This document shows positions 1-39,104 of a stretch of DNA of 39,104 nucleotides, piece by piece (the stretch's first letter is position 1; the number at the start of each line of letters is the position of its first letter). The notes beneath the pieces were generated by a model that worked only from the letters and a program-made list of their open reading frames with translations, had not been told where the DNA came from and made no database searches. The position numbers and the translations under genes were made by a program. This DNA is from Octopus bimaculoides (taxonomy: Eukaryota), in assembly GCF_001194135.2 (NCBI RefSeq), contig NC_068998.1, forward strand, positions 29,697,375-29,736,478. The letters are read 5' to 3'.

Positions 1-107
1 ATATATATACACACACACACACGTACTTACATACACGCTTATATGCATACATACATACATACATACATACATACATACATACATACATACATACATACAT
101 ACATACA
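1..107. repeat. Compound microsatellite (TA)n/(CA)n/(TACA)n
   Basis: Directly visible; pure (TACA)n from about 46 to 107. Confidence 0.95.
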
Positions 108-974
108 AGTTCCTTAAACAATTTAGTCGATGGTAGATCTAACTGTGAATCATGTTTATTAATGTATCGCTGTAAAATCTATTAACAATTCTTCTATTCG
201 ACGCACAAGTTTGTGCGTCAGAGGGGAGATGAAAAGCAAAAGTGTTTTGACAGGGGAATCTCAAAAATTCAGCCATCTCATCTTTTCCCCTTAACTTCTT
301 TACCAAAAGCTTCTAATACCAATGTTATTAAGAGTAATTACAGGCAATATCGTTCATCAAAATGTTTAATTACATTGGTACTTAAATGACTGTTGTTAAA
401 CTTAATTCAATTAATGCAGATGCTATTGTTTTATTGCCGCGTATTCGAGAGTCAACCCTAGGGATGTTACATAAATATCAACAACAGGTTTTTAGACGGT
501 TATAAACATATAGACGGACATGAACACAGATACCTCCCGTCTTTATTAGATTTGAAACACCCGTAGCGGGAACTTTTGTTTGCAGATTGATTGGATAAAC
601 TCATTTGATAGAAGTTTTTCAACTGACAAAGGAAAGACACTATGATATTTGTTTTTAGTAGGCAAAGCGCTCTCTTGAGGTGGTTTCTCTCAGTGGTATG
701 GGTAGTATTCAAAATTGCTGTTACTACGATCCCTCTATTTCGGGGGGGGGGGATAAAAATTCCTCTAAAGTCTTTTTCTACCTTCAGCTTCATTATTGAT
801 ATTCAAAATTAATGTCAGTGCCTTATATGAAGTACTTTAGGAAACATTCAGCTTTGGCATCAACTTCGAATGAGGGTTAAAATAAAACCCACAGTATTGA
901 GGTTTAAAAAATCGAAGAAAATCAAAACGATAGAACTGTTTCAACCAAATTCCACGTAAAAAGTTATAAGGCAT

Positions 975-1740
975 TCAGCTTGTAAAAAGATCATGGCGAC
1001 GATATTTTGAGGTAAGCTCATTCCTTGAATTTAACAAAATTAGAAAAGATGTTAAAGAGGAAATTTTTTCATTGGTGCAAAAGTAGTATGGTCCGGACCA
1101 TTCAGAATATGATTTGGCAAATTTTCTCATTAATCATTGTGTTTTAGTCACCGTACGGGTTGCAAAAGGATGATAGTGCTTCTCTCTGAGCGTCTAAGCT
1201 AAAATACATGCTTTGAGTTGACTCTCTCGAAGGTACATCCTGATAAACCAAAGTAGGTGCGTTTGTTCTGGTCAACCAATTTCAATTTGGCACTGTATAC
1301 CAACTCATTGATAAAATATATACCACCGAAACGGTGTAATATAATAGTATAATAATATTGTTGGAACAATAGTAGTTTCTTTTGCTATTGTCGAAAATCA
1401 AATTCTTGATATTCCTTGTACTTTTCGTGTACATTTAGGGGAGCATGTCAATCTCTAACTTATTAAAAATTCTGGCAATATTTGTAACTAAACCAGGTAA
1501 TACTGCACTTGCGTGCTTTTTCTTTTTTAATGCGGTGTTACTGAGGTATTTGTCATTTTACGATAACGCTGTACTTTTAAACATTGTGTCAGCAACCGAG
1601 ATGCTTGTGATGCAGCGACTAATATTACTCGATAATCTCTTGAATTTTCACTCGAGATAAACTATTACTACTGGTGCCTCGTAACAAGACATCCCATCCT
1701 ATTTTGATGAATTATTCTTTTAGTCTTTTACTGATTTCAG
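975..1740 (-). mobile_element. Degenerate Penelope-like element, 3' part (post-RT region plus GIY-YIG endonuclease)
   Basis: Manual minus-strand translation across frameshifts and stops gives, in PLE order: FKRLSSNISRCITSISVADTMF, NIARIFNK, GGIYFINELVYSAK...RTYFGLSGCTF (GIY-YIG-like VY...YxG) and C-terminal PYYFCTNEKI...LLNSRNELTSKYRRH. The last resembles the CxLCLxEK...LLNKRSELxSKCRH tail of invertebrate PLE endonucleases. Confidence 0.7.
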
Positions 1741-1856
1741 TGCTTCAATTAAGGCTATAACGGGACACTGCCTTCAACTTTGATGATTATTCATACTATT
1801 TGGACATAACTTTTGAAAACTTGGCAAGCGAGGGGTATTGTGCAAATGCGAATGCA

Positions 1857-1985
1857 TTTATATGATATATATACATATATATATATACACACACACACAC
1901 ATATGCTCTCACACACATATATGTGTGTGGGTGTACCTATATTTACATATATTTACATACAAATGCATACATACATACGCACAAA
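1857..1985. repeat. Compound (TA)/(CA)/(TG) microsatellite
   Basis: Directly visible. Confidence 0.85.
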
Positions 1986-2443
1986 AAGTGGCAGAATACT
2001 AGAAACAGTCGAGCAAATATAAGACAGACAGATGAATGGATACTTGTATGGATGGATGGATGTTTCCACGATACATCATCATTTTATTTAAAACTCATAT
2101 GATTTAGAAATATATTTCCCATGTTTGTATAGAAATACTTAATACGTTTCACACAAGACATAGCAAAGCTATTTCTCATCTACAGAATAGATGTAATTGG
2201 GATGTTGAAAATTCACAGGCAAATGTGTTTCGACTCGTGCTCTGTATAAAATAAGTAAGAGCCAACAGTGAGAAAGCCCATTTGACCCGCATTTTATTGG
2301 GTGTTAACGCCGCCCAAGTAGAAAACAAATAAACAATGATTAAAAGGAGGTAAAACAATCCGCCAAGTTTTATAAACATAAAAACATAAACAATCTACTA
2401 CTGCTGAATTCGCGTCTTTCAATGTTCTACCCTGCACCAACTC

Positions 2444-2480
2444 CATTTCATCATCATCATCATTATCATCATCATCATCA
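2444..2480. repeat. (ATC)n microsatellite
   Basis: Directly visible. Confidence 0.9.
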
Positions 2481-3460
2481 TAAAAAATAAAAGATTCGAA
2501 ATATTGAAATGATATATGAATCTAATTTATATAAACGCACATGCACACTGTAAATACCTGCAAATATTTCCGATATTTTAAAGCATTAGCTCACGCGTAC
2601 AAACACACATACACACATAAGGTGGTATCAAAATGTTCGCGGACAAGTTCTGTAGCGTGCCAACATATGGCAGAACACGGTTGTGTGCGCAGTGAGAGCT
2701 AGCAGTAACCTTCATGAGTCAGTGTGCCGAGTGTCATTGCTGTGTTTACTTCGCATGTTGTGAAATTTGTTTTTGTGATTACATGTATTCTGTAGTCTGC
2801 GATTTTGTTATGGAACAAAGAGCCAACGTGAAATTTTGCGTTAAACGTAGGAAGTCTGCTACAGAGACATTGAGCATGCTTCGGTAAGCTCACAGCGACG
2901 AGGCAATACGTTGTACGCATATTTCGAGTGGCACAGGCGCTTCAAAAGCGGGAGAACGTCCCTGGAAGACGATGAGCGATCTGGAAGAACTTCCACAAGT
3001 ATCACCCCCAGAAATGTAGTATTGTGCATCGAGAATTTGTCCCTGGGGGTCAGAACGTCAATCAAGAGTTCTACTGCAACGTTTTGAAGCGTTTGAGGGA
3101 GGAATTCGACGAAAGCCAGCGGATCAGTGGAGCGCGAAAAATTGGATTCTTCACAACGACAATGCACTCTGTCATGGAGCTCTCCTCACTTGTTTCTCGC
3201 CAAAAGCATCATGGTATTGCTTCTACAGCCGCCCTATTCGCCAGATTTAGCACCTACGGACTTTCGTCACTTCCCCAAGACGAAAATATAGCTCAAAGGT
3301 CGCTGTTTTAACACCGTTGTCGAGATCCAGAGTGAATCGCAGAAGGTCCTCGATTCGCTTACAGAAAACGACTTCCAGGCCGGATTCCAAAAATGGCAGG
3401 AACGGTGGAATCGGTGTATTGCTGTGCAAAGTGAAGGTGACGATGTTAAAACTTATTTTT

Positions 3461-3830
3461 TTTATTTGTTTCAGTTATTTGACTGCGGCCATGCTGGAGC
3501 ACCGCCTTTAGTCGAGCAAATCGAAACCAGGACATATTCTTTGTAAGCCTAGTACTTATTCTATTGAACTCTTTGCCGAACCGCTAAGTTAGGGGACGCA
3601 ANNNNNNNNNNNNNNNNNNNNNNNNNNNNNGACACAAGCATATACACACACAAGCAAACACACGCACACACAAACACACACACACACACACATATACGAC
3701 GCGCTTCTTTCAGCTTCCGTCTACCAAATCCACTCACAAGGCTTTGGTTGGCTCGAAGCTACAGTAGAAGGCACTTGCTCAGATTGAACCCGGAACCATG
3801 TGGTTGGTAAACAAGCTACTTTCCACATAG
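3461..3830 (-). mobile_element. tRNA-derived CORE-type SINE (octopus OR/OK-like), nested in the mariner
   Basis: Homologous to the copies at 8558-8972 and 15435-15863 (GACTGCGGCCATGCTGGAGCACCGCC tail, internal CA repeat, CTACCAAATCCACTCACAAGGC body). It interrupts the mariner 3' region and contains the N-gap. Confidence 0.85.
3601..3630. other. Assembly gap (30 N)
   Basis: N run. Confidence 1.
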
Positions 3831-4199
3831 TCAAGTCCGGGAACTTTTGATACCACCTCATACACACATACCCACACACGCGTATACTCAGACATATGCG
3901 CGTCTGGGAGAGAAAGTAAGTATAGAGTGAAGACCTTTGCTGTTGTTGTTGTTGCTGTTAAACCCTGATCGAACTGAACTCTGGTGAATGGCTTTCTAAC
4001 CATAGCCATCCAAGAATAATGTATTTCACACCTCATTGTCTCATCTGTTCCTTTCAATATGGTCGGGTATGATGCGATGGATATGTGACTGCTATATCTA
4101 GCAATTCAAGGGACAAGTGTAGCAGTTCCTTCAAAAAAATATAGATTGAATTTGTGAATGAAATATTTATAAGTAACTAAAATAATAATAACAATAACT

Positions 4200-4466
4200 A
4201 TTAACCAAATGTGATGAAAAATGAAGTAGATTCAAAGTACATACACAGCCATCAGATATTGTTGTATGAGTATCCTTTATGATTATACTATTGTGATAAA
4301 AGAATTTGATGTGCTCAGAAAATATAAAGATTTGCTCACTGAGATCGAAAAAATGTGGCATCTCAAGGCGAGTACAATACCAGTTATTGTAGGAGTACTT
4401 GGAATAATCAGAAAAGCTGAAAATTACTTGAGAATGATCCCTGGCTTACCATCCTTGCAAGAAGCT
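4200..4466 (+). mobile_element. R4/Dong-type RLE non-LTR retrotransposon, C-terminal fragment
   Basis: KEFDVLRKYKDLLTEIEKMWHLKASTIPVIVGVLGII closely matches the 24668-25027 ORF (KEFDKLKKYKDLVIEIEKMWYLKTVTIPVIV). It is preceded by AATAATAATAAC. Confidence 0.8.
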
Positions 4467-5129
4467 GGAACGATTTTCAAACTAGAACATCTGTTCAAGG
4501 TTACTCAAATTCTTGTTAAAGACGCACCAAGCGATACTAACTTTGACCTACAGTGTTGAATAACAGCGTCCATTATGCGAAATGTATTGTTCTCAGTGTA
4601 TGCCCGACTTGTTGACGCCGATTTGAAAATGTTAACAAAAAATTTTCCTGATATACAAATACAATCGACCGAATTTTCACATACCGAATTTCTCACACAC
4701 TACATACGCAACATATTGTTTATCCATCATACCAAAAACAATCATTGTATTTTATCTACCAGTTTTTTTCAGATGTCTATTTTATGATAGCTTAAATTTA
4801 CCCGTATTACAAGAGCTAAGTACACAACAGATAACAACACTCGCTTTGCACAATCATAACTCCTACAATTCCCTAGATTGGCTCGTAGGATTCTGGTCCT
4901 TTTTCTCTAGCATACACATGTGAATTAATGATTGGAAACGCCAGAAAAGCTTTTATTCAACCCATCCAAAATGCGAACCCATTTTAATGACTTCTCGAAT
5001 AAAAATTCACAGCAAATTTTGTCATTCAATAGGTTTCATGTTTTAAGTGAAGAATTTCAACAGAAATCAAAAGATTGCCTGAAATACCTTGGAAGTAATA
5101 CTGTGGAAACGCTTGTCCAAGAAAATCTA

Positions 5130-5300
5130 TCACGTTAGAAAATAAGTCTATCATAAATTTCTATGTTATATATATAACTCTTACCAGATGATATCTCTTT
5201 CTTAGGTCATGGACTGAATTTCTGTTCAAGCACAAACAATTTTGACAAAAACGAACTAGCTCAAGAATTATTTACGTTTGAATGATGTCACAATCTTAAC
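5130..5300 (+). mobile_element. Possible Penelope-like element N-terminal relic
   Basis: KSIINF...DDISFLGHGLNFCSSTNNFDKNELAQEL resembles the VINLS...E..vL.KGLNFcP...fdk.el motif upstream of PLE RT domains. Short and degenerate. Confidence 0.4.
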
Positions 5301-7758
5301 TAATATTTTTTTTTTTTTGAAGGAATGGTAACGAAGAGTCGAAAAATCCTATGCTTCTTGAAAATGATAATGATGGTGATGATGATGATAATGATGATAG
5401 AATCTGGCATAATTAGATCTTCAAAATTCCAAACTGCTGTCCAAAAGTTCAAGAGGGATGCTTAGGGTTTGGGAGCTAGGGTTAGAGCTAGACTTGATGA
5501 TATGGTCAGTCTGGGCTTGAGTTTAGATTTGGTTTGGAGGTGCGGTTAGGATTTGGAATTAGTAACAAGTTCAACTCAACTGGAAACGAATACTACGTAA
5601 AGTACAGTTCAGTCGGTTGGAGTTGTATATTTAAAAGGATTTCCGCATTAAACAAACCCTTTGGTTTCATAATTGTACTGCGTTTGTGTGGATTGTATTA
5701 GTTTTGAGAGATGATTCTGCAGATAGTGTGAAATGAGAAATAGACTCCAACGTCCATTTTTCTTTCAAACACTAACTTAATTTAATTGAAAATGAAATCT
5801 TTGGTATCTAACGACCCAATGACATTACTTATATCTTAATCAAAATTTTTGTTGACGAGCATTGTGCAGTTGGTGTCGAGTAAACAATGTCATTATTTTC
5901 ATCCTAAATCACCCCGATAATGTGATTAGATATTGAACTTACAAACTTGCATACAAAGGCCATTATTGTCAGCAAGTATATCAGAAAGTTCAACCTTTGT
6001 AACTTCTTTTGATAAAATCTATACTAATTTTATCTCTATAATTTATCATCGGATTTTATTTTTTTTAAAAACTAGGTTAAAAGCAAAAACAAAAGCTAAG
6101 AACAAAAATCGGGTCTACCACTTCAGTGTTTATTTTGACGAGAAACAATACACCCGAATTTTAGAGCGGGGAAATAGTAAGACATGAATGCCTTTTTCAA
6201 GGTCGTTAATGGTGTATGGAGAAGGTTTTCATTTGTGGATCAGGACCATATTGAGATCTCCGCTTGCTATACAGAGGAGAGTATATGTTGCGATGTTTAC
6301 GATTTCTCCAGAGACATTGGCTGCGATGCAATAGGAACAGAAACTAGGAATCCAATCCGGAAATGTAAGCGGCTTAGCTATACGGCGCTTGCCACAGATC
6401 TATTGATTTTTATTAAATTTAGTAAATATTCATTCAAAAAAGAGAAAAATGGCGTTCTGTATTGAGACAAACTCGACATTTTTCAATATTTGAACAATAG
6501 AACATCAAATTATCTTGCTAGAGGAGCAATGATTGTATTAATAAGCAATGTTTGCGAAGATTGCTATTGATGAGCAAGCAATTAGAAATATAGAAGGTGA
6601 AAATCTAGTATAGATTGATTGCTGATAACAATTAGATTCTAGTAATCTTTATCAAAACATAAATATGCTAACTTCCCGTCAGCTCTAGCAATATTAAAAT
6701 CATCTCAGCTGAGATATGTATTTGAAATTTCTGAATAAAAGTAAATCAAATATGTATAAAATTACCATGAACATATATTGCAGGTATTTATAGATATAGA
6801 TATCTATAAATTTGATATTTGTTCCTCTTAAAATAACATTTCCCAATAAATCAAATTTCGCAGAAAGATCCAGATGTAACTCAGAATAATGAATGAAATA
6901 AATCCCGGGTACGTGGGTTTCCTTTGAGTAAAAGAGACATTTGTCAAGAACAAAGATGAGATGCAAAGTTGCAATGGACAAGCTGTACCTAGCTGAGGTA
7001 CAGAACCATTAGTCTGTCGCGTTATCTTTATGCATTTCTTTTCCTTCATTTCTTCTTTAATCTCCTTCTCCCCCTCCCTCTCTCTTATACATAAATTTTT
7101 TCATTCATCTTCTTTGCGACAACACATTGTTCATGAGCCGAATGCTTTTATTTCTTCCCATGAGTCGGTTATTTTGGATGTAATAGATATATTTCTGTAG
7201 GTTTATCTTCCCCATCAATTACTTTATGAGTTGTTTCAAAACACTTCTCAAATAATATACTTTGAAGTTAAGTATTACCTTTCTATATATTGCCTGGTAC
7301 ATCGTTTCATGGTGATATATTTGCTAAGAAAGATGATATTAAACCTGGTATCTTGCTAGAGGAGCAATGATTGTAATAATTGCTATTAATAAGCAATGTT
7401 TCACCAAAAGATCAAAAGTACTTTGTAAACCAATCTGTAAAAATCTTGTAACATCCCGGATTGTTTAACTGAATACCAAATCACGGGCAGATTAGATTTA
7501 GCCTTTGAAATTCTCTGCATCTGGGGGGTGATATACAAGAAGGGACTTTAATTTCATATCACCAGCAGCATTTCCTCCCATTAGAAGTGTCAGATGATTT
7601 TTGGAAGCATTAAAGCCTAGTACTGACTCCCTTTCACTAAAAATGGAAGTCCTAGCAAGCATTCACTTTCAGAAAAGCCAAGTTTCAATGTTATGTACTT
7701 GTCATCTGAAAAAAAAAACAAAAAAAACAATGTTTCCTTCAGCAACAATTTTCTTCAG

Positions 7759-7870
7759 CTTTGCGGGATGATTAATAGCAATCTCTATATTAGAACTGAC
7801 AGCTTCACCGATGATGTTAATTTTGAGCTAATAAAAGTTCCTCAAAAACATTTCGAGCAAGCCTTTATCG
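7759..7870 (+). CDS. Candidate internal coding exon of an unidentified host gene
   Basis: Acceptor TTTTCTTCAG| and donor ATCG|GTAAGA. 112 nt with exactly one open frame: LCGMINSNLYIRTDSFTDDVNFELIKVPQKHFEQAFIG. Product not recognised. Confidence 0.45.
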
Positions 7871-8557
7871 GTAAGAAAAGGTTTTGCATCAGAGATTGCA
7901 CTTGAATGACCGTCATATTTATCGGCACATTATGTCCTACCTGATCGTTGAGGATCCGTTCCATTTTAAGTGCATTTTATAAGTTCTATGAAAAAATAAT
8001 GTTGTTGTAGTGTTCTGTAACCTACGTTGTCATAACACAGAAGATGTTTGTCTATGCATAAATATATGGAAACAGAGATGGAGAAAGAATGAGATATATG
8101 AATTAACTAGAGAAAGCGAAACTGACTGACAGACAGAAACAAACAGCAGAAATAAGTAACATTTTGGGAAACGATCAATATTGAAGAACATATGGATACA
8201 AAAAAACCCAGATAATTGAAAAGAAAGAGAAAAGAAATTCGGCGAGAGAAAGGGAAAACGACCGAGAGAAAGAAAGAATTCTTCAAGACAAAACAAATAA
8301 CGATCACAGAAATATCTCGTGTTATTTTAATCATACGGCTACTGTATGCCTTTAATGTGATCCAAGCCATTTGAATATTTAATTAAGATTATTATTCCAT
8401 CAAGCCATTTGTATATATAACGGGAAATAATATCATAACATAAATTCCTAATATCATAACATAAATGTCAGAGTCGCTACATTACACAAAATGTTAATCC
8501 AACTTTTGTTAGACAAAATTCTGATTCTCTTTTACTCTTTTACTTGTTTGATAATAT

Positions 8558-8972
8558 TCTCTTTTACTCTTTTATCTTTTACTTGTTTCAGTCATTTGAC
8601 TGCGGCCATGCTGGAGCACCGCCTTTCGTCGAGCAAATCGACCCCCAGGACTTATTATTTGTAAGCCTAGTACTTATTCTATCGGTCTCTTTTGCCGAAC
8701 CGCTAGCTTACGGGGACTTAAACACACCAGCATCGGTTGTCAAGCGATGTTGCGGGGACAAACACAGACACACAAACACACACACATATATATACATATG
8801 CATATATACGACGGGCTTCTTTCAGTTTTCGTCTACCAAATCCACTCACAAGGCTTTGGTCGGCCCGAGGCTATAGTAGAAGACACTTACCCAAAGTGCC
8901 ACGCAGTGGGACTGAACCCGGAACCGTGTGGTTGGTAAGCAAGCTACTTACCATACAGCCACTCCTGCGCCT
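8558..8972 (-). mobile_element. Full-length tRNA-derived CORE-type SINE
   Basis: Minus-strand head AGGCGCAGGAGTGGCTGTATGGT (A box) and GGTTCAGTCCC (B box), a CORE-like CACTTTGGGTAAGTGTCTT segment, an internal TG/TA repeat, and tail GACTGAAACAAGTAAAAG. Confidence 0.9.
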
Positions 8973-9239
8973 ATAAAAGTATTTTTCTAAACAAAATTTC
9001 CGTGTGCGGTCCTGTCGCGCGCGCATTCATACCAACACTTTCACACAAATATAAGTTCCTGTTAAACATAATTGTGACTGGATAAAAATTTGGTAAATAT
9101 TTACAATAACCCCATACTCACTAAATACTAACCCTAACTGTAACCCTAAACCTAAAATTTGTATAGAGCAGCGCCGGCGCTAGCCCCTGCAACCCATGCC
9201 GTCGCAAGTGTTCTCCACCAAGAACTGGAATCACTATTA

Positions 9240-9865
9240 TGTAAAACTTAAAACATGTAATTTTCAGAAGAAAAAGAAACAGGAACGAAAGGTCTTCATA
9301 CGGACGCAAGCCCAGTGAAAGCTCTTATTACATTGATATAAGTCGTTCGTTCATTCGGTCCTTTAGGCAATAGGATACCTTTCAATTTTTACGTTAAACT
9401 TAATAAACTTTAAAGTTCAATATTCCTGTGACATAAGTTAGAGATATCGACATGAGTTATCAAAATAATTGTTCATGGAAAAGCAGCGAGCTGGCAGAAT
9501 CGTTAGCACGCCGGGTGAAATGCTTAGCGGTATTTCGTCTGTCGTTACGGTCTAGGTTCAAATTCCGCCGAGGTCGACTTTGCCTCTGATCCTTTCGGGG
9601 TTGATAAATTAAGTACCAGTTGCGTACTGAGGTCGATCTAATCGACTGGCTCCCTCCCCAAAAATTTCGGGCCTTGTCCCTAGAGTAGAAAAGAATAATT
9701 GTTCGTGGAATGACCCTAATAAAATTCTGTTAAACATTCTACTCAGTTGTGTCTCTCTTTCCTTCTGGCACTTATACGCATTTATCCTTTTCATATTTAT
9801 TGTATCGACCGTCTGATGTACTAAGGGGCCATTCTCGTCACCTTCACTTCGCACGGTAGTTTACA
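9240..9865 (+). mobile_element. LTR A (5' LTR of a Gypsy-type element, interrupted by a SINE)
   Basis: Starts TGTAAA and ends TTTACA (6-bp terminal inverted repeat), followed 2 nt later by a PBS. About 400 bp once the SINE is removed. Confidence 0.6.
9481..9693 (+). mobile_element. tRNA-derived SINE (second family) with 17-bp TSD
   Basis: A box GCTGGCAGAATCG, B box GGTTCAAATTCC, and central GAGGTCGACTTTGCC..ATCCTTTCGGGG..GATAAA..AAGTACCAG (resembles the conserved Meta domain, from recall). TSD AATAATTGTTCATGGAA (9464-9480) / AATAATTGTTCGTGGAA (9694-9710). Confidence 0.9.
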
Positions 9866-9867
9866 AA

Positions 9868-9882
9868 TGGTGACTCCGACGT
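9868..9882 (+). promoter_or_regulatory. Primer-binding site complementary to the tRNA-Trp 3' end
   Basis: TGGTGACTCCGACGT versus expected TGGTGACCCCGACGT for eukaryotic tRNA-Trp (one G-U wobble), immediately after an LTR ending in CA. Confidence 0.75.
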
Positions 9883-10315
9883 AGAAAAAGGATTTTCGGC
9901 AGCCGCAAAGCTTTATCGTTGTAGATGCCTCACTTGAACTCCAGAATGCCAGTTTTCGCTTGCATTCTCAATCAAAAAAATCAATGGCCCGACGTCAGGA
10001 TATCTTCTCTCGTTCAAGTGAACCTTAGAATTCAGGTTCTTCGCCTCGAACTTGTATCTAGAAAAGTATGCATTTTTTCTGACAAGGAAAATACACAGTA
10101 TTCTTTCAAATAATCTCCTGTTGAAGTAATTTCTCCCACAATGTCGACCGTCAACGTTTGTTACCAGTAAATACACCAAATGCATCTACGGAAGAACACT
10201 TCAAGCAAGCCGACCATCAACTTTCTGCTATCGTTCCTGTCTACCGCAATATTCGGATTGCCTCACGTGGTGAAACACAACATTACCAGTTCGCCCGCCA
10301 TTTGCTGACGTTTTC
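9883..10315 (+). pseudogene. Heavily deleted internal relic of Gypsy family A
   Basis: Fragments CIFSDKENTQYSF (pre-protease-like) and PHVVKHNITSSPAI, comparable to THSTHHYITTSGPPVF in the downstream element. Confidence 0.4.
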
Positions 10316-10592
10316 TTAAACAACAACAACAACAACAGAAAAAATACAAACAAGAAAACAAAAAGAGAAGCACATAAATAATTTTTTTTTCTTTTTCAGC
10401 GGACTGCAACACAGGTTTAGCGACTAAAAAAGAAATTTTTTTTTCATTGCTGCACACAGTATACACACACATACACACAAAAACTCAAAATTTTCTTAAG
10501 TAAATTTTCTTTTTCGCACACACGTTACTGTTCCAGCAACACTTTGTCGGTTCTTTGGTCCTTCTTTTCCCTCCTCTGTAAAGAAAAAAAAA

Positions 10593-13500
10593 ATGAGTCT
10601 TCCCCACTTACCAACGTATTCTGGTGACGTCACATTTTTGTTCGCCCAGTTGGACGCTTATTTTTCGGCCCATGCGGTGCCTCACGAACAGCAACTAAGT
10701 CTATTGTACTGTGGGATGCCTAGCCCTCTTGCACGCTCAGTGAGAGATCTTATCGCTGACTCACATCCGGACGCGACTTATGCGTCCGTTAAATCTGAGG
10801 TCCTCCGACGGAACACCCAATCCGCCAACAGCAAACTCCAGACGCTGATGCAGGATGAGCAGCTGGGAGAACTCAGCGACACATTGCCAGAGGAAAATTC
10901 TCTGCTCCGAAAATTAGTTTTCTCTCGGCTGCCGCCGAATGTCCAATCCATACTGGCCAGAGCGCTCGACTCGAATTCATTCGACCAGTTAGCTACCATG
11001 GCGGACAAAATTATTGAGTTCACTGTGCAGCCTGTGCCTCAACATACCTGTTCGGACACCGTAGTAGCTTCTTCTACTACCGCTAAGTCCACTCCCTCGT
11101 CACATGACGACATTTTGGAGAGAGTCGATGCGTTAGCACGTCGCATGGACACATTGTGGCGAGAACACGCCAGCTCTCGTCATCCTCGCAGCAGAAGCCG
11201 TTCTAAGTCACGGTCGACTAGGTCTATTCCAACGGGTTTCAATCTCTGCTGGGACCATGCCACTTTCAAGGAGAAAGCCCGTCGTTGCATCCAACCATGT
11301 GCATTCTTTGTTAAGGATCGTGTGTCTAAGAAATCATTCACGGTTGACACTGGATCCAGCTGTTCTATTTGGCATTTGCGTTTTACTTCAGACAAGCTGA
11401 AGCAATCTGCCATCAACCTGCACGCGGTGAATTTATCCCCGATGAAAACTTACGGTCAGGTCTCATTACACCTAGATCTCAACCTTCGAAGGGATTTTAG
11501 GTGGGTTTTTGTTATAGTAGATCTACCATATCCCATTCTGGGCGCGGACTTCTTAAACCACTTTCACTTATTAGTAGATGTCAGGCGTCAGAGACGCGTG
11601 GACGATTCTACGTCTTTGTTCACGCCTGCTCGCGTTACTACTAATGCTGTTTTTAGTCCGTCATTTTTTGTCGCCACCACTGGTAACCAGTTCCACTCCT
11701 TTTTGGCTTCTTTCCCAGAGCTGGTAGATCCGACTTTCAAATCAGTGAAAGTCACACACTCAACTCACCATTATATCACTACTTCTGGACCACCCGTTTT
11801 TTCGCGTCCACGGCGACTTGCTCCTGATCGGCTCAAAAAGGTTCGATCTGAGTTTGAACATATGCTTCAACTCGGCCTTATTCACTCCTCTACCAGCCCT
11901 TGGGAATCTCCTCTACATTTGGCAAGGAAAGGGGATTCAGACATTCGCCCGGTGGGGATTATAGACGTTTAAATGCGGTCACTGTTCCCGATCGCTATCC
12001 TATAAGGATTCTTCAGGATTTTTCTTCGAACTTGCATGGGTGTACATTTTTTTCCAAAATTGACCTTATCCGGGATTATCATCAGATTCCAATGAACCCT
12101 GACGACATTCCCAAAATTGCCGTTACTAACCCCTTTGGAAGTTTCGTGTTCCTGTTTATGAGCTTTGGTTTGTGGAATGCAACGAGTATCGATGAAGTTG
12201 TCCGTGGATTTGACTTTGTGTTCGCTTACGTCGATGATTTGCTCATAGCTAGCGACATGCGTGAAAATCATCTCCAACATTTATCTCAACCTTTTCAGCG
12301 TCTTCGCAACTACAATGTGCGAATCAACCCCGATAAGTGTGTTTTTGGGCAGTCCTCTCTGGAATTTCTGGGGCATTATATCGACTCGAATGGTATCAGT
12401 CCTCTCTTTTCCAAAGTCGATGCAATTCAGCGCATCACACTTCCCACTTCTCTACGCCAATTGCGCCAGTTTTTGGTAATCGTCAATTTCTATAGACGCT
12501 TCATACGTAAATGTGCAGACAAGTTACTTCCATTGACTCAACTACTGAAAGCAAATACAAAAAGTGATGCTCCTATCACTCTATCTGCCGAGGCATTATC
12601 TTCTTTTGAGTCAATTAAGAAGGAAATAGCTTCTGTTCCCTTGCTTGCACATCCGGCTCCTGATGCTCGTCTCTCATTAACAGTTGATGCATCGGATTCT
12701 GCGGTTGGTGCTGTTTTGTAACATACCGTCATTAATCAAACTCGGCCTTTGGCATTTTTTTCTTGTCAATTAAAACCAGCTGAGCATCGTTACAGTACGT
12801 TTGATCGTGAACTCTTAGCGATCTACCTGTCAATCCGTCAAGTGACGGATTGACAGGTAGATCGCTAAGAGGGCCGAGATTTTGTGATTTATACTGATCA
12901 CAAGCCTCTTCCGTTCGCTTTGTCATCTAAGTCGGACAAACACTCGCCTCGTGCTTTTCGTCACTTGGACTACATTTCCCAGTTCACGAGTGACATTCGG
13001 CATATACCTGGAATAGAGAACGTACCTGCTGACGTACTCTCTCGTCTCCCTGAATGTTCTTTTTCAACTCCTGCTGCAATCGATTTAACTGCCATTGCGC
13101 AGGATCAGCCAGCTCTGGACACATTGGATCTAACTTCCACCAAGCTGTCCTGTTGCAAGTTTGCCTATCTTCCACTTACATCTGCTGAAGGCATAATCCT
13201 TTGTGACACAGCTACTGGTTCTCCCAGACCGTTTGTACCTGCGATCCACCAGCGTTCTGTTTTCGATCCTTTGCATTCACTGTCACATCCTGGCATCGCT
13301 GCTTCGGTGAAGCTTATTACGGCTCAGTTTTTCTGGCCTAATATGCACCATATGATCACCGCTTGGGCACGCTCTTGTGTGAAATACCAGCGTTCTAAAG
13401 TCCACAGGCACATTCGCGCTCCTCTTGGATAGTTTTCTCCTCCAGAGACTCGCTTTCGCCATGTCCACATTGATCTGGTTGGACCATGGTCTGTCAGTCG

Positions 13501-14218
13501 CGGGTTCTGTTACATATTGACATGCGTCGATCGTTTCTGAAGGCTGCTCTACGCGCCACTCCTGATCCACAGTCTTGGACAGAATTTCTGCCTATTGTTC
13601 TTCTTGGTTGTCGCACTGCTGTTAAAACAGACCTTAGGTTTCTCCACTGCTGAATTCCTTTACGGTACCATCCTGGTACTCCTTGACACAATGTTGGCGC
13701 CAGACAATTCATCGCATCCTGATCCAACGTCGTATGTCACCAGACTTCGCTCGTATTTCTCAAGTTTTCCACCCATGCATCTACGTGACCAGTCTATTCC
13801 CTCTCACGTCCCACCGGGCATTGACAAATGGACTCATGTTTTTTTTCAGAATGATTTTGTCAAAGGACCTCTCGTTTCTCTTTATAAGGGACCATTTCGT
13901 GTGCTATCGAGCACACCCAAAACTTTTAGTCTCGACATTAATGGTCGGGTGGAGACCGTGTCGGTCGACAGACTTAAAAGGGCACATTTTGAGGTGTCAA
14001 CACCCTTCGATGATACCTCAAACACGCCCACCTTTGATCCTTTGCAACTACCTACACGTCCACCTGCGCATGCACCTTTGACCACACCATTACCTACACC
14101 TCCACCTTCGTCACCACTACCTAACACGAACAAACCCTATGTCACCAGGACAGGCCGCACTGTGCATTGGCCCAAAACACTCACTAGAACTAACTTTTTT
14201 TCTTTTTTCTTCCTGTGA
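10593..14218 (+). pseudogene. gag-pol: Gypsy/Ty3 gag-pol (gag, protease, RT, RNase H, integrase), decayed
   Basis: Gag (LFAQLDAYF), protease DTG (11346-11354), RT ([26 protein letters not shown] at 12227-12238), RNase H ([21 protein letters not shown]), integrase HHCC region (HSLSHPG..SCVKY), HIDLVGP, and the GPF motif (YKGPFRVL). PR-RT-RH-IN order indicates Gypsy. Multiple frameshifts, stops and deletions. Confidence 0.95.
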
Positions 14219-14441
14219 CAGACAATTGTTTTTCGTGTGCTGAACAATACCAATGCTTTATCATTGAACTCTGGAAAATAATATTTTGTGCATGCTCCTT
14301 TTATACTGCTTGTGATTATTTTTTTTCTCAATTTCACATTTTGTATTATATTTTGTACCACATCTTGTTGTTTGTGATCGGTGGCCATTTTTGCTTTCTT
14401 GTGCATGCTCCAGTCATTCTAATTTTCGCACTGACGTTTTC

Positions 14442-14453
14442 AGGGGGAGCCCC
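14442..14453 (+). promoter_or_regulatory. Polypurine tract
   Basis: AGGGGGAG(CCCC) directly before the TGTAG LTR start. Confidence 0.8.
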
Positions 14454-14881
14454 TGTAGCGTGACACAAGAAGCCAGTTCCATCTTGTACGAGATCTCGCC
14501 GGCGGCCATTGCCACGTCCAAGACAAGAGCGAGATCTCGCCTACAACCATGTTTGCCATGCGCGAGACTACAGCGAGGCTCCCGTGAGCAACATCTATTT
14601 AAAGAGGTGCATTGAGCAACCCGTCCTCTTCTCTCGCGTTGGCGCTCACGTAGAACAACACTGCAACCTAGCAGCTCACAGCGGATTCTTAACCCGCTCT
14701 AACTTCACCCATTATCTCCAGAAGTAATGTACCTCTCGCGAACAGAGCTAACGAACTGCGCGCTGACATACAGATGGTCGTCAGGAGCAAACCCCATGAA
14801 ATGAGAACGAAATAAACAACCATTGAATTGAACCCGCTTGTAAGCTTCTTCTTCTTCGAGTTCCAGAATTCTAAGACTACA
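14454..14881 (+). mobile_element. LTR B (3' LTR of the Gypsy element, 428 bp)
   Basis: TGTAG...CTACA terminal inverted repeat, follows the PPT, AATAAA near 14812. Confidence 0.8.
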
Positions 14882-15434
14882 AAAAGTAATATTAATGGAA
14901 GAAGGAGATACTCCACAGGTATCAGGAACCTTCTAGTCCCATTATAAAATTAACAGACGGAATATGACACAAGCGAATACATACTCATCTTCAGTAACAT
15001 ATCTATAATATTATTCTGCCGATGTACCTACATTTGTTATGTTGTTTAATGGTTGGTCGTAGCGACAGGTAAAAAGAGAATGAGAGAGAGTAAAGTGTTC
15101 ACTGGATAGCGACGAGAAGGAAAAGAAAGAGAATAATAGCTGTACATAGTTATTTGAATTTGAAAGGAGAGAGAGAATGTGAGAGAGAGGTGGGGTAGCG
15201 AGAGACAGGCAAATAGAAGAGTGTTAATTGGAAGGAACGTAGTAAGAAGAAAGAAAACGCTTTTTACAGACATATAATCAGACGCACGCACGCTCAGACA
15301 CACACACACACATATTCAATTCACTGTGAACTATAGTTACTGTTAGAATGATAGTGCTGTCATCAGTAGGAATGCTTGTTGAAATGATGGCGAAAAATGT
15401 TAATTTACTGATATTTTTTTTAAATCGTCAATTA

Positions 15435-15596
15435 GTGGCTGTGTGGTAAGTAGCTTGCTTGCCAACCACATGGTCCCAGGTTCAGTCCCATTGCGTGGTA
15501 CCTTGGGCAAGTGTCTTGTACTATAGCCTCGGGCCGACCGAAACCTTGTGAGTTGATTTGGTAGACGGAAACTGGAAGAAGCCCGTCGTATATGTG

Positions 15597-15633
<37 letters not shown>

Positions 15634-15863
15634 ATGTGTGTGTGTGTGTGTGTTTGTGTGTCTATTTGTACCCCCAGCATCGCTTGACAACCGGTGCTGG
15701 TGTGTTTACGTCCCCGTAACTTAGCGGTTCGGAGAAAAGAGACCGATAGAATAAGTACTAGGCTTACAAAGAATAAGTCCTGGGGTTGATTTTCTCGACT
15801 AAAGGCGGTGCTCCAGCATGGCCGCAGTCAAATGACTGAGACAAGTAAAAGAGTAAAAGAGTA
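15435..15863 (+). mobile_element. tRNA-derived CORE-type SINE (slightly 5' truncated)
   Basis: GTGGCTGTGTGGT A box, GGTTCAGTCCC B box, ACCTTGGGCAAGTGTCTT CORE-like segment, (TA)/(TG) insert, and (GTAAAAGA) tail. Confidence 0.9.
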
Positions 15864-15907
15864 TTTACTTTTGTGCATTTAATTGTCGTCTGCTAAATCG
15901 AACTTTT

Positions 15908-16518
15908 AATTTTTAGAAATAATACATTTCTAAATCTCTCAGAGAGATTTATGCAGTAGTGATACGATGAAGTAGTTGTATGCTGTCAACTTAATGTGAC
16001 AGTCCCCTGAAGGGAATAATACTACTGTTGGTTAGACTAGGAAGCTGCACCTTGTAAACATAAGGATACAGGAAATGTGTCAAGGCGACAGGAAGCGGTG
16101 CAGCTTCCTAGGTCAGTAGTATTATTCCCTTCAGGGGACTGTCAGATTAAGTTGACAGCATACAACTGCTTCATCGTATCATTACTGTATAAATCTCTCT
16201 GAGAGATTTAGAAATGTATTATTTCTAAATTTGAAATCAGTGAATGTATTTCACTAGAATTATTATGTTTGCAAGAGCTTGACAGGTATCGACTAGCAGG
16301 TCATACTACTCCAGACTGATGACGAGCAAAGACTCAGAAACATGTCTCTGGATGCAGGCTTAGCTGGGTGGAGGTGCTTGTCTCCCCCTTGTAAACATAA
16401 GGACACAGGAAATGTGTCAAGGTCGACAGGAAGCGGTGCAGCTTCCTAGGTTTAACCAACAGTAGTATTATTCCCTTCAGGGAACTGTCACATTAAGTTG
16501 ACAGCATACAACTACTTC
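15908..16518 (+). mobile_element. Non-coding hammerhead-bearing element (PLE pseudo-LTR or retrozyme-like): inverted arm plus 1.4 tandem units, flanked by a 10-bp TSD
   Basis: Inverted repeat 15912-16051 / 16097-16229. Direct repeat starting at 16050 and 16387 (period 337 bp). TCGAACTTTT at 15898-15907 and 16517-16526. No ORF. Confidence 0.75.
16310..16352 (+). ncRNA. Minimal type I hammerhead ribozyme motif
   Basis: Stem I TCCAGA/TCTGGA, core CUGAUGA, stem II (C)GAG-CAAAGA-CUC(A), GAAA, palindromic stem III ACAUGU, predicted GUC cleavage after 16346. Position 10.1-11.1 is a C.A mismatch. Confidence 0.7.
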
Positions 16519-17904
16519 GAACTTTTCATATTTATTTATTAGATAGCGATAGACGAATTATTTAGAAAGCATAATGGTAGTAATAGCAAAAATAGCTGCA
16601 GTTGTTAATTAAGTTTAAGCAATAATCGGAAAATTAGGCTTAAGAAAGAGGAAATAGAAAAGAATGTGAGATATGAATTTTGAGTAGTATTGGAAGCATA
16701 GACAGCAACAAGTGTGGTGGCACGAATACAGGTTAATGAATCATTTGAATTAATGGGGAAAAACTAGTGTGATTCAACGAAAATTCTTTGAAATTCTTTA
16801 GAAAAAGACTAGATTGCATACAATCAGCATTTCTTTCCATATTTCCATAGTTGTTAATCATACGAGCATTTTATTTTTTTTTTTTGCCGGAATCCAACCA
16901 TTTGGAATTGTTAGATTTCCAATATGCGTGTTGAGATAGACGTAGATGGAAAACACAAAGTATCGTCTTCGTCTCCCTCTCATATAGATCAGAAAGGAAA
17001 GGTCGCATGCTTTGACGAGTAATCGCCAAGAATTTATCTAATTATTATGATTGTAATCATTAAAAAATGTGAAAAGCTGTAGTGTTTTGGTGCATAACGG
17101 TAATTATCAGACACTCTTCTCTCCTGAGAGCATCATCTATGTAAGAGGTATTGATCACATATTCGATGCATCTTAGAACATCGTATAATTAAATATTTTG
17201 CTTTGTTATTACCACAGACCAGTACATCACAGATAAAACAGAATTTGTAAGGGATAAAGAGATGAAGAAAAGTAAAGAAAAACAGAAAAAAAGAAAATCG
17301 AAACAATTTTGAAAGGCTACTTGTCTATGCCAATATCATAAGCCCATTGCTGAAAACCAAGAAATTTGAAAACAATTTTCAAAATAAAAAAATTGGAGTA
17401 AAGTGACTTTCCAGCACGTCCGTCACCCTTCCTGTCATTTCACTGTTCTGAGCCAGTACTGCTAAGAATCTGTTTCTGTAATCTGAGTGTATGCGTATTC
17501 TAGTGTGTGTGTGTAAATCTGTTTTTGTATGCGTTTAAATTTACGTCAACAAATAGTTTTAATATATGTTCTAAATGTGCGGATAGAGAATAGACACATA
17601 AATTAGCATACATCTATGTTAATGTATTAAATTATATTTATTGCAGTCAACGGACCGAGACAGTGAGTCTGAATCAATTCCCAGTTGAACACGTTTAATT
17701 TGCAATGCTAGTGATTTATTTTTACTATATACACTACAGTCAGTCGATATAGTACCGGGCAACCAACCGAAGTACTAGTAATTTATAGTCCGTTAATTTT
17801 GAAATAGTTAAATTCGCCTAGCTTTAAGTAGATAATTGCATACAGAATCTGACCTCTGTAAACAGTTTTGGATTTAAGACCATTTTACTTGTTTTCACTG
17901 CTAG

Positions 17905-18014
17905 GCTCAATACCTCCGGCCTATTATTCAGGAGGAGGATTTGTTTCTCAATAGTTCTACGCTACGGAAATCTGAGATGGATCCTCATGATTCGGAAATG
18001 CTTCAGCTTTTCAG
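17905..18014 (+). CDS. Candidate exon of an unidentified host gene
   Basis: Acceptor TTGTTTTCACTGCTAG| and consensus donor CAG|GTAAGT. 110 nt with two open frames; one reads AQYLRPIIQEEDLFLNSSTLRKSEMDPHDSEMLQLF. Confidence 0.4.
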
Positions 18015-18899
18015 GTAAGTGTATAAACATCAGAGTTCTTTTGCTTCAGTCAGAAATAACGGGTGCTAATTAGAGATGCTGCGAGCTCTTCTGATAGTAA
18101 CAAAAGCTACTGTTTTGCTCTTCTGTATTTTCAGCAATGCCACAAGTGTTTCGTCTCTTGGTCTCAACGCTTCGCTTGAATGCAGTTATGAGGACTGAAT
18201 TAGCCTTCACCTACAGCAGGTTCTATCTGCTGTCTCTTCTCAAATACAACCATCTTGAGCAGCTCTCCTCAGCTGTATTGGCTATCTCTCTAGGATTTTT
18301 TTTCCAATTCATTAGGTTGCAAACCAATCATCTACAATAAATAGCGCACAGATTTTGCTGGAAATCTTGTCTGCTGACTTCAATAGGGAATGAAGCTGTA
18401 TGCAACTCTTTGACAAGAGCCTCCTCATCCAAACCTTGGTATATAGCCGTAATTCAGAATATTGACACTAATCAAAACCCTTGTCAACTATATAAGCTAG
18501 GAGATTTAAAGTATTTCTTCTAGCAAAGAACTGATTGAGCAGCATACTTCTACAATGAAGCTCTAATAGCAAGTAGATTAAATGACAAACCATAACATAT
18601 AGTTGAGACACTACAAACAAGCAATAAGCAAAACAAACAGAAAAAAAATAGTATCAGATTCAATCCATTCTTTAGCTTAAACATTGCGACAAATATAATA
18701 CTTAACACTAATTAGTAAACCAACAAAACAAAATATCACTAACTGTTCAATAGAAACAATACAAAAGTTAGCTACAGCAGTACAAAACTTAAACATAACA
18801 GACGATTATTAAACAACCACATATCAAGCAACACGCAACACACAGACACAAACTGATTTAACTACACAAAAACAAAAACACACACACGGAAAACATAGT

Positions 18900-19680
18900 T
18901 CACAAAGCATCAGAATAATGGGAACCCATTATATTCCATTTATTTGGCAAAATTTCTTCAAGGTAGGCATTTACATTACTATGGTAGTATAGGGGTTTCC
19001 CAATTTCATGGAAATAAAACTCCTCATCCTCAAAGTCCCCTTGAATGCTTGGCATGACAGATTGTCGGAGTAATTTTAGTATAGTTACAGTACCGTAAAA
19101 AAAAATTGATCTAATTAAACTTTTTAATAACATAGTACTGGTAAATTAACATGATGTTTCTTCGTAGAAATGTGAGTTTTCATTGTCCAATAGGTGCAAT
19201 TTTGGTGTTTAATCGAACCAAACAATCTTTGCTGGAAACTGTTCATCTTCTACACACCTTGCAAAGTACGTCTTGCATAACTCCACACTTCGGTTTGGAT
19301 CATCTTTAGGAGCATGAACTATTCTTGGAATGTAATTTTTCAATAACAGCACTTCAAAATGCGATGGACTCTTGATTTTAAAACTTCCCATCTCATTCCT
19401 GACTAATTTCCCATCTAATTTTTCCTATCTTTTCTTGGTCCTCGGTCTCCTGAAATATCACTTGTGGACACTCTGAACAGTTTCGTATGCTTCAAACTTA
19501 TTTCTAATTTGAACGTGGATCTATTTAAAACTCTCTCTTTAACTGTCTTTGCACTTCAATTGCGTTTTCAAACTTTCAGTTCCACTTTAGGACAAATTTT
19601 CTTTGTTCAAAGCACAGTCTAGCTTCCTTCATCGTTTCTAGAATGAAAATTTCAGCTGTTAAATACTTATCAGCTGTTAA
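18900..19680 (-). mobile_element. Degenerate Tc1/mariner-superfamily transposase (DUF4817-type HTH, rosa/maT-like)
   Basis: MKEARLCFEQRKFVLKW..KFENAIEVQRQ, IRNKFEA..TVQSVHK..RRPRT, YIPRIVHA..DDPNRSVELC, FPAKIVWFD (first catalytic D), FFYGTVT, and EEFYF..HEIG (QDGA position degenerate). TIRs not found. Confidence 0.8.
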
Positions 19681-19692
19681 AGTGTGTATACA

Positions 19693-19883
19693 TTTTGTCA
19701 GTGAACAGGTCGCGGTCTCAAAGCGACGAAAATATTTTGACAAATTAAATTTAAATGTTGAAGTGAATCTAACGGATTTTGTGTGTTATTTTAAATAGCT
19801 TATAAACACCTTCCACGCTGCAATTGTTTTCGTTCCAGCACACGATCTCAGATCAGGTCACTTGCTATGCAAGTGCATCTCCG

Positions 19884-19886
<3 letters not shown>
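19693..19886 (+). mobile_element. Short non-coding repeat carrying the variant hammerhead, ending at a (TA)n array
   Basis: Distinct sequence abutting the transposase relic. 3' hairpin CACTTGC-TAT-GCAAGTG (19859-19875), then (TA)n. Confidence 0.45.
19694..19744 (+). ncRNA. Variant minimal type I hammerhead ribozyme motif (G3-C8 core)
   Basis: Stem I TTTGTCA/TGACAAA, core GUGAACA plus one extra G, stem II GTCGC-GGTCTCAAA-GCGAC, GAAA, palindromic stem III AAUAUU, predicted UUU cleavage after 19737. Confidence 0.6.
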
Positions 19887-19914
<28 letters not shown>

Positions 19915-20008
19915 NNNNNNNNNNNNNNNNNNNNNNNNNNNNNNNNNNNNNNNNNNNNNNNNNNNNNNNNNNNNNNNNNNNNNNNNNNNNNNNNNNNNNN
20001 NNNNNNNN
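19915..20008. other. Assembly gap
   Basis: N run between (TA)n and (TAGA)n. Confidence 1.
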
Positions 20009-20132
20009 ATAGATAGAAGATAGATAGATAGATAGACAGACAGATAGGTAGATAGTTACATACACATATACCTACATATATACCTACATATATACCTACA
20101 TATATACCTACATTTATACATATATTTGTGTG

Positions 20133-20181
<49 letters not shown>
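20009..20181. repeat. Compound array (TAGA)n, (TATACCTACATA)x4, (TG)n
   Basis: Directly visible. Confidence 0.9.
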
Positions 20182-20184
<3 letters not shown>

Positions 20185-20851
20185 GGCATGTACGTATATG
20201 CCCATTTATTCAAGATACGTACACATATATAACAATACATATATATACTTATTACATATTGTGATTTACAGATACATATTTATAGGGAGAAATAGAATGA
20301 CGTCTATGCATGGGCACAAACGCATAAAACAGCACAAACTTAAGTGGCTCGATGATAACACAGTCATAAGCCTCTATTTTGATTAGTTCTTACACATATC
20401 TCCTCTCCACCCATCTCACATCACCATATATTACACAATACAATTTCCTAAATAGTTTTCACTCCTTCAATATACACACATATTTGTATGTATTTTGATA
20501 CTCAACAGTATTCTCACATTACAACACCAAGCGATAATGTTAAGAGGTAAGTTGTATGAAATTATAAAGTACACACACATACATACGCACGCATACATTC
20601 ACATACAAATTATGTGCGTGTATGCTCTTCTTTTTGTTGTTGAAAGCATGTTTTAGTGGGCACCACTCTATTTATTTCTAAAGTATTTTAAAAATATCTG
20701 CCTATTTTCTCTCTCGTTGTACACTGTTGTCTGGCATTTCTTCTATTAACTCCAATTTGATTTTGAGGTCAAGCTAATTCATATGGGTGACATTGTCGAA
20801 GTCTAAATTTGGCCTAGCCCTCTTCAATACTTAACTAATCTGAACTCCATT

Positions 20852-20852
<1 letters not shown>

Positions 20853-20927
<75 letters not shown>
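20853..20927. repeat. (TAA)n microsatellite
   Basis: About 25 pure units. Confidence 0.98.
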
Positions 20928-21186
20928 GAACAGGTCCGAGAAATATGTCAGAGAAATTGGAATAGACACGGAGGCAGAGCAGGTCCCCAAAACTGCTCTG
21001 CTGGAGACAAGTAAGATTTTGAGATTGGTGTTTGTGTGCTGAGTATCTTCCACAATAGGTTAATCCAAGTACCAAAGCTTATAATTTGTGGAAAGAGACC
21101 CTGTGAGACCTCTGACGACAGGTTGTTGTCCGCTCTCACAGAATCAACTCGATCAAGTAAGACTAAGAGCTTTGAGAAGTGAAAAT
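20928..21186 (+). mobile_element. R4/Dong-type LINE, extreme 3' end plus 3' UTR
   Basis: EKYVREIGIDTEAEQVPKTALLETSKILRLVFVC* matches the R4/Dong C-terminus (QKTALLGTARILR). Flanked by (TAA)n-type arrays on both sides. Confidence 0.8.
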
Positions 21187-21199
21187 ACTGCTGCTGCTG

Positions 21200-21287
<88 letters not shown>
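21187..21287. repeat. Compound trinucleotide array (GCT)n(ACT)n(AAT)n
   Basis: Directly visible. Confidence 0.95.
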
Positions 21288-21289
21288 TA

Positions 21290-21467
21290 TTTTTTATTTC
21301 TTTATTGCCCACAGGGGGCTAAACATAGAGGGGACAAACAAGGGCAGACAAGGGGATTAAGTCGATTAGATCGACTCCACTGATTAACTGGTTCTTATTT
21401 AATCGACCCGAAAGGATGAAAGGCAAGGTCGACCTCGGCGGAATGTGAACTCAGAACGTAACGGCAG
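21290..21467 (-). mobile_element. 5'-truncated SINE (same body as 9481-9693) with a different 3' tail
   Basis: Reverse complement of GAGGTCGACCTTGCCTTTCATCCTTTCGGGTCGATTAAATAAGAACCAG...GTCGATCTAATCGAC. The tail ends GGGCAATAAAGAAATA followed by (TTA)n. Confidence 0.85.
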
Positions 21468-23620
21468 GAACACCATCTTGGATGCATACCTGGATAGGAC
21501 GGGGCTAGCTGAGTGGAGAGAGGGAGTAAAAGCCTCACAAACCAGCTCAGTCTCTTCCGGTTGGCTGACAGAAACCGACTGGATTTCCCGAATGCGCCAA
21601 TATGGACATGGGCGAACCGCATCGCGTCTTCCAGATCGTTTCTCGATAGAGTATTTTGTAGACCTGTTGATAGAAGAGGTAGTAGAAGTTGTCCACGTTT
21701 CAAAGTCGTCGACTACACGGACAATAAACTTGTTATCTATACTGTCAACATAGATAGAATCCATAGACAGGACCCTGGATATTGGAAACTGCACACGTCC
21801 TTCACGGCGCGCCAAGCAATCAGAGACCGGGTTAGCAAGTTAGTCCGTCGAGAGTTGGTGGGCGCAATCAGCCGTTGATGGATAGCCCTGAAAAAGTCTA
21901 TTAGAGTAGAAGCGGTAGGTTTTAGACAGGAAATAGCGTTAGAGGAATCTAGGATAGAGGAGACCTAGCTAGAAAGCTAAAAGAGGCGCTTGGGAAAGGC
22001 ATAGCGACCGACGTGCTAGCGGCAAGATTGGCTCTTGATCAATTCTTCAATACCAAGCACGAAGATTGCGTTGTGAGAGCTAGGGCAAAGATCAACCAGG
22101 AAAAGTCGGTAGGCCTGCAGCTCGGCACCTGGAGAGGCAGGTTCATGCCAAACGACAGCATTTTAGGGCGCTGGACGGAAGGACAGGCTAAATTTCTCGG
22201 GTCTGGTTTGGTCCAGACCTCCAGGTAGACAAGAACTGGGGGAAGGTGACGAGCAGGGTAGCCAATCTCACCCAGAAACGGGCAAAGAGGAAGCTGTCCT
22301 TGAAGGGTCGGGTGGAGGTGGCGAATGCGTACATCGCTTCCGTCATCTACTACCGCCTGACCGTCGTCCCTTGCTCTATTTCGAGTCTGATAAAGTTTGA
22401 GTGCTTACTCTTCCATTTTTTATGGAAGGGACGTGTCCCACTCGTCAGACGGTCCATCTGCTGTTAACAGTCGCTGAGTGGCGGACTGGACAAGTCATGG
22501 CTAATGATGCGCTGACATGCGCTGAAGCTGCGACATCTCCAGCATTTCCTTAACGGTGAGCAAGTGTGGTCGCCGTTCGTCAAACGGAACTTTCCGCAGC
22601 TCGTCTCATTGATGGAGCTACTGTTCTGGGTCAAGCGTAGACCAAGAAAGGGCGCCTGGAGCCTGGAGTGTCGGCAAGTGCTCACAGCCTTTTGCCAGTC
22701 GGGCAACGAGGTCGGTCAAAGTTCCACCATGGAGTTCTACAGAGGATTAGTAGAGGGAAAGAGCGGTGATGTACTCGGGGAAACTCTGGGCGTCGAGAGG
22801 GATGAACTAACTGGTCTTTTCCGGAGGATTTTTTGGTCAGGACTTATGGATAACTTCCAGAAATTCCTGGCCTGGCAGCGCTACCGGGGAGCTCTGCCGG
22901 TCCGAGACAAGCTCTACAGACACAGAAATGATGTCAGATGGACCTGTCTGAGATGTACGTAGGGCGATGGAACCGTCCTGCATGTACTCGTACAGTGACT
23001 GTGCATTACTATGGAGTTTCGTCGAACAGCTGTTGTCACGTGTAGGACAGATCCGGTTATCAGCCGAGTCCATTGTGAGAATCACCCCGCCGCCTACTTT
23101 TGGCCGGGAGGGAAAGGCAGCTTTCCTCTGCCTGGTGGCTATAGCGAAAGAAGTAGTGTGGTGGACGAGGCTAAAAGGACTGAAGACTGACACTTTCCTC
23201 TTCGGCCGAGCCCTCATCGACTTTTTCAAGTGGAACTTGAAAAGAAAAGTGAGGGTAAAGAGGGAAGTACTGCCTCCCACCCTCACCCAGTAATTTTATT
23301 GAAAGATGGGTGAATGTTGCCAAAATGGTTCGTGTGAATGGGCCTATCCTGAAAATTCGTCTGTAAGCCGGAGCAGTTAAGGGGAAGAGGGGTGCCTACC
23401 TGGAGTGCCCTTGGCAGTTGGGGTAATCAGGATGTGTGGGATGCCCTGGGTGGAACTCCCTCTATTGGGGAATTTTGTTGTTTAATTTTTTGTTAACTGT
23501 TTTTGTTTTTATTGTTTACACGTTTTCTGTTTTAAAGCCCACTTGTCCCTTATTTTGTATCGTCCCTATATGTTTTTTGTGTTCGGCCCTTATAGCCAAT
23601 AAAGAAAGGATTATTATTTC
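21468..23620 (+). mobile_element. Tx1/L1-like non-LTR retrotransposon, 5' truncated with RT core deleted
   Basis: APE C-terminus (WTWANR..SFLDRVF, YTDNKL, PGYWKLHTS), linker (VVRARA), then a direct jump to late RT (AKINQEKS, LSLKGRVEVAN) and the C-terminal LAW..YRGALPVRDKL..CxRC..H zinc knuckle. T-rich 3' UTR ending AATAAAGAAAGGATTATTATT. Confidence 0.9.
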
Positions 23621-23772
23621 ATTCAACTAGATTCTACATATTGATTCTATGGATAATCATCGACCAGTAAATAAAATATATTTTTATGTAGTAAATATAT
23701 AGATCTTGAATTTATTCTTTCATCTCTTTATGAACTATTGTTATAACATACACGTTACTACATCAACACCTA

Positions 23773-24061
23773 GTACTGACTATATATTTCCACTACATTA
23801 ATTGGTGACCAACCCTGAATTCTACTCTGGAGGATAATCACTAGCTAATTGGTTGCCATCTGACATATTTAGTTATATTCTACTACTCTCCATGTTAAAA
23901 TTTTCTTCAACTCAGGCGACGATGATATCTGCTATGAATCATCCTGTATTACCAATTTTCACAGAAGACAACCATTGAACTTTTTGCAGAAATATATGCA
24001 ACCAACTTTAGAACCTTTTGCAAAAAAAAAACTTCGTACTGACTACATATTTCCACTACAT
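23773..24061 (+). other. 237-bp insert flanked by 26-bp direct repeats
   Basis: GTACTGACTATATATTTCCACTACAT (23773-23798) / GTACTGACTACATATTTCCACTACAT (24036-24061). The insert ends with an A10 run. Confidence 0.6.
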
Positions 24062-24771
24062 ACTCATCATGGCTACCCGTCTAATAAGGGTACACTAGTC
24101 CATGCATCACAACGATATGTGCGCGATATGGTGACCTTATATCAAGATAAACAACACATGACCTTACAGCTGAGACCCATTTAGAATTTTCTTCAGGACT
24201 CTGAATGAGGGTTGTTTAAGGATAATGAACAAAACGCCCCTGTTTCCAGAGGCGATTTATTCAGATCCCAAAGAATTCCTCTCAATACATGGCTATGATG
24301 CTCCCCCACTACTTCTGCTTGTGATCAGAAATGCACATATTGCCAGCCACTATGGGACATGCTCAACTGATTAAGGTCAAGCAACTGACAAGCAAGTCTG
24401 TGGTACTGAGCAGAATATTTGCTGTAGCCCATCTTTTATACCAAGACAAAACAATGTACATGATAACACTTCCAATCAGTTAAGATCAGAAGCCATGAGA
24501 GCCAGTACCTGGTACTGCATCAGAGCATTCATCATCATCATCATCATCATCTTTCTATTCTGTTTCCATTTCTTGCCGAATATCTTCCTGACACCTAGGG
24601 CATTGAAACTCATTGTATACATTGGTAGGCCATTAAAATAAATACACCAGATTGTTCATTTACAAAGTTATGTGACAGAGAAAAAAAAGAAAGACAGAGA
24701 AAAAGGAAAATATGAAAAAATGAAAAAGTTAACAAAGAAAATAAAGGGGGAAAGAGAAAGAAAGTTCACAG

Positions 24772-27700
24772 CGACAATCTTTTGCATTTCCTGCATGGAT
24801 GGTAAGCCAGAGATCATTCTCAAATAATTTTCAGTTCCTTTTGTGATCATTCCAAGTGCTCTTACAATTACTGGTATTGTAACCGTCTTGAGATACCACA
24901 TCTTTTCGATTTCGATTACCAAATCTTTATATTTTTTGAGCTTATCAAATTCTTTTGCCGAGATATTATGGTCACAGGGTACGCTCATGTCAATCAATAA
25001 ACAGACGTTATTGTTTTGGTCTTTCACAACAATGTCTGATTTATTAGCTTCGTACGTACTGGAAAGTCCAAAAGAATCGTTACATTTTCCCCCTCAGTTA
25101 CAGCCTCAGAGTGGCGCTTGCAGCATTTGTCAGCAGTTTTGATTTTATAATGCCGACATATTATCCAGTGTAGGTATTGGCCAACTCTGCCATGTCTTGA
25201 TTCATATTCTACAGGTGCTAAAACCTTACAGCCAGAGATTAGGTGGTCCACTATTTCAATCCCCGTCATTGCAGTATCGGCAGTTTGGGTCTACTCCATT
25301 TTTCATTACACTGGCTTAATAGTTCCAGGTAAATAAGCTTTGACCTTGAGCAATCAAGATAAAGCCTTCCTTCTCTACCTTTGACTCTGACCTCCGTAGC
25401 CACTGATGAGTGTACTTCTGATCTACATCAACCTGTTTGATATGGGCCACATATTTGCCATGCAAAGGTCTTTGTTCCCACATGTCAGCCAATTGTTCAA
25501 ACACATTTTGCTTTGCTATTAATTTCACCTTTCTTGCAACTACAGTTGCCGCACTTCTGTGATGTTGTTCAACCTGGGTATTATGCATAAACTCACTTGA
25601 ACATTTTTTGCTCTCCTTCATAATAGAATGAAGTTTCTTACATCTTTCGTGATTTTCAGCCAGCTTTAGCATCTAGTCATTAGATATCTCATCATATTTT
25701 GCCAGTCCAATTGTGGTGGTTTTGTAAGAGACTTCAAACTGGATCAAGCCTCGGCCTGCTTGAGCTCTGGGTAGGTAAAGACGATCTGCGTCTGCCTTTG
25801 AGTGGTGCATCTTATTGAAAGTCAGCAGCTTACAGATTTTCCTGTCAGTCTTCCTTATTTCGCTCATTTTCCAGTTCAACACAGTGATAATGTAAATAAC
25901 AACCGGAAGAAATTTCTAGCTAACACCACGTTGCGTGCATTTAACTCGGATTTTAGGACTGTTCGAACTCTCCTGTAATATTCCTTCTCTTTCATGCTTA
26001 CATGCTGAATGCCAGAGCTCTCATTTATTCTGAGGTATTTGTAAGTTTGTTCCTGCTCGAATTCTTTTATAACTGTGTCAACACCTAACTGTGTCTTCAA
26101 TTTCCCTTTCTGGAAAATGGCCTTAAAACATTTATCAAAACCAAATTCCATCCCGATGTCATCACTGAATGCTTTCACAGTACGTAATAGTCCTTCAGGC
26201 TCATTATCATCTTTGCCATAGAGTTTTAAGTCATCCATATAAAATAGATGACTTATTTTCTTGTCGCCAATTATATATCCATACCCTGTTCTGTTACGTT
26301 TTGTAAGGGGTATCAGGGCTATGCAAAAAAATTAGAGGTGAAAGTGAGTCACCTTGGAAAATGCTGCAGTTGATATTAATATTTTTTGTGGTCAGTACTC
26401 TGTTAAAGTGGTATAATTGGAGATTTGTATTCCACATTGACATGTGCTTCAGGGAGTTTGAAATCACAGGAAAAATTTTGAAGATATCCAGCGATAGGCC
26501 TTTCAATAATCAATCCATACGGAACTTAGATTTCTGCGTTTGTTATGACAGTTCTCAAGGATCAATCGATTGATTAAGAGTTAGTGTTTGCATCCATATG
26601 TGCCTCGTCGGCACCCTTTTGTTCGTTCTGTTCCATAAATCTGCATGTTTTCTCTATCTATCCTGTATGTTTACGAGGATAGCTGTTCAAATTTTATACG
26701 TAGTAGATAGACATGTTTTGGGAAAATTTGGTTTCATTATTCTTCGGGAGTAGGTAAGTAACCAGGTATTTATTTAGGATCTCTCATAATTTCATTGAAT
26801 AACTGAACTAACTTTTCGTGTGCGCACGGGAGCGATGCGAGCCAGAAATTTGGCACCTTATCATTACCAGGGGATTTCCACTTATGAGCCTTTGTGAGTG
26901 TCATCCTTAGCTCTGCTATTGTGATGTCTTCCCGTGCTTGTTCTGGTAAGTTTTGGTAGAATCCTTTAGTGCATCTAATCCTGTCTGCATTTTCATTGTA
27001 AGTCTTTTCATCACTCCAGATATTTTTCCAAAAGTTTTTAACTTCTTCCATGGGTCTTCAACGATTATTTTCTCATTCCCTATTTCTCTGTAGAATATTT
27101 TTGCATTGGATGTGAACAGCTTATTTTGCTTGTCAAACGTGTTTCTCTTCTTAAATGTTCGTATTCTTTGAGCTTTTGTTTAGAATTTTTGTTGCAGTGT
27201 TTCTTTTGCTGAAAGCAGTTCTCTTGGAGAAATCTGTTTTCTCTTCATCTTTCTTCCTTTTCTGGATTTTACATTGTCTCTACAGATTAGTTCATTCAAT
27301 ATTGATACTTCACCTCTCATTACTTCACCTCTCATTGACTTTCTTTTTCAATTTTACTTTTCCAGTTTGGAATTCTTTTCACGTTTGTATTTCTTTGATT
27401 TTTAAGAGGTATACAACTGGTTCCAATTGTTTTACTAGCTGCGTAAATAATTTCGTTTAATTCAATTTTGTTACATAGTTCCCCAATTTAATTTGTTTTC
27501 TATTTTGGATTGTGTTTGAGAGTTTATGAAGTGTTTCTCTATCATGCATATTGGCGTGTCTTACAACTGCAAGCTTATTCAGGATTTTCTGATTCATTTC
27601 TATCATAGACTCTATGTTTTTCAGTAAATGTGTAGTCTTCAAATATTGTTTCTTTACCACTTTTCTCGCTATCTTTATCAGGTTCATTACAATTTATTTC

Positions 27701-27868
27701 TTCAGACGTTTGCGTGTTCTGGTCAGATGGCAGTCTTTCAATTGAGACTCGTGGAGAGTTGCTCTCTTAATTTCCTTTATGTCTTATACTTATGTCATTT
27801 TCCGCTGTGTGCTTGATTGCGGTTATTTCACTACCTGTGAGTCTTTTACTTCTGAAGATATCCCTCCC
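24772..27868 (-). mobile_element. Long degenerate R4/Dong-type LINE (RT plus CCHC and RLE endonuclease)
   Basis: In order on the minus strand: RDIFRSKRLT, FWKNIWS, WKSPGNDKVPNFW, IFQGDSLSPL, YMDDLKLY, HSKADADRLYLPR..GRGL, PLHGKY, VDHLISGCKVLA..Y..RH, LLIDMSVPCD..KYKDL. The 5' end abuts the (TAA)n array. Many stops and frameshifts. Confidence 0.92.
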
Positions 27869-28083
<215 letters not shown>

Positions 28084-28950
28084 TTTATCATTGCCTTTGC
28101 ACAGCTTCTAACGCTGGAGATATACTACGGTGTCAGCTATTCACTACCAGTGAACTAAGGTAGCACCTCTTATTTTTCGAGCACCTCCCGGAGTATTCGA
28201 GCGGTTCCAAGCATGCTGCTTTCTGCAAGTGCTCCACCTTTATTGCAGCCCCTATTTGTTCCACGTACTTCTCGAGATTTTTGCTCACTGTTCCCAGGGC
28301 TCTGACAATTATTGGTACTACTGCTACCTTTTTCATCGACCGCAACTGCTTAACTTCCCAAGCTAACTTGTCATATCTCTCGACTTCTCTTTCTTCCTTA
28401 TCGCATACCTTGTCAGCTGGACATGCTATATCTATGATCCAGCATAGTTTGCTTTCTTTCTCAATTAAGACTATGCCTGGCTTCCTATTCTCTATCTCAT
28501 GGTTGCACTGAATCATGAAATCCCATAGGATCTTTGCATTTCTATTTTCGACGATGCCTTCAGGTTTGTGGTCGTACCAATTTTTTGCTCTGTCAAGTCC
28601 ATACTTGTTGCAAAGTGTCCAATGGACAAGCCTAGCTATATTGTCGTGGCGTCTCTTATATTCCTCCTGGGCTAGTGGTGTACATTGGCTGGTAATATGC
28701 CATGCAGTTTCACTGTTTTGTCCACAGATTCTGCACTTATCACTTTCTGATGTGTTGTCTATTCTGCATTTTATGTAGTTTGTTCTTAGTGCTTGCTCTT
28801 GGGCAGCACAGATTAGAGCCTCCGTTTCCGGTTTTAAATCACTTTTAGTCATCCACAGAAATCTTTTTTCTCTGTCTGTCTTATCTTCAACATCCCTATG
28901 AAATTGACCATGCATTCTTTTCTTTACCCACCTATTTTCAGTTTCATCCC
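28084..28950 (-). mobile_element. R4/Dong-type LINE 3' fragment, well preserved
   Basis: Open frame with MHGQF, LKPETEALICAAQEQALRTNY, zinc knuckle CRICGQNSETAWHITSQC, RHD, RKPG (PD position mutated), IIDIACP, and a 1-nt frameshift before LGTARILREVLEK*. Both ends abut (TAA)n on the element strand. Confidence 0.93.
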
Positions 28951-28967
28951 TTATTATTAATATTATT

Positions 28968-29036
<69 letters not shown>
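28951..29036. repeat. (ATT)n microsatellite
   Basis: Directly visible. Confidence 0.97.
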
Positions 29037-29039
<3 letters not shown>

Positions 29040-29645
29040 TAGTCTTATTTTTATCAGGTGCATTCAGTGCACTACCGAGCGCACTCTGTGAAGTGGTTTG
29101 TATTGAAAGTGCTTTATGTAGGATTTGTGCGGTGCCTAGTAGTGCTGTATCCTGTATGCTATATATATTCGCAAGTCTTGGGGTTTTAGTTATGTATTTG
29201 TGCGTATACTTTTTAATCATACCTAATGCATCTATTATTGTAAGGATTATTTCTGTTTCTAGGTTTCACATTCGGGTTATTTTTATTTCCAGATCTTTGT
29301 ATTTCGAGAGTTTCTCCGTTTTTTTAGAGATACATTGTCACATTTCAGGACTGATATGCCGATTAGAAGCCATTTTTCGTCTTGGTGGTCGCTAACAATG
29401 AATCTGGTCTATTAGCCTTGATGTGTCTATATGTGTGAACTGGTATATCCCAGTATATGTTTGCTTTGTCATTTCCTGAAACCATTTCTAGGCATTTCAG
29501 AATCCACGAGTGAGGAACCATATCACATGCCATTGATAGGCTTGTTAACTTTCTTCGGCAGTTCCTGCAGCCTTTCTGTTCATCTGCTAGCAGTTCATTT
29601 CTTTCATGATGGTCGTACAAATTTTCTTATTATCCCAATTAGAAG
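29037..29645 (-). mobile_element. Multiply deleted R4/Dong-type element
   Basis: LADEQKGCR and DMVPHSWILKCL (RT) are fused to NDKANIYWDIPVH..IKANRPD (RLE) and the C-terminal QDTALLGTAQILHKALS. The 3' end runs into (TAA)n. Confidence 0.8.
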
Positions 29646-30259
29646 CTTTCACATAGTACGCAAACAAGCCTTGCAAGATTTTCACAAAGTAAAAAGAACT
29701 CGGGATTTTTGCGTGGAATCAAGTACCTTATTTTCTAATGTGCTGTAAACCCTTTATTTTTGTTCGGAAAAAGTGGGGTAGGACCTGCCCCATACCGGAA
29801 TCATTGGATTTTTTTTTTTTTCGTTGAATGAATTAACAGTGACCTAATATGTCCCAAAATCATTTTTTGGTCTGGAAAACGGGATGGGGTGGGGTGGAAT
29901 TCTTGGGAATTTCACAACCACCCCACTCCACCTCCATTAGGAAGTACATCCGCGTTATTTTCACTGAGAAAAAAATTCACCCCACCACCAATCCTTTTCA
30001 AATATTTTTTGCATATTTTTAGATAACATTTTGCAGAAATACGTTTTCAAAAGAGTGTGGATCACATTAGATTGAAAATTCAAACAAGTTCGAAAAGAAT
30101 AAGCGAAAATGCTGAGGTCATAGAAGCTAGTGGTAACGAAGTCAGAGTAGAGATAAAGAATGATACAAAATTCATCTAAAAAAAACACGTTAGTGTTTGT
30201 GTGAAACAAGTAAAAGTATAATATTAAAACAAAATACCTTTTTCATAGCTCTTAAAATC

Positions 30260-30660
30260 ACTGGATGTATTAATCCCAGATTGCAGAATAGATTTAAAAA
30301 AGAAATCCACTTTCCCTTTGCAATTTTTGGCAGTGGAGACTATGTTAACCCATAACTGCCTTCTTTTCTCTGGAGGTATATTCGATCTGTGTCAGCTTTT
30401 GGGTAATGCATACGATGCGTTGTCGTCAGCTTTCGTATTTTGACATCAACTTTGTTGATCTCAGAAAGGGACAAGTTTATAAAATAGAAGTTGTATGTGA
30501 TTACAGGCATGACCAATATGTTTTGTTACTGGCATTTCAGCTCGTTTTAAGTCATTCATCTGGTTTTGTTTTAATTCGTACGAGTTGCACCCAAATCGTA
30601 ACCAGAGACGTCAATGTTTTGCATCTGAAGATGTTAACATGTGAAATGCCATGCAACTGA
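30260..30660 (-). mobile_element. R4/Dong-type fragment (post-RT region)
   Basis: ILVMPVITYNF..INKVDVKIRKLTTTHRMHYPKADTDRIYLQRKEG. Confidence 0.75.
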
Positions 30661-31935
30661 GAACACTATGTCTGTGGGAGAAAAAAATACAGAGTAAGGC
30701 TGCATTTGCATGAAGAGGAATTCACGTAGGATATGTGCGGTACTCATAAGTATGATCTTCTATAATTCGCTTATTTTGGGGCTACCAAAGATTTGGTCTA
30801 CATACTTGTTTGCTCCTCTTGATACTACTCCAAGTGCCCTGATAATGCTGTCATTTTGAGATGCCACATTCTTCCCATTTCAATCTCCAGGACCTCTTCG
30901 TTTATTTGTCAGTCTGATGTACTGGTGTTTCTCCCCATAAACACATTTAATAGTTTATTGCTGGTATTTAAGCCAAAACTTCGGACTGTCCGCATTTTAA
31001 ACTGTGATTTTAAAAAATTCGAAAAGTTACATTTTTTTTTAATTATGAAAAATTTAAAAAATTTTTTTCGTATCGTGTGAATTCCCGTGTGTAGAATACA
31101 AATTCGCAAACATTCTCTGAAAATTCCAAAAGATAAAGAAGTTATGAGAGGTTATATCGCGTTCTTAAAGCAGGATTCCGCCAATTCTCCTGAAGAAAGC
31201 TATGCAGTTCATCTACTATAAAACTTATTAGTAATTTCCATAATAATGGTAAACATATAATTATAATTACTGATTTTCCTTCCTTTTCCTTTGTTCTTTT
31301 GTTTTTCTGTATTAGTACTGTCCTTCTTTTTGTCATCTATGGGGATGTTCCGTCAGTAAGAAACGCATGTATATAGTTGTGCATGATTGTGAGTTTTTTA
31401 AAACCAGAATTCTTGAACACCATCGGGTCCAGAGTCTTACGAATTTTAGCGCATTTTAGCAGATATTTTTTTTTTTTTCAGTTTTTATTCTCTAATATAT
31501 ATGTTCTGTTGTTTTGACCTATTTTCCATTTTCACTCTTAATTTTTCGCAGTTAGCCCGCTTCTTTGTTACGTTGAACCTCTTTACTCTAAGTATCAGAC
31601 CCAAACTTCCAGACTGTTTCAGTGTTTGGTATATCATTCTCCTACCGTTCATTCTCATTGTTTAGCTGCTGGCAAAACATTTCATTGTTTCTTAGCAGCC
31701 TGTTCTGCTGGTTCTGGTTTATTTTTTGTTGGTATCTTTTTTTTTTTTTACCTGATATTACCTTAATTGTTTCTCTTGTCTCTTCTTTAGGTACTTTTAA
31801 TCCTCTGTGTCTTATGTGCTCTCTTTGGAGTTCGTTTCTTCGTCTTTCCTTCATCTTCTTTTCAATTATGCATCTATCTTTCCAAGATCTTTGTTGAGCG
31901 GTTCGACTTGATTCTCAAGTTTCCATTTCTACCTT
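30661..31935 (-). mobile_element. Deleted R4/Dong-type element
   Basis: KLENQVE..KDLGKI, RYQQKINQNQQNRL, GPDGVQEFWFKKL, ICLPLLWKLL, then a jump to EIEMGRMWHLK, RALGVVS and KIILMSTAHILRE. Confidence 0.8.
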
Positions 31936-32479
31936 GAAGAGTGAAGGAACAGAAGGGTGAGAAAAGAAAAATTAAAAAATCTTAATACAGAGAGTGAAGA
32001 AGAAAAAAGTAAATAGATTTAAGCAATTAATTGTCACTTAGCTATGTTATATATTGTTTTCGTCTTCGTGTAACAAAGCAGAGAATAAAAGTTTAAATAG
32101 CATAGAGGAGACCAAACTAGTTGTGGGACGAGAAATAAAAGAGTAAAAGAAGAGAAAAAAATATTATGAAGGCGGAGATCAAGGGAAATTATTCATCATC
32201 ATCCTCATCATCACCGTATTGGCAAGACGCCCTCCGGATCAGTCGTGAGTTTGATTTTATATATTTTGAACTGAAAATTAAATTTTTGTTATGCATATTG
32301 CCTTGTTAACTTAACCAGGACTCAAAGTTGTTAGTTAGTGTCTTTACTTCACCTACCATTTTCATCTCTAAAATATTAATTTTTACAAATATGGTGTCGA
32401 CTTCCACTATTCTGCAAACTGAAAGGAAATGCAAGAGGCAACTCTCAAAAAACAGGCGCAGCACGTGAAAGAGAAGGAC

Positions 32480-32867
32480 ATTCCACTGTTGAAAATTGAA
32501 AGTACCAAAAAAGACGACTTTGATTTCTTAATCGACGTGAAATGGTATTGTTTCAGAAAGGCCTGAATCTTGAGATTGACAAGGACATCAGGCTTACTAA
32601 CGTTAGTAAGGAAATAGTGATACAGAAGTCTAGAATACAGGGTGAGCTAGTTAAGAACGAAGTAAATGAGCTTAGGAAAGGCATCGCGACCGACGTGCTC
32701 ACGGCAAATTTTCTCTAAGATATAAGGGAACGAAAGCCGTTCGACGGACGCGAGTGATAGAGACGCAAATCATAATTGGATCTTCGATGGATCGGGATAG
32801 GCGCGTGTTGTTCGATTCCAAGCAGATGTGTGCGTCTTTTCACTGTTACTTTCTCGACTGTTCAGGT
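32480..32867 (+). mobile_element. Tx1/L1-like fragment (EN-RT linker)
   Basis: GAAAGGCATCGCGACCGACGTGCTCACGGCAA closely matches 21995-22026 (KGIATDVL), followed by MDRDRRVLFDSKQMCASF. Confidence 0.65.
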
Positions 32868-34590
32868 TGGAAAGATGCATCATTGCTCATGTCAATGCCC
32901 AAGTCACGCACTGATTTGGATTCAGGGATTTCAATTCCTCCTGCGCCAGTATATCCTGTCTGCATGTCGTTTAGCTTCGTGTGCTGGTAACATAGGGCCT
33001 GGAATTTTCCTGCATTAAAATGTATGTTGTTATCCTCAACCCAACACCCGTTGCAGATGTGCAATATTTCCAGGATTTTGTATTGTTTGAGAGACTTTTG
33101 TGTCATCTGCATAGCTAGCAAGGGCTACTATGAACAGCAGTGATCCCAAGACAGTGCCCTGTGAACACCGCTTGCTATTTGCGTTTCCTTGGCCACAACT
33201 GCCTGCCGTCTATCCTTTAGAAAGTTGTGCAGCCATTCTCCAAGTTTTCCGCATATACCGAGATCGCGCAGTTTGTGACATATCATATCATAGTCAACCT
33301 TATCAAAGACTTTTGCAAAGTCGAGATATATCACATCCACGATTGAATCATCCAACAGCTGTTTTAACAACCAGTCGTAGTGTTGCAGGAGCTATATCAG
33401 ACAGCTTCTACCTGGACGAAATCCATGCTGGGTGTCAGTCAGCAAGTCATTTTCTTCTAAGAACGTGATTAATTTCTTGCGGACTATTCGTTCCATGACT
33501 TTACTGATGTGTGAGGTCAGAGAGATAGGCCTATAATTTTTAGTATCTGCTCTGCTTCCTCCCTTATGGATAGGGCATATTATCCCTTCCTTCAATTTGT
33601 CTGGGAGCTTACCACTTGCAAGGAAGCTCTGGAAGAGAAACTGCAATGATTTTGTAAGAGCTCGCTTGCATGATTTGATTAGGACCGCTGGAAATCTATC
33701 CGGGTCAGCCGCTGAGTTTGTGTCAACCTCATCTATGGCCAGTATTACATCTTCAATGTTAATATCCTCAAATTTTTTAACCTCTTTGGTTTGACAAAGA
33801 ATTCCGCTGGTTTGTTCACTTGCCTGTGTTCCAAAGTGTGTTCAGTATTTCACTTACCCTCATGGGGTTTCCTGTGAGGGAGCCATCTTTTTTGAAGAGG
33901 GGTCTTATCTTGTGGTGTATTGAGGCTGTTTCTTTGGCAAACTTAAAGAAGTTTTAGGGTTTGAATTGATATTTTCTATAACCCAAGCTTCTTTATTTGC
34001 TCTCTCTCTTTTTCATGAGATTGATGCAGACGTTTCTCAATTTCTAATAGCACTCTCCAGATGAGACTTCTCGCCACTTTTGGGATGCTTGCTCAGGCGG
34101 TTCGCAATCTTTGTCCGTCGTCTCATAAGAATCTTCCTTTCTCTGTGGATTCTGTTTTTGTGTATGTTGGCCTTGCACAATGGGACAGATTTGTCACATA
34201 TGGCTTGTATTATGGACATGAAATGTTTGTGTCTCATGTCAATGTCTGGTGCGGAGAGACATTTAGGCCAATCCTTCTTGAGGATCTTTCTCAATCAGCT
34301 TCCGATTTGCTTTGTGAAAGTCTAGTTTGGAGTGATTTTGGGTGCTTCGTATAGGCTGTATGTCTGCAGGAGCTTTTGGTCCATACACAGACAGCTTTAT
34401 TATATTGTGATCCGAGATCAGCGTCGGTGTCACTTTAACATTATGGATAATGTCCATATTGTTTGTAAACAGAGATCCAGTATATTATTTGCCCTGGCTG
34501 GTTGCAGCACGATTTGTTCCATGAAAGAGGTATTGGTAAGTTGGATCAAGGACTCTACTCGTGCTTGCTGTTGGTTATTTTCATTTTATT
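32868..34590 (-). mobile_element. CR1-clade LINE ORF2 fragment (APE endonuclease end plus RT)
   Basis: QPARANNILDLC and ISDHNII (APE), AAGPDRFP, PIHKGGSRADTKNYRPISLTS, QHGFRPGRSC, VDVIYLDFAKVFDKVD, YADD (33102-33113), SVRDLGI. 5' and 3' truncated. Confidence 0.92.
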
Positions 34591-34643
34591 TACATTTTTA
34601 GCGCTTTTTTCCATTATCAGATTTATCAAAAAGTGGTTTAAAG

Positions 34644-34644
<1 letters not shown>

Positions 34645-34675
<31 letters not shown>

Positions 34676-34760
34676 GCGTGTGTGTATAAACATGTGTGTG
34701 TGTATGTGTGTATATATATGTGTGTGTGTGTATGTATATATATATATATATATATATACT
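34645..34760. repeat. Compound (TA)/(TG)/(TATG) microsatellite
   Basis: Directly visible. Confidence 0.9.
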
Positions 34761-35410
34761 AGTGTGCCTGTGCAGTCAGAAATGACGGAATGAAAATGAT
34801 ACGGAAAATAAAATTAAAATAAAAACATTACAACTTTTATTTCAGTAATTGCTTCAACACCACGTTCTAGTGAAAACCCTACCGACAATGAGTTCGCCTT
34901 GTTTTGGATGGTCCGCTTCAGTATTGACCATTATTCTTCCATTCTTCTCCTCGATGTTCTCTCTCTTTCGATTTCTCTCCTTTGTACTGCTTCATCTTCT
35001 GTTTCATCTTGTCGCCTTAGATAGTCTCTCCTCACTGCCGCTTGCTCTTCTGTTTCATCTTGGCGTTTCATCTTATGCTGGTCTCTCTCTCACTTTGGAT
35101 ATCTCTCCTTTGTGTAATTAGGTACTCCTTTTCATTTTCACGTCTTCAAGCCTGTCTTCTTGCACTCGTCTCTCTTGTCTCACTTCTTGTGATTGATTCA
35201 ATAACCTTAATGTATTGTTTAATCTTCTTGCGTCCAATTCTTCTTGAGTGACACTGGCTGTTCTTCGCCTTTGTCTCTCTGGTTAACCGTTGCCTTCTGT
35301 CTGATTCATTCTCCATAGCAGGTGGATGAGTATATTCAATACAACGGAACACAAACTTCAAAACAAATGATTGTGTGTGTGTGTGTGTATGTGTGTGTGT
35401 GTGTGTGTGT

Positions 35411-36050
35411 NNNNNNNNNNNNNNNNNNNNNNNNNNNNNNNNNNNNNNNNNNNNNNNNNNNNNNNNNNNNNNNNNNNNNNNNNNNNNNNNNNNNNNNNNN
35501 NNNNNNNNNNNNNNNNNNNNNNNNNNNNNNNNNNNNNNNNNNNNNNNNNNNNNNNNNNNNNNNNNNNNNNNNNNNNNNNNNNNNNNNNNNNNNNNNNNNN
35601 NNNNNNNNNNNNNNNNNNNNNNNNNNNNNNNNNNNNNNNNNNNNNNNNNNNNNNNNNNNNNNNNNNNNNNNNNNNNNNNNNNNNNNNNNNNNNNNNNNNN
35701 NNNNNNNNNNNNNNNNNNNNNNNNNNNNNNNNNNNNNNNNNNNNNNNNNNNNNNNNNNNNNNNNNNNNNNNNNNNNNNNNNNNNNNNNNNNNNNNNNNNN
35801 NNNNNNNNNNNNNNNNNNNNNNNNNNNNNNNNNNNNNNNNNNNNNNNNNNNNNNNNNNNNNNNNNNNNNNNNNNNNNNNNNNNNNNNNNNNNNNNNNNNN
35901 NNNNNNNNNNNNNNNNNNNNNNNNNNNNNNNNNNNNNNNNNNNNNNNNNNNNNNNNNNNNNNNNNNNNNNNNNNNNNNNNNNNNNNNNNNNNNNNNNNNN
36001 NNNNNNNNNNNNNNNNNNNNNNNNNNNNNNNNNNNNNNNNNNNNNNNNNN
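35411..36050. other. Assembly gap (640 N) preceded by (TG)n
   Basis: N run. Confidence 1.
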
Positions 36051-36106
36051 AAAAGTTTTCTTCTTTCTTCTCCCTTGCTTGGCAAACACCACAAAATTCT
36101 TTATAT

Positions 36107-37252
36107 ATGTTAGGTCATCAAGTATGAAATTTGTAGTAAGGTATATGATAAACTTTGACAACTGCTCATTTTGCGACATTATTATATTTTCACAATCTCT
36201 ATTTTTTGTTAGAAAGCTGACACATCTATTTTTTTATTCTAACTCATTTTGCGCTTTATAAAGTATTTATAAGTTGTTTTTTGCTATTTTTGTTTAGAGA
36301 GGGATAAGTCGGAAATTCGTACAGTTTTGAAATATGAGTTCTTTCTTGGAAATACAGCATCAAAGACAGCTCGGAATATTAATGGAGTATTTCATTCTAA
36401 TGTTATTACACAACAGACAGTATCAAATTGGTTTGCAAAATTTTGTTCTGGTAACTTTGACCTCACAAATGAGCAACGAGGTCAACCAGACTCAACGGGG
36501 GATAATGACGAACTGAAAGCCCCCGTCGAGTAAATCCATCTCAAAATGCCCGTGAATTATCGTTGTTGTTTGGTGTTAGCAATATTGACTCACTTAGTTC
36601 AAATTGGTAAAGTAAAAAAGTTGGATATGTGGCTTCTACATGAATTCGATGAAAATCAGAAACGGCAACGTTTGGAAGCCTGCATTATACTACTTTCTCG
36701 TCACAAAAATCGAATTGTAACATGTGATGAGAAATGGATCCAATGCAACAACCGTAAGCGTTCAGCAGAATGGTTGGATAAACACGAGCCACCAAAACAC
36801 AAACTAATAATAAAAAGTCATCAAAAGAAGCTGATGGTGTGTGTTTGGTGATCTGGCGCAGGTGTGATCCCTTATGATTTCATTAAACCATCAATCATGG
36901 CCGAAGCATACTGCAGCCAACTGAACCAAATGATGCAGAAACTTACAAAAAACAGCCTCTTATTTTATTGCAAGACAACGCCAGACCACTACAGGAAACT
37001 ACAGGAGTTGGAGTTGGAAGTTCTCTATCATCCACCATACTCATCCGATCTTACCCCCACTGACTACCACTTCTTCCAGAATTTGGACAAACGTTTTGAT
37101 AGGAAAAATTTAATTCCAACGATGCTGTAAAACAGGCCTTCCAAGATTTTATTGACTCTAGATTGCCAGGCTTTTACAGTTCCGGGCTGGACAAGCTACC
37201 GCTGAAATGGCAAAGGTGTATTGACAATATGGGTGCATACTTTGATGAATAA
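36107..37252 (+). mobile_element. Decayed mariner transposon (Hsmar1/cecropia-like transposase)
   Basis: EIRTVLKYEF..TASKTARNIN, QIGKVKKLDMWLLHE (WVPHEL), RIVTCDEKWI, HQKKLMVCVW, HPPYSSDLTPTDYHFFQNLD, KWQRCID..GAYFDE*. Putative 5' TIR near 36107; 3' TIR not found. Confidence 0.9.
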
Positions 37253-37463
37253 AACTATTCCTTGTATTTACAAAACATTAGCAAACATTATTTTCTTTTC
37301 TGCAAAGAATAATAAAAAGACTAAGAAATCTAACTTTAAACCAGTTTTCGATAAATCCGATAACGGAAGAAAACGCTAAAGAAAATTTAAATAAAATGTA
37401 AATAAAAATATATATATAATCATCCAACATTCTGACTACCTTATTATTTTAAGTATATATATA

Positions 37464-38231
37464 TGTAGTGGATCATGCAAATGCATGAAGTGGATTCGAT
37501 CCACTATAGCCAAATTTAAATCAACACTGCAACAGAACTTTTCCCACGGTGGAACAATAGTTTTTCTCTGACAGCAGTTTAATATTTTCCAGATGCCTTT
37601 TAGCTAGGCCGAAACAATGTCTTCACCACTTGACCCTTTCTAACCTCTTCTACATCACCAAAATCTAGAATAAAGATAACAAGACCACCAACTAAATCTA
37701 TTGTTCTCAATAATATATCTATCCTTCTAGATAGTTATAAAAGCAAGGAAATCACAAGCAAAATTTAGTTTAGTAACCAGTCGGTGACGACTCAAGTAGT
37801 TTAGTCACCAGTCGGTGACGACTCAACTAGTTTAGTCACCAATCGGTGACAACTCAACCAGTCCAGTCACATGGTGACGACTCAGTGAGGACGAAGTCTG
37901 GCTGACCAGCTAGAACCTTGGCTAGAGGGAAAAATGAAGTTTACTGCCAGTAGCTGTCAGACAACGTCGCACACCCTACAACTGTCTGCTTACTACTACA
38001 CGATCGTGTACACACATATACAGGCCGAAATTAATTTTCTTTACCTTGCATACTTTACGAACTGTGTTATACTATTACACTAACCTACCCGTCGTGGTAT
38101 GGTATTTATTAAAGTAACGGTAAATAAATATTTCTTTATAACTTTGATCACTGTTCATCGTTCATCTTACAACCGTTACTATTGATAACTACACACAATT
38201 ATCATCACTAATCAAAAATATAACCGTTACA
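37464..38231. mobile_element. Candidate solo LTR inserted in (TA)n
   Basis: Begins TGTA(GTGG) and ends (GT)TACA, with TATA on both sides. Non-coding and contains a minisatellite. Confidence 0.5.
37766..37885. repeat. 31-bp tandem minisatellite (~3.8 units) with an internal hairpin
   Basis: Unit TAGTTTAGTCACCAGTCGGTGACGACTCAAC starting at 37766, 37797, 37828 and 37859. Stem GTCACC/GGTGAC. Confidence 0.9.
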
Positions 38232-38269
38232 TATATATAATTTCTTTATTCCTTTGGAATATGAATCTC

Positions 38270-38690
38270 AAAAGGGGAGATGTGCGAGAGTACGACACCC
38301 CTGGCGAGAATGGACTGGACCACTACATATAAATAGTAGCGGTCTGAGTAAGTGAGGTAGTCCGGCGGAGGGGGTACCACCTCAGCATACTATAGAGGGC
38401 TGGTAGAGGGCAAGTGTAATGACGACCAGGGGGAGACTCTGGGTTTCGATGACAGCCAGCTTGCCAACCTGTATCGAAGAAGTTTCGGCCCGGGACCTAT
38501 GGACAACTTCCAGAGGTCCCTGGCCTGGCTGTGCTTCCGAAGTGCCTCGCGAGGTACGGCGTCACTGTTTCGCCTACGTGCCCACCTAAGAGGGAAAGCA
38601 CGTCTGGAGAAGAAATGCCTGACGTCAATAAAGTACGAAAAAAGATGGAAGAAAGTAGCCTGAATGTTGGGTATGTGCCTAATTAAGCGC
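38270..38690 (+). mobile_element. Tx1/L1-like fragment (C-terminal ORF2 region)
   Basis: YYRGLVEGKCNDDQGETLG...FGPGPMDNFQRSLAW matches FYRGLVEGKSGDVLGETLG...FWSGLMDNFQKFLAW in ORF 22564-22962. Confidence 0.8.
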
Positions 38691-38744
38691 GGTGGGGGGA
38701 TGACGAAGTAAACAGTTTAACGCAGGAATGTGGTTGGTGGGGTC

Positions 38745-38830
38745 CAAGGGCCCTGGAACAGGGGGTGCAGCGGGTGCATCTGCACCCCCTAGAATTTTCA
38801 GGGGGTGCAAGATCAAAATTTGCACCCCCT
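38745..38830. repeat. Two tandem GC-rich hairpins, probably a DNA-transposon/MITE terminus
   Basis: AGGGGGTGCAG/CTGCACCCCCT (38760-38790) and AGGGGGTGCAA/TTGCACCCCCT (38800-38830). Confidence 0.6.
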
Positions 38831-38913
38831 ACATAATCTTACCAGTTTCAGAAAAAAAGTGTCTAAAATCTATCGGTATAAAATGTTTATTTCGATCTCG
38901 TTTCAAAACAAAG

Positions 38914-38944
38914 AATAAATAAATAAATAAATAAATAAATAAAA
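38914..38944. repeat. (AAAT)n microsatellite
   Basis: Directly visible. Confidence 0.9.
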
Positions 38945-39104
38945 GTGATGAAGCTGGCATAAAATTCCCTAGGGAGTTTAGGACCACTAATTTCTGAAGG
39001 AAAGTAGCGTCAAAATACAAAAAAATAAGTGACAATAACAACAGTAGCAGCAACAATAACAACAACAAAACCAGCATGTATAGTTAATTTTGAATATATA
39101 GCAT

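What the first reader, a model, noticed from the sequence alone, without database searches (positions are those of the whole stretch)
15898..16526. TSD-flanked fold-back plus ~340-bp tandem non-coding element: retrozyme or PLE pseudo-LTR
Seen: a 10-bp TSD (TCGAACTTTT) brackets a ~140-bp inverted arm, a 45-nt loop, one 337-bp unit containing a hammerhead, and a ~130-bp second partial unit. There is no ORF. The inverted arm duplicates retained sequence, and it shares an indel state with copy 2 (the AACCAA-containing segment that copy 1 lacks). Established: PLE insertions produce tandem and inverted pseudo-LTRs; metazoan non-LTR retrozymes are short tandem units with minimal hammerheads that yield circular RNAs. 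Inference: one integration event copied through an intact ribozyme junction with terminal redundancy, as expected from a circular or multimeric ~340-350-nt RNA template. This may be an undescribed cephalopod retrozyme family.
Basis: partly seen in the sequence, partly recalled or inferred. Interest (0 to 1): 0.85.

Follow-up and report, generated by a model that had tools for sequence, protein, structure and literature searches.

The report
Hammerhead-bearing mini-retroelement insertion, Penelope-style
This is one old, non-coding, 609-bp retrotransposon insertion in an octopus-like genome, built from a ~340-nt unit with a hammerhead-ribozyme-like motif and arranged as Penelope-like elements arrange their insertions; it is a probable new member of the known animal 'retrozyme' class, not a new kind of element.

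Summary
A perfect 10-bp duplication (TCGAACTTTT, 15898-15907 and 16517-16526) brackets a 609-bp non-coding insert. The insert holds an inverted arm (15912-16051), one 337-nt forward unit (16052-16388) and a 128-nt second partial unit (16389-16516).

A type-I hammerhead-like motif sits at 16310-16352, with predicted cleavage at 16346/16347. It is the only descriptor hit in the window (0.003-0.017 expected by chance). No Rfam hammerhead model matches it, and its helix-II closing pair is C·A instead of G-C.

The layout matches published Penelope-like element (PLE) insertions:
- a partial head-to-tail tandem;
- a head-to-head inverted 5' copy;
- a 57-nt extension on one end only;
- an 8-10-bp-class TSD;
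- a hairpin at the inverted junction.

There is no RT/GIY-YIG ORF, and the period is 337-346 nt. My best reading is a retrozyme-type, PLE-dependent non-autonomous element. Both nicked target strands would have primed copying from an RNA longer than one unit (multimer or circle).

No second copy could be found, because no cephalopod nucleotide collection was searchable. Family status, circular RNA and ribozyme activity therefore remain untested. Verdict: new member of a known kind, moderate-low interest.

The parts
15898..15907 (.). Left copy of the 10-bp target-site duplication, TCGAACTTTT
   Evidence: Chance rate 7e-4.
15908..15911 (.). 4-nt filler AATT between the TSD and the inverted arm; it matches neither the unit nor the target
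   Evidence: Three-way alignment; blastn homology starts at 15912.
15912..16051 (-). Inverted 5' arm: reverse complement of unit coordinates 16097-16229. It carries the 8-9-nt segment that copy 2 has and copy 1 lacks. Its outer end reaches 57 nt further 3' in unit coordinates than the end of the forward copy.
   Evidence: There are 4 substitutions in 131 nt against copy 1 and 2 in 84 nt against copy 2.
16050..16051 (.). CC microhomology at the junction between the inverted arm and the forward copy
   Evidence: Sequence comparison of 16037-16056 with 16375-16395.
16052..16388 (+). Forward unit 1: 337 nt, GC 41%, no ORF. Its first 45 nt (16052-16096) form the loop of the fold-back.
16090..16109 (+). 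Hairpin intrinsic to the unit, AGGAAGC-GGTGCA-GCTTCCT. The inverted arm stops exactly at its loop/5'-stem boundary (16096/16097).
   Evidence: Sequence reading. Palindromes at inverted junctions are reported for PLEs (PMC3846280).
16173..16229 (+). 57-nt 'tail-like' segment, present at the outer end of the inverted arm but absent from the 3' end of the forward copy. It holds two hairpins (AAATCTCTC/GAGAGATTT and TTTAGAAAT/ATTTCTAAA) and a TATAAA at 16188.
   Evidence: Compared with the PLE 'tail' of 30-40 bp (PMC8557442, PMC11167929).
16310..16352 (+). Type-I hammerhead-like motif. Helix I: 16310-16315 with 16347-16352 (6 bp). CUGAUGA: 16316-16322. Helix II: 16323-16336 (C·A plus 3 bp, loop CAAAGA). 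GAA: 16337-16339. Helix III: 16340-16345 (2 bp, palindromic ACAUGU). C17: 16346.
   Evidence: Descriptor scan found 1 hit in the window against 0.017 (relaxed) or 0.003 (strict) expected per shuffled window. No Rfam hit.
16346..16347 (+). Predicted self-cleavage site. The forward copy reads through it uninterrupted.
16389..16516 (+). Forward partial unit 2 (0.38 unit). It ends at unit coordinate ~16170-16172, with a 2-nt TC overlap with the TSD.
   Evidence: There are 4 substitutions in 121 nt plus two indels against copy 1.
16517..16526 (.). Right copy of the target-site duplication, TCGAACTTTT

Best explanation
This is one retrotransposition event of a short (~340-nt unit), non-coding, hammerhead-bearing element of the animal non-LTR retrozyme type, meaning a non-autonomous passenger of Penelope-like element (PLE) machinery.

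Inferred mechanism:
1. A PLE RT/GIY-YIG protein made staggered nicks 10 bp apart in an AT-rich target.
2. The bottom-strand 3'-OH primed cDNA synthesis at an internal site of the RNA (unit coordinate ~16172). That cDNA ran 465 nt, through the uncleaved or religated hammerhead junction, into the preceding unit. The template was therefore a multimeric transcript or a circular RNA.
3. The top-strand 3'-OH primed a second cDNA at a nearby site (~16229, 57 nt further 3'), which ran about 140 nt.
4. The two cDNA 3' ends annealed through a CC/GG microhomology next to a hairpin in the unit, and each was filled in.

The product is the head-to-head inverted arm, followed by 1.38 direct units, flanked by a 10-bp TSD.

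Shown here: the anatomy, the statistics, the motif, and the orientation consistency. Inferred: the enzyme, dual-strand priming, the nature of the template, and any ribozyme activity.

The copy is probably dead. It has a single ribozyme motif with a non-canonical 10.1/11.1 pair, and its three repeat copies differ by about 3% pairwise.
For: Anatomy and TSD.

Hammerhead-like motif:
- It is the only hit in 39 kb on both strands, against 0.003-0.017 expected per shuffled window.
- By my count from established knowledge of the core, 13 of the 15 conserved positions are present. PMC6155905 gives only the number 15.
- Helix I (6 bp), four helix-II positions, and a 2-bp helix III with a palindromic loop fit the 'canonical metazoan type I' description in PMC4209133.

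Retrozyme-like properties:
- Period 337-346 nt, GC 40-41%, no ORF, TSD longer than 4 bp. These match the metazoan retrozyme description (PMC7229834: repeats of 150-450 bp, 350-390 bp in mussel).
- The circular monomer folds unusually well: z = -3.5 and -4.5, against -1.5 to +1.1 for flanking controls.

PLE-like architecture:
- Partial tandem plus an adjacent inverted 5'-truncated copy, with an extension at one end only, as in PMC8557442.
- The motif lies on the strand of the direct copies, with the inverted copy at the 5' end (head-to-head), as in PLEs.

Biochemistry: a purified Poseidon PLE protein cleaves and extends both DNA strands. It starts reverse transcription at two adjacent internal RNA sites without target homology, prefers AT-rich targets, and uses unprocessed RNA (PMC11167929).

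Potential partners: octopus genomes hold recently active PLEs, with 31 families in O. vulgaris (PMC13282606).

No RT or GIY-YIG domain was found among the ten large window ORFs tested, and no ORF of 100 aa or more lies between 14218 and 19848.
Against: - No second copy of the unit was found anywhere, so 'family' is unproven.
- No Rfam hammerhead model matches, even at E<=10 in an 86-nt search.
- Positions 10.1/11.1 are C·A instead of G-C, which by established hammerhead biochemistry should weaken catalysis.
- Only 1.38 units and one ribozyme motif are present.
- The 'tail' is 57 nt, against the 30-40 bp typical of PLEs.
- The 5' end of the forward copy (16050-16052) is not at the ribozyme-cleaved end (42 nt away), so nothing here requires ribozyme processing.
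- The PLE biochemistry cited comes from a lizard element, not a mollusc one.
Confidence: 0.5

Rival explanations
1. Same element and same PLE-type integration, but the inverted arm arose by snap-back. The 3' end of the single first-strand cDNA folded back on itself through the GG/CC microhomology beside the unit's hairpin and copied itself. That hairpin end was then joined to the upstream target.
For: - The arm is exactly complementary to the adjacent forward sequence, with a 45-nt loop.
- The junction abuts an intrinsic 7-bp hairpin.
- Self-priming at palindromes was proposed for the inverted repeats of PLEs (PMC3846280).
Against: - The arm would be born identical to copy 1. Instead it shares the 8-nt segment and two substitutions with copy 2 against copy 1, which needs extra post-insertion changes in copy 1.
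- It does not explain why the arm ends 57 nt beyond the other end's start point, at the foot of a hairpin.
- In vitro the PLE protein extends both strands (PMC11167929), which makes a second priming event the simpler route.
Confidence: 0.2
2. It is not a dedicated retrozyme family. It is a severely truncated or internally deleted piece of an autonomous PLE, namely its pLTR region, which itself contains a ~340-bp internal repeat.
For: - Most PLE insertions are heavily 5'-truncated and leave only terminal sequence (PMC8557442; 10.64898/2026.07.22.740005).
- Hammerhead motifs normally lie in pLTRs (PMC4209133).
- Solo pLTRs and pLTRs flanking unrelated non-coding DNA with TSDs are reported (PMC3846280).
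Against: - A truncated copy of a 3-4-kb tandem PLE should repeat with the PLE's own period, not 337-346 nt.
- No coding remnant lies inside or beside the TSD-bounded insert.
- The unit folds like a compact, self-paired RNA.
Confidence: 0.15
3. A SINE-like RNA was inserted by a LINE (non-LTR) reverse transcriptase, and the 5' inversion arose by classical twin priming. The hammerhead-like motif is incidental.
For: - Non-LTR RT remnants are present in the window.
- Twin priming gives 5' inversions with microhomology junctions and TSDs of similar size (established for L1).
Against: - There is no poly(A) or simple-repeat 3' tail.
- There is no tRNA-like head.
- In twin priming the inverted and direct segments are adjacent on the RNA. 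Here about 160 nt between them would have to be skipped.
- The chance of the motif falling in this 609 bp is about 3e-4 or less (my arithmetic).
Confidence: 0.07
4. The structure arose at the DNA level: a local duplication or inversion, a satellite fragment, or a foldback/TIR DNA transposon. On this view the flanking direct repeat and the hammerhead-like motif are both coincidences.
For: - The long inverted repeat with a short loop resembles foldback elements.
- Only one locus is available.
Against: - The inverted repeat does not sit at both ends of the TSD-bounded insert. The right arm ends 280 bp before the right TSD.
- TSD chance is 7e-4 and motif chance is 0.017 or less per window. Their joint occurrence, in the orientation expected for a PLE, is very unlikely.
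- A simple inversion of a tandem cannot give the observed junction coordinates (my analysis).
Confidence: 0.05
5. The structure is an assembly artefact, such as a chimeric palindromic read.
For: Fold-back structures are known to trouble assemblies (PMC8557442), and the window contains N gaps.
Against: - The arms differ by 2.4-3.3% and by indels, unlike an artefactual palindrome.
- The structure is internal, small, and TSD-flanked.
- The nearest gap is more than 3 kb away.
Confidence: 0.02

Closest known systems
Metazoan non-LTR retrozymes (Cervera & de la Pena 2020, PMC7229834; review PMC7761336), e.g. the 350-390-bp mussel retrozymes
   Same: - Non-coding unit of ~340 nt.
- GC below 50%.
- Type-I hammerhead architecture with a weak, palindromic helix III.
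- Head-to-tail repetition.
- TSD longer than 4 bp.
- The monomer is predicted to be highly self-paired.
- The host is also a mollusc.
   Different: - Only 1.38 units and a single ribozyme motif, against arrays with one ribozyme per unit.
- C·A at 10.1/11.1 and no Rfam match.
- Copy number, circular RNA and cleavage are untested.
- It carries an inverted 5' arm, which the retrozyme papers I read do not describe.
Penelope-like element insertions, e.g. Pen2a_Av of Adineta vaga (PMC3846280), and the general PLE layout (PMC8557442)
   Same: - Direct terminal repeats from a partial tandem.
- An adjacent head-to-head inverted 5' copy.
- An extension ('tail') on one end only.
- TSD of 8-10 bp.
- A palindrome at the inverted junction.
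- A hammerhead motif on the sense strand.
   Different: - No RT/GIY-YIG ORF.
- The whole insert is 609 bp and the period is ~340 nt, rather than 3-4 kb.
- The tail is 57 nt, not 30-40 bp.
- The hammerhead has a canonical-type short helix II, not the long helix II of PLE 'minimal' hammerheads (PMC4209133).
Poseidon PLE of Anolis carolinensis (PAc), in vitro integration (Frangieh et al. 2024, PMC11167929)
   Same: It predicts what is seen here: both target strands used as primers, two nearby internal RT start sites, no homology between primer and template, an AT-rich target, and a template not processed at the hammerhead.
   Different: - It is a vertebrate autonomous element.
- Its RT start sites lie about 85-120 nt 3' of the hammerhead cut, against about 172 and 229 nt here.
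- Nothing was measured for this locus.
Newt satellite 2 and Schistosoma SM-alpha hammerhead repeats (classical type-I hammerhead satellite/SINE-like repeats; PMC6155905)
   Same: - Repeats of a few hundred bp carrying a type-I hammerhead with a weak helix III that works as a dimer.
- From my memory of those sequences, loop 2 (CAAAGA) resembles their CAAAUA. This is a lead, not a test.
   Different: Those are high-copy arrays that Rfam Hammerhead_1 recognises. This is an isolated 1.38-mer that Rfam does not recognise.

Membership tests
Metazoan non-LTR retrozyme | Type-I hammerhead ribozyme with a conserved catalytic core in each unit | tested here: inconclusive
   The descriptor hit at 16310-16352 carries CUGAUGA, GAA, A15.1-U16.1 and C17, plus helices I-III. 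However, 10.1/11.1 are C·A, no Rfam hammerhead model matches, and only one motif is present.
Metazoan non-LTR retrozyme | Head-to-tail tandem repeats of about 150-450 bp | tested here: inconclusive
   The period of 337-346 nt is in range. Only 1.38 units are present, and TRF calls no array.
Metazoan non-LTR retrozyme | Non-coding; no LTR/PBS/PPT; GC below 50%; TSD longer than 4 bp when present | tested here: met
   The longest stop-free stretch is 53 codons. GC is 40-41%. The TSD is 10 bp. PBS and PPT were not searched for specifically.
Metazoan non-LTR retrozyme | Multicopy family dispersed in the genome | not testable with these tools
   - One copy in the 39-kb window.
- None in about 105 kb of fetched loci, including 21 kb of Octopus sinensis.
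- Pattern scans of the metagenome, viral and prokaryote collections were empty.
- No cephalopod nucleotide collection was available.
Metazoan non-LTR retrozyme | Expressed as self-cleaved linear and circular RNAs of unit length | not testable with these tools
   No RNA data were available. The only related result is that the predicted circular fold is unusually stable, z = -3.5 and -4.5.
Penelope-like element (autonomous) | A single ORF with a telomerase-like RT and a GIY-YIG endonuclease | tested here: not met
   There is no ORF in the insert. No ORF of 100 aa or more lies between 14218 and 19848. Pfam finds only LTR-type RT/integrase, zf-RVT and mariner domains among the ten large ORFs tested.
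PLE-type insertion architecture | Partial tandem giving direct terminal repeats (pLTR-like) | tested here: met
   16052-16172 and 16389-16516 differ by 4 substitutions in 121 nt.
PLE-type insertion architecture | An inverted 5'-truncated copy adjacent to the 5' end, head-to-head, with the whole structure inside one TSD | tested here: met
   The arm at 15912-16051 lies on the opposite strand, immediately 5' of the direct copies, inside the 10-bp TSD.
PLE-type insertion architecture | An optional 30-40-bp 'tail' present at one end only, reflecting two adjacent RT start sites | tested here: inconclusive
   The two ends map to unit coordinates ~16172 and ~16229. That is a one-sided extension, but of 57 nt. 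A single locus cannot show that the ends are recurrent.
PLE-type insertion architecture | Sequence shared with the terminal region of an autonomous PLE of the same genome | not testable with these tools
   No octopod PLE sequences could be retrieved, and the protein searches were exhausted.
Rfam hammerhead families (Hammerhead_1 RF00163 and relatives) | A score at or above the family's gathering threshold | tested here: not met
   No hit at gathering over the whole window. No hammerhead family at E<=10 in 1.5 kb or in 86 nt.
TIR DNA transposon / MITE / foldback element | Terminal inverted repeats at both ends, directly inside the TSD | tested here: not met
   The right arm of the inverted repeat ends at 16229-16236, 280 bp before the right TSD. 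The right terminus pairs with an internal part of the left arm.
LINE-dependent SINE | A tRNA/5S/7SL-derived head and a poly(A) or simple-repeat 3' tail | tested here: not met
   ARAGORN finds no tRNA-like structure. The 3' end ...CAACTACTTC has no tail.

The most novel reading that the evidence does not exclude
This locus would be a preserved integration fossil showing that, in a cephalopod, retrozyme RNA longer than one unit (a circle or a multimer) is integrated by PLE-type dual-strand target-primed reverse transcription from two fixed internal start sites (about 172 and 229 nt 3' of the ribozyme cut). That would be the first structural link between retrozymes and PLE machinery in a mollusc, coming from a hammerhead family with a non-canonical C-G/C·A 10.1-11.1 pair that current Rfam models miss.
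Probability: 0.35. Interest if true: 0.5.

Novelty: new member of a known kind. Interest (0 to 1): 0.35.

Why it matters
How animal retrozymes move is still inferred mainly from co-occurrence and sequence kinship with Penelope-like elements. The 2026 preprint that argues for this states that it covered mainly vertebrates and has little evidence on the life cycle.

A clean, TSD-bounded retrozyme-type insertion that shows the PLE hallmarks would be direct structural support for PLE-mediated mobilisation in a mollusc. Those hallmarks are a head-to-head inverted 5' copy, a one-sided tail and a microhomology junction at a hairpin. It would also show that the template was read through the ribozyme site.

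The locus also warns that Rfam-based counts of hammerheads in cephalopod genomes (235 Hammerhead_1 loci in the giant squid, PMC6962438) may miss variant families.

For the host genome itself, this copy is most likely inert repeat DNA.

Tried and rejected
1. Rfam search at gathering threshold over the whole window, at E<=10 over 1.5 kb, and at E<=10 over 86 nt. No hammerhead family was reported; the only hits were weak snoRNA/miRNA chance matches.

2. MFE folding of the 66-nt ribozyme region alone. It is no more stable than shuffles (z +0.8). This is expected for a hammerhead with a 2-bp helix III, so it is uninformative.

3. Search for other copies:
- blastn of the element against the window found only itself.
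- A concatenation of all stop-free translations of the unit was searched against 5.8 billion predicted proteins, hoping to catch spurious ORFs on other copies. There were 0 hits.
- Exact-pattern scans of metagenome, viral and prokaryote contigs, using the ribozyme pattern and two conserved unit segments, gave 0 hits.
- No paper in the library prints the ribozyme sequence.

4. Locating the source assembly by exact lookup of window ORFs. They are not on record.

5. Sampling related genomes through TE proteins. Loci L001-L005 (about 105 kb, including 21 kb of Octopus sinensis) hold no copy. The sample is far too small to be informative.

6. A paralogous empty site. The neighbouring repeat ends 34 bp before the TSD, and the junction flanks are unique, so no paralogue exists.

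7. tRNA-derived SINE: rejected.

8. Simple inversion of a tandem, and classical adjacent-segment twin priming: both rejected, because the junction coordinates do not fit (analysis).

9. Run-off at the ribozyme-cleaved 5' end: rejected, because the forward copy stops 42 nt short of that point.

10. The supplement of the O. vulgaris repeat paper holds no repeat library.
Full report
**Observation**

The region reads as the first-stage reader described.

- The 10-mer TCGAACTTTT occurs at 15898-15907 and again at 16517-16526.
- Between the two copies lie 609 bp.
- 15912-16051 is the reverse complement of 16097-16229. The repeat finder reports 123 nt at 94% plus a perfect 15-nt block.
- 16052-16096 is a 45-nt loop.
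- 16052-16172 recurs at 16389-16516 with a spacing of 337-346 nt.
- The forward part is therefore one 337-nt unit plus 0.38 of a second.
- As single-stranded DNA the fold-back has dG -141.7 kcal/mol, 32 SD below shuffles.
- A flanking 10-bp exact repeat within +-6 bp of two random boundaries occurs in 146 of 200,000 trials (7e-4). The TSD is not chance.
- The arm and copy 2 share an ~8-nt segment (TTAACCAA / CTAACCAA) that copy 1 lacks.
- No frame is open for more than 53 codons.

Refinements:
- Arm homology starts at 15912, leaving 4 nt of filler (AATT).
- TRF calls no tandem, because there are only 1.38 copies.

**The ribozyme motif**

Read directly from the sequence, the motif is: UCCAGA-CUGAUGA-C-GAG-CAAAGA-CUC-A-GAA-ACAUGU-C | UCUGGA, at 16310-16352.

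- Helix I is 6 bp.
- Helix II has four positions, of which the outer one (10.1/11.1) is C·A.
- Helix III is 2 bp with a 2-nt loop, inside the palindrome ACAUGU.
- Cleavage would follow C16346.

This is the architecture that PMC4209133 calls canonical for metazoan type-I hammerheads: helix I of 6 bp, helix II of 4 bp, and helix III of 1-2 bp capped by a small palindromic loop that works as a dimer.

A descriptor scan I wrote finds exactly this one hit on both strands of the window. In 300 dinucleotide shuffles the expectation is 0.017 per window (relaxed) or 0.003 (at the observed quality).

Against it:
- No Rfam hammerhead family matches at gathering or at E<=10, even when only 86 nt are searched.
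- The G10.1-C11.1 pair is replaced. By established knowledge this pair is part of the conserved core and of a metal site.
- The locus has a single motif, so it cannot excise a monomer by two cuts.

I therefore call it a hammerhead-like motif of the right architecture, with unproven and probably weakened activity in this copy.

**The unit as an RNA**

- A circularised monomer folds with z = -3.5 (337 nt) or -4.5 (346-nt version). Nine flanking control windows give -1.5 to +1.1.
- GC is 40-41%.

Both values fit the published description of retrozyme RNAs as compact, self-paired circles with GC below 50% (PMC7229834, PMC7761336).

**Surroundings and source**

The window is repeat-rich eukaryotic DNA with three N gaps. 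It contains:
- a decayed LTR retrotransposon at 10.6-14.2 kb;
- non-LTR RT remnants at 22.5-29 kb;
- a mariner fragment at 36.5 kb.

No RT/GIY-YIG (PLE) domain was found among the ten large ORFs tested, and no ORF of 100 aa or more lies between 14218 and 19848.

On the source organism:
- The LTR element's RT is closest, among named proteins, to an Octopus sinensis protein at 73% identity.
- A SINE-like repeat just upstream of the insert (15682-15852) matches an O. sinensis chromosome at 80-85%.

An octopod-like origin is therefore supported. The species is not identified.

**Other copies**

None was found.

- The element is single-copy in the window.
- A six-frame peptide trick against 5.8 billion predicted proteins returned nothing.
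- Pattern scans of the three DNA collections returned nothing.
- About 105 kb of fetched loci hold no copy.

None of these collections is a cephalopod genome. These negatives say almost nothing about copy number, and the family-level test remains open.

**Comparison with known insertion structures**

The layout is the published PLE signature.

- PMC8557442 describes partial tandems forming pLTRs. [quoted passage not shown]
- PMC3846280 describes Pen2a_Av as two direct pLTRs plus an adjacent inverted pLTR, flanked by a 9-bp TSD, with a related copy flanked by a 10-bp TSD. It has a 31-bp tail on one of the inverted pLTRs, and palindromes at inverted junctions.

The same features appear at this locus:
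- The direct repeats are 16052-16172 and 16389-16516.
- The inverted copy is head-to-head at the 5' end.
- The TSD is 10 bp.
- The outer end of the arm (unit coordinate ~16229) lies 57 nt beyond the end of the direct copy (~16172), which is a one-sided extension.
- The arm stops exactly at the loop/stem boundary of an intrinsic hairpin (AGGAAGC-GGTGCA-GCTTCCT, 16090-16109).
- The motif is on the strand of the direct copies, as in PLEs.

What differs is scale. The period is ~340 nt and there is no ORF, which is what defines the non-autonomous retrozyme class (PMC7229834). The 2026 preprint 10.64898/2026.07.22.740005 argues that animal retrozymes are pLTR-derived non-autonomous PLE sequences. 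PMC13282606 reports 31 recently active PLE families in O. vulgaris, so partners plausibly exist.

**Mechanism (inferred)**

PMC11167929 shows that a purified Poseidon PLE protein:
- cleaves and extends both target strands;
- initiates at two adjacent internal RNA sites without homology to the target;
- prefers AT-rich targets;
- uses RNA not processed at the hammerhead.

Applied to this locus:
1. The bottom-strand nick primed at ~16172 (2-nt TC overlap with the TSD). Its cDNA ran 465 nt through the ribozyme site into the preceding unit.
2. The top-strand nick primed at ~16229, after 4 filler nucleotides. Its cDNA ran about 140 nt.
3. The two 3' ends paired through CC/GG (16050-16051) and were filled in.

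Reading through 16346/16347 requires a template longer than one unit. That could be an uncleaved multimeric transcript or a religated circle, and this locus cannot tell which.

The three repeat copies differ pairwise by 4/121, 4/131 and 2/84 substitutions. This is roughly a star pattern, compatible with identical copies at birth and about 1.5% change each since. With the octopus calibration quoted in PMC13282606 (JC 0.09 for about 25 My), that is very roughly 4 My. This is an inference from about ten substitutions.

**Rivals**

- Snap-back self-priming of a single cDNA gives the same topology and was proposed for PLEs (PMC3846280). It predicts that the arm equals copy 1 at birth, whereas the arm shares the 8-nt state and two substitutions with copy 2. 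It also does not explain the position of the outer end.
- A truncated autonomous PLE should repeat at the PLE's own period, not ~340 nt.
- LINE-type twin priming lacks a tail and a tRNA head, and its junction coordinates do not fit.
- A TIR or foldback DNA element is excluded, because the right arm ends 280 bp before the TSD.
- An assembly artefact is unlikely given the 2.4-3.3% divergence between the arms and the indels.

**Verdict**

The locus is best filed as a probable new, possibly undescribed, octopod member of the known class of hammerhead-bearing non-autonomous PLE passengers (non-LTR retrozymes). It is preserved as one old and probably inert insertion with an unusually legible PLE-type integration signature.

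Membership in the retrozyme class is not proven:
- multicopy arrays, circular RNA and cleavage are untested;
- the Rfam hammerhead test was not met.

Interest is moderate-low (0.35), and would be higher if the genome-wide checks confirm recurrent ends at the two predicted start sites.

Noticed in passing
window 15500-15863 (+), 8565-8897 (-), 3460-3781 (-): A composite repeat of about 330-365 bp, made of a (TA)n(TG)n microsatellite followed by a SINE-like sequence ending in (AGTAAAAG)n, occurs three times in the window at 73-84% identity. The SINE part matches Octopus sinensis chromosome CM016860.1 (L002 21024-21317) at 80-85%. The microsatellite appears to travel with the SINE.
   Followed up: partly
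window 10593-14218 (+): A decayed LTR-type retrotransposon split over several frames, with DUF7041 gag-like, RVT_1, RNase H and integrase zinc-binding domains. The closest named relative is 'K02A2.6-like' of Octopus sinensis at 73% aa identity.
   Followed up: partly
window 22564-22962 (+) and 24668-28972 (-): Fragments of non-LTR reverse transcriptases with zf-RVT domains. The best database relatives (71-74% aa) lie on megabase contigs of an ENA assembly (ERZ25066843) that does not carry the octopus SINE in the sampled 33 kb.
   Followed up: partly
window 36546-36851 (+): A mariner-type transposase fragment (Pfam Transposase_1).
   Followed up: no
window 3602-3630, 19915-20008, 35411-36050: Three runs of N (29, 94 and 640 bases). 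At least the second and third are bordered by TG/CA-type microsatellites, so these are assembly gaps at simple repeats.
   Followed up: no
window 27779-28163: A long trinucleotide-type low-complexity tract. It translates as runs of Leu/Ser, or Tyr/His/Arg, depending on frame.
   Followed up: no
window 16186-16243: Inside the unit's tail-like segment there is a TATAAA (16188-16193), followed by two back-to-back hairpins and a TCAGT about 50 nt downstream. PLE pLTRs are reported to carry TATA and initiator-like promoter motifs (PMC3846280). The spacing here is not the canonical ~30 nt, and nothing was tested.
   Followed up: no
window 15890-15915 and 16508-16535: The reconstructed target ...CTGCTAAA|TCGAACTTTT|CATATTTATTTATT is AT-rich. 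The inferred bottom-strand nick falls at GA|TTT, reminiscent of the ATT preference reported for a lizard PLE endonuclease (PMC11167929). This is a single site and is not evidence of specificity.
   Followed up: no
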